DNA of 64,000 nucleotides from Candidatus Latescibacterota bacterium (GTDB lineage: Bacteria > Latescibacterota > UBA2968 > UBA8231): NCBI GenBank assembly GCA_965243025.1, contig CBDETY010000003.1, forward strand, positions 6,112,001 to 6,176,000, given 5' to 3'. Position numbers and translations under genes: made by a program. Below the pieces are notes generated by a model. It was given only the letters and a program-made list of their open reading frames with translations. It did no database searches and had not been told where the DNA came from. Below, piece by piece: positions 1 to 64,000 of the stretch. Position 1 is the stretch's first letter, and the number at the start of each line of letters is the position of its first letter.

Positions 1-1179
1 ACGAATGCCTACTACAATCAGGAGCAGTTCATCGGCGGGTCGGAGAAGTTCGTTTTTTCGTCGAACCGCAGTGGCCTGCAACAGCTCTACTCGGTGGATA
101 TCGAGTCCGGCAGGATCGTGCAACTGACGGACGAAGAGCCGTCCGGCGGCTTCACCGTCGACTCCGGGCGCGGCATCGTCTACTTCGGCCGCGAACGGCA
201 GTTCTTCGCCCTGGATGTGGAGACGCTGCGCGAGGAGGCGGTCGCCGAATCGCCCGAGGGCTGCGGACCCCTGCACGGTCCGGATCTGTCGTCGTGCGGG
301 CGCTACCTCGTCCTTGGCTGCGGACCGGAGTCCAGACGCCCGAGCTTCGCCTACCGGTACGGCAGGGAAGCGATGGTGCTCCTGGTCGACGTACAGGACA
401 AGCGGCAGGAAGTGGTCTACCACGGGCCGAGCGCCGACAACCGGGCAGCCCCCGACAGCCACCTCTTCATCAGCCGCGGCGACCCGTCCTGGGTGTGGTT
501 CGGCAGCTACTCGAGGTTGCAGCCCACGGGCGTCAAGACCGCCTGGTTCATGAAGGTCGATCTCGAGCGCCTCAGGCCGGTGCACGACCCGATGCCGCTG
601 TTCGACCAGCAGCCCTTCGACTACATCAACCACTACTACCCGGCGCCGGATGCCCACGTCGAGTCGTTCCACTACCAGCAGACGGCCTGCGACCGGGACG
701 GAATTCCGGTCGTTCCTCAGCAGAAGCTGCCGATGCTGCTCGACGTAGACCTCGCCCGGCGCACGACCAGCCGGTGGGTGTTCCCGGGACTGGCGCCCAC
801 CCACTTCAAGTGCAACAACGCCGGTGACATGTGGGCCGGAGACCGGGCCGATCCCGGTTTCCTGTGGCTCGAAGGCCGCGGTGTGAACGGCAGCGCCTTC
901 CGCCGGGAAGACTCGCCGGATTTCGATTACTGGCTGCACTACTGGCCCGAGGCCAGCGAGCCGGACTTTCCCGCTCACGAGTGGATAGGAGTGTTTCGCA
1001 AGCGCGGCCCATATCTCGAGGTGCGTCCGTTGGTCCGGCACAACACCACATGGGCGGGGGGGGCGCATCCGCACCCCGTATTTTCGCCGGACGACAGGTG
1101 GATTGCGTATTGCGCCGGGGAAAAGGGGCGGTCCCAGCTCTTCCTGGCAGAGGCGGTCTGGCCGAGATGGCTTGCGTGA
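1..1179 (+). CDS. Oligogalacturonate lyase-like beta-propeller protein (5' truncated by the window)
   Basis: Frame is open from base 1 (TNAYYNQEQFIGGSEKFVFSSNRSG...IVQLTD). C-terminal HPHPVFSPDDRWI matches the Ogl/TolB-type propeller ending. Confidence 0.65.
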   Translation, partial: TNAYYNQEQFIGGSEKFVFSSNRSGLQQLYSVDIESGRIVQLTDEEPSGGFTVDSGRGIVYFGRERQFFALDVETLREEAVAESPEGCGPLHGPDLSSCGRYLVLGCGPESRRPSFAYRYGREAMVLLVDVQDKRQEVVYHGPSADNRAAPDSHLFISRGDPSWVWFGSYSRLQPTGVKTAWFMKVDLERLRPVHDPMPLFDQQPFDYINHYYPAPDAHVESFHYQQTACDRDGIPVVPQQKLPMLLDVDLARRTTSRWVFPGLAPTHFKCNNAGDMWAGDRADPGFLWLEGRGVNGSAFRREDSPDFDYWLHYWPEASEPDFPAHEWIGVFRKRGPYLEVRPLVRHNTTWAGGAHPHPVFSPDDRWIAYCAGEKGRSQLFLAEAVWPRWLA

Positions 1180-1261
1180 GGGGCCCGCTCGTTCATGTTC
1201 GGGATCCGCAGCCGGTGACGGGGCGCGGGCCCATGCGGCCTGCAATGGACAGGAGTCTGTG

Positions 1262-4200
1262 ATGTCTCTTGCGTGGATCATGGTGGCGTTGGGGCTGGGG
1301 GTTACAGCCTGGACCCGGTATGTGCCCACCGCGGAGGACCTGCTGGCCTCTTTTCAAGAGGGGCAGCGCTTCTACGGGGCCGAAGCATACGACCAGGCGG
1401 TCGAACAGTACGAGAAGGTCGGCCAGGTGCACAGTGCCCTGCTCCACGTCGAAGAGGTCACCGTGACTGTAGGGGAAATCACCGCACCGGTCACCGAAGC
1501 GGCGCTCTACCAGTCGGGCAACGCCTACTTCAAGATGGCTCAGGAGGCGCTGCGAAAAGTGGGGCGGGGGGAGAGCGCAGCGGACCGGGAAAAAGCCGAA
1601 CGCGAGGCACAGACGTTCCTGGAGCGGGCGGTGGAATTCTTCGAGCGAGTCGAATCCGAGGCCACGGCTCAAGGATTGGGAGTGCTGGCGCAGAGTCGTC
1701 TGGTTACGACGTGGTACGAAGCGAAGGATTACGAACAGACCATAGTTGAAGCGCAAACGCTGATATCGAAGTACCCGGACAGCAAGTTCGTTGAAAACGC
1801 GATGTACGACATCGCCTGGTCGCACTTCGAGCAGGATGACTACGAGTCCAGCATCCGGGCGTTCGAAGCGCTGATCCGGCATTCCCCTACGGGCTTCCGG
1901 GCGGACCGGGCGCTGTTCCAGATCGCCGAATGCTACTATCTCCAGAGCGGCTATGAGAAGGCGATAGGCTACTACGATCAGCTCGTCGCCAGGGCAAATG
2001 TGTATGGCCTGACAGAGCGGGACCTGATGAAGATGCGGCGGGAAAAGCTGGCCGGGCTGGTGGACGAGACGGCGCTGGAGCTGGCCGCCAAGGCCCAGCT
2101 GAAGATCGGGGACGGGTTTTCGAGGCTGGGGCAGCTCGACAAGGCGACCGAGGCGTTCGAGCGGGTGATTACCCTGTTCTCGGCGGAAAGGGGCTTTGTC
2201 GAAGAGGGGTATCGCCGTCTGGCGGACATGTACTATGAAAAGGGGAATCTCGAGCAGTCCATCCAGACCTACAAGGATGCCATCGACCGGGTGCGCGACA
2301 GGTTCTTTCAGGCGCGCATGCAGGCCCAGATCGCCCGCCGCTATTCGGAAAGCGGGCGTTTCGACGAAGCCATCGACGAGTACGAAGTCTACATCAAGGG
2401 ATACGACGATGTGGCGGTTCGCGCCGGCTTTCCCGTGGACGAGGCGGAATACAACATCGGCCGGGCGCACTACGACAAGGGACAGCAGGCGCTGGCCGCG
2501 AGTCGGCGGCCCGCCGCCGCAGCGCTTTTCCGTGAGGCCGTTTCCCGGTACGAGAGTACGCTGAATGCCTGGCCCGGCACGCGGCTGCAGGTCGACTTGC
2601 AGTTCAATATCGCGCTCTGCCGGCAGTTCATGGGGGATGAATCCTCGACCGCCCGGGCCCTGGAGGGGTTCCGGGGAATCATCTCGGATTTCCCCGACCA
2701 CCCGCTCGTCGAAAGCTCGCTGTTTCAGGTCGCCCGCATCTTCTACGACCAGCAGGCGTATGCCGAAGCCCTGAAGACCTACGGCGAACTGCTCCGCCGC
2801 TTTCCCGATTCGCCCCAGGCGTCGATGGCGCATTTCGAAAGGGGGGTCTGCCATCGCGACCAGGGGCAGGAGGCCGAGGCTGTCGAGGCCTTCCTGATGG
2901 TGCAGGCCGGGTCGCCCCTGTTCGCCGATGCGCGGGTGGCCGCGGGGGAGATTCTGATCCGCAGGCAGGCCTATTCCCGGACGCTGGATATCATGGATGA
3001 AGCGCTGGCCTCTGCGGCGACCTCCGAGGTGCGGACACGCTATCTGTACATCAAGGCCAAGGCCCACACCGGTGAAAAGGCGTACGAGCGGGCTGCGGAG
3101 GATTTTTCCGGGGTTATCGACGGCGCCCGGGATCAGCCCCGGATGCTGGTGAGTTCACTCTATGCCAGGGGAACCGCCCTGTTGAGCCTGGGGCGGCATG
3201 GGGAAGCCGACCGGGACTTCGAGCGCGTGGTGGAAGAGGCGGATGATCCGGTGCTTCAGCGGGCTGGCCGCCGCATGCTGGGTCTGTCCCTGATCCAGCA
3301 GGGCCGGGAACTGGAGGCCAGCAGGAACTACGAGGCCCTGGCTGCGCAGGCCACCGATCCGCAGGAGAAGGCCGAATACCTGCTGCTTCTGGCGGAGCTG
3401 TATCACGGGCTGAAAGCCTGGGAGCAGGTCGTGCGCATCTCTCGCGAAATCGTTGAGGTTTCGGGCGGGAAACCGGAGGGAGGCGATGCGATCGAAGAGA
3501 AGGCTCTCTTCCTCCTGGGGGACGCCTGCAACCGCCTGGAGGATTACGCCGCGCTCATAGAAACCTACAAGGAAGCCCTGCGGCGCTATCCGGGCTCCAT
3601 ATACGCACCGGATATGACCTTCGCGTTGGGGCTGGGTTACATGCAAACGGGGCGGCCGGAAGAGGCGGCGACCGAGTTCGATCGATTCCTGGAGCGCCAT
3701 GCGGGAGATGCGAACACCTCGCATGCGCTTTACTACCTGGGGCACATCCGGTCCGGCCGGAGGGAGTTCGCGCCCGCCATAGTTGCGTTCGAGCGGCTGG
3801 TCGCGGAGTTCCCCGGACACGAGGCGGCCGGCGATGCCTGGTTCAGGATAGGGGAGAGCTACTTCAACCTGGGTAAGTACGAGGAGGCGCTGAGGGCGTA
3901 CAGGACGGTCGCCGACGACTGGCCCGGAGCGGAACAGGACGACGCCCTGTACAGCAGCGCGTGGGTCTATATGGAACTGGGGCGCGGAGAAGAAGCGACG
4001 GCGAGTCTGGGCCGGCTGGTCGCGGAGTTTCCCGGCAGCGAGCTGGCTGCCAGCGCCAAGTTCACCATCGGTGATTACCACTACAACGAAGGGCGCTACG
4101 AGGAGGCTCTGGAGGCCTACGTCGGGCTCGTAAACGATCATCCCGACGATGAACTCGCGGCCGAGGTGCCGAAGTTGATCGCCGACCTGAGGGAGGCGGT

Positions 4201-4504
4201 GGCTTTCACTAGGTTTCAGAAGATCGCCGTGGACTTCCGCCAGGCCATGGCCAACGAGGACGAGGAGTCGCTCCGGCGCATCCTCTCCCACATGGGGGAA
4301 CTCGTCGAGGAGTATCCAGGTACGGAAACTGAGCTCGGCGTTCTGAACAACATGGGCATTACCTACGAGTCCCTCAATGAGTGGAAGGAGGCCGTAGGTG
4401 TGTATGACCGCGTGATAGCCCGCCACGAAGAGGGGACAGGCACTCCCGATGCCTATCAGTTCGCCAGGCAGCACAGGGATTGGATCGTCGCCAACCGGCT
4501 GTAG
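1262..4504 (+). CDS. Large exported TPR protein (~1080 aa, many BamD/YbgF-type TPR units)
   Basis: AGGAG RBS before GTG/ATG 1259/1262, N-terminal hydrophobic segment, repeated A..LF.IA..YY....Y..A...Y..L...YP.S units. Confidence 0.85.
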   Translation: MSLAWIMVALGLGVTAWTRYVPTAEDLLASFQEGQRFYGAEAYDQAVEQYEKVGQVHSALLHVEEVTVTVGEITAPVTEAALYQSGNAYFKMAQEALRKVGRGESAADREKAEREAQTFLERAVEFFERVESEATAQGLGVLAQSRLVTTWYEAKDYEQTIVEAQTLISKYPDSKFVENAMYDIAWSHFEQDDYESSIRAFEALIRHSPTGFRADRALFQIAECYYLQSGYEKAIGYYDQLVARANVYGLTERDLMKMRREKLAGLVDETALELAAKAQLKIGDGFSRLGQLDKATEAFERVITLFSAERGFVEEGYRRLADMYYEKGNLEQSIQTYKDAIDRVRDRFFQARMQAQIARRYSESGRFDEAIDEYEVYIKGYDDVAVRAGFPVDEAEYNIGRAHYDKGQQALAASRRPAAAALFREAVSRYESTLNAWPGTRLQVDLQFNIALCRQFMGDESSTARALEGFRGIISDFPDHPLVESSLFQVARIFYDQQAYAEALKTYGELLRRFPDSPQASMAHFERGVCHRDQGQEAEAVEAFLMVQAGSPLFADARVAAGEILIRRQAYSRTLDIMDEALASAATSEVRTRYLYIKAKAHTGEKAYERAAEDFSGVIDGARDQPRMLVSSLYARGTALLSLGRHGEADRDFERVVEEADDPVLQRAGRRMLGLSLIQQGRELEASRNYEALAAQATDPQEKAEYLLLLAELYHGLKAWEQVVRISREIVEVSGGKPEGGDAIEEKALFLLGDACNRLEDYAALIETYKEALRRYPGSIYAPDMTFALGLGYMQTGRPEEAATEFDRFLERHAGDANTSHALYYLGHIRSGRREFAPAIVAFERLVAEFPGHEAAGDAWFRIGESYFNLGKYEEALRAYRTVADDWPGAEQDDALYSSAWVYMELGRGEEATASLGRLVAEFPGSELAASAKFTIGDYHYNEGRYEEALEAYVGLVNDHPDDELAAEVPKLIADLREAVAFTRFQKIAVDFRQAMANEDEESLRRILSHMGELVEEYPGTETELGVLNNMGITYESLNEWKEAVGVYDRVIARHEEGTGTPDAYQFARQHRDWIVANRL

Positions 4505-4516
4505 AAAGGAGAGCTC

Positions 4517-5068
4517 GTGAAACACCTGATCTGCGTTCTGTTGTGTGTGGGGTTTGTCTGTGGGTCGGCGCGGGAGTCCGGAGGCGAGGAAGAGATGTTT
4601 GCCGAAGAGATCCGCGTGTCGCGGAATACGGCGGTGATTCTGTCCGTGCTCTTTCCCGGTCTGGGACAGATGGCCTCGGGGCAGAAGCGGAAGGGCGGGG
4701 CGCTCTTTCTCGGCGAGCTGGTCTCGTTGATCGTGGCGGTGGACGGGCACGAGTCCTACAACACACGCCGGGGTGTATACGAGACCTCCCGGAGCGAGTA
4801 CGAAGCCCTGCGTGTGGGGGGGAGCCACGAGGAGGCGGAGGCCAAGTGGCGGCGTCTGGTGGATCTGAACGATGACCTGGACAACCTGCACGGCCGCCGG
4901 CAGATCTTCGGGTATGCGGCGGCCGGGATCTACGCCTTGAACCTGGTGGATATCCTGTTCTTGCAATCGGGAGATGCGACGGCTGCGCAAGAAGTCGACC
5001 GCCGGCCGCGGGTGTCGTTGGGTCCCGTAGGCGGGGCCACGGGAATCGTGATATCGAAGAGGTTCTGA
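4517..5068 (+). CDS. DUF5683-like membrane/outer-membrane protein
   Basis: AAGGAG RBS, signal peptide, AVILSVLFPGLGQ motif, C-terminal beta-strand ending in Phe (GIVISKRF). Confidence 0.6.
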   Translation: MKHLICVLLCVGFVCGSARESGGEEEMFAEEIRVSRNTAVILSVLFPGLGQMASGQKRKGGALFLGELVSLIVAVDGHESYNTRRGVYETSRSEYEALRVGGSHEEAEAKWRRLVDLNDDLDNLHGRRQIFGYAAAGIYALNLVDILFLQSGDATAAQEVDRRPRVSLGPVGGATGIVISKRF

Positions 5069-5091
5069 CCAGCGGAGGATGGAGGAGGATC

Positions 5092-5538
5092 GTGTTACGG
5101 AATAAAGAGATGGCGACGGCGGGTTCTTCGCCTCGAAGGATCGGTCACTTGAACGTATGGCACCTCCTTTTGTTCGGTATGCTGTCGGCAGGTCTGGCCT
5201 TCTGCAGCAAACAGCACAAAGCCCCGGTTGCCTTCCACGAAACGCTGCTGGGTTCGCCCAGCGACCTGCGGGCGCTGGTCGAAGAGGGGAATCGGGTCGT
5301 CCTGACGTGGAGGATGGCGGACGACACGAACGTGGCGGGGTTTGTCGTCTCGTTGTCCGATACCCTGGGACTTCGGAGGGAGGCCCTCGTGACGGAGACG
5401 GCCTACGGCATCGAAGAGTCCAGTTTGACCGATGAAGGGTTTGCCGATTCGACCTGGTTTTTCTTCCTGGTCAGCGCGGTGGACGACTCCCTGTTCCGGG
5501 GGGCCCCTTCCCGCCTCGATACGGTGTTTGTGTTCTAG
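5092..5538 (+). CDS. Small exported protein/lipoprotein with fibronectin type III-like domain
   Basis: GGAGG RBS, hydrophobic stretch ending LAFC, FN3-like pattern P.DLRA...VVLTW.......GFVV...FFLVSAVD. Confidence 0.6.
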   Translation: MLRNKEMATAGSSPRRIGHLNVWHLLLFGMLSAGLAFCSKQHKAPVAFHETLLGSPSDLRALVEEGNRVVLTWRMADDTNVAGFVVSLSDTLGLRREALVTETAYGIEESSLTDEGFADSTWFFFLVSAVDDSLFRGAPSRLDTVFVF

Positions 5539-5561
5539 CAGGAGCACCCGGGGAAAGAGCG

Positions 5562-6755
5562 ATGGCCCAGCACGGACGATTCGAAACACCTGCCGATGCC
5601 CTGAAGTTGGGCAGGCTGCTCGCCGACACCCGCCGGCTTGCTGTCGCCGGCCTCGTCATCGCCCTGTTGGCACACGCGGCTCTGTTCTCCTACCTGGTGA
5701 TCACCAGGTCGGAGATCCGGGAAGCTCAACCGCCCACGCTCGAGTTCGTGATGCGGACGCCCAGGCTTACCAAACCCTTCGAGTTGAAGAAGAAGCGGGT
5801 GCAGCGAAAGATGACGCGCAGGCAAGTCCAGGCAGAGATCGTTCCCGAGGTCGCCATCAGCGAGCGCATAAACCGTCCGGACGTATTCGGAACCGTGGCC
5901 ACCTTCAATTATGCGATCGAGAGCGGGGCGACCGTGGGCGGGCAGGCCGTCGTGCCGGAGATCGCGGCTTTCGCGCGACTGGCCAGCACCAAGGAGCCCG
6001 AAAAGCGGCTGAGCATGCAGGAGGAGTTTCTCGATCTGGACGCGTTGGACACAGGGAAGTACAAAGGGCTCGTGATCCAGGATCCGACCAACAAGCAGGA
6101 CATCCAGGGGTTCGTGTACCTGGCACTGGCGGTTGGAGAAGAGCTCGATCCGCCAACGCCCCGGGCGATTCCGCAACTGGCGAGGGCGGTCAACAAGTAT
6201 ACCATGATCAACGCCAAAGTAGAGGATCGTCTGAAGCTGGATTCGCGGGATCTGTTCAAGGCGCCCTTCGTGTATATCACCGCGAACAAGGCATTCAATC
6301 TCACCGCCCAGGAGGTCCGCAACGTGCGGGAATACCTGCGGATGGGTGGGTTCGTGTTCGCGGAGAACGGGGTCCCGTCCCTGGAATACGGACCGGCTGA
6401 AGCCTCGTTGCGGAAGATGTTCAAGGATGTGCTCAAGAAGGATGCGCGGTTCATAATGCTCTCGTACGACCACCCCATCCATCACAGCTTTTTTGACTTC
6501 AACGATGGACCGCCACCCGGTGGAGAGATCTTGAGCGCAACAGGAGGCAGTAAGGTTCCGTCGCCGCATCTGGAGGGGATCTTCCTGGAAGGACGCCTGG
6601 TGGCGGTCTATTCGGACAAGGCGTACGGGGCCATCTGGGAGAGAGAGTTTTCGAATGAACCGCAGTTGAAGATGGGGTTGAACCTGGTGGTATTCGCCCT
6701 GACGCAACAGGGCTCGATCGCGCAGCAGCAGATCGATTTCTACAGCCAGAAATAG
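5562..6755 (+). CDS. Membrane-anchored DUF4159 domain protein
   Basis: One N-terminal TM helix. C-terminal PFVYIT...LREYL..GGFVF...DHPI..SFFDF...LEGIFLEGRLVAVYS...MGLNLVVFALTQ is typical of DUF4159. Confidence 0.8.
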   Translation: MAQHGRFETPADALKLGRLLADTRRLAVAGLVIALLAHAALFSYLVITRSEIREAQPPTLEFVMRTPRLTKPFELKKKRVQRKMTRRQVQAEIVPEVAISERINRPDVFGTVATFNYAIESGATVGGQAVVPEIAAFARLASTKEPEKRLSMQEEFLDLDALDTGKYKGLVIQDPTNKQDIQGFVYLALAVGEELDPPTPRAIPQLARAVNKYTMINAKVEDRLKLDSRDLFKAPFVYITANKAFNLTAQEVRNVREYLRMGGFVFAENGVPSLEYGPAEASLRKMFKDVLKKDARFIMLSYDHPIHHSFFDFNDGPPPGGEILSATGGSKVPSPHLEGIFLEGRLVAVYSDKAYGAIWEREFSNEPQLKMGLNLVVFALTQQGSIAQQQIDFYSQK

Positions 6756-6764
6756 CGTGGAAAG

Positions 6765-8534
6765 ATGACGGCACCATCGAACGGTCAAGGTCCACCGATC
6801 ACCCTCCCGGACGGGACCGCGTTCCAGCTCTGGCGGGATGAGACCGTCTACGGACAGGTCTACTACGTGGATCAGCGTCACCCGGGGGCAGCCGATGACA
6901 ATGCGGGCACCGAGGAGGCGCCTTTTCTCACGATTCAGCGCGCCGCTGAACTCGTCGAGCCGGGCGGGAAGGTTCTGATAAAGTCGGGAGTCTACCGCGA
7001 GCTCGTTCAGCCCCGGCGCGGCGGCACCGGTGCGGATTCGATGATCAGCTACGAGGCGGCGCCGGGGGCCGAGGTCGTCATTCGCGGTTCCCGGGTTATC
7101 GACGCCGCGTGGACACATACGGGTGCCGCCCGGTCACTGAGTGTGTGGACGGCGGAGCTGCCCGAAGCCTTCTTCGAAGGGGATCATCCCTTCGCCGTCG
7201 TCAACACCACCGAGGCGGACTTCGAGCTCATGCACTGGGCCCGAGCCGAGCGCGGAAGGGCCCCGCACACGCTGCCCCGGACCATGGTTTTCCAGGACGG
7301 CCGCCGCCTGACCCAGCTGGAGACGCGCGCCGACCTGCCCCGGGTTCCGGGCACATTCTCAATCGACCCCGGGAGCAGGACGCTGCTCGTACATCCCTTC
7401 GATCGCAGCAATCCCAACACCTGCGAAATCGAGGCCACGACCCGGCAGTTCCTGTTCAATCCGCGGGTGAGGGGGCTGGGGTACATCCGCATCAAAGGGT
7501 TGACCTTCGAGCACGCCGGCAACGGTTTCATCCGCTCGGGGAACGGCGCCGTGACGACCTGGGGCGGGCACCACTGGATCATCGAGGAGAACACCGTTCG
7601 TCACATCAATTCCGTGGGCATCGAGATCGGCGGTTTCACCGACGAGACCCTGGAGGATGAAAACCGCAACGAACTGGAAGAGACGACGGGCGGGCATCTG
7701 GTACTCCGCAACCACGTCTGCGACTGCGGCACCGGCGGCATTCAGGGAACCGTCGTCCCGCGGAGCCTGGTGGCCGACAACCACATCCACGACTGCGGCT
7801 GGCAGGAAGTCGAGCGCTACTGGGAGACCGCCGGCATCAAGATCCTCATCCTCAGCGATACCGTCGTGCAGTGCAACCACATCCACCACTGTCGCGCAGC
7901 CCCCGGAATCTGGATCGATTTCGCCAACAGGAATTCACGGGTGACGCGAAACCTGCTGCACGACATCGCGGCGACAACCGGGGGGATCTTCTTCGAGGCA
8001 TCGAATGCCCCGAACACGATCGACCACAATGTCATCTGCAACGTGGAAGCGGGCAGCGGCGTGTATCAGCAGGATTGCGACCGGCTCCTGATCGCCCACA
8101 ACCTGGTGATGAACTGCGACTATGCCGGGGTCCATATGCGGAAGTGTCCGACCCGCGACCGGGTCGGTGTGTGCAAAGACAACCGCATCGTCAACAACGT
8201 CATCGTGGGATGTTCGAAGGGATTCGAATACGTGGTCATGGACAACTTCTCGGACCACAACGTACTCGCCGGCATGGACGGGGACTTCCGTCTGGACGAC
8301 TGGCAGGCTACCGGTCTGGATGCCCACAGCCGCGTGGTAGAGCTCGACATGGTGATCGACACCGAGGAGCAACACCTGGCTTGGTCGTCACCGTGCGATG
8401 CGGTCCCCAAGGTGATCCGTGACGAGCTGTTGAGTCTCGACTACTTCGGTCGTCCGTATCCCGGGGAAGAGGTCCCGGTAGGGCCTTTCACCGAAGGTTG
8501 GGGCCCCGTGGGGCGCCGACTGCGACTTCGGTAG
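6765..8534 (+). CDS. Right-handed parallel beta-helix protein (DUF1565 N-terminus, pectin-lyase fold)
   Basis: YYVD...DDNAGTEEAPFLTIQRAA...PG.KVLIKSGVYRE motif and repeated N.IHDCG/GIWID beta-helix rungs. Confidence 0.8.
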   Translation: MTAPSNGQGPPITLPDGTAFQLWRDETVYGQVYYVDQRHPGAADDNAGTEEAPFLTIQRAAELVEPGGKVLIKSGVYRELVQPRRGGTGADSMISYEAAPGAEVVIRGSRVIDAAWTHTGAARSLSVWTAELPEAFFEGDHPFAVVNTTEADFELMHWARAERGRAPHTLPRTMVFQDGRRLTQLETRADLPRVPGTFSIDPGSRTLLVHPFDRSNPNTCEIEATTRQFLFNPRVRGLGYIRIKGLTFEHAGNGFIRSGNGAVTTWGGHHWIIEENTVRHINSVGIEIGGFTDETLEDENRNELEETTGGHLVLRNHVCDCGTGGIQGTVVPRSLVADNHIHDCGWQEVERYWETAGIKILILSDTVVQCNHIHHCRAAPGIWIDFANRNSRVTRNLLHDIAATTGGIFFEASNAPNTIDHNVICNVEAGSGVYQQDCDRLLIAHNLVMNCDYAGVHMRKCPTRDRVGVCKDNRIVNNVIVGCSKGFEYVVMDNFSDHNVLAGMDGDFRLDDWQATGLDAHSRVVELDMVIDTEEQHLAWSSPCDAVPKVIRDELLSLDYFGRPYPGEEVPVGPFTEGWGPVGRRLRLR

Positions 8535-8613
8535 TTCCCGATCATGGCTCTCCACGCTGCGCCGATACGGGGAATGCGGCGGCGAGAGCTGATTGCTGCA
8601 GGAGTTGGAACTG

Positions 8614-9849
8614 ATGCCAAATAGCCGTGTCCTGCGTTCCGGTATGCTGATGGCCCCGGTTTTCCTGGCCGCGTGCCTGTCGGTGCCGCGGGTCGAGTAC
8701 CGCTCCGCCCTCGACCCGAAGGAGTCGGAGCGGGAGGAATACTCGATAGGGGATGACGGAGTAGTCTCCTACCACCTGGAAGGCTCCCGGCTGGATGTGC
8801 AGTACATGACCGACCCGGCGCTGAACGAGATGTTTCCCGACGATTCGAAAGGGGGAGAGCTTTCGACCAATCCCTACACCTACGGGGACTGGATGGATCC
8901 GAACGTTGGCTACGTGCCGAATCGATTCACCGTGTTCAACATCGCGGTGTACAACTACACCTACGCCAAAATGCAGCTGGATCCGCTGAAGGTCATCCTG
9001 TTGACGGACCGGGGAGGCTATCTGGAATCGTACACGATCGCCCCGGTGGCCGATCGCAAAAGCCTGGAGGGGTACTACCGGGGCCTGCGCGGCATCAGCG
9101 GGAACGAGCACTATCGCTTTTCGAAACGGATAGGGATCGTGCGCGCCACCGCCTATGGAGAAGACGAGGTGATTTTCAAAGGGGAGGGGTACAGCGGGCT
9201 TGTGGTGTTCGATCCCCTCCATCCCAAGGTGCGCAACGCGCGTCTGATTCTCAAGGAATTCGCCCTCAAGTTCGACGCCTCGGGGCACCCGATCGAGACC
9301 ATGGACATTCCCTTTGATTTCAGCCGTACGGTCAGCAGGGAAGTGATCGCCGAGGAAGAGTTGGCAGAGCGAAGGCCCACCGAGACGACGCGGGTGGTAA
9401 TTCGGGGCCCCCGCCAGATCCGCGGCAACCAGCAGGGAGACCTGGCCCGGAACACGGGCGCGATCAACTCGATCGTCGACCGCAACCTCGCGGACCTGCG
9501 GCGGTGTTTTGCCGGGGCGTTTGACCGGGGAGAGGCCGTCGAGGGCGCGGTGGAGGTTCAGTTCACGATTCGCGTGAACGGCGTGGTCGAGGCGGTGAGC
9601 GTGACCAGTTCCACGGTCATGAACGCGCAGGTGGGCGCCTGTATTGCGGCCGAAGTGCAGCGCTGGCAGTTCCAACCCGCCGGGCAGTACGCACAGCAGG
9701 ACAGGCCGTCCCAACAGAGCGCCGCGCGGGTGGGCGAGCCAGGATCGGGAGCTGAATCCCGCCGGGAGGAACCCTCGAGACCTCAGCGACGCCCCCCGGT
9801 GACCGATGTGGTGGTGGTGTATCCGTTCACTTTCGAGGAAATCGAGTAG
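8614..9849 (+). CDS. Lipoprotein with C-terminal AgmX/PglI (TonB_C-like) domain
   Basis: GGAG RBS before ATG 8614, lipobox LAAC. C-terminal LRRCF....G.VEVQFTI..NG.V....V.SST.....VGACI...VQRWQF...VVYPFTF. Confidence 0.7.
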   Translation: MPNSRVLRSGMLMAPVFLAACLSVPRVEYRSALDPKESEREEYSIGDDGVVSYHLEGSRLDVQYMTDPALNEMFPDDSKGGELSTNPYTYGDWMDPNVGYVPNRFTVFNIAVYNYTYAKMQLDPLKVILLTDRGGYLESYTIAPVADRKSLEGYYRGLRGISGNEHYRFSKRIGIVRATAYGEDEVIFKGEGYSGLVVFDPLHPKVRNARLILKEFALKFDASGHPIETMDIPFDFSRTVSREVIAEEELAERRPTETTRVVIRGPRQIRGNQQGDLARNTGAINSIVDRNLADLRRCFAGAFDRGEAVEGAVEVQFTIRVNGVVEAVSVTSSTVMNAQVGACIAAEVQRWQFQPAGQYAQQDRPSQQSAARVGEPGSGAESRREEPSRPQRRPPVTDVVVVYPFTFEEIE

Positions 9850-9983
9850 CACTCTTCGCGCCTTTCCGCTGGTGCTCATCTCCATCTCTCCATCCCTTCG
9901 CTGCCGTTTCATTCCTGTCGACAGCTGGAATTGAGTAGGTCGTCGAGGTTCCCCGGCGACACTCGAGGGAGGGACTACCCGGT

Positions 9984-11951
9984 TTGTCAGGAGGTGTAGA
10001 AGACCGGCCGGCGTCCGGGGTTTCGCTGCGCGCCCTCGTCATCGGCGCCGCTCTCAGCCTGGCGATCGGCGTGGGAGAGCCCTTCGGTGCCTTCGTCATC
10101 ATGGGCACCCGCATGAGCGGGTTGAACGGTCCCGCCGCGTTCTTCCTGTTCTTCCTGTGGGTGGGTGTGGTCCAGGTCGTGTTGGGGCTCATTCACAGAA
10201 GGCTGGCCCTGGACAAGGGAGAGCTGCTGACCATCTACATCATGATGGTCGTCGCCACGGCGTTCTCGGGTGGCGAGCGCAACGGGTTCTGCCTGATGCT
10301 GTTGGGGTCGACTGCCGGGGTATCCTACCTGGCCAGTCCGGAAAACAACTGGGCGGAACGGGTCCATCCCTACGTGGCCAAGTGGATGGTTCCGCAGGAC
10401 GAGATGGGGATCCGGTGGTTTTTCGAGGGCATGCCGGAGGGCGAGTCGATCCCCTGGGGCATGTGGCTGCCGCCGCTGTTGTGGTGGTTGCTGTTCATGA
10501 CGGCGCTGTGGACGGCGAGCATCTGCGCGATGGTCATCCTTCGCCGCCAGTGGGTGGAACACGAACATCTCATCTATCCCATCACCAAGGTGCCGCTGGC
10601 CATGGTGCAACCGCCGCCGGGCGGTTCGCTGGTGGCGCCTTTCTTCAAGAGCGGCCTGATGTGGGCGGGTCTGTCGCTGTCGTTCGGCCGCGAGAGCCTC
10701 AACGCCCTGAATCACTACTTCCCCATCGTTCCCGTGGTTCCGACCCACTTCGGGCAACTCACGCTGATACCGCGATTCGCCAATGTAGGCTTTTCGCTGA
10801 ACCTGATGATCCTGGGGTTCGCCTATTTCCTCAAGGCGGACGTCATGCTCGGGATGTGGGTTTTCTACGTTCTGCGCCGCCTCGAGGAGGGTGTCCTGCA
10901 CCTGACGGGAGCCGGCATCGGGGAAGCGCTTTCCAACTACGGCGGCGGCGGTGGTGTCAGGGGGATCCTCGCGCACCAGAGCATAGGGGCGATGATCGCG
11001 CTGGTCCTCTTCGGACTGTGGATTTCCCGGGGACATCTGCGGAAGGTGTTCCGCAAGGCCTTCAGAGGGGACGACTCGGTGGACGATGCCGACGAAATCA
11101 TGCCCTACCGCACCGCCGTATGGGGGGTGATCCTCGGGGTGATCGGAATGAGCCTGTGGCTGTGGCGGGCGGGTCTGCCCCTGTGGGCGGGTCTGCTGTT
11201 TCTGTTCGGGGCGCTTGTGACCTTCGTCAGCCTGACGCGCATCATCGCCGAGGCGGGACTGCCGATGGTGTTTCCCCGCAACATCCCCCTGGACTTCGTG
11301 GTCTCCGGAATCGGGGTGCGCTACACGGGGCCGGCGGGGATGGCGGCCCTGGGTCCGACGGTGATATGGACGGAGTCCCTGGCGAGCACGATGATGGCCC
11401 ACACCGCCACCGGGTTGAAGCTGACCGGCGAGATCGCCCATCGCAGGCGCTGGCTGCTGCTGGCGCTGGCGATCGCCATTCTGGTCTCCGTAGTCAGCAC
11501 CTTCTGGATGTCGCTGTCGATCGCATACCGCGAGGGGGGCGTCAACGTAGCGCGTTCCGTCGGTTACCTCCCCGACTTCACCTGGGCGTACGTGGCGAGC
11601 CGGGTCGAGGAGAACGCGGGACCGAACGGGCTGGGTTGGCTCATCCGGTTGGCCGGGGGAGGGGTTATGACCGGTCTGCTTCTCATGCAGCGCCGGTTCC
11701 TGTGGTGGCCGTTGCACCCGCTGGGATTCGTGGTCAGCATGGACCGGGTGATGGACACGGCCTGGTTCCCCGTCTTCCTGGCCTGGACGCTCAAGACGGT
11801 CCTCTTGAAGTACGGCGGCCTCAAAGCGTACCAGGCGCTCATCCCCGTTTTCTACGGGTTGATACTGGGTCAGTTCGTCGCCGGGGGATTCTGGTTGATC
11901 GTCGACTTTTTCACCGGGATGAGGGGTAACGGACTGAGCATGATGTACTGA
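9984..11951 (+). CDS. DUF6785/DUF6784 polytopic membrane protein (putative peptide/OPT-like transporter), copy 1
   Basis: Many TM helices. Motifs LRRQWVEHEHLIYPI, RIIAEAG, WWPLHPLGF, KYGG...FYGLILG. TTG start after GGAGGG. Confidence 0.8.
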   Translation: MSGGVEDRPASGVSLRALVIGAALSLAIGVGEPFGAFVIMGTRMSGLNGPAAFFLFFLWVGVVQVVLGLIHRRLALDKGELLTIYIMMVVATAFSGGERNGFCLMLLGSTAGVSYLASPENNWAERVHPYVAKWMVPQDEMGIRWFFEGMPEGESIPWGMWLPPLLWWLLFMTALWTASICAMVILRRQWVEHEHLIYPITKVPLAMVQPPPGGSLVAPFFKSGLMWAGLSLSFGRESLNALNHYFPIVPVVPTHFGQLTLIPRFANVGFSLNLMILGFAYFLKADVMLGMWVFYVLRRLEEGVLHLTGAGIGEALSNYGGGGGVRGILAHQSIGAMIALVLFGLWISRGHLRKVFRKAFRGDDSVDDADEIMPYRTAVWGVILGVIGMSLWLWRAGLPLWAGLLFLFGALVTFVSLTRIIAEAGLPMVFPRNIPLDFVVSGIGVRYTGPAGMAALGPTVIWTESLASTMMAHTATGLKLTGEIAHRRRWLLLALAIAILVSVVSTFWMSLSIAYREGGVNVARSVGYLPDFTWAYVASRVEENAGPNGLGWLIRLAGGGVMTGLLLMQRRFLWWPLHPLGFVVSMDRVMDTAWFPVFLAWTLKTVLLKYGGLKAYQALIPVFYGLILGQFVAGGFWLIVDFFTGMRGNGLSMMY

Positions 11952-12181
11952 CATGCCGCGATAAAGTTGCTCTGCAGACGAGGCCGGAGTCAGAGACGCC
12001 GGCCGGGCAGCGGTGTCGAGGTACCCGACTGTACCGAATGCCGCGGCGTGGCGGTGAGGTGAATCTTCACCACCGGGCTGGATTGTTGCTTGCGCTCTGT
12101 ATATTCATACCCGAAAGCATTACGCGCCCGTTCTCTTTCGCGTCCGCCCCTGACGAGGGTGAATTCTCCGAAAACAATGCC

Positions 12182-12874
12182 ATGAGATTTGCGGTGACAG
12201 CCCTTCATTTCGGGCTCTGGGCTTTGCTTTCGTTTGGCTGCGGCAGCGATGTGGTCCACACCTCCACGCCGCCTTCTCCGGTCGACCAGGGACAGGGGGA
12301 GGAAGGAGAGGTTTTCATCACCGACCACACCGGAAAAGCATGGGACGTGACCCACGCTGTGGGGAAATACGGCATGGAGCCGTCAATGTTCGGGAACGGT
12401 CTGGGGCCATTTGCCATCAAACCGATAGTGAACGCCCGGATGCTGTCCCCCGGCGACCTGAACTACCCGATCGACAGCCAGGGCATGCTGGTGATCGGGA
12501 CGACCCTGAACGGTTTCACCCGCGCTTACCCCATCGAAATCCTGAGCCGGTTCGAAGTCGCCAACGAGCGCTTCGGGGAGGCGCACGTGGCCGTGGCCTA
12601 CTGACCGCTGGTCGACCTGGCTGCCGTGTACAGCCGAGAAATCGACGGAGAGATCCTGACCCTGAGCGCCAGTGGATGGACCTATCGATCCACGTTCGTG
12701 CTGTACGACTACGAGACCGAAAGCCTGTGGTACCACCTGCCCGGCGAGGATGGCCTGACCTGTATCGGCGGCGCCTACGCCGACCGGAAGCTGACGGAAC
12801 TCCACTCCGTCCTCACCCGCTGGAACCTCTGGAAAGCGGAGTTTCCGGATTCAAGGGTTCTCACGATCCCTTAG
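12182..12874 (+). CDS. DUF3179 family lipoprotein with in-frame TGA (12602-12604), probable selenoprotein
   Basis: ORFs 12038..12604 and 12626..12874 are in the same frame. The join reads RAYPIEILSRFEVANERFGEAHVAVAY-U-PLVDLAAVYSREIDG...SG....TFVLYDYETESLW, a continuous DUF3179 pattern. Lipobox LSFGC. Confidence 0.8.
12605..12648 (+). promoter_or_regulatory. Candidate bacterial SECIS hairpin
   Basis: GTCGA(12611-15)/TCGAC(12642-46) lower stem and GGCTG(12619-23)/CAGCC(12631-35) upper stem, loop CCGTGTA, directly 3' of the UGA. Confidence 0.55.
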
Positions 12875-13045
12875 CGCGCCGCTGAACGGCGCGACAGGGT
12901 CCTGTCTCAGGGGAAACGACACTATCGACAGCTTGCCCGCGGCTTCCGCCTTCGATTGGAGGACGGCGATGGAAGTCCGGTCGGTTGGCGCGATTGCTTC
13001 AACGGCCGGCAAAACCGGGTTTTATCAGGCGATGAGGTCTGAGCC

Positions 13046-14704
13046 ATGAAATGTCCGAAACGGCTCCTGCCCTGTGCGGTGTTGCCGGTGTTGGGGTTGG
13101 CCGGCTGTGACGACAGAAGCCCCACGCAATCCGGCTCAGGCTCCACGGTCCTGGAGGGCGATTTTTCCGTCCGTTCCCAGGAGGACCTGGACCTCCTCGC
13201 GGCTCTTGGGGGGGATTCGTTCGGCATCGCCGGCGATCTCTCGGTCGAGGATTCTCCTTTCACCACGCTCGAGGCCCTCGAGAATCTCACCGGCATAGGC
13301 GGGAACCTGTCCATAGGCAGCTTCGGCGCCGGCAACGCGGAGCTGACCAGTCTGGCAGGTCTCGGGAATCTCACCCGCATCGGCGGGTACCTGTCCATAT
13401 TCGGCAACGTCTCCCTGACCAGCCTGGCGGGGCTGGAGGGTGTCACCGGCATCGGCGGGGGTTTGTTCATCAGGAACACTTCCCTGACCAGCCTGTCAGG
13501 GCTCGAAAACGTCTCCGGCATCGGCGGGAGGGTGAAGGTCGTCAACAACGATGCCCTGACCAGCCTGTCGGGGCTCGACAATCTCACCCGCATCGGCGGG
13601 TACCTGTCCATCGTCGGCAATGATTCCCTGACCAGCCTGACAGGGCTCGGAAACCTCACCAGCTTCGAGGGGGACCTGATTGTCAACGACAACCCGGCGC
13701 TTACCAGCCTGGCGGGGCTGGAAAAGATCACGAGCATCGACGGGGACGCGTTTGACCGGGAATCCCGGACGGGTCCGGGCGTGTCGATCCTTGACAACGA
13801 TGCACTTGCCAGCCTGTCGGGGCTCGACAATCTCACCCGCATCGGCGGGGACTTGTGCATCGGCAAGGTGCGCGAGGGCAACCCTGCGTTGACCAGCCTG
13901 TCGGGGCTCGACAACCTCGCCGACGTCGGCGGGAGTTTGACCATCTCCCACAACCCCGCACTGGCCAGCCTGTCGGGGCTCGGGAATCTCGCCCGCATCG
14001 GCGGAGTCCTGTCCGTGTTCAGCAGCGCCGCCCTGACCGACCTGTCAGGGCTCGAGAACCTCGCCGGCATCGGTGGCGTCTGGCTTACCGGCAATCCGGC
14101 GCTGACCAGCCTGTCAGGGCTCGAGACGCTCACCAGCGTCGGCGGATTCCTGTCTCTGGCCAACAACTCCGCCCTGAGCAGCCTGACGGGACTCGACAAT
14201 ATCACCGGCATCGACGGGATGCTGCAGATACTGCACAACGACGCGCTGACCGGCCTGGCACCGCTCGGGAACGTCACCCGGGTCGGGGGCGATCTGAAAG
14301 TCGGCGGCAATCACCTGCTGGCCAACCTGGCAGGGTTCGAGAGCGTCACCGGCATCGGCGGGGACCTGTCCATCTGGTACACCGGCCTGACGAGCCTGGC
14401 AGGGCTCGGGAACCTCGCCACCATCGGCGCGGACCTGTCGATCGGCGGCAATGACGCCCTGGTCAGCCTGGCAGGGCTCGAAAGTCTCACCGACATTGGC
14501 GGGAGTCTCGCAATCGGCGACCGCCGTACCGGCAACACCGCCCTCGCCAGCCTGGCAGGCCTCGAGAATCTCACCCGCATCGGCGGCGACTTGTCCATCC
14601 ACGGCAATGGAGCGCTGACCGATTCGTCGGCCCGGGCCTTCGCCGACAGACTGGTGGCAAGCGGGTTCACGGGCAGCGTGACGATCAGCGGCAATCAGCG
14701 ATGA
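13046..14704 (+). CDS. Receptor L-domain/leucine-rich-repeat surface lipoprotein
   Basis: Lipobox LAGC, then ~18 repeats of ~24 aa with consensus LTSL.GL.NLT.IGG.L.I..N.A. Confidence 0.85.
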   Translation: MKCPKRLLPCAVLPVLGLAGCDDRSPTQSGSGSTVLEGDFSVRSQEDLDLLAALGGDSFGIAGDLSVEDSPFTTLEALENLTGIGGNLSIGSFGAGNAELTSLAGLGNLTRIGGYLSIFGNVSLTSLAGLEGVTGIGGGLFIRNTSLTSLSGLENVSGIGGRVKVVNNDALTSLSGLDNLTRIGGYLSIVGNDSLTSLTGLGNLTSFEGDLIVNDNPALTSLAGLEKITSIDGDAFDRESRTGPGVSILDNDALASLSGLDNLTRIGGDLCIGKVREGNPALTSLSGLDNLADVGGSLTISHNPALASLSGLGNLARIGGVLSVFSSAALTDLSGLENLAGIGGVWLTGNPALTSLSGLETLTSVGGFLSLANNSALSSLTGLDNITGIDGMLQILHNDALTGLAPLGNVTRVGGDLKVGGNHLLANLAGFESVTGIGGDLSIWYTGLTSLAGLGNLATIGADLSIGGNDALVSLAGLESLTDIGGSLAIGDRRTGNTALASLAGLENLTRIGGDLSIHGNGALTDSSARAFADRLVASGFTGSVTISGNQR

Positions 14705-14788
14705 CTGCTGCAGCGCCGGTATCGATGGCACAGGAAAGCAGTTCGTCGCCGGGGAACGCCGTCGGGCGCCGACTGGCTAGCCCCTGAC

Positions 14789-16978
<2,190 letters not shown>

Positions 16979-17107
16979 GAAGCCGCAGGCCCCGGGGCGG
17001 CACAGGTTCCTTCGGTTCCTCGCTTTTATCGCTGATTAAATGATCGAAGCCGGGTTTTCGGAGTCGTCCGAACCGGCTGACCGCTGACTCCGTTGGAGGC
17101 GTGTGAA

Positions 17108-18187
17108 GTGAAAATTGCGAAGATAGAAGCCCATCAGATCGAGACACCGCGCGTCACCGGACACATCTCCGGTCACCTCATCGTCAAAGTCCATGTCGAC
17201 GACGGCCCCACCGGCCTGGGCGAAGCCTCTGACAGCAAGTGCAGCGACGTTGCCGCTGTCGTCCGCCAGTACAACGAACTCCTCGTCGGCCGCGACCCCA
17301 CCCGCATCACCGAAACCAACGAGTTCCTGCGCACGCACAGTTTCGAGAGCACCGTCTCGGACCATCATCTCGTCTCCGCCATCGACCTCGCCCTCTACGA
17401 CCTCAACGGAAAGGCGCTGGGGGTGCCCGCCTACCGTCTCCTCGGCGGCAAGTTCCGGGACAGGATCTACTGCTGTTTCCCGACCTGGGGGGTCCTCGTC
17501 AAGGAGGACTACGAGGCGACTGCCGGTTACCTTCAGCGTCTCGTCGACCACGGCCACCATCTCTTCCGCTTTTACATCTCCGGGGACGACGCCGAATTCG
17601 ACAACCGCTTTCTCACCGACATGTTCTCCCGCTTCGGGGACAGGATCCGGCTCAAGCAGATCGATTTCTCAGGCCGATTCCCGGATTGGCAGGCCGCTCT
17701 CCGCTACGCCGACGTCCTCCGTCACCACAACCCCGTTCACTTCGAGCAGCCATCCTGGGACCTCCGCGTCTGCGCGGAATTCACCAGGCGCATGGACCTC
17801 CCCGTCAGTCTCCATACCGCCACCCTCGAACGCGGTCTGGAATCGATCGAGCGCGGCGCCTGTACCGCCTTCAACCTGTGCAATGTCTTCTGCGGCCCGA
17901 CCTACATCCGCCGCCTCTATGCCCTGGCCGAATCCGCAGGCATCTACTGCACCATCGGCACCGACCAGGAATCCACCCTCGGCACCGCGGGTCAGCTCCA
18001 TCTGGGGGCCTCCATGCCCAACCTCAGCCTCCCGTGCGACCCCATGGGCCCGATGCTCTACACTGCCTCTCCGGCAAAGGAACGCATCCACGCCGAAGGC
18101 TCCTTCCTTACCGTTCCCGACGGCCCCGGTCTGGGGGTCGAGCTCGACGATGAGAAAATGGCCGCGATCACGGTTGCGTCGGCGTGA
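17108..18187 (+). CDS. Enolase-superfamily dehydratase (galactarate dehydratase II-like subgroup), paralog 1
   Basis: GGAGG RBS and GTG start. SAIDLALYDL.GKALGVP.Y.LLGG, PGLGVELD, and R-x-Y (FRFY), D (IDFS), E (FEQP), H (VSLH). Confidence 0.85.
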   Translation: MKIAKIEAHQIETPRVTGHISGHLIVKVHVDDGPTGLGEASDSKCSDVAAVVRQYNELLVGRDPTRITETNEFLRTHSFESTVSDHHLVSAIDLALYDLNGKALGVPAYRLLGGKFRDRIYCCFPTWGVLVKEDYEATAGYLQRLVDHGHHLFRFYISGDDAEFDNRFLTDMFSRFGDRIRLKQIDFSGRFPDWQAALRYADVLRHHNPVHFEQPSWDLRVCAEFTRRMDLPVSLHTATLERGLESIERGACTAFNLCNVFCGPTYIRRLYALAESAGIYCTIGTDQESTLGTAGQLHLGASMPNLSLPCDPMGPMLYTASPAKERIHAEGSFLTVPDGPGLGVELDDEKMAAITVASA

Positions 18188-18287
18188 TCGGAAACAGACG
18201 GTGCTCGTCGAAACCAGGAATCTTCGTGCGCCGTCTCCCGGGCGCCGACCCCCCGGGCAAAGGCGCGCCGCGGGACTCTTGCCCCGC

Positions 18288-19292
18288 CTACAGCTCCTCC
18301 ACTCCTACGAATCTGCCGGTGCCGCGACTTCTGACGGCCGCCTCCACCAGCGCCAGAGTGTGGATCGCGTCAGCATACGGCGAGCGAACCAGCGACCGTT
18401 CCCCTGTTTCGACAGCGCGCAACCAGGCACCGGTCTTGTCCATGCCCAGGCTGTTCTCTTCAGGCACCGGCTCGTCCAACTCCTGCCCATTGAGGTAGCC
18501 GGATATCCGGTTTCGGGTCGCGTTTGCGCGAAGACGCAGGTGGGGGCCGATAACCTCGAGATCAAAGCTGAATCCTTCGGTGCCGCAGTGATTGGCATGG
18601 GTGCCAAAGACACCGTTGTCGAGCGCGTAGGTCATCTGGACGGCGTTCTCGGCGTCGAATTCGGTGCGATTCAGTGCCATGTTCTTGACTGCGAGCGCAT
18701 GCGCCTGAACCGGTTCGGGATTGCCAAGGACGAAACGTCCACAATCGAGCAGGTGGATGGCCTGCTCGGCAACAGGCCCGCCGCTGATCCGCTGTTGCAG
18801 GAACCAGGGCGCCATTTTAAAGCTCAGATAGTAATCGACTGTACAGACGGTCTGGATGAGATGGACCGTCTCCCTGGCCAACAGATCCTTCAGCCTCTCG
18901 TAGAGCGGGGCGTAACGCAATTGAAAACCAACCGCGGCAATAACCCCGGCTCTTTCGATCTGCTCCAGGCATGCCCGTCCCTCATCCATGTTCAGCGCCG
19001 GCGGCTTTTCGATCAGCAGATGGATACCCCGTTCACAAGCCATGCGCACCGGTTGAAGGCGTACAGGAGGGGGCGCAGCGATGACTACGCCATCGATGTG
19101 GTGCTCGAAAAATGCGTGGAGTTCATCAGTGGCGGTCTCTGCACCGCTTTCCGTCGCCAGCTGCTGTGCAGCTTTCAGGCGAGTGCTGTGAACCGCGGCG
19201 ACCTGCGCTCCGCAGGCGGCAACCGCCCGCCCATGCGCACGTCCCATGTTGCCGGCACCAACAATTCCGATTCTCAAGCCATTCCGGTTCAT
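18288..19292 (-). CDS. Gfo/Idh/MocA family oxidoreductase
   Basis: IGIVGAGNMG Rossmann motif, EKP motif, EQAIHLLD. Confidence 0.9.
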   Translation of the reverse strand: MNRNGLRIGIVGAGNMGRAHGRAVAACGAQVAAVHSTRLKAAQQLATESGAETATDELHAFFEHHIDGVVIAAPPPVRLQPVRMACERGIHLLIEKPPALNMDEGRACLEQIERAGVIAAVGFQLRYAPLYERLKDLLARETVHLIQTVCTVDYYLSFKMAPWFLQQRISGGPVAEQAIHLLDCGRFVLGNPEPVQAHALAVKNMALNRTEFDAENAVQMTYALDNGVFGTHANHCGTEGFSFDLEVIGPHLRLRANATRNRISGYLNGQELDEPVPEENSLGMDKTGAWLRAVETGERSLVRSPYADAIHTLALVEAAVRSRGTGRFVGVEEL

Positions 19293-19379
19293 TGACGGCT
19301 CTCGTATGATTTGATCGATGGGCAGCAGGCGAACTGCAGCCATCCGGCCCAACAGCACCGACCTGCTGATTCCCTGCCT

Positions 19380-20549
19380 TCATACCGTCACGATAGTCCT
19401 CGCCTCGATCTGCGCCCAGTCTATCTCCCGCCCCAACCCGGGCGTCTGCGGCACGTACATATAGCCGTCCCTGACCTGGGTAGTTTCCCGTATCAGGCCG
19501 GCGAATGCCGCCGAAATCGACCGGTCAGCGGCGGTCGGCGGCCATGCCCCCACTTCCCACCAGTCGTCGTTGCGGATCGCCGCCACGACCTGCGCCCCTC
19601 CACCGTGGACGTTCAGTCCGAACATCTCCGCGAGATTGGCGAGCTTCACCTTGCCGGTGATCCCGAGCCCGGTGTTGCGCACGATATCGATCGCCCCGGC
19701 CACGAGATAGGGGGTCGCCAGGTAGGGGTTCCCCTGTATCGATTCGAGCGCCATCACCGGCAGGTCGACCGCGTCGGAAAGTCGTTTCAGCCCGTTGATG
19801 TCGAACTCCTGCAGGGGCTCTTCGATCCATATGTAACCCAGCTCCTCCAACCCGCGCGACACTTTGATGGCATCTTCGACGCTGTATTGCTGGACGGGAT
19901 CGTGCATCAATGCCATGCCGTCGCCGACCAGGCTGCGGATGTCCCTGGCGAGGGCGAGGTTTGTTTCGACGCCCAGCATCGAGTGGTCCTTGAACCCCTT
20001 GTACCCCTCGTCCACTGCCCGTTGAGCCGACTTCAGCGTGTCTTCGTAGGGGATGCCCGTTTCGGTGAGATAGGCCGGGACACGGTCGCGAAATCCCCCG
20101 AGCAGCTTGTGGACGGGCAGCCTGGCGTGGAGCCCCGCCAGGTCCCACAAAAGCGTGTCGATCAAAGCGAGAGGGTCTGTCGACGCCATATGAAAGTAGC
20201 GGCGGGCCATCCACATCTTGTGCCACATGTACTCGCGGTTCAGCGCATCCTGCCCGACGAGCTCCCGCTCCCACTGGAGCTTGAACGTGCGCGCCTTCCA
20301 CTCGAGATCCTCTTTTCCCCAACCGGAGGCGAAGGATCCGACGGTCTCGAGATTCGCATCGGTCCGGATCCGCAGCAGACAGGTGTAGGCCGGCCTGGGC
20401 TCCAGGCGGATCCCGTCTCCGCTGAACAGCCGGTGCCCGAACCGCACCCTGGTCGACCCCGGATACTCCCGCATGGTCCGCAGCGGACGCCACTCCGGTT
20501 CGACGGGATCGCTTTCGAGGATCTGGAAGTCGATCGATTCGATTTTCAT
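19380..20549 (-). CDS. Mandelate racemase/enolase-superfamily enzyme
   Basis: DTLLWDLAG...LPVHKLLGG, KGFKDH, MHDP, IEEP, PGLG. GAGGAGG RBS. Confidence 0.88.
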   Translation of the reverse strand: MKIESIDFQILESDPVEPEWRPLRTMREYPGSTRVRFGHRLFSGDGIRLEPRPAYTCLLRIRTDANLETVGSFASGWGKEDLEWKARTFKLQWERELVGQDALNREYMWHKMWMARRYFHMASTDPLALIDTLLWDLAGLHARLPVHKLLGGFRDRVPAYLTETGIPYEDTLKSAQRAVDEGYKGFKDHSMLGVETNLALARDIRSLVGDGMALMHDPVQQYSVEDAIKVSRGLEELGYIWIEEPLQEFDINGLKRLSDAVDLPVMALESIQGNPYLATPYLVAGAIDIVRNTGLGITGKVKLANLAEMFGLNVHGGGAQVVAAIRNDDWWEVGAWPPTAADRSISAAFAGLIRETTQVRDGYMYVPQTPGLGREIDWAQIEARTIVTV

Positions 20550-20574
20550 GGGGGTGCCTCCTCGCAGACACTAG

Positions 20575-20793
20575 TGTCCCGTCGCAGAGATAGATTGACA
20601 AAATTGGGATGCCGAGGCGCCCGGCTCACAAGGCGCCTGAGCGAGTCGTACCGAGGGCGTACGGGGAGCGAAGGCAACGCCGTGAGCCGGGATTGAGGGG
20701 AAAAATCGCACCGGATGAGGGTTTCATAAAACCGCGATTTTTCCCCTCAAATGGATCGGCGTCCCGATGTCGAGATATTTCTGCGACGGGACA
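20575..20793. mobile_element. MITE-like non-autonomous element, copy 1 (intact)
   Basis: 18-bp terminal inverted repeats TGTCCCGTCGCAGA(G/A)ATA with 1 mismatch, CTAG on both flanks (20571-74, 20794-97), no ORF, internal hairpins. Confidence 0.8.
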
Positions 20794-22761
20794 CTAGAAA
20801 TCCATCGCTATTTGATTGCCCGTCATCCCGGTGAAATAGTCCACTATGAGCCAGAATCCCCCGGCGACGAACTGGCCCAGGATCAACCCGTAGAAAAGGG
20901 GGATGAGCGAGCGGTACCCTCTGAGGCCGCCATACTTCAGAAGGACCGACTTGATCGACCACGCCACGAAGACCGGAAACCAGGCCGTGTCCATAACCCT
21001 GTCCATGCTGACCACGAAACCGAGAGGATGCAACGGCCACCACAGAAAGCGGCGCTGCAGGATCAGCAGGCCAGCCATCACTCCCCCTCCGGTCAGCCGG
21101 ATGAGCCAGCCCAGCCCGTTCGGTCCCGCGTTCTCGTCGATCCTGCGCCCCACGTACTCCCAGGTGTACTGGGGCAGATAGCGCGAGGGACCATCCACAT
21201 TGATGCTCCCCTCCCGGTAGGCTATCGACATCGACATCCAGAACGTGCTGACCGCGGAAACCCCGATGGCGATGGCGATCGCCAGCAGCAACCAGCGCTT
21301 GCGATGCGCGATCTCCCCGGTCAGCTTCAGTCCCGTGGCGGTATGCGCCATCATCGTGCTCGCCAGGGATTCCGTCCAGATCACCGTCGGACCCAGCGCC
21401 GCTATCCCGGCAGGCCCTATGAACCGCGCCCCGATCCCGGAGATCACGAAGTCCAGGGGGATATTGCGGGGAAACACCATCGGCAATCCCGCCTCGGCGA
21501 TGATGCGCGTCAGGCTGATGAAGGTCACGAGCGCCCCGAACAGGAACAGCGGCCCCACCCACAGGGGGAGGCCCGCCCGCCACAGCCAAACGCACATCCA
21601 GGCCACTCCGAGGATCACCCCCCAGACGGCGGTGCGGTAGGACATGATCTCGTCGGAATCGTCCACCGACGGGTCCCCCCTGAACGCCTTGCGGAACACC
21701 TCCCGCAGGTGCCCCCGGGCGATCCAGAGCCCGAAGAGCACCAGGGAGATCATCGCACCTATGCTCTGATGCGCCAGCAACCCGGTTACGCCGCCGCCGC
21801 CGCCATAGTTGGAAAGGGATTCCCCGATGCCCTGCCCCGTGAAGGTCAGCACACCCTCCTCCAGGCGCCGCAGCAGAGTGAATACCCACATCCCCAACAT
21901 CACGTCCGGTTTGAGGAAATACGCAAACCCCAGGATCATCAGGTTCAGCGAGAAGCCCGCACTCGCGGCGCCCCGCAACAGGGTCACGTGCCCGAGGTGT
22001 CTCGGAACCACGGGAACGAAGGGGTAGTAATGGTTCAGGGCATTCAGGCTCTCGCGGCCGAACGTCAGCAGCAGTCCCACCCACATCAGGGGGCTCCTGA
22101 AGAAAGGCGCCACCAGCGAACCGCCGGATGGCGGCTCTGCCATCGCCAGGGGGACCTTGGTGATCGGGTAGATCAGATGTTCGTGCTCGACCCACTGGCG
22201 GCGGAGAATCACCATCGTGCAAATGCTCGTCATCCACAACGCGGTCATGAACACGAACCACCAGAACAGCGGCGGCAACCAGACACCCCAGGGAATGGAC
22301 TCGCCAGCCGGCAGCCCTTCGAAGAACCAACGGATACCCGTCTCGTCGCGAGGGACCATCCAGTCCGCCACGTAGGGATGGACCCGATCCGCCCAGCCGT
22401 TCTCCGGCGTCGCCAGGTAAGACACCCCGGCAGCGGACCCCAGCAGCATGAAGCAGAATCCGTTGCGCTCTCCCCCCGAGAAAGCCGTGGCGACGACCAT
22501 CATGATGTAAATGGTCAACAGCTCCCCCTTGCCCAGGACCAGCCTGCGGTGAATGACCCCCAACAGTACCTGGACAACGCCCACCCACAGGAAGAACAGG
22601 AAGAAGGCGGCAGGGCCGTTCAACGAGCTCAGATGGCTGCCCATGACGACACGCGCGCCGTAGGGCTCGCCCACACCGATCAACAGACTCAGCCCCGCGC
22701 CGATGACCAGCGAGCGCGGCGTCACCCCCGGCGCCGACCGCTTCTGTGTTCCCCCTGACAA
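20794..22761 (-). CDS. DUF6785/DUF6784 membrane transporter-like protein, copy 2
   Basis: Same length (655 aa) as 9984..11951, with long identical blocks. TTG start after GGAG. Confidence 0.8.
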   Translation of the reverse strand: MSGGTQKRSAPGVTPRSLVIGAGLSLLIGVGEPYGARVVMGSHLSSLNGPAAFFLFFLWVGVVQVLLGVIHRRLVLGKGELLTIYIMMVVATAFSGGERNGFCFMLLGSAAGVSYLATPENGWADRVHPYVADWMVPRDETGIRWFFEGLPAGESIPWGVWLPPLFWWFVFMTALWMTSICTMVILRRQWVEHEHLIYPITKVPLAMAEPPSGGSLVAPFFRSPLMWVGLLLTFGRESLNALNHYYPFVPVVPRHLGHVTLLRGAASAGFSLNLMILGFAYFLKPDVMLGMWVFTLLRRLEEGVLTFTGQGIGESLSNYGGGGGVTGLLAHQSIGAMISLVLFGLWIARGHLREVFRKAFRGDPSVDDSDEIMSYRTAVWGVILGVAWMCVWLWRAGLPLWVGPLFLFGALVTFISLTRIIAEAGLPMVFPRNIPLDFVISGIGARFIGPAGIAALGPTVIWTESLASTMMAHTATGLKLTGEIAHRKRWLLLAIAIAIGVSAVSTFWMSMSIAYREGSINVDGPSRYLPQYTWEYVGRRIDENAGPNGLGWLIRLTGGGVMAGLLILQRRFLWWPLHPLGFVVSMDRVMDTAWFPVFVAWSIKSVLLKYGGLRGYRSLIPLFYGLILGQFVAGGFWLIVDYFTGMTGNQIAMDF

Positions 22762-22949
22762 ACTCAGTGGTCTCCTCCCCGACCTCGAGCGCGGCTCATC
22801 AACAGGCTGTCAGCCGGCAGGTGCAACAGGCTGGCTGGCGGCGCTTTTGTCCATCAGAAGCTGTGGTTCGGGCTGTCAAATCTGTGTACCATTTCTTCCG
22901 CCTGCGAGGTCGTCCGATTCTTCAGGCATTGAGGAAAGAACCCGGAGCG

Positions 22950-24353
22950 ATGGACGAGCGACGTATGAGGAGCCCGCCGGTGGAGCGCTGGGCGCTCTGC
23001 TGGCTCCTGGCGTGCTGCAGTTGCGGGGATCAGCCCGCGCTTCCGGAGCTCGCGATTCCCCGGAATCTCGATGCCGAGATCCGTTCCCTGGTGGATGATC
23101 ACCTCGAGAGGGTGCGAGCCGACCCATCCGATGCGGAGCGGTTGGGGCAACTCGGCCTGGTTTTCGAGGCGAACGCCCTCTGGCAACAGGCCCGTCAGTG
23201 TTTCGAAGCGGCGGCGCTGCTCGCCCCCCGGGAACCCGTCTGGGCGTACCATGCCGCCCGCGCCACGCAGAAGAAAGGCGATTTCGACGGGGCCGCAGCG
23301 GCCATGCATGCGGTGGTGAAGAGATTTCCGGGCTTCGCTCCCGCCCAGCACCATCTCGGGGACCTGCTGATCGAGTCCGGCGACATCGATGGGGCGGATG
23401 CGGCGTTCCGGCGCGCCGCAGCGCTGCGGGGGAAGTCCCCGGAGGGTCACGTCGGTCTCGGCCGCGTCGCTCTCGAGCGTCGCGACTATGCCGCCGCCAT
23501 CACGGCTCTGGAGCACGCCCTCTCCCTCCAACCGGACCATAAAATGGCGGCGTTTCTCGTCGGGCGCGCCTACCGGCGCGTCGGCCGCACCGAGGATGCC
23601 GACCGCGCCCAGGCCCGGGGCGAGAATGCGGAGAAGTCCTACATACCCGACCGCACGAGCAGCGACCTGAAACGCTACTCCCGCGGCTACAGCACGCGGC
23701 TCGATAACGCGGTGGGACTCCTCCGCGCCGGCAAACCCGCGGACGCCATCGCCGTCCTGGAGAGGATGTACCGGGAGCGGCCGCAGGACCTGATGGTCAT
23801 GAACAACCTCGCGGTGGCCTACCGCCGGGTTAACCGCGCTCGAGAGGCCCTCGCCATCCTCGATGCGGGCCTCGAGTTTCACCCGGGAGCGTTCGGGATT
23901 TACATCAACAAGGCGGATTGCCTCTCCTCGCTGAAGCTGTATCCGCAGGCACTCGCAGCCGCGGACGCCGCCATCGACAGGGCGCCCCAGGTCGCGCAAG
24001 CTCACTTCGAGCGCGGCAAGGCGCTCCTGTTCATGGGAGAGTCCGCCCAGGCGCGCGCGTCTCTGGAAACCGCCATCGGTCTCGACAACAGCCGCCCCGG
24101 TTTCCACCAGTTTCTCGCCCAGGCGTGCCTCCGGCTCGAGGACCGCACCGGGGCTCGAGCCGCACTCGAAGAGCTTCTCCGGCTCACTCCGCAAAATTAC
24201 ACCGTCCCCATCAACGTCAGCCTCGGGACTCTCTGCGTGGATCTCGAGGACTGGACGTGTGCGAAGCGGGCCCTCGAGGCGGCGCGCAAACTCATGCCGA
24301 ATCACAGAGCCGTGAAGCAACTCGGGCAGTACTACCGGCAGCGGAAACCGTGA
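22950..24353 (+). CDS. TPR-repeat (lipo)protein
   Basis: GGAG before ATG 22950, hydrophobic stretch with Cys (LLACCSC), consecutive TPR units. Stop overlaps the next start (TGATG). Confidence 0.85.
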   Translation: MDERRMRSPPVERWALCWLLACCSCGDQPALPELAIPRNLDAEIRSLVDDHLERVRADPSDAERLGQLGLVFEANALWQQARQCFEAAALLAPREPVWAYHAARATQKKGDFDGAAAAMHAVVKRFPGFAPAQHHLGDLLIESGDIDGADAAFRRAAALRGKSPEGHVGLGRVALERRDYAAAITALEHALSLQPDHKMAAFLVGRAYRRVGRTEDADRAQARGENAEKSYIPDRTSSDLKRYSRGYSTRLDNAVGLLRAGKPADAIAVLERMYRERPQDLMVMNNLAVAYRRVNRAREALAILDAGLEFHPGAFGIYINKADCLSSLKLYPQALAAADAAIDRAPQVAQAHFERGKALLFMGESAQARASLETAIGLDNSRPGFHQFLAQACLRLEDRTGARAALEELLRLTPQNYTVPINVSLGTLCVDLEDWTCAKRALEAARKLMPNHRAVKQLGQYYRQRKP

Positions 24354-26032
24354 TGCGGGCGCGGAGAGTGTCCGCCGCCGCCGTTCTGTTCGTCGCCAGC
24401 CTCGGCTGTGAGGAGCCGACGCCGACCACCACGGGCACGAACGGGACCCCCGGGCCCGGCGGATCTCCGTGGTTCGAGGACCGGACCGCGGGGTCGGGAA
24501 TCGATTTCCTCCACACGTCCGGCAAGAAGCGGTTCTGGTACCCGGAGATCTTCGCCGGCGGCGTTCTCCTCCTCGATTACGACGGGGACGGGCTCCTCGA
24601 CGTCTACCTGGTGCAGGGCGGCGAGATCGCCGCGGAGGGAGGAGATTCGCCGGGGAACCGCCTGTACCGGAACCTCGGGGACTTTCGCTTCCAGGATGTA
24701 ACCGGGAGCGCCGGGGTCGGAGACAGGGGCTATGGCATGGGCGGCACCGTGGCGGACTACGACGGCGACGGAGACACCGACATCTACGTCACCAACCTCG
24801 GGGCGAACGTCCTCTACCGCAACGAGGGCAACGGCCGGTTCACGGACGTCACCGCCGCCGCCGGAGTCGGCGATGTGAACTGGAGCGCGAGCAGCGTCTT
24901 CTTCGACGCCGACCGCGACGGAGACCTGGACCTCTACGTAGCGGACTATCTGCGCTGGTCGATCGCTACCGACGTCGAGTGTTTCTCCGGATCGGGGCGG
25001 CGGGTCTACTGCAACCCGAACAACTTCCAGGCGTCGCAGCCTGACGTGCTCTACCGCAACGACGGCGGCGGGCGCTTCACCGACATCAGCGCCGAGGCCG
25101 GCATCCACGAGGCGCGCGGCAACGGACTCGGCGTCGTCGCCGGGGATTTCGGGGGCGACGACCGCATCGATCTCTACGTCGCCAACGACGGCATGGCCAA
25201 CCAGCTGTGGATCAACCAGGGCGGTCTGAAGTTCGTCGACGAGGGACTCTCCTCGGGAACGGCATTCAACGCCGTCGGCGAGGCGGAGGCCGGTATGGGT
25301 ATCGCCGCCACGGATGTCGACAGCGACGGGGATCTCGACCTGTTCGTCTCACACCTGAGGGAAGAAACCAACACCTTCTATCTCCGGGATACCGGCCGCT
25401 TTTTCGAGGATATAACGAATCGCACCGGGCTCGGCTCGACGAGCTACGAGTTCACCGGGTTCGGGCTCGGCATCATCGACTTCGACCACGACGGCCTCCT
25501 CGACATCTACGTGGCGAACGGCCGGGTCAACTACTGGGATCCGACCAACGACCCCGAGGACATCTACGCGGAATCGAATCAACTCTTCCGCGGAGTCGGT
25601 GTTCTCAGATTCGAGGAAGTCGTTCCCCGGGGAGGCACCGCCGCACCGATCGTCGAGACCAGCCGCGCCGCTGCTTTCGGAGACCTCGACAACGACGGCG
25701 CCGTCGACATCGTCGTCGGCAACCGCGATGCGAAAGCCACGGTTTTGCGCAACACCGCCGGTTCAGGGGGACATTGGGTGCAGTTCGCCGTCCGCGACCG
25801 CGATGGGCGGTATGCCCTGCACGCCCGGTTGCGCATCGATGCCGGCGGCGTGTCGCGCTGGCGGCGCGTGGAGCGGGGGTACAGCTACTGCGCCAGCAAC
25901 GACCCCCGCGTCCACTGCGGGTTGGGACCGGCGGCTGCGGTAGACGCTGTCACGGTGTACTGGAACGACGGGGCGACGAGCGAATTCGGACCCTTCGAAG
26001 TCGATCGGGTTCACGTGCTGCAGCGAAAATAG
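24353..26032 (+). CDS. CRTAC1-family FG-GAP/ASPIC-UnbV lipoprotein
   Basis: Lipobox SLGC, DYDGDG.LD repeats, AEAGMG, C-terminal S.ND.RVH.GLG...V.V.W. Confidence 0.9.
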   Translation: MRARRVSAAAVLFVASLGCEEPTPTTTGTNGTPGPGGSPWFEDRTAGSGIDFLHTSGKKRFWYPEIFAGGVLLLDYDGDGLLDVYLVQGGEIAAEGGDSPGNRLYRNLGDFRFQDVTGSAGVGDRGYGMGGTVADYDGDGDTDIYVTNLGANVLYRNEGNGRFTDVTAAAGVGDVNWSASSVFFDADRDGDLDLYVADYLRWSIATDVECFSGSGRRVYCNPNNFQASQPDVLYRNDGGGRFTDISAEAGIHEARGNGLGVVAGDFGGDDRIDLYVANDGMANQLWINQGGLKFVDEGLSSGTAFNAVGEAEAGMGIAATDVDSDGDLDLFVSHLREETNTFYLRDTGRFFEDITNRTGLGSTSYEFTGFGLGIIDFDHDGLLDIYVANGRVNYWDPTNDPEDIYAESNQLFRGVGVLRFEEVVPRGGTAAPIVETSRAAAFGDLDNDGAVDIVVGNRDAKATVLRNTAGSGGHWVQFAVRDRDGRYALHARLRIDAGGVSRWRRVERGYSYCASNDPRVHCGLGPAAAVDAVTVYWNDGATSEFGPFEVDRVHVLQRK

Positions 26033-26037
26033 GGTTC

Positions 26038-26243
26038 TGTCCCATCGACATCCGCAATTCTCCCGCCGATCCACTTGAGGGGAAGGATCGCGGTTTAATG
26101 GAATTCTCATCCGGTGCGATTTTTTCGCTCAATCCCGGCTAAGGGCGTTGTCTTCGCTCTCGCCGTACACCGTCGGTACGACTCGCTCAGGCGCCTTGTG
26201 AGCCGGGCGCCTCGGCATCCCAATTTTGTCAATCTATCTCTGC
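26038..26243. mobile_element. MITE-like element, copy 2 (inverted, degenerate ends)
   Basis: 26064-26243 is the reverse complement of the core of 20575-20793 with scattered substitutions. Followed by CTAG (26244-47). TGTCCC remnant at 26038. Confidence 0.75.
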
Positions 26244-26277
26244 CTAGTACCTCACGGCACAGGTATTCCAGACATTC

Positions 26278-28875
26278 ATGGTATATCTGATTTTTTTCAT
26301 TTCCGGTATAAGCGGCCTCATCTACCAGGTCATATGGATCCGGCAGTTTGGACTGGTTTTTGGAAATACCATCTACTCGTCCTCGATCGTTATCGGCGTT
26401 TTCATGCTGGGCCTCGGGCTCGGGAGCTGGGTCATCGGTTCCTTTTCCGACGGCAAGTACCGCCGGAGTCCCGCAACAGCATTGAAGCTTTACGCGGTTT
26501 CCGAGGTTTTGATAGCAGCTCTGGGCCTTGGCATAGCATTTTTGCTGGTCCACCTGGAAGGCATATCGAGCGCAATCACATCCTATCGCACCGGGGAACA
26601 CGGTTGGCACTACATCACTTTCTCATCCTACCTGGTAAGGTATGTCATCGCCGTCTTCACCATTTTTCCGATTACCTTCCTTATGGGAGGAACCCTGACC
26701 CTTCTGATCCGCTACCTGGTGAGGGCCAATCTTTCCAGCGCCGGGTGGCGCATCGGCCTGCTTTATGGATTGAATACAGCCGGTGCAGCCCTGGGCTGCA
26801 TCCTGGTCGATTTCTTTGCCATCCCCAACTTCGGCCTGTTTCAGGCCCAGGTCATGGCGGTCCTGCTCAATCTGCTCGCGGCTGTCGGCGCCTTTCGGAT
26901 ATTGAACACCGAAGGACGCAAGCCCCGCTTGGATCCAACCCCCGTTGCTCAGGACAACCACACAGCCCGGGATGTCCACAATCGGCGGTTCGGACTTGTC
27001 ATTCTGGCGATTGCCCTGTCCGGCTTTGCGGCAATGGGAATGGAAATCGCATGGATTCGCTTCCTGACCAGCGCTGTCGGGCACCTGCGCTCCGTGTATT
27101 CAATTCTGCTGATGGCGATACTGGTCGGAATATGGATCGGATCTGTGGGCGGAGGGTATCTTGCACGATTCTTCAGGCGGCCCGCCGATCTGTACATACT
27201 TTCACAGCTGTTGTTTGCAATAACCTGCCTGACTGCTTTTCTGGTTTTCAACGAACATGGCCTGTACACGTTCGACAAACCCCCCAACCCTCTGGAGCTG
27301 AGTGCTTTTTCAGGTACACTCCTCAATATCTGGGTTATACTGCACCCGACCCTGGTTTTGATATTCGTCCCATCGGTTTTGATGGGATTCGCGTTTCCCC
27401 TCGCCAACGCCATCGTTCAGACGAGTGAGCACACGGTCGGCAGAAGAGCGGGAATCCTCTATCTGGCCAACACCCTCGGTGCGCTGGGAGGAAGCCTGCT
27501 GTGCGGTTTTGTTCTTTTGCCTCTCCTGGGACTGAAATGGAGCATCGCAACACTCCTGACGGTTGCTCTTCTGGCCACGATCCCTCTTCTCCTGCTCTCC
27601 AGATTTCAGGCAAGGACGACAGAGAACGGAAGCAGGCTTCACAAGCCCGTCTTCGCCGTTGTTTCCCTGGTGCTGCTCGCCGGGCTGACACAATGGTTTC
27701 TGCTGCCTGCGAACGAACTTCTGCACACAGGCTCCTGGACCAGGAAAGGCAAATCGATTTTTCAGGGTTCCCGCGTCGTTGAAACCAGCGAAGGAATCCT
27801 CGAAACGATCGTCATACTGGAGTTGCCCGAAAATGAAAAAACATTGATAACCAACGGACACCGGATGTCCAGCACCTTCTGGCAGGCCCAGCGTTACATG
27901 AGGGCTTTTTCGCATATTCCGCTGCTTCACCTGAGCGACCCCACGGACGCTCTGGTGATCTGCTTCGGCGCCGGCAACACGGCCCATGCGGCGGCCCTGC
28001 ATCCTTCGTTGACCGACATAGAGGTGGTCGATCTGTCCGGGCATATTCTCGAACACGCAGGCTATTTCAGAGAAGCCAATCGAGATGTCCTCGGAGATCC
28101 CCGGGTTTCGGTGTTCGTCAACGACGGGCGGCAGCATTTGAGGATGCAAAAGAACGACCGGTACGACCTGGTCACCCTGGAACCCCCGCCAATCAAGCAG
28201 GCAGGCATTGCCTCCCTGTACTCCCGGGACTTTTACGAGCTGGTCAGAAGCCGCCTGAAATCCGGGGGATTCCTGACGCAGTGGCTGCCGCTGACGCAAC
28301 AGCCCGCGCCGATCGTCAAATCGATGATCCGCTCTTTCATCGATGTGTTTCCCAATACCATAATGCTTTCGGGTGCCAGGACAGAGTGCATTCTGGTCGG
28401 GCGGAAAGACGCGGAAATTGTCCTCGATCCCGTTTCGGCAGAGAGGAAATTGATTCAAAGCTCCCAGTTGCAGGAAGACCTTGTGAGAATACGGATCAAT
28501 TCTCTTGTCGACGTCGCCGGCATGTTCCTGTCCGACTACCGGACCCTGTCGAGTGCGGTCAAAGACCACGAGCCGGTTACCGATGATTTTCCGATCATGG
28601 AATACGGCATGATCTTTTTTCATGACCCAACCCCTGCAATCGACCTGATGAATCCCGCGAGAGCCCGATCGTGGTGCCCAGACTGCTACGAAAACGGAAA
28701 TCCCGCCCCGGAGTTCGGGGACCTCGATTTCTATCTGCGTCTGATACAGACTGTATTCACGGAAAAAGCCAAAGGCCCGGAAGCACCGGGTTCGAGGCTG
28801 CGAATTGACGATCCGAACCTTATCAGAACCATCGAACGCCACCCGTTTCTGAAATCCCTATTTTCAAAGGCATAA
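26278..28875 (+). CDS. Fused MFS-like membrane domain/spermidine synthase-like SAM-binding protein
   Basis: FFISGISGLIYQVIW.R...FG, LYGLNTAGA, then LVICFGAGNT, NDGRQHL, YDLVTLEPPP, GG...QW. Confidence 0.88.
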   Translation: MVYLIFFISGISGLIYQVIWIRQFGLVFGNTIYSSSIVIGVFMLGLGLGSWVIGSFSDGKYRRSPATALKLYAVSEVLIAALGLGIAFLLVHLEGISSAITSYRTGEHGWHYITFSSYLVRYVIAVFTIFPITFLMGGTLTLLIRYLVRANLSSAGWRIGLLYGLNTAGAALGCILVDFFAIPNFGLFQAQVMAVLLNLLAAVGAFRILNTEGRKPRLDPTPVAQDNHTARDVHNRRFGLVILAIALSGFAAMGMEIAWIRFLTSAVGHLRSVYSILLMAILVGIWIGSVGGGYLARFFRRPADLYILSQLLFAITCLTAFLVFNEHGLYTFDKPPNPLELSAFSGTLLNIWVILHPTLVLIFVPSVLMGFAFPLANAIVQTSEHTVGRRAGILYLANTLGALGGSLLCGFVLLPLLGLKWSIATLLTVALLATIPLLLLSRFQARTTENGSRLHKPVFAVVSLVLLAGLTQWFLLPANELLHTGSWTRKGKSIFQGSRVVETSEGILETIVILELPENEKTLITNGHRMSSTFWQAQRYMRAFSHIPLLHLSDPTDALVICFGAGNTAHAAALHPSLTDIEVVDLSGHILEHAGYFREANRDVLGDPRVSVFVNDGRQHLRMQKNDRYDLVTLEPPPIKQAGIASLYSRDFYELVRSRLKSGGFLTQWLPLTQQPAPIVKSMIRSFIDVFPNTIMLSGARTECILVGRKDAEIVLDPVSAERKLIQSSQLQEDLVRIRINSLVDVAGMFLSDYRTLSSAVKDHEPVTDDFPIMEYGMIFFHDPTPAIDLMNPARARSWCPDCYENGNPAPEFGDLDFYLRLIQTVFTEKAKGPEAPGSRLRIDDPNLIRTIERHPFLKSLFSKA

Positions 28876-28927
28876 ACTCGCTCTTTGTCCCGATCCCCGA
28901 TGCATCCCCGCGGTCGGCAGTGAAGGC

Positions 28928-31699
28928 TTGTACATGAGCTTTGACCTCCGCTCCCTCGTTTTTCTTCTCACCTTCTACATAGCTTTCTTCGCCTCCGGCG
29001 CCGCCAGCCTGATCGCCGAGGTCACATGGAATCGGATGCTGGTCACGGTAGTCGGCAACTCGGTGAGCGCGACCGCCATGATCCTGGCCGCCTTCATGGG
29101 CGGTCTCGGACTGGGCAGCTATGCCGGAGGGGAATACTTCAGCAGGCGCCGCCCCTCGCTGATTCCCTACATCCTGCTGGAGATCGCTATCGGCGCCTAT
29201 GTATTCCTGTCGCCGGCGCTGTTCGATCTGCTGGCACGGCTCTTCACCTCGTTGGCGGAGAGCTTCGACGACCGGGCAAGCCTTGCAATGGCGCGAAGCA
29301 TGGTAAGCCTGGCGGCGCTCCTTCTGCCCGCATTCCTGATGGGTGCGACGTTCCCGGCGATGATCTCCGGTGTCGCTCCCGATTCCTCGTCACGGAGAAC
29401 GGCACGGACAGGTTACCTGTACAGCACGAACACCCTGGGGGCTGCGGTGGGCTGTTTCGCGGCGGGGTACTACCTGCTGGGGGAGTTCGGAGTTCAGAGC
29501 ACCCTGACCTGCGCCCTGGGTCTGTACGTCGTCGCCGTCCTGTGTGCGTTAGCGGCGAGGAGGGCTGCCCCGCCCGGCCTGGCTCAGGCTGCCGCGGCCC
29601 CGGCTGCCGGAAGCAGCTCCGCCCGGCCCGCGGAGGATCCCGGGCGGCGTTTCCTGCAGCTGGCGACGTTCGCGGTCGGTTTCGTCGCCCTGGCCTACCA
29701 GGTTCTGTTGACCCGGCTGGGCATTCTCTACCTCGGCAACAGCGCTCCGGTGTTCCCGGTCGTGCTCACGGGGTTTCTCCTGGGAACCGGAATCAGCGCC
29801 GTCGTGGGGACATGGCTGTACGGGGTGTTGCGCCGCAACACGGGCAGAAGCGACGACCTCTTCGGTTTCACCGCGCTGGCTGCCGGGGCCTTCGTGCTGC
29901 TGACTCCCTATCTCCTGCTGACCGACTGGGTGCTCGGCACGGACCAGTCGGCGCAGTTCGGCCAGGCAAGCTTCGAAAACCTCGTACTGGTCATCGCAAT
30001 CATCGTCGCACCGACGGTCCTGATCGGGGCGCTTCTGCCGCTGGCGATCAGGATGCTCCAGCCGGAGGGGCGCGGCGCGGCGACGCGGGAAGCCGCCACC
30101 CTGTATGCCCTCAACACCGCGGGAGGTCTGCTGGGCGCCGGCCTGGCCAACCACTATCTCGTCCCCCTCATCGGGGTGCAGGGCGTTCTCATCGGCCTGG
30201 CATCGGCATGCGCCGCGGTGGGGGTCTTCAATCTGCTTTCTCCGGACCGGGTTTTCCGGCGGTGGGCGGCCACCGTACTCGCTGTCGCGGGGCTGGCCGT
30301 CGCGCTTGCCGCGGCGCTCCCGAGGATGATGGACCTGTACGCAGTGAAGCTCGGGGAGTTCACCAGGGCGGCCTCGACCGAAGTCAGGCTCATCCAGGAG
30401 GGACGGGTGGCCACCGTTACCGTCCTCGACCAGGTCGATCCGAGGAGAGGCACGTACCGCGACATGTACCTCAACGGCGTCGAGGAAGCGTCGACACGCT
30501 ACTGGCACACCCAGTTGTTCAAGCTGCTGGGAAGCTTTCCGGTGCTCGTCCACGAGGGGGCCGAACCCAAACAGGTGCTGGTGATCGCCTTCGGGGCCGG
30601 CATTACGGCCGGCTCGGTACTGGCTTCGGACCGGGTCTCCAGCCTCGATGTCGTCGACCTGAATCCCGACGTGGAAGGCATCAACGACCTGTTTACCGAT
30701 GTGAACGGGGACGTGTTTCACAAACCCGGGTTCCACTTTCACAACGACGACGGGCGCAACTACCTGGTGACCAGCAGCAAACGCTACGACGTGATCATCA
30801 GCGATTCGACCCATCCGCGCGCCTACGACAGCTGGGTCCTCTACACGGAAGAGTTCTACCGGGCCGTCGCCGGGCGCCTGCTTCCCGGCGGCATCTTCGC
30901 GCAGTGGGTGCCCGTTCTCGGCAACATGCAGGGTGACCTGTTGAGGATACACCTCAACACGTTCCGAAGGGTGTTTCCCAACTCCACCTTCTGGTATGTC
31001 TACGGCTCCGACCAGGCGTTTCTCCTGGCGACCCCCGAACCCTTCTCACTCGACGCCGAATACCTGCAGGAACAGCTCGACCGCCTGCCCGGATGGTTCC
31101 GGGCACAGCACTACCAGATCGACACGGTCGAGCGCATCGCCGGTTTTTTCTGGCTGGACGGCGAGGCCTTGGCCAGGATGATCGGCGGTGAGACACGGCT
31201 CAACACCGACGACCTCCATTTCTTCGACAACCAGTCCGCCCTCGAGCCGGCGCCCCCGGAAATGCGGCTGCCGCGCTATCAGGCAGCGGCCCATCCCTAC
31301 TTCATGCGGGCCGACGACAGGCTGCGCGACGCCATCGGCAGGGAACAGCTGATGGCGCAATTGATGGCCAGGTACGGATTCTACCGCACGCAGCAGGACC
31401 TGTTCAGTGCGTATTGCCTGATGCCCGGCAACGGCAATGTGAGGTATTTCCTGTCCCGGGGATTTCCCGATGGCAAGCCGCCGGATCACCAGACGTTCTG
31501 CACTGTGAGGAGCCTGACCCGACAGGCGCAGGGTCTCCGCGATCAGGGCAGGTATGCCGAGGCGGAGCCCCTTTACAGGCAGGTGCTTGAAATATTGCAG
31601 GATTCCTACGGGCCCGGGCACCCCGGGGTGGCCGAAACCCTGAAAACCCTGGCCGAGCTCCATCGCCAAATGGGAAGCAGGAAAGAAGCGGAACGGTGA
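28928..31699 (+). CDS. Fused MFS-like/spermidine synthase-like protein with C-terminal TPR
   Basis: FFASGAASLIAEVTW.R, LYSTNTLGA, LVIAFGAGIT, DDGRNYL, YDVIISD, and a kinesin-light-chain-type TPR (GPGHPGVAETLKTLA). Confidence 0.88.
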   Translation: MYMSFDLRSLVFLLTFYIAFFASGAASLIAEVTWNRMLVTVVGNSVSATAMILAAFMGGLGLGSYAGGEYFSRRRPSLIPYILLEIAIGAYVFLSPALFDLLARLFTSLAESFDDRASLAMARSMVSLAALLLPAFLMGATFPAMISGVAPDSSSRRTARTGYLYSTNTLGAAVGCFAAGYYLLGEFGVQSTLTCALGLYVVAVLCALAARRAAPPGLAQAAAAPAAGSSSARPAEDPGRRFLQLATFAVGFVALAYQVLLTRLGILYLGNSAPVFPVVLTGFLLGTGISAVVGTWLYGVLRRNTGRSDDLFGFTALAAGAFVLLTPYLLLTDWVLGTDQSAQFGQASFENLVLVIAIIVAPTVLIGALLPLAIRMLQPEGRGAATREAATLYALNTAGGLLGAGLANHYLVPLIGVQGVLIGLASACAAVGVFNLLSPDRVFRRWAATVLAVAGLAVALAAALPRMMDLYAVKLGEFTRAASTEVRLIQEGRVATVTVLDQVDPRRGTYRDMYLNGVEEASTRYWHTQLFKLLGSFPVLVHEGAEPKQVLVIAFGAGITAGSVLASDRVSSLDVVDLNPDVEGINDLFTDVNGDVFHKPGFHFHNDDGRNYLVTSSKRYDVIISDSTHPRAYDSWVLYTEEFYRAVAGRLLPGGIFAQWVPVLGNMQGDLLRIHLNTFRRVFPNSTFWYVYGSDQAFLLATPEPFSLDAEYLQEQLDRLPGWFRAQHYQIDTVERIAGFFWLDGEALARMIGGETRLNTDDLHFFDNQSALEPAPPEMRLPRYQAAAHPYFMRADDRLRDAIGREQLMAQLMARYGFYRTQQDLFSAYCLMPGNGNVRYFLSRGFPDGKPPDHQTFCTVRSLTRQAQGLRDQGRYAEAEPLYRQVLEILQDSYGPGHPGVAETLKTLAELHRQMGSRKEAER

Positions 31700-31727
31700 G
31701 AAGCGCGGCCCGGAAGACCGGGGCAGG

Positions 31728-32579
31728 GTGGATGATTTGAGTGCGAAACCGGAGGTGATTTCCGTTGCCTGGGAGGAAACGGCATCCCGGCGGATGAGTT
31801 CCGGACGCCTCCAACAGGCGGTGGAGGCGGTCAGGCGGGACGGATTCGTTGTCATCGAAAACGCGGTTCCCCACGAGCCGCTCGACGTCCTCCGGGAGAA
31901 GATGGATCGGGATTCCAGGGTCCTGATCGATCGCAAGCTGTGGGGGGGCGCCGGAGGTCTGAAAGGCCATCTCCAACAGGGGCCGCCCCCGTTCGCCCCG
32001 TTCGTATTCCCCGAGATCGTGGCCAATCCGCTGGTGATCCAGGTCAACACCGCGCTCCTGGGGGAGGGTATCTTCAACAGCTTCTACAACGGCAATACCA
32101 ATTGTCCCGGCAGCGTTGCCCAGCCCCTGCACCGGGACGGGCCTCATCTGTGGCCGGGTCACGAGCCCCCCCATCCGGCCGCCTGCGTGGTGGTGAACAT
32201 CTCGCCCCACGACGTGACGGAAGAGAACGGGGCAGTGGAGCTGTGGCCGGGCACGCATCTGCACCCCTTTCCCGAAAGCGAAATCGACAGGGAAACCGAA
32301 GAGGCGCAAAGAGAGGTTTCTCCTCCCGTGAGCGGGTGCGCGAAAAAGGGAAGCGTGCTGATACGGGATGTGCGGCTCTGGCACAGAGGGGTGCCGAATC
32401 GTTCGGACCGGCCGCGGCACATGATTGCGCAGGTCCACTGCATCCGCTGGTACCGCAATCGCGGACCGGTGAAATTCAACACAGGTTGTGAAGATGCCTT
32501 CCCCGATGATTGCGGTATGGATCACAATGCGGAATTCACCGGGGATCCGATCGATTATCTGTTGCTGAAACGGGGGTAA
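31728..32579 (+). CDS. Phytanoyl-CoA dioxygenase (PhyH) family Fe(II)/2OG oxygenase
   Basis: RDGFVVIEN, QPLHRD (HxD), ENGA.ELWPGTH, WHRG.PN.SD.PR. Confidence 0.9.
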   Translation: MDDLSAKPEVISVAWEETASRRMSSGRLQQAVEAVRRDGFVVIENAVPHEPLDVLREKMDRDSRVLIDRKLWGGAGGLKGHLQQGPPPFAPFVFPEIVANPLVIQVNTALLGEGIFNSFYNGNTNCPGSVAQPLHRDGPHLWPGHEPPHPAACVVVNISPHDVTEENGAVELWPGTHLHPFPESEIDRETEEAQREVSPPVSGCAKKGSVLIRDVRLWHRGVPNRSDRPRHMIAQVHCIRWYRNRGPVKFNTGCEDAFPDDCGMDHNAEFTGDPIDYLLLKRG

Positions 32580-32605
32580 GTGATGGATGAGGTGTTGTTG
32601 AAGGA

Positions 32606-33469
32606 ATGGATTCCCCCGCGGGAATTGGGGCCGGCGCGATGACGCCGACCGACGGTTGGATTCCCGCGGAGGGCAGTCCGGCTGGGATTCTGGAACGGTT
32701 TCCACGGCCGCTCGAGGCGCTGGTGGCAGGGGAGATTCCCGGCGTTGTCCTTCGTGAAGCTTTCGATCCCGATCACTGCGCCGGCCTCGTGAAGCGGCTC
32801 TACGAACGCGGCCTGGCATACGACCCGCGTCCTGCCGGGGAGGGAGAGCGCCCGGTGTACGTCGGTCCCCACCTGGCCGGGCTGAACGCCGACCCGGAGA
32901 GGTTCTTCGCATGTGCCGCCGACACTCACCGGCTGTTCGGGAGCCTGTTCGACGGGTACGGCGACCCGGTGAAGACCTTCTACGACTCCCTGTCGGCCCT
33001 GGCCCCCGGCAAGCGGGTGATGACCGCCCGCGAGCCGGACGGGCGCCTCTACGGACCGGCGGTCTTCCGCACCTACTACGCCGGCGCCGGACACGGACCG
33101 CATTTCGACTCGGTGGCAAAGCGGCAGAAGTTGTTCAGCTACGAGGTGTCGAGGTTCCGGAACCAGCTGGCCGGGGTGATGTGCTTCCAGAACTCGGAGC
33201 AGGAAGGGGAGTGCGGAGAGCCCTTCCTCTACAACTGCCCCTGGACTCCCGAGGTGCAGGGGTACATAAGCGAAGGCACGTTCGCGGAGTACGCGGCCGG
33301 GCGGGGCATTCCCAGGGTCCAGATCGAGCTCGAGCCGGGAGACCTCTACTTCTTCTTTTCGGAAAACATCCACGAGGTGCCGCCGGTGACGGGGGAGAGA
33401 CCGCGAATCGTGCTGGCCGCTTTCTTCGGCATGTCCCCGGACGACGAGGAGATTTTCGTCTGGTCGTGA
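32606..33469 (+). CDS. 2OG-Fe(II) oxygenase superfamily protein
   Basis: HxD (PHFD), PGDLYFF.S.NIHEV, distal Arg (RPRIV). Confidence 0.7.
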   Translation: MDSPAGIGAGAMTPTDGWIPAEGSPAGILERFPRPLEALVAGEIPGVVLREAFDPDHCAGLVKRLYERGLAYDPRPAGEGERPVYVGPHLAGLNADPERFFACAADTHRLFGSLFDGYGDPVKTFYDSLSALAPGKRVMTAREPDGRLYGPAVFRTYYAGAGHGPHFDSVAKRQKLFSYEVSRFRNQLAGVMCFQNSEQEGECGEPFLYNCPWTPEVQGYISEGTFAEYAAGRGIPRVQIELEPGDLYFFFSENIHEVPPVTGERPRIVLAAFFGMSPDDEEIFVWS

Positions 33470-33526
33470 GCGGGCAGCTGCCGCGCTCGAAGGCGGAACG
33501 CCCACAGCCAATCAGGAAAGACAGGA

Positions 33527-34624
33527 ATGAAAATTGCGAAAGTCGAAACCTTCCAGATCAAAACCCCGCGCTATTACCAGGAACACCCGGTCCAGACAGG
33601 GGAATGGACCGGCCACGTGGTCGTCAAGCTTCATGTCGAGGACGGACTCGTGGGACTGGGAGAGGCGCCGGACAGCCTGGCCGATGACCTGGGCGCCATC
33701 GCCGCGCGCTACAACGAGCTGCTGGTCGGACGCGACGCCACCCGGATCGGGGAGATCAACGAGTTCCTGCGGGCGCAGGACTTCGCCAGCACGGTGAGCA
33801 ACTCGCACCTGACCGCGGCCATCGACCTGGCGCTCTACGACCTCAACGGCAAGCTGCAGGGAGTTCCGGCCTGTCAGTTGCTGGGCGGAAAAATGCGGGA
33901 GAGCGTGTACTTCTGTTACCCGATCATCGGGCAACACCTGCAGGGAGGTTTCGAGCGGAACGCCAGCTACCTGCAGCGGCTGGTCGACCTGGGGCACCAC
34001 CTGTTCCGCTACTACATCTCGGGCGACAGCGGTCTCGACGACCGTTTCCTGAGCGAGATGAAGGCGCGCTTCGGGGAGAAGATCCGGCTCAAAGCGATCG
34101 ATTTGATCGGGAGCTTTCCGGACTGGGAGTCCGCCCTGCGTTATGCCGAGGTCCTGCGCCGCCACGAACCTCTCAACTTCGAGCAGCCGTCGAACGACCT
34201 GCGGGTGTGCGCCGATTTCGTCAAGCGGGTGGACGTGCCGGTCAGTCAGCACATCGGCAGCCTGGAGGAAGGGCTCGAGGCGATCGAGCGGGGCGCGTGC
34301 ACCGTGCTCAACCTGGCGTGGATCTGGTGGGGGCCCACCTACGTCCGCCGCATGTTCGCGCTGGCCGAAGCCGCCGGTTTCAAGGCCTTCCTGTCCACCG
34401 ATCAGGACTCCACCGTCGGGACGGCCGGGGCCGTTCACCTCGGCGTTTCCGTTCCCAACCTCGACCTTCCCTCCGATCCGGCCGGCCCCCTGCTGTACAC
34501 GGTTTCGCCGGCCAAAGAGCGGATCCGTACCGAGAACAGCCACCTGTATCCCCCCGAGGGTCCCGGGCTGGGGGTCGAGCTGGACGACGACAGGATGAGA
34601 GAGCTGACGTTGGCCTCCGCGTGA
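33527..34624 (+). CDS. Enolase-superfamily dehydratase (galactarate dehydratase II-like subgroup), paralog 2
   Basis: Collinear with 17108..18187: FRYY, IDLIG, FEQP, VSQH, TDQDS, DPAGPLLY. Confidence 0.85.
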   Translation: MKIAKVETFQIKTPRYYQEHPVQTGEWTGHVVVKLHVEDGLVGLGEAPDSLADDLGAIAARYNELLVGRDATRIGEINEFLRAQDFASTVSNSHLTAAIDLALYDLNGKLQGVPACQLLGGKMRESVYFCYPIIGQHLQGGFERNASYLQRLVDLGHHLFRYYISGDSGLDDRFLSEMKARFGEKIRLKAIDLIGSFPDWESALRYAEVLRRHEPLNFEQPSNDLRVCADFVKRVDVPVSQHIGSLEEGLEAIERGACTVLNLAWIWWGPTYVRRMFALAEAAGFKAFLSTDQDSTVGTAGAVHLGVSVPNLDLPSDPAGPLLYTVSPAKERIRTENSHLYPPEGPGLGVELDDDRMRELTLASA

Positions 34625-34824
34625 CTTTCCGGCGCTGCCGGGTGTGGCAGGAAGCATCGGTCCCCCCGGTATGCCTTCAGGAGGCTGGGTACGGTATTGT
34701 CTGGAAGAATGAGATGGGAGCCAGAAAAGGGTGCCCCGGCGTGGATATCCAACCGGGAAGGGACGCACCGTGGGGATTCCGGGCGGATCATGGAGGTTGA
34801 CGGCATGTACCGGGAAGGTTCGAG

Positions 34825-35721
34825 TTGAACGAGAAGCTGGTCAGGGGTATCTGGCCGGCGCTCTGCACGGCCTTCGACGACAGCGGCGCGCGCGTCGACG
34901 CCGGGCGTCAAAGGGCCCTGGTCAGGGCGCTGATCGACACCGGGATTCAGGGATTCTTCGTCTGCGGCGGCACCGGGGAGGGCAGGGCGATGTCCATGCC
35001 TGAGCGTACGGAAGTGGCCGAGATCGTCGCCGAAGAGGTGGCAGGGGCAGTCAGGATCGTCCTGCATGCAGGCGGCACCTCCACGGAAAACGCCGTCGAG
35101 CTGGCGCGGCACGCCGCGGGCCTGAATGGAATCGACGCGGTCGCCTCGGCGGCCCCGGTCGATGCACCCAGCGACCTCGGCGCCGCGGTCGCCCACTACG
35201 CCGCCATCGGAGCGGCCACCGACCTGCCATTCTACGTGTACTGGCTGAGGCGCGAGGCCGATACCGGGGCCACGGCCGACAGCTTTCTCGAAGCGATGCG
35301 GGAGGTTCCGAACTTCGCGGGGGTGAAGTTCACCGACCACAACCTCTACCTCTTCGGCCAGCTCATCGACTGCTCCGGCGGGATAAACGCCATTTCAGGG
35401 CCGGATGAAATGGCCTTGCCGGCGATGGTGATGGGCGCCGACGCCGCCATCGGCACCACCTACAACATCATGCCGGAGATCTTCCTCGGGATGCGCCGCG
35501 CCTTCGATGCCGGCGATCTCGCCGCGGCGCAGGCCTGCCAGCGGCAGGCGAACCGCGTCATCCGCCTGCTGCTCGAGGTCGGTGCGCTGCCGGGAGTAAA
35601 GCAGCTGCTCGCCGACCGCGGCACCCCGGCGGGACCGGCGCGGATCGTTCCGCCTCTGGACCCCGCCGCCAAGATCGCCCTGCGCGCCGGTCTCGAGCAG
35701 CTGGACATCGAAGTTCGCTGA
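34825..35721 (+). CDS. DHDPS/N-acetylneuraminate lyase family class I aldolase
   Basis: GGTGE, catalytic Tyr (YVYW), Schiff-base Lys (GVKFTD), GPDEM, AIGTTYN (NanA-like). Confidence 0.85.
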   Translation: MNEKLVRGIWPALCTAFDDSGARVDAGRQRALVRALIDTGIQGFFVCGGTGEGRAMSMPERTEVAEIVAEEVAGAVRIVLHAGGTSTENAVELARHAAGLNGIDAVASAAPVDAPSDLGAAVAHYAAIGAATDLPFYVYWLRREADTGATADSFLEAMREVPNFAGVKFTDHNLYLFGQLIDCSGGINAISGPDEMALPAMVMGADAAIGTTYNIMPEIFLGMRRAFDAGDLAAAQACQRQANRVIRLLLEVGALPGVKQLLADRGTPAGPARIVPPLDPAAKIALRAGLEQLDIEVR

Positions 35722-35875
35722 AGCGCGCAGAACCCCTGACGGCGGCCGCGGTTCGAGTTTTTTCCGGTCGTCAACCCCGGACCGCCCCGACCTCAAAAAA
35801 CTGCTCGAACTGCCGGGCGCCACCGGGATCGGCGGAGACCCGAGAGCAGATAAAACTTCGAACTGGAGGGATTGA

Positions 35876-37816
35876 GTGACTGATGCAGGCTCTTCAAAGA
35901 AGGTGACTGTCCCCGGGTTGGTGGAGGTCGCCGCGACGCAGGTTGCCCCTCCTCCTGGATGGGCCCTCCTGGAACGCCGGCTGATTACGCTGATGGAGGA
36001 TGCCGCCGCCCCGATGGTCGACAAGTACGCGGAGAAAGGGGGCGCGTTCTACTTCGCCGACGACGTCGACGATCTGTACGAAAGGGTGTACAACTGGGGC
36101 CTGTTCTACGCCATGGGGGCCGATCGAAAGGTGCTCGACCTGGCGCTCCAGCAGTGGAATGCCACCACCCGTTTCTTCGCCGACGATATCGTCAGCAGGG
36201 TGCACCCCCGCTTCTGTCCACAGATTCACAACGAGTACTACAACCAGGGTTCACCCGGAGCGAACGAGTGGCACCACCAGGGCGAGGGCAACATGGCCTT
36301 CTACCATTTCGGCCTGGCCGACCCCACGATCTCGGAGAACGTTCGCCGTTCCAGACGGTTCGCGGCGATGTTCATGGACGAGGATCCCGAGGCCCCCAAC
36401 TACGATCCCAAACACAGGATCTTCCGAAGCCCAATGCAGACCAGCGTCGGCCCCATGCGCCGCGCCAGTGCCGCCAATGCGATCATGTGGCTTCAGGGGG
36501 GAATACCGAGCATCGGGGAGTCAAACCGCTACTACGGCGTGCGGGCAACCCTGTACCCGGTGGTCGAGGACCTGGAGCCTGACTGGTTCGAAAACCCCGA
36601 ACGCCGGGACGCGATCCTCGAGCTGTTCGACGACATCGTCCTCAACGGCGACGTCGCCAACAGCCTGGGCGCCACCGCCCTGGTCACCAACGCATACCTG
36701 TACACCGGCGAGGAGAAGTACAGGCAGTGGGTGCTGGAGTACACGCAAGCCTGGATGGAACGGATGCGGCGCAACGGCGGCATCATGCCCGACAACGTCG
36801 GACCGACCGGCAGGATCGGCGAAAACCGCCGGGGCCAGTGGTGGGGCGGGCTCTACGGATGGAACAGCTTCGTCGGCTACAACATAATGTTCAATTCGCT
36901 GACCATCGCCGCCGAATGCGCCGTCCTGCTCACCGGCGACTTCGGCTACCTGGAGCTGCTGCGCTCGCAGATCCGGATCCTCATGGACAATGCCGTCACG
37001 CGGGAGGACGGCCAGCTCCTGCTTCCGGCCCGCTACGGCCCCGGGGGTTGGGAGTACGCCCTGGGGGACCCCGGCAAGCGGCAGCCGGCACCGTTCCGCA
37101 TGCAGGAACTCGCCCACCTGTACCACATCTCCATGGCCGCAGAAGACTACGACCTCATCGCCAGAATCCGGGAGACCGACCAGGAGCGCGACTGGAATCA
37201 CGTTCCCGTCGTCGGAGAAAAGAACTACGGCGACACCGAGCTGGCCCGCTTTCAGTACTACGACGGCAGGAATCCCGACTGGCCCGTCAAAATCCTGCAG
37301 GCCGAGTACGAGAACGCCCGGACCGCTTGCGAGTCGATCCGCAACGAAACCCGCGATGCCCGGGCCCTGATCGCAGACAACCACTGTCCTCCCAATCCCG
37401 TCTACACCAAGGGGTTGACGCAGGTGACCATGGGGGCGCCTCACTCGGTGTACACCGGCGGACTGCTGCGCGCGACCCTGCGCTACTTCGATCCGGACCG
37501 CGCCAGGCCCGGGCTGCCGCCCGGGGTCGCCGCCCTGGTCGACAAGCTGGGGGACGGGACTGCGGGGGTCCACTTGGTCAATCTGGATGCCGGGGAAACG
37601 CGGAACCTGATCGTGCAGGCCGGGGCATTCGCCGAGCACCGGTTCGTCGAACTGACCAGCGGCGGCCGGACCATCCCGGTGGAGTCGAAATACTTCGCGG
37701 TCCGGCTTCCGCCCGGTGCATCCATCCGGCTGGACATGGTCATGCGCCGCTTTGTCAACCGGCCCACCTACGCCTTCCCCTGGCACGGGGAGGAGATCCC
37801 GGTGCCCTACTGCTGA
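35876..37816 (+). CDS. Hypothetical protein (646 aa, Trp/Tyr/His-rich, probably an all-helical enzyme)
   Basis: GGAGG RBS, GTG start, long GC3-biased ORF; motifs DDLYE, EWHHQGEG, PDNVGP.G.IGE, WWGGLYGW. Family not recognised. Confidence 0.75.
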   Translation: MTDAGSSKKVTVPGLVEVAATQVAPPPGWALLERRLITLMEDAAAPMVDKYAEKGGAFYFADDVDDLYERVYNWGLFYAMGADRKVLDLALQQWNATTRFFADDIVSRVHPRFCPQIHNEYYNQGSPGANEWHHQGEGNMAFYHFGLADPTISENVRRSRRFAAMFMDEDPEAPNYDPKHRIFRSPMQTSVGPMRRASAANAIMWLQGGIPSIGESNRYYGVRATLYPVVEDLEPDWFENPERRDAILELFDDIVLNGDVANSLGATALVTNAYLYTGEEKYRQWVLEYTQAWMERMRRNGGIMPDNVGPTGRIGENRRGQWWGGLYGWNSFVGYNIMFNSLTIAAECAVLLTGDFGYLELLRSQIRILMDNAVTREDGQLLLPARYGPGGWEYALGDPGKRQPAPFRMQELAHLYHISMAAEDYDLIARIRETDQERDWNHVPVVGEKNYGDTELARFQYYDGRNPDWPVKILQAEYENARTACESIRNETRDARALIADNHCPPNPVYTKGLTQVTMGAPHSVYTGGLLRATLRYFDPDRARPGLPPGVAALVDKLGDGTAGVHLVNLDAGETRNLIVQAGAFAEHRFVELTSGGRTIPVESKYFAVRLPPGASIRLDMVMRRFVNRPTYAFPWHGEEIPVPYC

Positions 37817-37945
37817 CCGGAAGGAAACGACGCGCGAGGCCGATGGATTGCGGGGACTGCTGCTGGTCGATCGGTACAGGCTGCGGGCATTCCAGCCGCA
37901 GAGGTCCTCCAGGGCGGCTCACCAGGCCCGGACTCCCCTGTCGCG

Positions 37946-39040
37946 CTATCCCTTGTACTTTGGGAACAGGGGATCCTCCAGAGCTTCCGCGTAGGTCTGG
38001 GACCGTCCCGACTGGTCGCCTCCGAGCCATCGATAAGGGGTCGGGTAGAGCGTCAGGGAGCGGTCCTCGAGCGGCAGCTTCAGCGGCACGCTGCCCCACA
38101 GCGCCGAGTACTTGGCGGCGATGGCGACTTCGAGCGACTGCCGCAGGTCGTGTCCGGATACGGCGAGCTCGCCGCCATTGGCCACCACGTCGAGAAACGA
38201 CAGGATCGAGGTGCCCAGGTAGGAGAACCGGGGATACTGTTCCGGTGTATACGGCCGGTCCACCCTGACCCGGGCGCCGCTGCCGTCGAAACCCCTGTAG
38301 ATTTCGGGAGTCGCCCAGTTCCAGCGGATCAGGGCGTCGTCGGTCCATACCTCGATGCCGCGGAAAGGGGTTTCCCATCCGAAGACAGGGCAGCCGAGGC
38401 CGTTGCTCAAGCGGAAATGGCCGTTGACGACCAGGCCTTCGTCGCTGTCGCTGCGCAGCGCTTCCTCAGGGGTTCCCCAGGCGATGACCTCGGTCACCTC
38501 GGCCTGGGCGAGGAGCCGCAGCACGGCGATATGCTGGCAGCCGCCGCCGGAGATCTCGCCGGCCCCCCACCGGTGCACGCTGGCGCCGCGCAGCTCCCCG
38601 TAGTCCCCGGCGCGCAGCCAGCCGGCGACCTCCTGGAGGTCGGAAAGCGCCCGCTTGAGGTTGCCCCCCGCAAAGACGACGCCGCGCTCGGCGCACACGT
38701 CGACCATCTCGTCGGCGTCGGCGAGGCAGGCCTCGATCGGCTTGTCGGTGGAGACCCCCTTGACCCCCGCCTGGGCGCTGGCGATCACCGCCTCCTTTAT
38801 GTACTTGCCGGGCAGAACGACCGCGGCGATGTCGGGCACGACCTCCCGGTACATGGCCTCCGCGTCCGGGTAGAGGGCCTCGATGCCGAAGCGTTCCCCG
38901 ACCGCCCGGAGCCGCTCCGGGTTGCGTTCGGCAATTGCGACAAGCTCGGTATCGGGCAGCGTCTGGTACACCTCGGCGTAGTGCTGGCCGAGGCGCCCGC
39001 ACCCGATGATTGCAACTGTGTACCTTGGTTCAGCCTTCAT
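37946..39040 (-). CDS. Gfo/Idh/MocA family oxidoreductase
   Basis: AIIGCGRLG Rossmann motif, DKP variant of EKP, GGAG RBS before ATG 39040. Confidence 0.88.
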   Translation of the reverse strand: MKAEPRYTVAIIGCGRLGQHYAEVYQTLPDTELVAIAERNPERLRAVGERFGIEALYPDAEAMYREVVPDIAAVVLPGKYIKEAVIASAQAGVKGVSTDKPIEACLADADEMVDVCAERGVVFAGGNLKRALSDLQEVAGWLRAGDYGELRGASVHRWGAGEISGGGCQHIAVLRLLAQAEVTEVIAWGTPEEALRSDSDEGLVVNGHFRLSNGLGCPVFGWETPFRGIEVWTDDALIRWNWATPEIYRGFDGSGARVRVDRPYTPEQYPRFSYLGTSILSFLDVVANGGELAVSGHDLRQSLEVAIAAKYSALWGSVPLKLPLEDRSLTLYPTPYRWLGGDQSGRSQTYAEALEDPLFPKYKG

Positions 39041-39149
39041 GGGTTGTCTCCTTCCAGTGAAGGATTCCGTCATTCCGGGAATTCAGCAGCAGCATCGCTT
39101 CAGAACAGCCTGGGTTTCCCGGGAAACGAGGTCGCCGCACACGGCGTAC

Positions 39150-39184
39150 AAACGAAAGGGCCGGTCTCATGTCGAAACCGGCCC
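39150..39184 (-). terminator. Intrinsic terminator after tRNA-Arg
   Basis: Minus strand GGGCCGGTTTC-GACAT-GAGACCGGCCC followed by TTTCGTTT. Confidence 0.7.
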
Positions 39185-39201
39185 AATGCCGATGAAACAG
39201 A

Positions 39202-39278
39202 TGGTGCACCCATAGGGATTCGAACCCCAAACCTCCTGATCCGTAGTCAGGTGCTCTATCCAATTGAGCTATAGGTGC
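39202..39278 (-). tRNA. tRNA-Arg(ACG)
   Basis: GCACCTATAGCTCAATTGGATAGAGCACCTGACT-ACG-GATCAGG...GTTCGAATCCCTATGGGTGCACCA. Confidence 0.97.
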
Positions 39279-39340
39279 ACGCCGCGCTTTCGCGCGCAAG
39301 TCCCAGCAGGCACGTAAGTTAGGCGCCGACGGCGCGGTGG

Positions 39341-40510
39341 TCAACCGGCGCCGAGGGCCTCGAGGTACTTGTACCCGCTTCCCGTGTTGAAGAGAACGAC
39401 GCGGTCGCCGGGGTCGATGAACCCCCGCTCCTCGAGGGCGACGATCCCGGCCAGGGCGGCGCCACCTTCCGGGGCGGCGAAGATGCCGGTGAGCCGCGCC
39501 ATCCGGTGCGTCGCCTCCACCAGCTCGCTGTCGCTGACGGCGATGGCGGTGCCGCCGCTCTCGCGGATCGCCCGCAGCATCAGGAAATCGGCGACCGCGG
39601 CCGGCACCCTCAAGCCGGAGGCAATCGTCGAGGCATCTTCCCAGGGCCGCGCGTCCTCGGTCCCTTCCTCGAAGGCGCGCACGATCGGGGCGCACCCGGA
39701 AGCCTGAACGGAGATCATGCGCGGCCTGGCGGCGCCGATCCAGCCGAGCCGTTCCATTTCGTCGAACGCCTTCCACATGCCGATCAGCCCGGTGCCGCCC
39801 CCGGTGGGGTAGACGATGGCGTCCGGCAGCTCCCAGCCGAGCTGCTCGGCGAGTTCGTACCCCATGGTCTTCTTGCCCTCGACCCTGTACGGCTCCTTCA
39901 GGGTGGACAGATCGAACCATCCTTCCGCTTCCCTGCGCTCGGCGACGATGCGGCCGCAGTCGGTGATCAGCCCGTCGACCAGCTCGAGACGGGCCCCGCA
40001 GGAGCGGCACTCGACCTGGAACGCCGCCGGGGTGTCTGCCGGCATGAACACGTGCGCCTCGAGACCGGCGGCGGCGGCGTAGGCGGCCAGGGCTCCGCCG
40101 GCGTTGCCGGCCGTCGGTATGGCCAGGGCGCGGGCGCCCCGGGCGGCGGCGGCGGTCACCGCGGCGGAGAGGCCGCGCGCCTTGAAGGAGCCTGTGGGGT
40201 TCGTCGATTCGTCCTTGATGTAGAGCCGCCGCAGCCCGGTCTCCGCCCCGAGACGCTGCGCACGGAAAAGCGGGGTGAACCCCTCCCCTAGGGTGACGAT
40301 GTCGTCGCCGGGACGCAGGGGCATCACCTCGCGGTAGCGCCACATGTCGGCGGGGCGGCCGGCGAGGCTGTCCCGCTTCCAGGAGGCGGCGGCCGCGTCG
40401 AGGTCGTAGCGCGCCAGCAGCGGAGCGCCCGCCGCGGAGAGGTTGTGCAGCTCCCCGGCGTCGTACCGCTCTCCCGTGCGGGAGCACTCGAGGTGGGTGA
40501 GGCCGCTCAC
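39341..40510 (-). CDS. thrC: Threonine synthase
   Basis: TLGEGFTPL, KDESTNPTGSFKARG (PLP Lys), PTGGGTG, PEGG, FNTGSG. GTG start overlaps the nadD stop. Confidence 0.92.
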   Translation of the reverse strand: MSGLTHLECSRTGERYDAGELHNLSAAGAPLLARYDLDAAAASWKRDSLAGRPADMWRYREVMPLRPGDDIVTLGEGFTPLFRAQRLGAETGLRRLYIKDESTNPTGSFKARGLSAAVTAAAARGARALAIPTAGNAGGALAAYAAAAGLEAHVFMPADTPAAFQVECRSCGARLELVDGLITDCGRIVAERREAEGWFDLSTLKEPYRVEGKKTMGYELAEQLGWELPDAIVYPTGGGTGLIGMWKAFDEMERLGWIGAARPRMISVQASGCAPIVRAFEEGTEDARPWEDASTIASGLRVPAAVADFLMLRAIRESGGTAIAVSDSELVEATHRMARLTGIFAAPEGGAALAGIVALEERGFIDPGDRVVLFNTGSGYKYLEALGAG

Positions 40511-41091
40511 CGGTAGAGCCCGTTTTCGCGGATGTAGGATTCGACCGGGCGGGGAACCAGCCAGCGGATCGGAAGCCCGGCGCTGACGCGTTCGCGGATG
40601 CCGGTGGAGGAGATGTCGATCACCGGGGTATCGACGAGAGTCACGCGGCCGGCCAGCGGGGAATCCCACGGGGGTCCGGGTCCGGCGCGCGAGCCGGCGA
40701 CCACAGTGCAGAGCTCGAAGATGCCCTCCGGATCGTACCAGGTGTCAAGCTCGGCGACGTTGTCGGCTCCGAGCAGCAGGAACAGCTCGCTGCCGGGGTA
40801 TTGCCGCCGGAGCTGCCGCAGGGTATCGACGGTGTAGGATTTCCCCGGGCGGTCGATCTCGATCCGGCAGGGCTCGAAATCCGGGGAGCCCGCAAGGGCG
40901 GCGCAGACCATCTCCCACCGGTCTTCAACGGGCAGCAGCCCGCCGCCCCGGCTCTCCTTGTGCGGGGGGTCTGCCGCAGGAACGAAAAGCACGCGGTCGA
41001 GAGCGAGGTGTTCCTTGAGAAACTGCGCCAGCAGCAGGTGGCCGGTATGGATCGGGTCGAAGGTCCCGCCCATCATCCCGAGGCGCGGCAC
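40507..41091 (-). CDS. nadD: Nicotinate-nucleotide adenylyltransferase
   Basis: GGTFDPIHTGH, SYTVDTL, LLGAD, ISSTGIRE. Confidence 0.95.
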   Translation of the reverse strand: MPRLGMMGGTFDPIHTGHLLLAQFLKEHLALDRVLFVPAADPPHKESRGGGLLPVEDRWEMVCAALAGSPDFEPCRIEIDRPGKSYTVDTLRQLRRQYPGSELFLLLGADNVAELDTWYDPEGIFELCTVVAGSRAGPGPPWDSPLAGRVTLVDTPVIDISSTGIRERVSAGLPIRWLVPRPVESYIRENGLYR

Positions 41092-41094
41092 GGT

Positions 41095-41886
41095 TCACTC
41101 CTGCCCGGGGTCGCCGACTTCCTCCAGCCACTTCTCGACCTTGCCCCTCAGCTCCTCCTCCTCGCACTCCTCGATGACCTCGCTCCAATGCAGGCGCGCC
41201 GCCTCGAGATCCTCCTCGCGGCGGGCGACGTCGCCGAGCATCGCCTTGCCCCAGCAGTACCAGCGGGTGTCGGGATAGGTGAGAAGCAGGTCTTCGTAGC
41301 AGATGTTGGCCGCCTCGAGAAAGCCCTGCTTCTGGTAGAACCAGCCTGCGAGGTACTGCTTCTTCGCCAGCTGCGAGCGGCAGGCGGCGATGCGGCTGCG
41401 GGCCTCTTCCAGCAGAGGGCTTTGCGGATTGTCCTCGAGGAAACGGCGGAAATGCGTCAGCGCCTCGTAGGTCTCCTTCTGATCGTGCTCCGAACTGCGC
41501 ATCTGCATGAAGTGCGACTCGGCGATCTGGAACTGGGCGCGTTCGAGGTAGCCGCTGTGCGGGTAGGAATCGACCAGCCGCTGGTACTCGAAAACGGCGT
41601 TGACGAAGTCCTCCATGCGGAAGTAGGCCTCGGCGAGGTGGAACTGGGCCTCGGCGACCAGGGCGGAGCCGGGGAAGTTGCTGACCACCCGCTGGAACAT
41701 TTCGACCGCCTGGAGGTAGCGCTTGCGCTCGAGGGCCTTCATCCCCTCCTGGTGGTAGTATTCGACCCCTCTGAGCGCTTCCTCCTTCTTTCCCGCGCAG
41801 GCGGAAATCAGAACCGCGGAAAGGGCGGCCCACAGGAGCGGCAGCGGCCTGCGGCGTCCGGGTTGCCGGGCAGGTAGGAGCCCCAT
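41095..41886 (-). CDS. bamD: Outer membrane protein assembly factor BamD
   Basis: Lipobox ISAC, TPRs, DQ.ET.EA...F..FLE.NP.S, QLAKKQY.AG.FY.K. Confidence 0.85.
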   Translation of the reverse strand: MGLLPARQPGRRRPLPLLWAALSAVLISACAGKKEEALRGVEYYHQEGMKALERKRYLQAVEMFQRVVSNFPGSALVAEAQFHLAEAYFRMEDFVNAVFEYQRLVDSYPHSGYLERAQFQIAESHFMQMRSSEHDQKETYEALTHFRRFLEDNPQSPLLEEARSRIAACRSQLAKKQYLAGWFYQKQGFLEAANICYEDLLLTYPDTRWYCWGKAMLGDVARREEDLEAARLHWSEVIEECEEEELRGKVEKWLEEVGDPGQE

Positions 41887-42500
41887 CAGCGATTGGAGAA
41901 GAAGAGGTAGACGAGGGTGCCGAGAACGCTGGAGACGATGGCCGGTTCGACGAAGCGGCCCCAGGTGCGCTCCTCGAGCTCCAGGTCGGCGAAATCGTAG
42001 GTTTCGTTTTCCAGCACTTCCAGCCTGTTCTTGGGGATGCTGTCGCGAATCTCGGAGGTCGACTCGTGCTGCCAGAACAGCTCGCCGGCGGAAACCAGGC
42101 GCAGGCCGAGGGTCATCCTGCAGCGCCGCCAGACTTCGCCCCCGCGCAGGCCGGACCAGCCCGACATGTGCAGGTCGACGATCCGGTAGTCGAGACGGGG
42201 GGATTCCGGGGCCGCTGCCGAAGTGTCGACCGCGACCGTCAGGTTGCGCTTCAGCAGACCCTCCGCCAGAGAGTATTCGACGATCCAGTTGGCGTCGTGT
42301 TCCGACTGGGCTGTCACCAGAACCGGGAGTTCCCAGTCGATCTCCGAGTGAAGGGTGTCGAGGCCGGAAAGGCATTCGGCCACAGCTTCCTCCGCCGCCT
42401 GGATCGTCAGATCGATGTTGGTGGGAATGTAGGTCGCCGAGGCGGTATCGACGGCCGGAGCGAGGAGGAAACCCCCGGCCAGCAGCAGGAGGATGCTCAC
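41886..42500 (-). CDS. Hypothetical exported protein with C-terminal hydrophobic helix
   Basis: Start overlaps the upstream stop (GTGA) and stop overlaps the bamD start. Signal peptide; C-terminal FVEPAIVSSVLGTLVYLFFSNR. Confidence 0.7.
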   Translation of the reverse strand: MSILLLLAGGFLLAPAVDTASATYIPTNIDLTIQAAEEAVAECLSGLDTLHSEIDWELPVLVTAQSEHDANWIVEYSLAEGLLKRNLTVAVDTSAAAPESPRLDYRIVDLHMSGWSGLRGGEVWRRCRMTLGLRLVSAGELFWQHESTSEIRDSIPKNRLEVLENETYDFADLELEERTWGRFVEPAIVSSVLGTLVYLFFSNR

Positions 42501-43195
42501 GGGCCCTCGAGGTACCTCATTTCCATGCGGGCAGCCCCGATGTACTCGCTGTCCGGGTATTCCTCGAGGAGTTTCCGGAAGGCGCTGAGGGCGTTCTCCT
42601 TCTCCCCGAGGGCCAGGTAGCAGCGGGCGATCTTGAGCTGGGCGTCGTCGGCTTTCTCGGTCTCCATGTAGCTGAAGACCTTGGTGAACTCGGCCAGCGC
42701 CAGGCGGTATTTCCCCAGGGCGTACTGGCACTCCCCCATCCAGTAGCGGGCGTTGTCGCTCCACTCGCTGTTCGCCGCCCGCGAGACGATTTCGGAATAG
42801 CCGGCAAGCGCCGCTTCGTACTGGAGCTCGCCGTACAGCTGATAGGCCCGGTCGTAGGCGCCCTGGACGTCGAAACTCTCGCTGCCCCGGACAACCCGGA
42901 CCGGTTGCGGTTCGGGTGCAGCCGGGTAGCCGGTGCGCTCATCGGGCCGGGATTCCAACCGCGCGTACCCCTCCTCGAGCCTTTGCAGCCGCTCTGCGAG
43001 GGCCCTCTCGCGGTCGTAGGAAGCCTCGACCGCCCGTTTCAGGGCTTCGATCTCCTCGCGCATCTCGGCATCGGAGGTATCCATGCGCTGCGAAAGCTCG
43101 CTGCCCGGGGCCGCACAGGAGCAGAACGCGGCAACCGCGAGGAGGGTGACAGGGAGGAAAAGCCGGGCGGGAGCCCGGTCCGCGAGTCGGATCAT
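42497..43195 (-). CDS. cpoB: Tol-Pal system protein YbgF/CpoB-like lipoprotein
   Basis: Lipoprotein signal, coiled coil, Y..AY..Y....Y..A, DNARYWMGE, KADDAQLKIA, EYPDS. Confidence 0.8.
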   Translation of the reverse strand: MIRLADRAPARLFLPVTLLAVAAFCSCAAPGSELSQRMDTSDAEMREEIEALKRAVEASYDRERALAERLQRLEEGYARLESRPDERTGYPAAPEPQPVRVVRGSESFDVQGAYDRAYQLYGELQYEAALAGYSEIVSRAANSEWSDNARYWMGECQYALGKYRLALAEFTKVFSYMETEKADDAQLKIARCYLALGEKENALSAFRKLLEEYPDSEYIGAARMEMRYLEGP

Positions 43196-43562
43196 CTGGG
43201 TTTCCAGGTGCTTTTGGGGCAGAAGGACGACTTGGATCTGAACCCGGGAATCGTCGCTGCTGATTGCGTGGATGTCGAGTTCGAGCCTGGGAAAATATAA
43301 AGCAAATGGTGAACCCGGGGCTTGCGGCTTCCACCCGGTCGCTCCGCCCGATTCGGCCAGCTTCGACAGTGCTGTGGACGCCTTGGATGCCCGGGGAGTT
43401 CCGGCGTGATCCCGGGTCAGCCGTGTGCAGAGGCCGTTCGCCTCGACCAGCCGGCCCGGCTTCCGGCAGCACCGGGCGATTGGGAACGTCTGCTTCCGGT
43501 ACCCCCGCACACCTTCCCGGGACTTGCAGGGCGCAACGGCCGGGGACTTTCTCAACGGGCTG

Positions 43563-44090
43563 TCAGAGCTTCAGCCGGCGCACCAGGTCCGACGAAGAGG
43601 CGCCGGTCCGGAGGGACAGGGTGCGGACGGTGCCTCCGGCTTCCTCGACTACCTCGCGGCCGACGACCTCTGCGAGGGAATAGTCTCCTCCCTTAACGAG
43701 AACGTCCGGCAGAAGTTCGGCGACGAGCCCGGCGACGCCCGGTTCGTCGAAAATGCAGACGTAGGAGACGGACCTCAGCTCGCACAGCAGGGCGGCGCGG
43801 TCCCGCTGCGGCATGAGGGGGCGTCCCGGGCCTTTCAGGGCGGCGACGCTGGTGTCGCTGTTGAGGCCGACCATCAGGGCGTCGCCGAGGGTGCGCGCCT
43901 CGCGCAGGTACTCGACGTGGCCCCGGTGAAGCAGGTCGAAGCAGCCGTTGGTGAAGACCACCGTTTTCCCCCCGGCGCGCAGCTGACGCCTGATCTCGAG
44001 CAACCGCGGCCGGGAAACCAGGTTCGACGGGGAGCGGTATCCGGGGTCGGCGATGCGGCTCGACTGGTGGGCTTTTCTCGCTTCCGACAT
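43563..44090 (-). CDS. rfaE2: D-glycero-beta-D-manno-heptose 1-phosphate adenylyltransferase
   Basis: VVFTNGCFDLLHRGHV.YL..AR.LGD.L.VGLNSD.SV..LKG.GRP, PDVLVKGGDY. Confidence 0.92.
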   Translation of the reverse strand: MSEARKAHQSSRIADPGYRSPSNLVSRPRLLEIRRQLRAGGKTVVFTNGCFDLLHRGHVEYLREARTLGDALMVGLNSDTSVAALKGPGRPLMPQRDRAALLCELRSVSYVCIFDEPGVAGLVAELLPDVLVKGGDYSLAEVVGREVVEEAGGTVRTLSLRTGASSSDLVRRLKL

Positions 44091-44121
44091 CGGGCTCCAC
44101 CGGGGCGAGGGCGGCAAGAAG

Positions 44122-44155
44122 ATGGCCTTCCATGGAAACACCCATGGAAGGCCAT
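44122..44155 (-). terminator. Hairpin (terminator or processing site) 3' of tRNA-His
   Basis: Perfect 14-bp inverted repeat ATGGCCTTCCATGG/CCATGGAAGGCCAT with a weak U-tract. Confidence 0.55.
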
Positions 44156-44163
44156 GTCATTAG

Positions 44164-44241
44164 TGGGGTGAGTGACGGGAATCGAACCCGCGGCCTCCAG
44201 GGCCACAACCTGGCGCTCTAACCGTCTGAGCTACACCCACC
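44164..44241 (-). tRNA. tRNA-His(GTG)
   Basis: G(-1)GTGGGTGTAGCTCAG...CCAGGTT-GTG-GCCCTGG...GTTCGATTCCCGTCACTCACCCCA. Confidence 0.97.
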
Positions 44242-44302
44242 ATGCAGCGGCTGCCGGTGCGGACCACCGGGTGCCGCCAGTTCCCTGAAGGGGGGTTTCC
44301 GG

Positions 44303-44376
44303 CGTGCCCAGCAGGACTCGAACCTGCGACATTCTGCTTAGAAGGCAGACGCTCTATCCAGCTGAGCTATGGGCAC
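44303..44376 (-). tRNA. tRNA-Arg(TCT)
   Basis: GTGCCCATAGCTCAGCTGGATAGAGCGTCTGCCT-TCT-AAGCAGA...GTTCGAGTCCTGCTGGGCACG. Followed by CCG, so CCA is not encoded. Confidence 0.96.
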
Positions 44377-44560
44377 CGGAAAAGCTCCTAAAGCCCCGCC
44401 TGGCTTGAAGTTACAGCCGAGGTCGAGCGTCGGTAGTAAATAACGGCACAGCCGCAATCATGGCAAATCGAGGGTGTCCCACGCCTTTCGACGCTCGAGG
44501 ATGAACCTGCTCCCGGTACCTTCGCGCACTCCCTCACCGTGGCGCCGGCGGGCCGAAACA

Positions 44561-44589
44561 GGAAAACCTCCGCAAGCAGGTGCGAGGTT
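44561..44589 (-). terminator. Possible terminator/hairpin after tRNA-Pro
   Basis: Minus strand AACCTCGCA-CCTGCT-TGCGGAGGTT followed by TTCCTGTTT. Confidence 0.5.
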
Positions 44590-44596
44590 GGATCGA

Positions 44597-44674
44597 TGGT
44601 CGGGGTGGTCGGATTCGAACCGACGACCCCCTGCTCCCAAAGCAGGTGCGCTAACCGGACTGCGCTACACCCCG
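44597..44674 (-). tRNA. tRNA-Pro(TGG)
   Basis: CGGGGTGTAGCGCAGTCCGGTTAGCGCACCTGCTT-TGG-GAGCAGG...GTTCGAATCCGACCACCCCGACCA. Confidence 0.97.
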
Positions 44675-44809
44675 ACGGCGAAGGGGAAGATAAACTGCGG
44701 GTCCGGATCCGGGAATCACCGGGAGGCTGCCGGAAAATCCTTCCTCGTTTCCCCGGAATCACGTTACGCTGAACCGCTGTCCGGCGATCGAAGCCGGCGG
44801 CCCGGCGAA

Positions 44810-45646
44810 TCACCCGCCGGCGGGACGGGGCCGGTACTGGTTGATTTCCTCCCTCAGGGCGGAGGCCGCGCTGCGGGCAGCCGAAGCGAAATCCTCACCT
44901 GCCGAGGCGTAGAGGATCGAGCGCGAGGCGTTGACGAGGAGGCCGGTTCCGTCGGGGCGCGCCGCGGAGCGGACCGCGGTCTCGAGGTCGCCCCCCTGGG
45001 CGCCGACGCCCGGCATCAGGATGGGAAGTTCCGGGGCCAGCGCCCTTATCGACTGCATGGCCCCGGCCCGGGTGGCTCCCACCACCAGGCCGCAGTTCCC
45101 GGACTCGTTCCACTGAGTCGCCCTGGCGGCGACCTCCTCGTAAACCATTCGTCCCCCCCGAAGCTGCCGCCCCATGATGTCGGCCGCCCCGGGGTTCGAG
45201 GTCAGGCAGAGCAGGAACGTCCCCTTGTCGCGGTAGGCGAGGAACGGCTCCATGGCGTCGCGGCCCATCCAGGGGTTGGCGGTGGCGGCGTCGGCTCCCA
45301 GCTCCTCGAAGAGCATGACGGCATATCTCTCCGCGGTCGAGCCGATGTCTCCCGCCTTGGCGTCGACGACGACAGGAATGCCGTCCGGGACGTGTTCGAT
45401 CGTCGCTTCGAGCGCATCCCATCCCGCCCTGCCGAGAGCGCCGTAGAAGGCGAAGTTCGGCTTGTAGGCGCAGACGAGGTCGCAGGTGGAATCGATGATC
45501 CGGCGATTGAAGGCGAAGACCGGATCCGGCTCGCCGCGGAGGCTCTCGGGAAGCCGCGACGGAACGGGGTCGAGACCGACGCAGACCAGCGAGTCGTTAC
45601 TCGACGTCGCCGCTGCCAGCTTCTCGGAAAAGCTCGTCGAAGTCAC
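44810..45646 (-). CDS. pyrF: Orotidine-5'-phosphate decarboxylase (type 2)
   Basis: CVGLDP, YKPNFAFY, DAKAGDIGST, LTSNPGA, VVGAT, PGVGAQGG, NASRSILYAS. Confidence 0.95.
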   Translation of the reverse strand: MTSTSFSEKLAAATSSNDSLVCVGLDPVPSRLPESLRGEPDPVFAFNRRIIDSTCDLVCAYKPNFAFYGALGRAGWDALEATIEHVPDGIPVVVDAKAGDIGSTAERYAVMLFEELGADAATANPWMGRDAMEPFLAYRDKGTFLLCLTSNPGAADIMGRQLRGGRMVYEEVAARATQWNESGNCGLVVGATRAGAMQSIRALAPELPILMPGVGAQGGDLETAVRSAARPDGTGLLVNASRSILYASAGEDFASAARSAASALREEINQYRPRPAGG

Positions 45647-46847
45647 CGTATCCCAGGGTATCGGCAAGCGGTGGCAGGGGAGGCCCGGTGCCGAGCAGCC
45701 GGTAGATTTGGAGGTCGTACGGATCTGCGGCAGCAGAATCGGTCAGGGCAGAATCGGTCAGGGCAGAATCCGTCAAGGCAGAATCTGTCAGGATCGAGTC
45801 GGTCAGGCCGGCCGTGAAGGACGAGTCCGTGAAGGCCGAATCCAGACCCGCGGAATCCGCTGCGGCGGCGGTCGCGGTGTCTGCGCGGGTGGTGTCGGGA
45901 ATCAGGACGAACGGCAGGGGTTCGGGCTTCGGGCCCAGAACGAACACCACTCCGCACTGCGACAGGAAATCCCCTTCGATGTCGGCCATCAGGATGCGGG
46001 TGCCGGCGTCCCGGCTGACCTGGACGTCTCCCTTTAACGTTCCCGAGGCCTCCTCCGCCTCGACCACCAGCGGCCGGGCCCTGGCGCCGCCGAGGCCGGG
46101 GCTCCTCGCGGCGCGCTGGAGATCCCTCTCGTACCCCGCGACGCCGTAGTAAACGGCGCAGTTCCTTCCGGCGTGGGCGGCGCTGTAGATGACGCGCCCG
46201 GAAGCGTCGACTATCCGGGGAGCCAGACACGGGCTCATGCCGGTTCCCCTGGCATCGACCACGAGCCCGGTGTACGCCTCGGACCGGGTGAAGAGGAGGA
46301 GGGAATCCGCCGCGGGAACCTCTCCCGGCGGCGGCAGCGCCACGGACGCATCCGCCAGGACGGCGGCGGAGAAACGCCCCCTGAGTTCGAGCTTCAGCGC
46401 CAGACGGTAGAGGCCGGCGCGTTCCTGACGGCTGTCGAGATCGACGCGGGCGGCCTCGATCAACGCCTCGAGCTCCATGCGCACGCCGTCGTCGGCGAGC
46501 GCCGCGGTTCCCACCTTGGTCCGGGAATCCAGGGGGACTTCCCGGGCGATGCCGGCGAGGTTGCGACGGGCCGTCTCCCGGGCCGCCCTGAATCCCGCCA
46601 GGCGGCGCCGGGCGGGATTGGTGGCATCCGCCGGCGCTGCCGCCTCGCCGAACACGGTCAGGGTGCCGTTCGTCCAGTCGATTCTGCCTTTGATAACCCT
46701 CCCGTCCGACATGGCCGACAGGGTTTCGGTGTACTGCCGGGCACTGACGGTCCAGGCGCAGGCAAGCAGCGAGACCGCCATGAGCCAGGAGGAGCTGCGC
46801 AAGGGCAGCGCCGGCGGGGTGGATATCTTGCCGGATGACTGGATCAT
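45597..46847 (-). CDS. Hypothetical exported protein with low-complexity (TDSAL)n tail
   Basis: Signal peptide, G.IDWTNG...V.G.A, YTGLVVDARG...P.LAPRIVD, repeat tail. Confidence 0.7.
   Translation of the reverse strand: MIQSSGKISTPPALPLRSSSWLMAVSLLACAWTVSARQYTETLSAMSDGRVIKGRIDWTNGTLTVFGEAAAPADATNPARRRLAGFRAARETARRNLAGIAREVPLDSRTKVGTAALADDGVRMELEALIEAARVDLDSRQERAGLYRLALKLELRGRFSAAVLADASVALPPPGEVPAADSLLLFTRSEAYTGLVVDARGTGMSPCLAPRIVDASGRVIYSAAHAGRNCAVYYGVAGYERDLQRAARSPGLGGARARPLVVEAEEASGTLKGDVQVSRDAGTRILMADIEGDFLSQCGVVFVLGPKPEPLPFVLIPDTTRADTATAAAADSAGLDSAFTDSSFTAGLTDSILTDSALTDSALTDSALTDSAAADPYDLQIYRLLGTGPPLPPLADTLGYGDFDELFREAGSGDVE
45733..45807. repeat. 15-bp tandem repeat, 5 units, in frame
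   Basis: GCAGAATCGGTCAGG x2, GCAGAATCCGTCAAG, GCAGAATCTGTCAGG, ATCGAGTCGGTCAGG; encodes LTDS(A/I) on the minus strand. Confidence 0.9.
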
Positions 46848-46863
46848 GCAATGGGGGAAGCAG

Positions 46864-47245
46864 GGCGGAGCGGCTCAGTAAGCCGAGTTCTGTCCGCGCC
46901 TTTCGACGCGGGGCGATCATTCATCTTGGGCGGCGGTTACCCGCAACCTCCTTGCGGCCTACCCGGGAGTCGAACGAGGCGGACCACCTCTCCTCCCCTA
47001 TTCGGCCTTGCTCCGGAAGAGGTTTGCCATGCCGTTTCCGTCGCCGGAAACGCGGTGAGCTCTTACCTCACCATTTCACCCTTACCCGCCGGAACCGCGC
47101 GGGCGGTATCCTTTCTGTTGCACTTTCTGTGAGGTCGCCCTCCCTGGGAGTTACCCAGCATCCTGTCCTGTGGAGCTCGGACTTTCCTCACTCACCCACC
47201 GCGTCAACCGACGGTGGGCGGCGCGATCGCCCGAGCCGCTCCGCC
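46864..47245 (-). ncRNA. rnpB: RNase P RNA (class A)
   Basis: Minus strand GAGGAAAGTCCGAGCTCC, GAAAGTGCAACAG, GGGTGAAA.GGTG.GGTAAGAGC, GACAGAACTCGGCTTA, and terminal helix GGCGGAGCGGCTC/GAGCCGCTCCGCC. Confidence 0.95.
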
Positions 47246-47345
47246 GAGTCGGGAAGCATCACCACCGGCCGCTACCGCGTCCTGCAGCCGCCTCGGGTGA
47301 TGCAGAGGTTCGGTCAACAGCGCCAGCGCTGCGGAATGGTCACCG

Positions 47346-48056
47346 CTACGAGCTGCTGTCGTCCCAGACGAGAATCGCGCCGCAGTTCTCGCAATGGAGA
47401 ACCCGCTCGTTGCGCCGGACGTTGTTTCTCTGCTGCGGGGGCAACTGGCGGAAGCAGGCGCCGCACGATTCCTTGCGCACCGCGGCAACGCGCGCGCCGC
47501 GGGTACTGCGACTGCGTTCGTAGCTCTGCAGAAGACTCTGGTCGAGGCCGCGAGTCTCCTGTTCGCGGCGGGAGTAAACGCCGTCGACCTCGCCCTGCAG
47601 GGAGTCGAGCTTTTCCTGAAGCTCGTCGATCCTCGCCTGCTGCTCGCCGACGATCTGCTCTACGTCGTTCTCCTCGATGCCGATCTGCTCGCGCAGGAAC
47701 TCGGACTCCTCGATCGCCTGCAGGATGTGCGTTTCGCAATCGGAGATCCTGGTCTTGCAGGCTTCGATCTCCATCTGCAGGGCATCGTACTCCCTGTTGT
47801 TGGTGACCTCGGAGAACCGCTCCTCCTGTTTCTTGAGCTGGTCCCTGGCCACCTCGAGCTCGCGCTCGTGGTGGCGCTGCTGCGATTCGAGCTCGGCGAC
47901 CCGCGCGCTCTTCTCGTCCAACCCCTTGCGGGCTGCCTCGATGTCGTTCTTCCGCCGCGTGATCTCTTCCGGGTACTTGCTCTTGACTTCCTCGAGCGTG
48001 CGCAGCTCCTCGTCGACGTCCTGGATCTTCAACAGCCGCAGCAGATCGTCTTTCAT
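47346..48056 (-). CDS. C4-type zinc ribbon/coiled-coil protein (DUF164 type)
   Basis: LLKIQDVD, long coiled coil, NNREYDAL, C-terminal CGAC...CENCGAIL. Located directly upstream of rnpB. Confidence 0.88.
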   Translation of the reverse strand: MKDDLLRLLKIQDVDEELRTLEEVKSKYPEEITRRKNDIEAARKGLDEKSARVAELESQQRHHERELEVARDQLKKQEERFSEVTNNREYDALQMEIEACKTRISDCETHILQAIEESEFLREQIGIEENDVEQIVGEQQARIDELQEKLDSLQGEVDGVYSRREQETRGLDQSLLQSYERSRSTRGARVAAVRKESCGACFRQLPPQQRNNVRRNERVLHCENCGAILVWDDSSS

Positions 48057-48127
48057 GTTCGATCCTGTCTCTCCGTCACCGCTCACAGGTGGGAACCCAG
48101 GCCGCGATCCGCAACGCAGGTCGTCGC

Positions 48128-48160
48128 AAAAAAAGAAAGTGCACCCGAGAGTGCACTTTC
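48128..48160 (-). terminator. Intrinsic terminator-like hairpin
   Basis: Minus strand GAAAGTGCAC-TCTCGG-GTGCACTTTC followed by T7. Confidence 0.75.
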
Positions 48161-48270
48161 TGGCATTCGAACAGCAGGTTTCCGGACCTCTTCATCACAG
48201 ATAAAACTTACCCGCTTTCGACAGTCGGTCAACCCGGTTGCGGCCGTGGAAGCAGGCCATCCCTCCCGCG

Positions 48271-49215
48271 TCAAAGCAACTGTCTGGCGGCCTCGGCCAC
48301 GTGCCGGTCGGTGAGGCCGTACTTGCGCAGCAGATCGTCGTTTGCAGCCGATTCCCCGAAACAGTCCGGTATGCCGACCCGCTTCAACGGGGTGGGAAGG
48401 CGCTCCGAGAGCACCTCGGCGACCGCGCCGCCGAGGCCGCCGATAACGGAGTGGTCCTCCGCGGTGACCACGTGTCCGGTCTTTCCCGCCGCTTCGACGA
48501 TGGCGTCGGCATCGAGAGGCTTGAGCGTAGGCACGTGGAGGACATGGGCGGAAATCCCTTCCCCGGCCAGCAGGTCGGCGGCGGCCAGGGCGCGCGCCGT
48601 CTGCGCTCCCGTCGACATGATGGTCACGTCCGAACCTTCGCGCAGCGTGCAGGTCTCGCCGATGCGGAACCTGTGGCCCTCGCCGAATATCACCGGCTCG
48701 GGATCGCGCGTCAGGCGCACGTACACCGGACCCTCCCAGGCGGTCGCCGCCAGCATGCAGAGTCTCACCTCGACCCCGTCGGCCGGGGCGAGAACGGTCA
48801 TGTTCGGCATCGCCCGCATGACGGCGATGTCGGATACCTCCTGGTGGGTCTTGCCGGTTTTTCCGGTGAGGAGCCCGGTGTAGGCGGCCCCGATCTTGAC
48901 GTTGAGCGAGGGCTGGGCGACGACCACCCGAAGCTGGTCGAGGTCGCGGTTGACCAGGAAGCAGGCGAAGCTGCTCAACCACGGCACGAGGCCGCAGGTG
49001 GCCATGCCGGCGGCCACCCCCATCATGTTCTGCTCGGCGATGCCCATTTCGAGAAAACGCTGCGGTCTTTCCCGGGAGACCTTGTCGGCCTTCGTCGAGT
49101 TGGCCAGGTCGCCGTCGAGGACGTATACGTCCGGGTTGGAGTCGACCAGCTCGATGAGGGTGTCGCCGAAAACGTCGCGCTGGGCCAGCAGCCGCCCGCT
49201 TGCGGTGAGGTTCAC
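48271..49215 (-). CDS. Transketolase, C-terminal subunit
   Basis: RDVFG, DGDLANST, EMGIAEQNM, EDHSVIGGLG. GTGA overlap with the N-terminal subunit. Confidence 0.92.
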   Translation of the reverse strand: MNLTASGRLLAQRDVFGDTLIELVDSNPDVYVLDGDLANSTKADKVSRERPQRFLEMGIAEQNMMGVAAGMATCGLVPWLSSFACFLVNRDLDQLRVVVAQPSLNVKIGAAYTGLLTGKTGKTHQEVSDIAVMRAMPNMTVLAPADGVEVRLCMLAATAWEGPVYVRLTRDPEPVIFGEGHRFRIGETCTLREGSDVTIMSTGAQTARALAAADLLAGEGISAHVLHVPTLKPLDADAIVEAAGKTGHVVTAEDHSVIGGLGGAVAEVLSERLPTPLKRVGIPDCFGESAANDDLLRKYGLTDRHVAEAARQLL

Positions 49216-50090
49216 AGGGCGGCCTCTTGGGCGGCCAGCTCCTCGCGAGCAACCCGCAGGTCCTCGTCGGTTACCGGCTTGCTGTGCCAGTTGAAGTCGT
49301 TCTCCATGTACGAGATCCCCTTGCCTTTGACAGTGCGCGCAACGATCAGGCTCGGACGCCCGCGGTTTTCCCTTGCCCAGGCGCAGGCTCGCAGTATGTC
49401 GCGGAAGTCGTGGCCGTCGATCCCGGTGACTGCCCAGCCGAACGCCTCCCACTTGGCGCGCGGGTTTTCCTGGGCGGGCCTGCGCGTCAGCACCTCGTAG
49501 CCGGCCTCGGTCGCCCATCCGTACTGCTGCAGTCCGTTCCAGTCGAGGATGGCGGTGAGGTTGTCGAGCCCGTAGCGCTCGGCGACGAAGGCGGCCTCCC
49601 AGATCTGGCCTTCCTGGGAATCGCCGTCGCCGATCAGGACCCAGGTGTGGTACTGCTTTCCCTGCAACTTCGCGGCGAGGGCCATGCCGACACCGGGAGA
49701 CAGCCCCTGGCCGAGCGATCCGGTCGACATGTCCAGCGAATCGAGGACCGACATGTCGGGATGTCCCTGCAGCCGGGAGTCGACGTCGTCGAAGGTCTTC
49801 AATTCATCCACCGGGAAGAACCCCCGCAGGGCGAGCACCGCGTAGAGGCCGATCGAGGAGTGTCCCTTCGACATGATGAAGCGGTCGCGGTCCGGATGCC
49901 GCGGGGCATCGGTGCGCACGTCGAGCACCTCGAAATACAGGGAGGTCAGGATCTCGGCGGCCGACATCGGTCCGCCGAGGTGGCCGGCGCCGGCATGGTG
50001 CACCGACTCGACCACCAGGCGGCGCATCGCGATCGCCGTTCTGCGCAGCTCGACGATTCTTTCGTCACTTATTTGACCGTTGGCACTCAT
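49212..50090 (-). CDS. Transketolase, N-terminal subunit
   Basis: GHLGG, DRDRFIMSKGH, LQGHP, STGSLGQG, GDGDSQEGQIWEA, TVKGKG. Confidence 0.93.
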   Translation of the reverse strand: MSANGQISDERIVELRRTAIAMRRLVVESVHHAGAGHLGGPMSAAEILTSLYFEVLDVRTDAPRHPDRDRFIMSKGHSSIGLYAVLALRGFFPVDELKTFDDVDSRLQGHPDMSVLDSLDMSTGSLGQGLSPGVGMALAAKLQGKQYHTWVLIGDGDSQEGQIWEAAFVAERYGLDNLTAILDWNGLQQYGWATEAGYEVLTRRPAQENPRAKWEAFGWAVTGIDGHDFRDILRACAWARENRGRPSLIVARTVKGKGISYMENDFNWHSKPVTDEDLRVAREELAAQEAAL

Positions 50091-50272
50091 GCCTCGATTC
50101 CTCGTTGAAAGAAGCCCCCGCAAAGGGGTACTCCATTGCATCTTGACGCGGCCGCTTCCCGGCGGCCGGATGACCGGCTTCCCTCAGGTGTTTCGCGGGA
50201 TTCCCGGGAGTCCAAGGTACCCGGCCCCGTACGCCGGACGCAAAACCCCGGATGCGGATCCAACAGCCTGTT

Positions 50273-51221
50273 TCACTGGTACCCGGCCATGGCCGCCTCG
50301 CCAAGCCTGGCCACACTGTCCGCCTCGGCGTTCCGGGACGCGGCGGCCAGACTCTCCGACAAAGCTTCGAGAGTGGTGCCCAGTTCGTAATCCGCACCGG
50401 GAACAGAACCGTAAATGCGCGCGGCGCGTTCTAAAAGAGGGACCGCGCTGGCGTGCCGGCTCTGGAAAGCGAGCAGTCGGCCGAGAGCCGAGCTCGTCGC
50501 CGCCAGGTCGGGGTGAAACGGCCCCAGCGATTTCTCCTGGACCGACAGGGCCCGGCGATACATCGACTCGGCCTGCTGGAGGTCGTTGTGGGTGTACGCG
50601 GCGAATCCCCGGGTGTAGAGCTTGAGTCCCATGCCGCGGCTCGACAGGGAATCGGCCCGCTCCAGGTTTCCCCGCGCCCGCGCGACCTTGGCGAGGCCGC
50701 TCACGGTCGCGGCGAGGGCGATGTCGTGGCGCTGCAGCGTGACCTCCCCTTCGTCGCGGCGCTGCAGTATCTGCCGGAAGCGCCATTCCGCGGTGTCGAG
50801 GTCCCCGCGCGCGAGGGCGAGATTTCCCAGGGAACCCAGGGCCTGCAGCAGCTCTTCCCCGGGAGTATCGAGATCGTCGGAGTCCCCTTCGAGCAGGGCG
50901 AGGGCTTCGAGATGCAGGCTGTCGGCCGGCTCCATCAGCCCCTGTACGGCCTTGATGCGGGCCAGGGCCTGCAGGGCCCGCACCCGTGCGAAAGTCCCGG
51001 CCCCGGAGCTGTTCGCTTCGGAAAGGGCGGCGGAATAACGCTCGGTGGCGCGTTCGTACTGCCCGTTTTCGGCGGCCTTCGAGGCCTCGAGCAGGATCTC
51101 CTCCAGTGCGGCAGTATCGGGTTCACCCGTAGATTCGGTAGCCGTGGTATCGCAGCCTGCGCTGGCGGCGACTGCCGCCAGCGGCCATGCGGCAAACCTG
51201 AATGTCTGCAGAATCGATTTC

Positions 51222-51223
<2 letters not shown>
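50273..51223 (-). CDS. TPR lipoprotein (kinesin-light-chain-type TPRs)
   Basis: Lipobox SAGC; AESMYRRAL..QEK.LGP.HPD.A.T...LG. Confidence 0.82.
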
Positions 51224-52910
<1,687 letters not shown>

Positions 52911-52917
52911 GCCGGTG

Positions 52918-54261
52918 CTACGGTGTCGTCCCGTCGGGCGCTGCCGCCGCTGCGGACAGGAGGCGGTCGAATCGAGCCCGCAGCCTGGAATCGGCCGCGG
53001 TGAGGGCTCTGCCCGATTCCAGCTTCTCCAATGCCTCTTCGGTCCGTCCCGCCTTGAGCAGACTGACGCCGTAGGAGAGATGGACGTTTGGATCGGCCGG
53101 CCCCAACAGCAGCGCCCGCCGGTAGCAATCCATGGCTTCCCGGCCGCGGTCGAGAAGGTCGAGAGCGGTCCCGAGATTTGCGATTGCCGGCACGAATGTC
53201 GAGTCCGCGGCAATGGCGTCCTCGAAGTAGGGGATCGCTTCCCCGGGGCGCGAGTTCTGCACGAGCAGGCTGCCGATCTGGTTCAGCCGGTGCGGGTCGC
53301 CGGGAGCGAGGGCGGCGGCGCGGGCGAATTTGTCGAGGGCCTCATCCCAGTATCCCCACCGGGAAAAGAAGGCGCCCAGGGCGTAGTGATGAGCCCCATC
53401 CTCCGGGGCGTTCAGGATCGACGAACGCAGCTTCTTCATCTTTTTGTGGATCTCGGGGTCGTTGCCGATCCGTTGCAGGTGTTCGAAGCGTTCGAGCGCC
53501 GAATCGGCGAGGGCGTGGCGCCCCGACCTCCGGGCAAGCACGGAAAGCCGGTAGAGAGCCTCTTCGAAGCCGATATCGAGATCGGCGGCCTGCCGAAAGG
53601 CGGCCATCGCCGCTTCTTCACGTCCGGCTGTCTCCAGGGAGCGCCCGAGGTAGAATGTCAGGGTCGCGTCCCCGGGAAACAGCCCGATCGCCTTGCGGAT
53701 CGCCTCGACAGCAGCCTCGGGACGCCCGCTCCCCAGGTACAACTCGGCGAGACGCCGATGCACCGAGGACCAGTCCGGCCTGAGCTCGAGCGCTTTTTCA
53801 AGACTTACCTCGACGAGATCGAAGCGCCCCAGCTTGGTGTAGAGGCCGCCGAGGTTGAGGTGCCCCAGGGCGAAGTCGGGGTGATGTCTCAGGGCCCGCT
53901 CCAGGGCGTCGATGGCGGGGCGGTAGCGGCCCTGGGAGGCCTCCGCGGTGGCCAGCAGGTTGTTGAGATCAGCGGAGGTCGAATCGAGGGCGAGCCCCGC
54001 TTCAGCCGCTTTAACGGCAGCGGGGAACTTCCCGGCCCGCACTTGCTCCTGCGCCGCCTGCACGTGTTGTCTCAGGAGACCGTTCGACTCCGCTTCCGAA
54101 GTGCGATCACCGGTCTGGCCGCAGCCGGCACAAGCCAGGGCCGCCAGAAGCCGGCTCCCGCAAACCAGTCTGCCCGCCCTCTTTGACGGTGCCAACCGCC
54201 CCCGCCATATTCGAGCGAAATTCACCTTCAGGATCCGGGATATTTCGACGAGCGAGTTCAT
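52918..54261 (-). CDS. TPR lipoprotein (start uncertain)
   Basis: Lipobox-like CAGC and consecutive TPRs. The 5' extension of the track ORF is antisense to the PhyH gene. Confidence 0.8.
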   Translation of the reverse strand: MNSLVEISRILKVNFARIWRGRLAPSKRAGRLVCGSRLLAALACAGCGQTGDRTSEAESNGLLRQHVQAAQEQVRAGKFPAAVKAAEAGLALDSTSADLNNLLATAEASQGRYRPAIDALERALRHHPDFALGHLNLGGLYTKLGRFDLVEVSLEKALELRPDWSSVHRRLAELYLGSGRPEAAVEAIRKAIGLFPGDATLTFYLGRSLETAGREEAAMAAFRQAADLDIGFEEALYRLSVLARRSGRHALADSALERFEHLQRIGNDPEIHKKMKKLRSSILNAPEDGAHHYALGAFFSRWGYWDEALDKFARAAALAPGDPHRLNQIGSLLVQNSRPGEAIPYFEDAIAADSTFVPAIANLGTALDLLDRGREAMDCYRRALLLGPADPNVHLSYGVSLLKAGRTEEALEKLESGRALTAADSRLRARFDRLLSAAAAAPDGTTP

Positions 54262-55128
54262 ATGATTCTCACGACGGCACAGAAGGATCAGTTTGGAGCG
54301 GAGGGGTACGTCGTGGTCAGGAAGGGCCTGCCCGATGTCGATCTGCACCCGGTCATCTCCGAGTACGAGGAGTTCATCGATCGGCGGGCGCGCGAGCTTC
54401 ATGCCGAAGGGAAAATACAGGACCTGCATGCCTCGGAACCATTCGAGCGGCGCCTGATCCATCTGCACCGGCAGTGCGAAGAGATCTACCCCGATCTCGA
54501 TATCATGCACTTGCGGGGCAGGGCGGTGTTCGAGTTCATGCGCAGCGATTCCCTGCTCGATCTGGTCGAACCCCTGATCGGAACCCCCGAAATAACCTGC
54601 AACCCGATTCAGCACCTGCGCCCGAAACTGCCGGCCCGCGATCCGCATGGAAGGGAACACGTCGCCGAATGGCACCAGGATATGGCGGTCATGCTCCCTG
54701 AGGCTGACCCTGTGTTTATCCTGACGGTGTGGATCGCGTTGGCCGAAGCGACCCCCGAAAACGGCTGCATGCAGATAATCCCGGGGGTGCAGGGGAAGGG
54801 ACTTCTGCACAGGTCCAGCGTCACCCTGTCCCCGGAGGAGATGCCGGGGGAAGAGCCGGTGACTCTACCGATGGGGAGGGGAGATGTCCTGCTCATGCAC
54901 AAGGAGATCCCGCACCGGTCCTTCCCCAACACGTCGGACACGGTTCGCTGGAGCATCGATCTTCGTTTCCAGGCCACCGGCACTCCGACCGGCCGGTCGC
55001 ACTGGCCCGACTTCCCGGTGCGCAGTGCAGCCGACCCGTCCGCCGTTCTTACAGACTACGAAACCTGGTCGGGAATGTGGATCGCAGCCCTGGCCGGAGA
55101 AAATACTCCCTCCTATCGCTGGCGGTGA
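54262..55128 (+). CDS. Phytanoyl-CoA dioxygenase (PhyH) family protein
   Basis: LT..Q..QF..EGYVVV, WHQD, WIAL..AT.ENGC, PHRS.PN.SD.VRWSIDLR. Confidence 0.9.
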   Translation: MILTTAQKDQFGAEGYVVVRKGLPDVDLHPVISEYEEFIDRRARELHAEGKIQDLHASEPFERRLIHLHRQCEEIYPDLDIMHLRGRAVFEFMRSDSLLDLVEPLIGTPEITCNPIQHLRPKLPARDPHGREHVAEWHQDMAVMLPEADPVFILTVWIALAEATPENGCMQIIPGVQGKGLLHRSSVTLSPEEMPGEEPVTLPMGRGDVLLMHKEIPHRSFPNTSDTVRWSIDLRFQATGTPTGRSHWPDFPVRSAADPSAVLTDYETWSGMWIAALAGENTPSYRWR

Positions 55129-55138
55129 GCCCCGGCGG

Positions 55139-56857
55139 CTAATACCCGACAGAGTGCGGGCCTCCCATCCTCAGAATGCGGCTGGGACCGCCTTGTTCGA
55201 TCACCAGCAGTCGTCCCACCGGCACGTCTCTGACCGTATCGACGCTCCCGTCCGGCCAGAACAGCCGCACTTCTTCGACGAGGCTGCTCTCCCCGACCCC
55301 GAAGTGGGCGCGCAGGTCGTTGTGGGCCAGGTAGCTGAATGCCCCGTTGATCGTCCGCCACTGGGTTTGCCCCCCGGCCCGGACGCGCACCCGCGCACCG
55401 GCGCCGTCGCGGTTGCAGGTGCGGGCAACGACCCGCACCGCCAGCCACGACCCCTTTTCCTCACTCCCGTCGCTGCGCAGGAGTGTCGGGGTATCGTTCA
55501 GGTTTACAACGAAGATGTCGAGGTCTCCGTCGTTGTCGTAGTCGCCGAAAGCGGCTCCTCGACTGACCTTCTCTACCGCCATCCCCGGCCCGGCGATATC
55601 CGATACGTCGCGAAAAACCCCTGTTCCGAGGTTTTCGAAAAGCTGGTTGCGCTGACGGTAGGAGCTGCCGCTCTCGACCAGGTCCACCTGGGGATAGACG
55701 TGGCCGTTGGCGACGAACAGGTCGAGGTCCCCGTCGCCGTCCCAGTCGAAAAACCCCGTACCCCATCCCAGCCTGCTCAAGGTTGGAGCCCCGAGCCCGG
55801 AGCGGGCGGTGATGTCCGTAAAGTTGCCCAGGCCGTCGTTGGCGTAGAGGGTGTTCGACTCCTGGAAGAAATGGGTCACGTACAGATCGGGGTCTCCATC
55901 CAGGTCGTAGTCGCCGGCGGCGACTCCCATGCCCGCTTCCTCGTCCCCGTCTTCGTTGTAGGCTACTCCACCCATGACGGCGACATCGGTGAAGGTGCCG
56001 TCTCCCTCGTTGCGGAACAGGACGTTCGGGGTCTCGTCGTTGGCGACGAACAGGTCGGGATCCCCGTCCAGGTCGAAATCCTCGGGAATGACCCCGAGTC
56101 CGTAGTAGCGGTTCGCAGCCCCGACCCCTGAGGATTCTGTCGCGTCCACGAAGCGCTCGCCCTCGTTGCGGTACAGGCGGTCGGGGGCCCCGACCATGCC
56201 CTTCGGACCGCAGTACACGGTAACTCCCCCGAAGAAAGCGCAGCGTTCCTGCTGGGTGGCGAAGTCGGGCATGTCGTCGATATCGAAGACGACGTAATTG
56301 GCGACGTACAGATCGAGGTCGCCGTCGTGGTCGTAGTCGAAGAAAGCGGCGCTGGCGCTGTATTCGCTCCCGGCGGCGCCCAACCCCGCCCGGGCCTCAT
56401 CGAAAATGCCGTTTCCCCGGTTTCTGTAGAACACGTTGGCCCCGTAGTTGGTCAGGTAGAGGTCGGGATCGCCGTCGTTGTCGGTATCGCCGACCGCGCA
56501 TCCCGCACCCCAGCCGGCGTGTCCGACGCCCGCGCGTTCCGTGGCGTCGACAAAGGTGCCGTCTCCGGAGTTTTCGAAAAGGGTGTTTCCCGGCCCAGAG
56601 AGATCCAGGTAGGTTTCGAAGGTCGATCCGTTTACGATGTAAAGGTCGAGATCCCCGTCGCTGTCGCTGTCGAAGAAACCGGCGCCGCTGCCGTGCGCTT
56701 CAAGGATGAAGCGCTTCTCCGCGCCTCCGAAGTCGTTGTGCACGGAAATGCCGGCCTCTTCGGCAACATCGTGGAAGGGCGGGCCGGCATGGGCCGACGC
56801 GGCGAGACAGAAAATGACTGCGAAGTCCAGCGGCGAGGGCGGAATGGGTTTAGTCGA
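55139..56857 (-). CDS. CRTAC1-family FG-GAP/ASPIC-UnbV protein (canonical start missing; frame open upstream of GTG 56743)
   Basis: D(Y/F)D.DG repeats and C-terminal NRDGAGARV...HFGVG...LFWPDG. Upstream in-frame residues give KPIPPSPLDFAVIFCLAASAHA-GPPFHDVAEEAGI. Confidence 0.85.
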   Translation of the reverse strand, partial: STKPIPPSPLDFAVIFCLAASAHAGPPFHDVAEEAGISVHNDFGGAEKRFILEAHGSGAGFFDSDSDGDLDLYIVNGSTFETYLDLSGPGNTLFENSGDGTFVDATERAGVGHAGWGAGCAVGDTDNDGDPDLYLTNYGANVFYRNRGNGIFDEARAGLGAAGSEYSASAAFFDYDHDGDLDLYVANYVVFDIDDMPDFATQQERCAFFGGVTVYCGPKGMVGAPDRLYRNEGERFVDATESSGVGAANRYYGLGVIPEDFDLDGDPDLFVANDETPNVLFRNEGDGTFTDVAVMGGVAYNEDGDEEAGMGVAAGDYDLDGDPDLYVTHFFQESNTLYANDGLGNFTDITARSGLGAPTLSRLGWGTGFFDWDGDGDLDLFVANGHVYPQVDLVESGSSYRQRNQLFENLGTGVFRDVSDIAGPGMAVEKVSRGAAFGDYDNDGDLDIFVVNLNDTPTLLRSDGSEEKGSWLAVRVVARTCNRDGAGARVRVRAGGQTQWRTINGAFSYLAHNDLRAHFGVGESSLVEEVRLFWPDGSVDTVRDVPVGRLLVIEQGGPSRILRMGGPHSVGY

Positions 56858-57701
56858 CGACGACGTATTCGTCTCCGGTCAATTGGTAGAGCGCCTGCCT
56901 CGCCGCTTCGCTGTCCGGGCCATCGCGCGTTTTCAGCACGTCGACGAGATCGTCGACGGCCTGCAGGTCTCCAAGCATGGCCAGGGCATTGGCCGCTTCG
57001 GCTCGTACCCACACACTGGAGTCGAGAAGGGCAAGTCGAAGGCCGGGAGCGGCCCGGTCGACGAAGCGGTTTCCCAGGAGCTGAGCGGCGATGTAGCGGA
57101 CCCTCTCGTCCTCGTCGCCCAGCGCTCCTATCGCCGCATCCTCGGCCGCATCGGTCCAGCGGCGGTGCAGACCGGCCAGAGCGTGGCGGCGGACCACGGC
57201 GGCGGTGTCGGACAGGGATTCGACAAGGTCGGGTACGACGGTCGTGTCGCGCAGGTTCGCCAGGCTTTCCACGGCCGCGCCGCGAACGATGGCCGACGGT
57301 TCCGTCCGCAATATTGCGGCGATCGGCTCCGCGAGATCCGGCATGTCCATCATCCCCAGCGCGAGAACTGCTTCCTTCCGGATGTGGGCGTTGTCGTTCT
57401 TCGCCGCTTCGAGGAGGAAGGGGACGGCCCGGCCGTCGCCGATGCGTCCGAAGATCTGGGCCGCTATGTACTGCAGGCTGTCAGAGCCCGTGCGAGCTGC
57501 CTCGAGCAGTGGCGGGACTGCGGCGGAGCCGATGTCGATCAGCTCGTAGCTTGCTTCGAGGCGGACCTGGGAATCGGAATCGGAGAGGCGGTCGACATGG
57601 TCTTCGGTGAGCATCTCGCCACACCCCGACAATGCAAACAGGCCCGGAACCGCGATCGATTTCACCGCGGTGCGGGCCTGTATCGCGAAACGGGACTGCA
57701 T
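56850..57701 (-). CDS. HEAT-repeat lipoprotein
   Basis: Lipobox LSGC; repeated L.D....VR..AA..LG HEAT/PBS-lyase units. Confidence 0.85.
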   Translation of the reverse strand: MQSRFAIQARTAVKSIAVPGLFALSGCGEMLTEDHVDRLSDSDSQVRLEASYELIDIGSAAVPPLLEAARTGSDSLQYIAAQIFGRIGDGRAVPFLLEAAKNDNAHIRKEAVLALGMMDMPDLAEPIAAILRTEPSAIVRGAAVESLANLRDTTVVPDLVESLSDTAAVVRRHALAGLHRRWTDAAEDAAIGALGDEDERVRYIAAQLLGNRFVDRAAPGLRLALLDSSVWVRAEAANALAMLGDLQAVDDLVDVLKTRDGPDSEAARQALYQLTGDEYVVVD

Positions 57702-57707
57702 TGCGGC

Positions 57708-58895
57708 TCAATTTACCATCTGCATCAGCCGCTGTGTCATCCCGCCTTCCTGGGTGAGGGCGTAAACAATGATGTTGACCGCCATCTGCAGCTGACGGGT
57801 GGCGTCGCCGCTGGCTATGTGATTGCGCCAGCCCCAGCCCTGCCTGGAGGAAACGCCTGCCAGACGGCCCTTGATGTAATAGCCGTGCATTACGTTCCAG
57901 CTGTGCACTCCCTGCTTCCCGCTTCCCAGCGAGGGGCTGTATCCGGCCGGCACCCCACCCCTGAGATCGAAAAAGGCTGAGAACACGGGATGGTCGTTGG
58001 GCAGTCGCTCGGACCAGAAGTCTCTGCCCGAAACCAGGCCGCCGTACTTCTCGAGCGCTTCGCCCCAGGTGCCGCCGAACAGGAACCCGCCCGCCAGCAT
58101 GTACCGGCACAGGGCCTCGAGCTCGCTCTCGTTGGGGGTGCCGAGGGGAATCAGGATCGGCACCTCCATAATGCGCTGGTCGTCGTACATGATGGTACCG
58201 AGGAACTCGGCCTTGATTCCGGTGTACTCGTTCAGCATGTCGCGCAGGATGTCGATGTCGAGGACGCGAATGCTTCCCCAGCCGACCTGTCCGGCAGCTA
58301 CGGAGCGGCTCGACATTACCTGCGCCATCTTTACGAATCCGCTGATCGCCTGGCGGTCGTTCGGATCCTGGATGACCATGGCTCGATAACGGCCCGTGTC
58401 CATGGTAGTTACGTCCAGCATTTCGAGGGCCATGTCGATCCTGTTCTCCGGAGCACGTGTGCCGGTAAGTGATCCGGGAGCGAATGTCCGCGGTTCCAGG
58501 TTGAGCATGGATACGGCCGAACTGCGCGTGAAGTTCACGCTGGGATTGGCGACCTGTCCCAGCACCGCCCCGGTGTTGAACGCAGCCGTAGCCTGGACCT
58601 GATCCATTCTCGCCGCCGCCAGCTTGACCTCGCGTTTGACCATCTGTCGTTTGGGTTGCGGCAGTTTTCGCAGTTCGAGCGGTTTGGTCAGCCGCGGCTC
58701 GCGTTTTATGAACTTCGTCGTCAGCGGCTTGGGTGCCTTGGCCGCCTGTTCTCGAAACGGGTCGATGGCGACGATAACCAGATGCAACAGGACGGCGAGG
58801 CCGAGGCTGGCGACGAAGACCTTGCGCAAACGTGCCAACAGTTCATCCGGTTCGAATCCCGAGGTGGGTGATGCAAAGCGGGAAGACTCGCTCAT
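57708..58895 (-). CDS. Membrane-anchored DUF4159 domain protein (paralog of 5562..6755)
   Basis: Shares R.PRLTKP.EL.K, DTG.Y..(L/M)VIQDP..(K/R)Q.I.GFV, DHP.F..FFD and N..V.ALTQ.G with 5562..6755. Confidence 0.8.
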   Translation of the reverse strand: MSESSRFASPTSGFEPDELLARLRKVFVASLGLAVLLHLVIVAIDPFREQAAKAPKPLTTKFIKREPRLTKPLELRKLPQPKRQMVKREVKLAAARMDQVQATAAFNTGAVLGQVANPSVNFTRSSAVSMLNLEPRTFAPGSLTGTRAPENRIDMALEMLDVTTMDTGRYRAMVIQDPNDRQAISGFVKMAQVMSSRSVAAGQVGWGSIRVLDIDILRDMLNEYTGIKAEFLGTIMYDDQRIMEVPILIPLGTPNESELEALCRYMLAGGFLFGGTWGEALEKYGGLVSGRDFWSERLPNDHPVFSAFFDLRGGVPAGYSPSLGSGKQGVHSWNVMHGYYIKGRLAGVSSRQGWGWRNHIASGDATRQLQMAVNIIVYALTQEGGMTQRLMQMVN

Positions 58896-59038
58896 GAATA
58901 ACCTGCCTGTCCCTTGTGGAATGTTTCAGCGGACCGGGAATGGGCCGCCGAGCATAAGGGCCCAACCGCTTCCCGGGTGGAGAATAGGATAAACTTACTC
59001 AACGCGAAAACCAACCTCCTTGCGGCTGTGCAACGGAG

Positions 59039-60088
59039 TCAGGGGATCCAGGTTCGAGCAGGTCGGCGTTTCTTCGAAAAAACGCGATCGCCCACCTCAA
59101 AACCCGCTCCCCTCTTCCGCAGCCATTTCTCGATCTTGCGGCTTTTGGCGGTTGAAAAGAGCGAATCGCACTCGGTGACCTCGATTTCTCCTACCTTCTT
59201 CGTCTCCCCCACCCGGGAGCGCGTGACCTTGAGACGCATTTTCGGAATCGCTCCGTGTCGGAATCCGATGTCGAGGGTCAGCTTCGGCTTGCCCCTCTCA
59301 TTCGTCGGCTCGATCTCCAGGATTTTCCCTGCGAGCGGGAGGTGGCCGTCGAGCTCGCCGAAACTGGACGCTACAGCGCTTTTCAACAGCGATCGAATGG
59401 TTTCGAGGTCGTCCCGGGTCCGGGACACGAACCACCGGTCGGACACATCGAGCATGCGGTCGGCTTGAGGATTACCCAGGCGCAGGCGGGTCAAACCGGA
59501 GTGGTAGCGGTGCAACAGGTCGGGATGGGTGACGCCCGGATATCTGTCCGTGTTGTATAGAAAGACCTGCTTGTCGTAGGGCACGATGGCCGTACTGTCG
59601 ATGATGGAGGACCATATCACGCGATCCCCGGAGTCGCTCAACTCCATCCCGAGCTGGACCACGGCACTCGGCTCGGAGACCACTTCATACGGGAAGTCCT
59701 GCTCCACCTGGGGCTGCACGACGGCGCGAAACAGGTCTCCTTCGCGGAAGTAGAAAACCCGGTTGCGGTATGACTTGCCGGATTTGTGCAAGGTGACCAC
59801 AAGCACGAAATCGAGCGCATTCCTTGCCATTCCACGGGCGCGGGTCTCCTGCAGGTTGAAGACTTTGCAGCGTCCCGTAGCATCGAGCAGTGCACGCACA
59901 TGCCGGGTGAGATCGTCGATTATTATTGGATGAACGCGAAGCAGGTGCGGTGGGAGCTGCTCGGGCAGCAGCTGGTCTTCGACGATGACGCCAACGGCAT
60001 AGGTTTCAGGTTGTCCCCCCGACCGGGACGCAGACAGCAACAGCAGGACGGCGATGACTGCGGCTAGCATACAAGGCGCCATAACCAT
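59039..60088 (-). CDS. Hypothetical exported protein (C-terminus resembles the FlgT C-terminal beta domain)
   Basis: Signal peptide; C-terminal G.I.....LTLDIG...G.....RLKV......KVGEIEVTE...FS.AK...GDRV. Confidence 0.6.
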   Translation of the reverse strand: MVMAPCMLAAVIAVLLLLSASRSGGQPETYAVGVIVEDQLLPEQLPPHLLRVHPIIIDDLTRHVRALLDATGRCKVFNLQETRARGMARNALDFVLVVTLHKSGKSYRNRVFYFREGDLFRAVVQPQVEQDFPYEVVSEPSAVVQLGMELSDSGDRVIWSSIIDSTAIVPYDKQVFLYNTDRYPGVTHPDLLHRYHSGLTRLRLGNPQADRMLDVSDRWFVSRTRDDLETIRSLLKSAVASSFGELDGHLPLAGKILEIEPTNERGKPKLTLDIGFRHGAIPKMRLKVTRSRVGETKKVGEIEVTECDSLFSTAKSRKIEKWLRKRGAGFEVGDRVFSKKRRPARTWIP

Positions 60089-60239
60089 ATGTTTTTATTG
60101 GTCTTGCGGAAAGAAACCAGATCGGGGGGATTCCGGCAAGTATACGAAGCGAGGGGAAAAACACAACCTGCCCGAATTGAAGACTGGTGTGTGTGGAAGG
60201 TCATCACGAGGCCGGGCGATGAGAGCGAAGTTGACGAAG

Positions 60240-60268
60240 TTGACATGGTGGGACCAGTTTCGTATATT
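60240..60268 (+). promoter_or_regulatory. Sigma70-type promoter for 60396..61358
   Basis: TTGACA (60240-45), 17-nt spacer, TATATT (60263-68). Confidence 0.7.
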
Positions 60269-60395
60269 CAAAGTTTGTATTCAAATCGGAAGTCGGCCTG
60301 GCCTATGGTGCCGCTCCGCAGCAGGCAACAGTTCAGCCTGTTGATATCCACAAGCTGCCGTCATTAACCACGCAAACACGAGGAGTGAAGAAAAA

Positions 60396-61358
60396 ATGAC
60401 GAAGCGAATTACCGCAGTCCTCGCGGCAGGAGTGCTTGTGATCTCCGCCGGAGCCCTCTTCGCCCAGGAAGTTCCGGAGCGTATCAGGGACATCCCCCGA
60501 TTCGAGGTCCAGCCCGTTCTCGACGGGGACCGGTTCAGCCACACCGACGAGTGGACCGGAGCCTATCACTACGAGTGCTCCATCAGCCAGATTCTGCGAG
60601 AAGGAGCCGAGTACGGGTGGCGTGACGTGGAACTGCAGCGAGGAGAGATCAGCGCCAATCAGCTCAACCAGAGCGAGGGTGAGGACGGTGCCGAGGCCCT
60701 GACCGATGCCGACGTTTCCGGGAACATCTGGCACGGGTGGGACGAGGAAGCCTTTTTCTACATTGCAGAAGTAAGGGACAACGTCCGCGACGTGGTGGGC
60801 GGCGGCGGAAACCCGGTCGCATGGTGGGAGCGCGACAGCATCTCTCTCTACCTCGACGTCCTGAACGAGAAGACCGGCGGCGACATCACCGGAGAGTATA
60901 TCAACCTCAACATCGTCAACTTCGTGGCCGCGCCGATGAACTCGAGCGAGGTCACCCGGACGCTCGAGAACACGGTCCAGGGAGGCCGGGAGCAGACGCA
61001 GGATCCCGACCTGATGGAAGGCCTCGAATACGGCTGGCAGGACCGCGGCGACGAGTACGGCGGCGAAGCGGACTACTCGCTCGAGGGCAAGATCTCCTGG
61101 TCGACCCTGGTGCGGGCGGGAAACCTGCCCCAGGCCCCGAGCGTGGGCTCCGAGATGGGCTTTTCCTGGATCATCCTCGATCCGGACGGCGACGAGGCCT
61201 ACGGAGGCCAGATCCTCTGTGAAGGCTGGGCCTCCGAAGCCGCCAACTACGCGACGATGATCTTCACCGACAATCGCGTAGGCCCCGCGGAAGGAACCGT
61301 TACTGCAGTCGAATCCGATTCCTGGGCGCGAATCAAGGCCAGCTTCGATCGTCAGTAG
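60396..61358 (+). CDS. Secreted acidic protein with CBM9/DOMON-like sugar-binding domain
   Basis: Signal peptide ending LFA; P.LDG, WDEE.FFY.AEV.D, DSI.LYLD, Y.LEGKI.W..L, GF.W.I.D.D; C-terminal tail TAVESDSWARIKASF. Confidence 0.72.
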   Translation: MTKRITAVLAAGVLVISAGALFAQEVPERIRDIPRFEVQPVLDGDRFSHTDEWTGAYHYECSISQILREGAEYGWRDVELQRGEISANQLNQSEGEDGAEALTDADVSGNIWHGWDEEAFFYIAEVRDNVRDVVGGGGNPVAWWERDSISLYLDVLNEKTGGDITGEYINLNIVNFVAAPMNSSEVTRTLENTVQGGREQTQDPDLMEGLEYGWQDRGDEYGGEADYSLEGKISWSTLVRAGNLPQAPSVGSEMGFSWIILDPDGDEAYGGQILCEGWASEAANYATMIFTDNRVGPAEGTVTAVESDSWARIKASFDRQ

Positions 61359-61394
61359 CAGACAGTTCCTTCAGTCCGGATTCGTCCGGTTTTC

Positions 61395-61429
61395 AGGGCC
61401 TTCCCCTCGCGCGGGGGAAGGCCCTTTTT
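61395..61429 (+). terminator. Intrinsic terminator
   Basis: AGGGCCTTCCCC...GGGGAAGGCCCT followed by TTTT. Confidence 0.85.
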
Positions 61430-61490
61430 CTTGCTTTTATCTCCCCGGGGAGCTGACTGGCCGCTGGATTCCACGAGCCCGAATTTCCGG

Positions 61491-61519
61491 TTGACTGGCT
61501 ATCCCCGGCGGGTTACTTT
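61491..61519 (+). promoter_or_regulatory. Sigma70-type promoter for the 61700 ORF
   Basis: TTGACT (61491-96), 17-nt spacer, TACTTT (61514-19). Confidence 0.55.
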
Positions 61520-61699
61520 TCCGCGACTTGCGGACCCGAATGAGGGTGTTTTCCGAATTGTGAAACCACCATTTTCCGTCGACCGTTGCCCGGCAACGGG
61601 TAACGGCATTTTACCGGTTTGGTTCTGTGATCGCAGTTTGCGGCGGATGGGCCCTGCCTTGAGTTCCCCCCGCCGTCGCTAGTTCTGAAAGGGACAAGC

Positions 61700-64000
61700 A
61701 TGCCACCTGTGCCCGCACTTTCCCGTCTGCTCTGGATTCCGATATGCGTGCCCGGCGCCCTCCTTTTTTTCCAGGCTGATTCCGCGTCCGCCCAGCGCCA
61801 CCCCGAATCGCAGGGGGCCCTGTCTTACTACCGGGACGATCCGACGGTGCTCGTCGAACCCGCGTGGAAGCGGCGCCCGGCTTTTCTCCGCGGTCCCCTG
61901 GACCGGATGGAGCGAGGTCGCTCGCGGCGCTGGCTGGGAACCGAAGATGCTGTTTCCTACCTCAATTACGCCCAGGAGAAATACATCCTCTACCACCGCG
62001 AGTTGACCCCGTGGGCAATCCAGGGAGGCCGGCCCTTCAAGACCCGCAACGTGCACTGGGACCGCGTCGGCAACTACATGGGTTCCGGGTACCAACGGGT
62101 GTTCTCGATCGAGGAATCCCGTTCCAATACCACCGACGTCGGGTTCAGCTACGTCGACCACAAGTTCCACACGATGCGCATCGGCCACTACTCCTACAAG
62201 GATCTTCACTGGACGATGACCGTCGGTGGAGTAGGGGCTCAGAAGGTTCGCACCATCTTTACGCCGCTGACTCTCACCCAGACGCAGATGAGCGTCGCCC
62301 GCCTCGACCTCGACTATCTCGGCCGGGACCGGGCGACGGTTCTGTATTCCCGGGGGGGCCGCGTCGGCACCAACGTGCTGTTCTCCCAGTGGGCTCTGGC
62401 ATCCGGTGACGACTCCTTCGACGAGGCCCCGGTCATGGTCTACGGAGGCCACTGGCAGCGCGACGTCGGCGACTACATGACATTCGGCACCAGTTTCGTA
62501 AACCAGATTCTCAACGATGCCAGTTCCGCCCGCAGCGACGCCTGGCGGGGTGATCTCGGCTATGATATGCTGGGCCCGAGATCGATCTTCGTCCATATAG
62601 CCGACGACTCGCCGCTCGAAACCCGCGCCAACGCCAGGACGTACGGCGTCGACATCTTCATTACCGGGGAACGGGACGGCGAACCGGTCAAGCTGAGTTC
62701 CCAGAGCGATGCTTCGGGTTTCGAGTTCGACAGCCGTCTCGCCGCGACTGTCAGCGGCGGCCGTACGATCACGGGAGGAGGCCGCGAGGCGGTCGTTTAC
62801 GACGATGTGATTTACGAGTTCACCATCCCGGAAGACATTTCGGTCGTATCCGCCAGGTTTGTCGCCGATGTCGCCGACGATTACAAGATCGGGATCCGGC
62901 AGATTCACGATTATCCCGGGGTAGACAGGGATGGCAACCTCAGTCTGTCCGAATCGGAATGGCCGGTGAGCTTCGATGTTCTTCAGGCGGCCTCGCGAAG
63001 ACCTTTCAAGTGGGCGAAGGAAGAGGAGGAAAACCTCTACTACACCGTCGTGCGCTCCTCGGGAAAGGCGAGCGCCGGCGGCAATCGCAAACTCGTTTCC
63101 TTCGACTACGGAATGCCCACCGGTCAGAACCTCGCATCCTTCAACTTCGCGGCAGACCTGGTGGGACTCGAGATCCAGGGGGAGGTGGCGCGCAACCTGC
63201 AGAACTTCATCTACCCGGTCGGGACCAACCTGGGTTCCCGCCACAAGGATGCCGCCCTGGCCTACTGGTTCAAGGGCTTGAAGGACTTGCCTTCCGGTCT
63301 GTCTCTCGGGGGTGAGCTGTTCCGCATGGAACCGGACTACGCCGGCGGTTACGACAGTTGGCGAGGGGGCATGGCGTTTCATCTCGACCAGCAGTCCGGC
63401 AGGCGGGTCAACTCTTTCACGCAGGAGTATCCGCTGCTCGAAGACAACGACGACAACGATCAGTGGCCGGACGAACACGCCAGCGAAAACCCGACGCCGG
63501 GAGATCTCTATCCCGGGTGGCCCAACTCGAGCGTCTACCCCGGCCTGGACCTGAACTCCGACAACATACCCGATCCGGACCGCAACGAGAACTTTATCCC
63601 CGACTGGGAAGAAGCCTTCCTCACCTACGTCTCGGAGCCTCCTGACTTCGTCTACGGCATCGACCTGAACAACAACGCCGTGCCCGATTTCCGCGAGAAC
63701 GACGACCTGCCCGACTTTCCGTATCCGAAGGACCAGAAAGGCTACCACTTGTTCCTGGGGTTCGAGAGACTCGGGGCCTTCGGGAAGAACCTGTCGATAG
63801 GGCGCTACGACACCAGGCAGGTAGCCGGCGGCGGTGAGTCGAAGGCGGTTTACCTGAGGTATTCCCACGATTACGAAAACCCGGGAATCTTCTCCCTGAG
63901 GGTAAACTACGACGTCAAGCAGGTTCAGGACGACATCCTCGACCACACCTTCGTCTGGATCGTGCCGCCTGACGACGTCAATATCGTCGCCTGGATCAAC
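61700..64000 (+). CDS. Large exported/outer-membrane protein with acidic Ca-binding-like loops (3' truncated; absent from the ORF track)
   Basis: AAGGGA RBS and ATG 61700 (MPPVPALSRLLWIPICVPGALLFFQADSASAQ...). Spot checks at the start, middle and end read in the same frame to the window edge (...VPPDDVNIVAWIN). Track ORF 61679..63946(-) is its antisense shadow. Confidence 0.85.
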   Translation, partial: MPPVPALSRLLWIPICVPGALLFFQADSASAQRHPESQGALSYYRDDPTVLVEPAWKRRPAFLRGPLDRMERGRSRRWLGTEDAVSYLNYAQEKYILYHRELTPWAIQGGRPFKTRNVHWDRVGNYMGSGYQRVFSIEESRSNTTDVGFSYVDHKFHTMRIGHYSYKDLHWTMTVGGVGAQKVRTIFTPLTLTQTQMSVARLDLDYLGRDRATVLYSRGGRVGTNVLFSQWALASGDDSFDEAPVMVYGGHWQRDVGDYMTFGTSFVNQILNDASSARSDAWRGDLGYDMLGPRSIFVHIADDSPLETRANARTYGVDIFITGERDGEPVKLSSQSDASGFEFDSRLAATVSGGRTITGGGREAVVYDDVIYEFTIPEDISVVSARFVADVADDYKIGIRQIHDYPGVDRDGNLSLSESEWPVSFDVLQAASRRPFKWAKEEEENLYYTVVRSSGKASAGGNRKLVSFDYGMPTGQNLASFNFAADLVGLEIQGEVARNLQNFIYPVGTNLGSRHKDAALAYWFKGLKDLPSGLSLGGELFRMEPDYAGGYDSWRGGMAFHLDQQSGRRVNSFTQEYPLLEDNDDNDQWPDEHASENPTPGDLYPGWPNSSVYPGLDLNSDNIPDPDRNENFIPDWEEAFLTYVSEPPDFVYGIDLNNNAVPDFRENDDLPDFPYPKDQKGYHLFLGFERLGAFGKNLSIGRYDTRQVAGGGESKAVYLRYSHDYENPGIFSLRVNYDVKQVQDDILDHTFVWIVPPDDVNIVAWIN

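Follow-up and report, generated by a model that had tools for sequence, protein, structure and literature searches.

The UGA codon at positions 12602 to 12604 of the DNA analyzed here is almost certainly read as selenocysteine (Sec), as predicted by comparison with related sequences, and the two open reading frames (ORFs) on either side of it would then form one gene for a DUF3179 lipoprotein. This DNA, referred to below as the window, is a 64,000-nucleotide stretch of a Candidatus Latescibacterota genome. Recoding of the codon had been proposed in an initial annotation and was supported here by the Sec machinery of the genome, by conservation of the TGA, by its equivalence to a Cys codon in relatives, and by a constrained SECIS element. 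The features discussed below are as follows, with the basis of each in parentheses.

12182 to 12874, + strand: single-repeat DUF3179 (seleno)lipoprotein of 230 amino acids, one gene read through UGA (frame, Pfam, relatives)
12182 to 12241, + strand: predicted lipoprotein signal peptide ending at Cys20, L-S-F-G-C, with LSSGC in relatives (sequence inspection, conservation)
12311 to 12481, + strand: conserved N-terminal extension, residues 44 to 100, I-x-D-x-T-G-K-x-W-D-V-T-H-A, mostly outside the Pfam match (alignment, model)
12509 to 12823, + strand: predicted Rieske-like beta core, residues 110 to 214, with no Fe-S ligand motifs (AF2, VIA alignment)
12602 to 12604, + strand: UGA codon for U141, at the end of predicted strand 134 to 141 (aligns with Cys of Cys relatives; conserved TGA)
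12611 to 12646, + strand: outer limits of the minimum free energy (MFE) two-stem hairpin, with a weakly conserved lower stem, 12611 to 12615/12642 to 12646 (MFE, conservation)
12618 to 12636, + strand: SECIS apical stem-loop with a 6-bp stem, loop 12624 to 12630, and invariant GU at 12626 to 12627 (covariation, synonymous constraint)
12761 to 12763, + strand: second Cys, C194 (G-L-T-C-I-G-G), variable in Sec forms (alignment)

One reading frame spans the UGA codon

The ATG at 12182, the TGA, and the TAG at 12872 to 12874 all lie in one frame of the window sequence. Translation table 11 gives two ORFs, one stopping at 12604 and the other covering 12626 to 12874, and the read-through product is 230 amino acids long, with U141 in the context H-V-A-V-A-Y-U-P-L-V-D. 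The initial annotation had described two same-frame ORFs parted by this TGA and a product of about 230 residues, and both were borne out, as was the continuation of DUF3179-like sequence across the codon: the PF11376 (DUF3179) profile matched residues 84 to 228 with a score of 112.7 bits, compared to a gathering cutoff of 27. An NCBIfam search returned no family for the 230-residue protein. Relatives share the same start Met and in most cases stop 88 to 100 codons past the TGA.

Export as a lipoprotein, as proposed initially, is supported by Cys20, which follows a hydrophobic stretch and is kept in at least 90% of 36 aligned rows. Because this Cys is nearly invariant, a lipoprotein is indicated, and the U141 protein is very likely a lipid-anchored envelope lipoprotein, with lipidation predicted from these residues. 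The lipobox, judged by inspection, is slightly noncanonical, and residues 1 to 40 have low pLDDT values in the AF2 model. We rejected the possibility that the conserved N-terminal extension could be what is left of the second DUF3179 repeat, since none of 90 long proteins reached 5 bits, equal to the reversed controls, and a faint D-x-x-G-x-x-W likeness is the most that the two share.

The Tyr codon directly 5′ of the UGA (12599 to 12601) is TAC in 78 of the 80 sequences that have Tyr there, and other Tyr codons are mixed, a synonymous constraint on the codon that precedes the recoded UGA. A related strain in run X6 differs at window positions 12600 to 12601, having TGG instead of TAC just before the UGA, and protein P0003, which ends in V-A-W, matches this variant.

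The genome encodes the Sec machinery, and the UGA is conserved

We searched the source genome for the four genes whose presence the initial annotation had proposed to check, and all were present: selA (533.7 bits), selB (320.2 bits), and selD (361.8 bits), each above its curated cutoff, and a tRNA-Sec gene (selC). The selD gene carries an in-frame TGA of its own.

A match to the gene was found in 33 of 41 genomes searched. All 31 matches with E values below 1e-30, which came from 16 of these genomes including the source genome, contain one TGA. Among the distinct hits covering the site, 37 of 64 have TGA, and the others are Cys codons of long forms or hits to the second repeat. A sample of 121 genomes of the phylum gave matches at E values of 1e-45 or lower in 14 genomes, all of them in the source genome's own family, and each of the 29 matches carries one TGA. 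From 338 confirmed metagenome stretches, 79 loci were kept, and TGA accounts for 79 of their 83 distinct site hits. These counts are not independent of each other, since the genome, phylum, and metagenome sets overlap and their members are kin. In an alignment of homologs, the TGA of single-repeat DUF3179 genes lines up with Cys in the Cys forms and with TGA in the Sec relatives, a comparison that the initial annotation had suggested, and selA was detected in 15 of the 16 TGA-carrying genomes, with the single miss in a genome that is 81% complete. The TGA is thus kept across 16 genomes and metagenome contigs rather than being unique to the source assembly. A contig from run X3, which may be the source sample, spans the stretch with no differences; sponge metagenome X6 holds a strain that is 90 to 99% similar, and a database match with 63% identity is titled Ca. 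Latescibacterota.

The initial annotation had also noted that elevated dN/dS downstream of the TGA would indicate a pseudogene. Median pN/pS relative to the query was instead 0.38 upstream of the TGA and 0.15 downstream (93 uncorrected, nonindependent pairs), and the lower downstream value argues against a pseudogene. A pattern heuristic placed the end of 81 of the 231 retrieved proteins immediately ahead of the site. Members of this branch are split or truncated by gene callers, so that an exported selenoprotein common in one bacterial family has been hidden, and it also occurs in many metagenome contigs.

A conserved apical stem-loop follows the UGA

The MFE hairpin has a lower stem beginning at 12611, 6 nt past the TGA, and a loop beginning at 12624, 19 nt past it, with an energy of −14.4 kcal/mol; this is where the initial annotation had placed a two-stem hairpin. 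Taken by itself, this energy does not stand out from chance (z = −0.8 to −1.8), which rules it out as proof, and a loose pattern of UGA plus hairpin has 823 matches in the genome. As hairpin energy is unremarkable, the case for recoding rests on comparison. A search of Rfam gave four chance matches, none over the TGA or the hairpin.

The covariation analysis suggested at the outset supported the upper stem and gave a weak result for the lower one. Pairing in the lower stem holds for 65% of cells (36 genome sequences), and RNAalifold drops this stem from its consensus, keeping the upper one only; we do not regard the lower stem as a conserved element. Positions of the upper stem are numbered here from the U of the UGA. 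In the conserved register, U17 pairs with G35 in 104 of 105 distinct sequences, unlike the U17-A36 pair of the MFE structure. Among the same 105 sequences, pair 19:33 covaries (G-C in 75 and A-U in 25) and pair 20:32 is C-G in 101 and G-C in 4. None of 500 shuffles of the 36 genome sequences attained the observed covariation score; for two other measures, 60 and 63 of 500 shuffles did, which is not significant.

Codon usage over the hairpin is constrained as well. Among 96 gap-free Sec sequences of 108 collected, normalized synonymous entropy was 0.10 at codons +6 to +10, compared to 0.86 upstream and 0.84 downstream, with, for example, GTG in 96 of 96 and GCC in 87 of 87 sequences. All five stem pairs are present in 73 of 77 TGA copies and none of the five in the Cys single-repeat paralog at L072:5295, which adjoins a TGA paralog; this control for stem loss rests on the one Cys single-repeat paralog with DNA. 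The loop GU, at positions 25 and 26, is invariant in 77 of 77 copies, and its G is third in the 7-nt MFE loop unless positions 23 and 29 pair (C-A in 96 and U-A in 5 of 105 sequences). The corresponding GU lies at positions 22 to 27 in selD and in three further genes of the genome that likely encode selenoproteins. The 7-nt loop, the 6-bp stem, the 19-nt spacing, and the energy fit the bacterial SECIS consensus given in PMC13188914 (loop of 3 to 9 nt, stem of 4 to 16 bp, spacing of 16 to 37 nt, and MFE of −7.5 kcal/mol or lower). The SECIS-like hairpin proposed 3′ of the UGA is therefore supported in its upper stem, which is both conserved and covarying.

Other likely in-frame UGA codons with hairpins occur in the genome at G000:C3:3791342 (+), 5085897 (+), 2722520 (−), and 5910646 (+). 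By motif reading, two of these four genes are AhpC/redoxin-like (F-Y-R-G-x-x-U-G), one is SelW-like (Y-C-T-S-U-G-Y), and one is Cys rich.

Absence of the +3 Cys is a trait of the single-repeat branch

We surveyed the motif in 140 retrieved proteins covering the site. The initial annotation gave the usual form of DUF3179 correctly as one with a C-x-x-C motif, with 82 of 100 long proteins having Cys at +3. Its description of U-P-L-V as unusual does not hold within the branch to which the U141 protein belongs: besides the query, none of 39 single-repeat-like proteins has the +3 Cys, and 22 of these are Cys forms. The remaining site residues are Trp in 7 proteins, which are probably cases of UGA read as Trp by gene callers, and other residues in 10, and the U141 site is therefore not indispensable. 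The +3 residue in 32 genome Sec forms is V in 25 and A in 7, with V in the query. Since the +3 Cys is missing in Cys and Sec forms alike, its absence is a trait of the short branch and not specific to Sec. The earlier statement that the protein lacks a second Cys thus stands for the +3 position and fails elsewhere, as C194 is present in the mature protein; 14 of 22 Cys forms have it, as do 12 of the 32 genome Sec forms.

In a tree of 91 core sequences and 134 columns, which has many open forks and was built without non-Cys short forms or rows that are partial or frameshifted, 47 single-repeat lipoproteins lie on one branch with support of 100/94, with Sec and Cys forms intermixed. By these sequence comparisons, the single-repeat U/C-P-L-V/A lipoproteins form a separate DUF3179 branch. 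An exception is the short Sec protein L021_940, which falls among the long forms. Long DUF3179 proteins match profile positions 1 to 292, compared to positions 9 to 148 only for the U141 protein, and the second DUF3179 gene of the source genome is a full-length two-repeat Cys form with C-P-L-T. Tandem paralogs (two to three copies) are common.

Distant Sec forms of DUF3179 were seen at L027:1615, L026:1758, L058:6381, L059:6365, L021:940, and L091:1255, with the motifs UPLC, UPLA, UPIN, UPMV, and UPIV and variant SECIS stems; Sec is found in both the long and the short DUF3179 branches. At L072:69-5567, genes for a multiheme cytochrome, a large unnamed protein, and an Fe-S/FAD oxidoreductase are followed downstream by a tandem pair of Sec and Cys single-repeat paralogs. 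At L025:304-2166 (−) in genome G013, a Sec DUF3179 frame continues without a stop into arsS, either as a fusion or through an assembly frameshift.

Neighboring genes and history of the locus

The gene shares its strand with the neighbors on either side, a DUF6785/6784 membrane gene (230-nt gap) and an LRR/receptor-L lipoprotein gene (171-nt gap); the latter is followed by a CRTAC1/ASPIC gene. Two similar membrane genes of the DUF6785/DUF6784 type occur in the window, at 9984 to 11951 (by Pfam) and 20794 to 22761 (by visible similarity). We surveyed the neighborhoods of 21 other clusters, including 5 short loci, and of the 79 metagenome loci, 33 of which are 4.5 kb or longer. The 21 clusters contain a gene for a barrel-like protein of about 300 amino acids in 10, arsS in 7, DUF255-thioredoxin in 6, DUF6785 in 6, an FAD/4Fe-4S oxidoreductase in 4, LRR in 3, and CRTAC in 3, and the metagenome loci contain the barrel gene in 20, DUF255 in 9, arsS in 6, and neither LRR nor CRTAC in any. 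The link to the LRR and CRTAC1 genes that had been suggested initially is thus local, found in 3 of 21 other clusters and 0 of 79 metagenome loci, many of which are short. Cotranscription with these genes is possible and is not a conserved trait. A scan of 11900 to 13100 found no promoter or terminator, which is uninformative at expected numbers of 0.2 and 0.8. Contigs from RNA run X20 (share of 0.11, related strain) cover 12631 to 12889 and 12978 to 13107, with no bridge between them and none over the TGA, and run X5 has a hole at 12563 to 12623; neither run demonstrates transcription of the gene or cotranscription.

The barrel-like gene is the most frequent neighbor of the DUF3179 genes. Examples at L041:7684-8595 (−), L052:5456-6385 (−), and L054:7391-8308 (+) encode exported, unnamed proteins of about 300 amino acids with G-A-W after the signal peptide and a weak link to PF13557 (MetA-pathway barrel); a single-sequence fold had a pLDDT of 32 and was unusable. 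A genome of the same genus has the order paralog-barrel-paralog at the same site. Compared to L041:9578-8775 (−) and L041:7560-6445 (−), the locus (window positions 12045 to 12181) has the appearance of a deletion between two tandem paralogs; the upstream DNA of the window matches the region upstream of the first paralog (74% over 836 nt), and the window gene matches the second paralog (90%). Because the upstream DNA corresponds to the first paralog and the gene to the second, the window copy has likely lost one Sec paralog and the barrel gene by deletion. The best barrel-like match in the source genome lies elsewhere and is 39% identical.

The arsS, DUF255, and oxidoreductase genes of the genome adjoin its two-repeat Cys paralog, about 0.7 Mb from the U141 gene. 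This cluster, at G000:C3:5412723-5420415 (L139), encodes a metallo-beta-lactamase-fold hydrolase, an FAD/4Fe-4S oxidoreductase, a NapH-like Fe-S membrane protein, ArsS, a DUF255-thioredoxin, and the two-repeat Cys DUF3179 protein with a FlgD-Ig-like tail that is seen in relatives. In other genera, Sec short forms sit in clusters of this kind.

A Rieske-like fold without a cluster is predicted

An AF2 model built from 36 sequences had a pLDDT of 88 and a pTM of 0.79. In a VIA search, the best match had a Z score of 7.0 and an rmsd of 2.8 over 92 residues, within residues 110 to 214 of the model. Rieske-type chains fill ranks 1 to 44 (Z scores of 7.0 to 3.9), including a few that lack Rieske in the title and that we take to be of this type, and the first unrelated row has a Z score of 3.4. 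The similarity to Rieske proteins is modest, since a VIA Z score below 8 may mean no more than a common arrangement. No match was obtained with Foldseek at E values of 0.001 or lower, sequence searches of the PDB gave no matches with either the protein or the profile, and HHalign gave a probability of 0.5% against seven Rieske domains of the source genome. An Atlas search with a natural Cys relative returned DUF3179 clusters only and no structure. The C-x-H and C-x-x-H cluster ligand boxes are absent from the sequence and the alignment, and the locus has no match to PF00355. The U141 protein probably has a Rieske-like beta fold without a cluster, as far as the model can be trusted.

In a by-eye mapping that used this weak register to Rieske proteins and the predicted strands, U141 would occupy the turn of the beta3-beta4 hairpin, at a distance from the vestigial cluster site. 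In the same model-based register, E153-I-D and D176-Y-E-T would stand at the two ligand-box positions, and C194 would correspond to the non-ligand T-G-x-C position of Rieske proteins. Should this register hold, the protein would have no cluster, and C194 would not be a neighbor of U141.

Possible functions of the U141 protein

On balance, we favor the view that the U141 protein is a lipid-anchored, cluster-less Rieske-like selenoprotein whose single, presumably exposed selenol would act as a redox nucleophile, to be reduced again in trans by a partner protein. The redox role of U141 itself is put forward tentatively. Insertion of Sec by SelB and a SECIS element is an established mechanism, with fdhF of E. 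coli as its prototype, and SelB would here bind the GU loop 22 to 23 nt past the UGA and insert Sec in the same way. The protein would then be exported and lipidated at Cys20, and its selenolate would attack a disulfide or another oxidized substrate in the periplasm or at the cell surface. As there is no +3 Cys, resolution of U141 would come in trans, from either an envelope redoxin or the C194 of a second chain, with the DUF255-thioredoxin or ResA-type genes adjoining relatives as candidates for the redoxin. Redox genes are found next to relatives in the form of DUF255-thioredoxin and FAD/4Fe-4S oxidoreductase (6 and 4 of the 21 clusters), although not next to the window copy, and most prokaryotic selenoproteins are described as redox proteins in the excerpted text of PMC1976440.

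As the main alternative, the lone selenol might bind a soft metalloid or metal, such as As(III), methylarsenite, Hg, or Cu, making the lipoprotein a capture or hand-over partner of an outer-membrane barrel within an arsenic-handling module. We consider this unlikely but deserving of serious weighing. The frequency of the barrel-like gene, with its weak link to PF13557, points in this direction, as do the occurrence of arsS (TIGR04167, over the cutoff) in 7 of 21 clusters and 6 of 79 loci, the arsenosugar arsM gene (NF038099) that flanks two-repeat Sec forms in L056 and L057, the position of the genome's own arsS about 3 kb from the two-repeat Cys paralog, and the absence of a resolving +3 Cys throughout the branch. 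However, the window copy has lost its barrel gene, with the closest barrel-like match of the genome distant in both sequence and location, carriers such as G006, G014, and G021 (85 to 97% complete) have no arsS match, neighborhood is not function, and the model of the barrel-like protein, with a pLDDT of 32, does not confirm a barrel fold. Binding of As(III) also usually needs two to three thiols. A broader scenario, which we regard as speculative and improbable, would have DUF3179 derive from a Rieske fold that lost its cluster and gained a Sec or Cys nucleophile on the opposite hairpin, with the single-repeat Sec lipoproteins serving as capture subunits of an undescribed envelope system (lipoprotein and outer-membrane barrel together with ArsS, DUF255-thioredoxin, and Fe-S oxidoreductase) for the movement or reduction of (organo)arsenic in bacteria that live in the sea or in association with sponges.

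We give little credence to an explanation in which the Rieske-like scaffold is chiefly a binding or structural surface lipoprotein and Sec or Cys at 141 is accessory, for example bonding to C194 or to a second copy. It would account for the 10 of 39 single-repeat-like relatives that lack Cys or Trp at the site and keep the rest, 7 of which still have Cys at 194, and it is compatible with the common tandem paralogs. However, C194 has been lost in 20 of 32 genome Sec forms, and the UGA and a tightly constrained SECIS are kept in more than 100 distinct sequences, which argues for selection for selenium itself. It is hardly credible that the TGA represents a genuine stop or a mistake of assembly, with a pseudogene or split gene as the result: the nonsignificant hairpin energy and the many database products ending at the site are outweighed by the conservation of the TGA in 16 genomes and in dozens of contigs from metagenomes, by the SECIS constraint and the stronger purifying selection downstream, and by the X3 contig without differences, even if X3 is possibly the source sample.

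Comparison with known selenoproteins and Rieske proteins

DUF3179 (PF11376) is listed as a selenoprotein family with the motif UxxC/T in the tables of PMC9312934 and PMC13188914, where the entry is credited to Zhang and Gladyshev 2007 (PMC1976440), and the initial statement that some members are annotated as selenoproteins agrees with these tables. The excerpted text of PMC1976440 names its new families OS_HP1 and so on, and a DUF3179 gene appears in the accessible part of PMC9230427 solely as a table entry. An Atlas cluster has been automatically named "DUF3179 domain-containing (Seleno)protein." Searches of Creative Commons papers in PMC and of bioRxiv found no paper stating a single-repeat UxxV/A form or a cluster-less Rieske fold with the barrel/arsS neighborhood, and nothing relevant on a Rieske-like selenoprotein or a link between ArsS or arsenosugars and a selenoprotein.

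Several known systems resemble the U141 protein in part. Rieske [2Fe-2S] chains (8hn2_B, 3dqy_A, and 3gce_A) and the NirD-like chain 3c0d_A are like the predicted topology of residues 110 to 214, with Z scores of 6 to 7 and rmsd values of 2.6 to 3.9. In contrast to them, the U141 protein has neither ligand box, shares 3 to 13% identity, and has no profile-level similarity; judged from the model, it is at most built on a Rieske-like scaffold and is not a Rieske protein. It also differs from the thioredoxin-fold UxxC redoxins, having neither a UxxC motif nor a thioredoxin Pfam match. Its SECIS agrees with the bacterial SelB/SECIS consensus, as far as PMC13188914 details it, in stem, loop size, spacing, and energy, and departs from bacterial SECIS elements in that the loop G is third in the MFE structure, not first or second, unless C23-A29 closes.

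The closest counterparts are the Cys-type single-repeat DUF3179 lipoproteins (P0024, P0027, P0087, and L072:4794-5567), which are about 45 to 55% identical to the U141 protein and have the same length, signal Cys, C-P-L-V, and G-L-T-C-I; they differ in having a Cys codon for the UGA and, in the one copy with DNA, no SECIS stem. Typical DUF3179 proteins have two repeats, and the U141 protein covers about the first half of their profile. Compared to the DUF3179 selenoproteins catalogued in the tables cited above, it belongs to the same Pfam family and has Sec at the same position (the first Cys of C-P-L-x) and a SECIS directly 3′ of the UGA. It differs from them in having U-P-L-V/A, with V at +3, in place of UxxC/T, as well as its own N-terminal extension, a lipoprotein Cys, and a place on the separate branch supported at 100/94. 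The gene is thus a variant within a known selenoprotein family, with no new recoding principle and no new selenoprotein family. Its single-repeat UxxV/A form broadens the catalogued UxxC/T motif, and the predicted cluster-less Rieske fold, together with the recurring barrel/arsS neighborhood, may offer a testable handle on this uncharacterized family.
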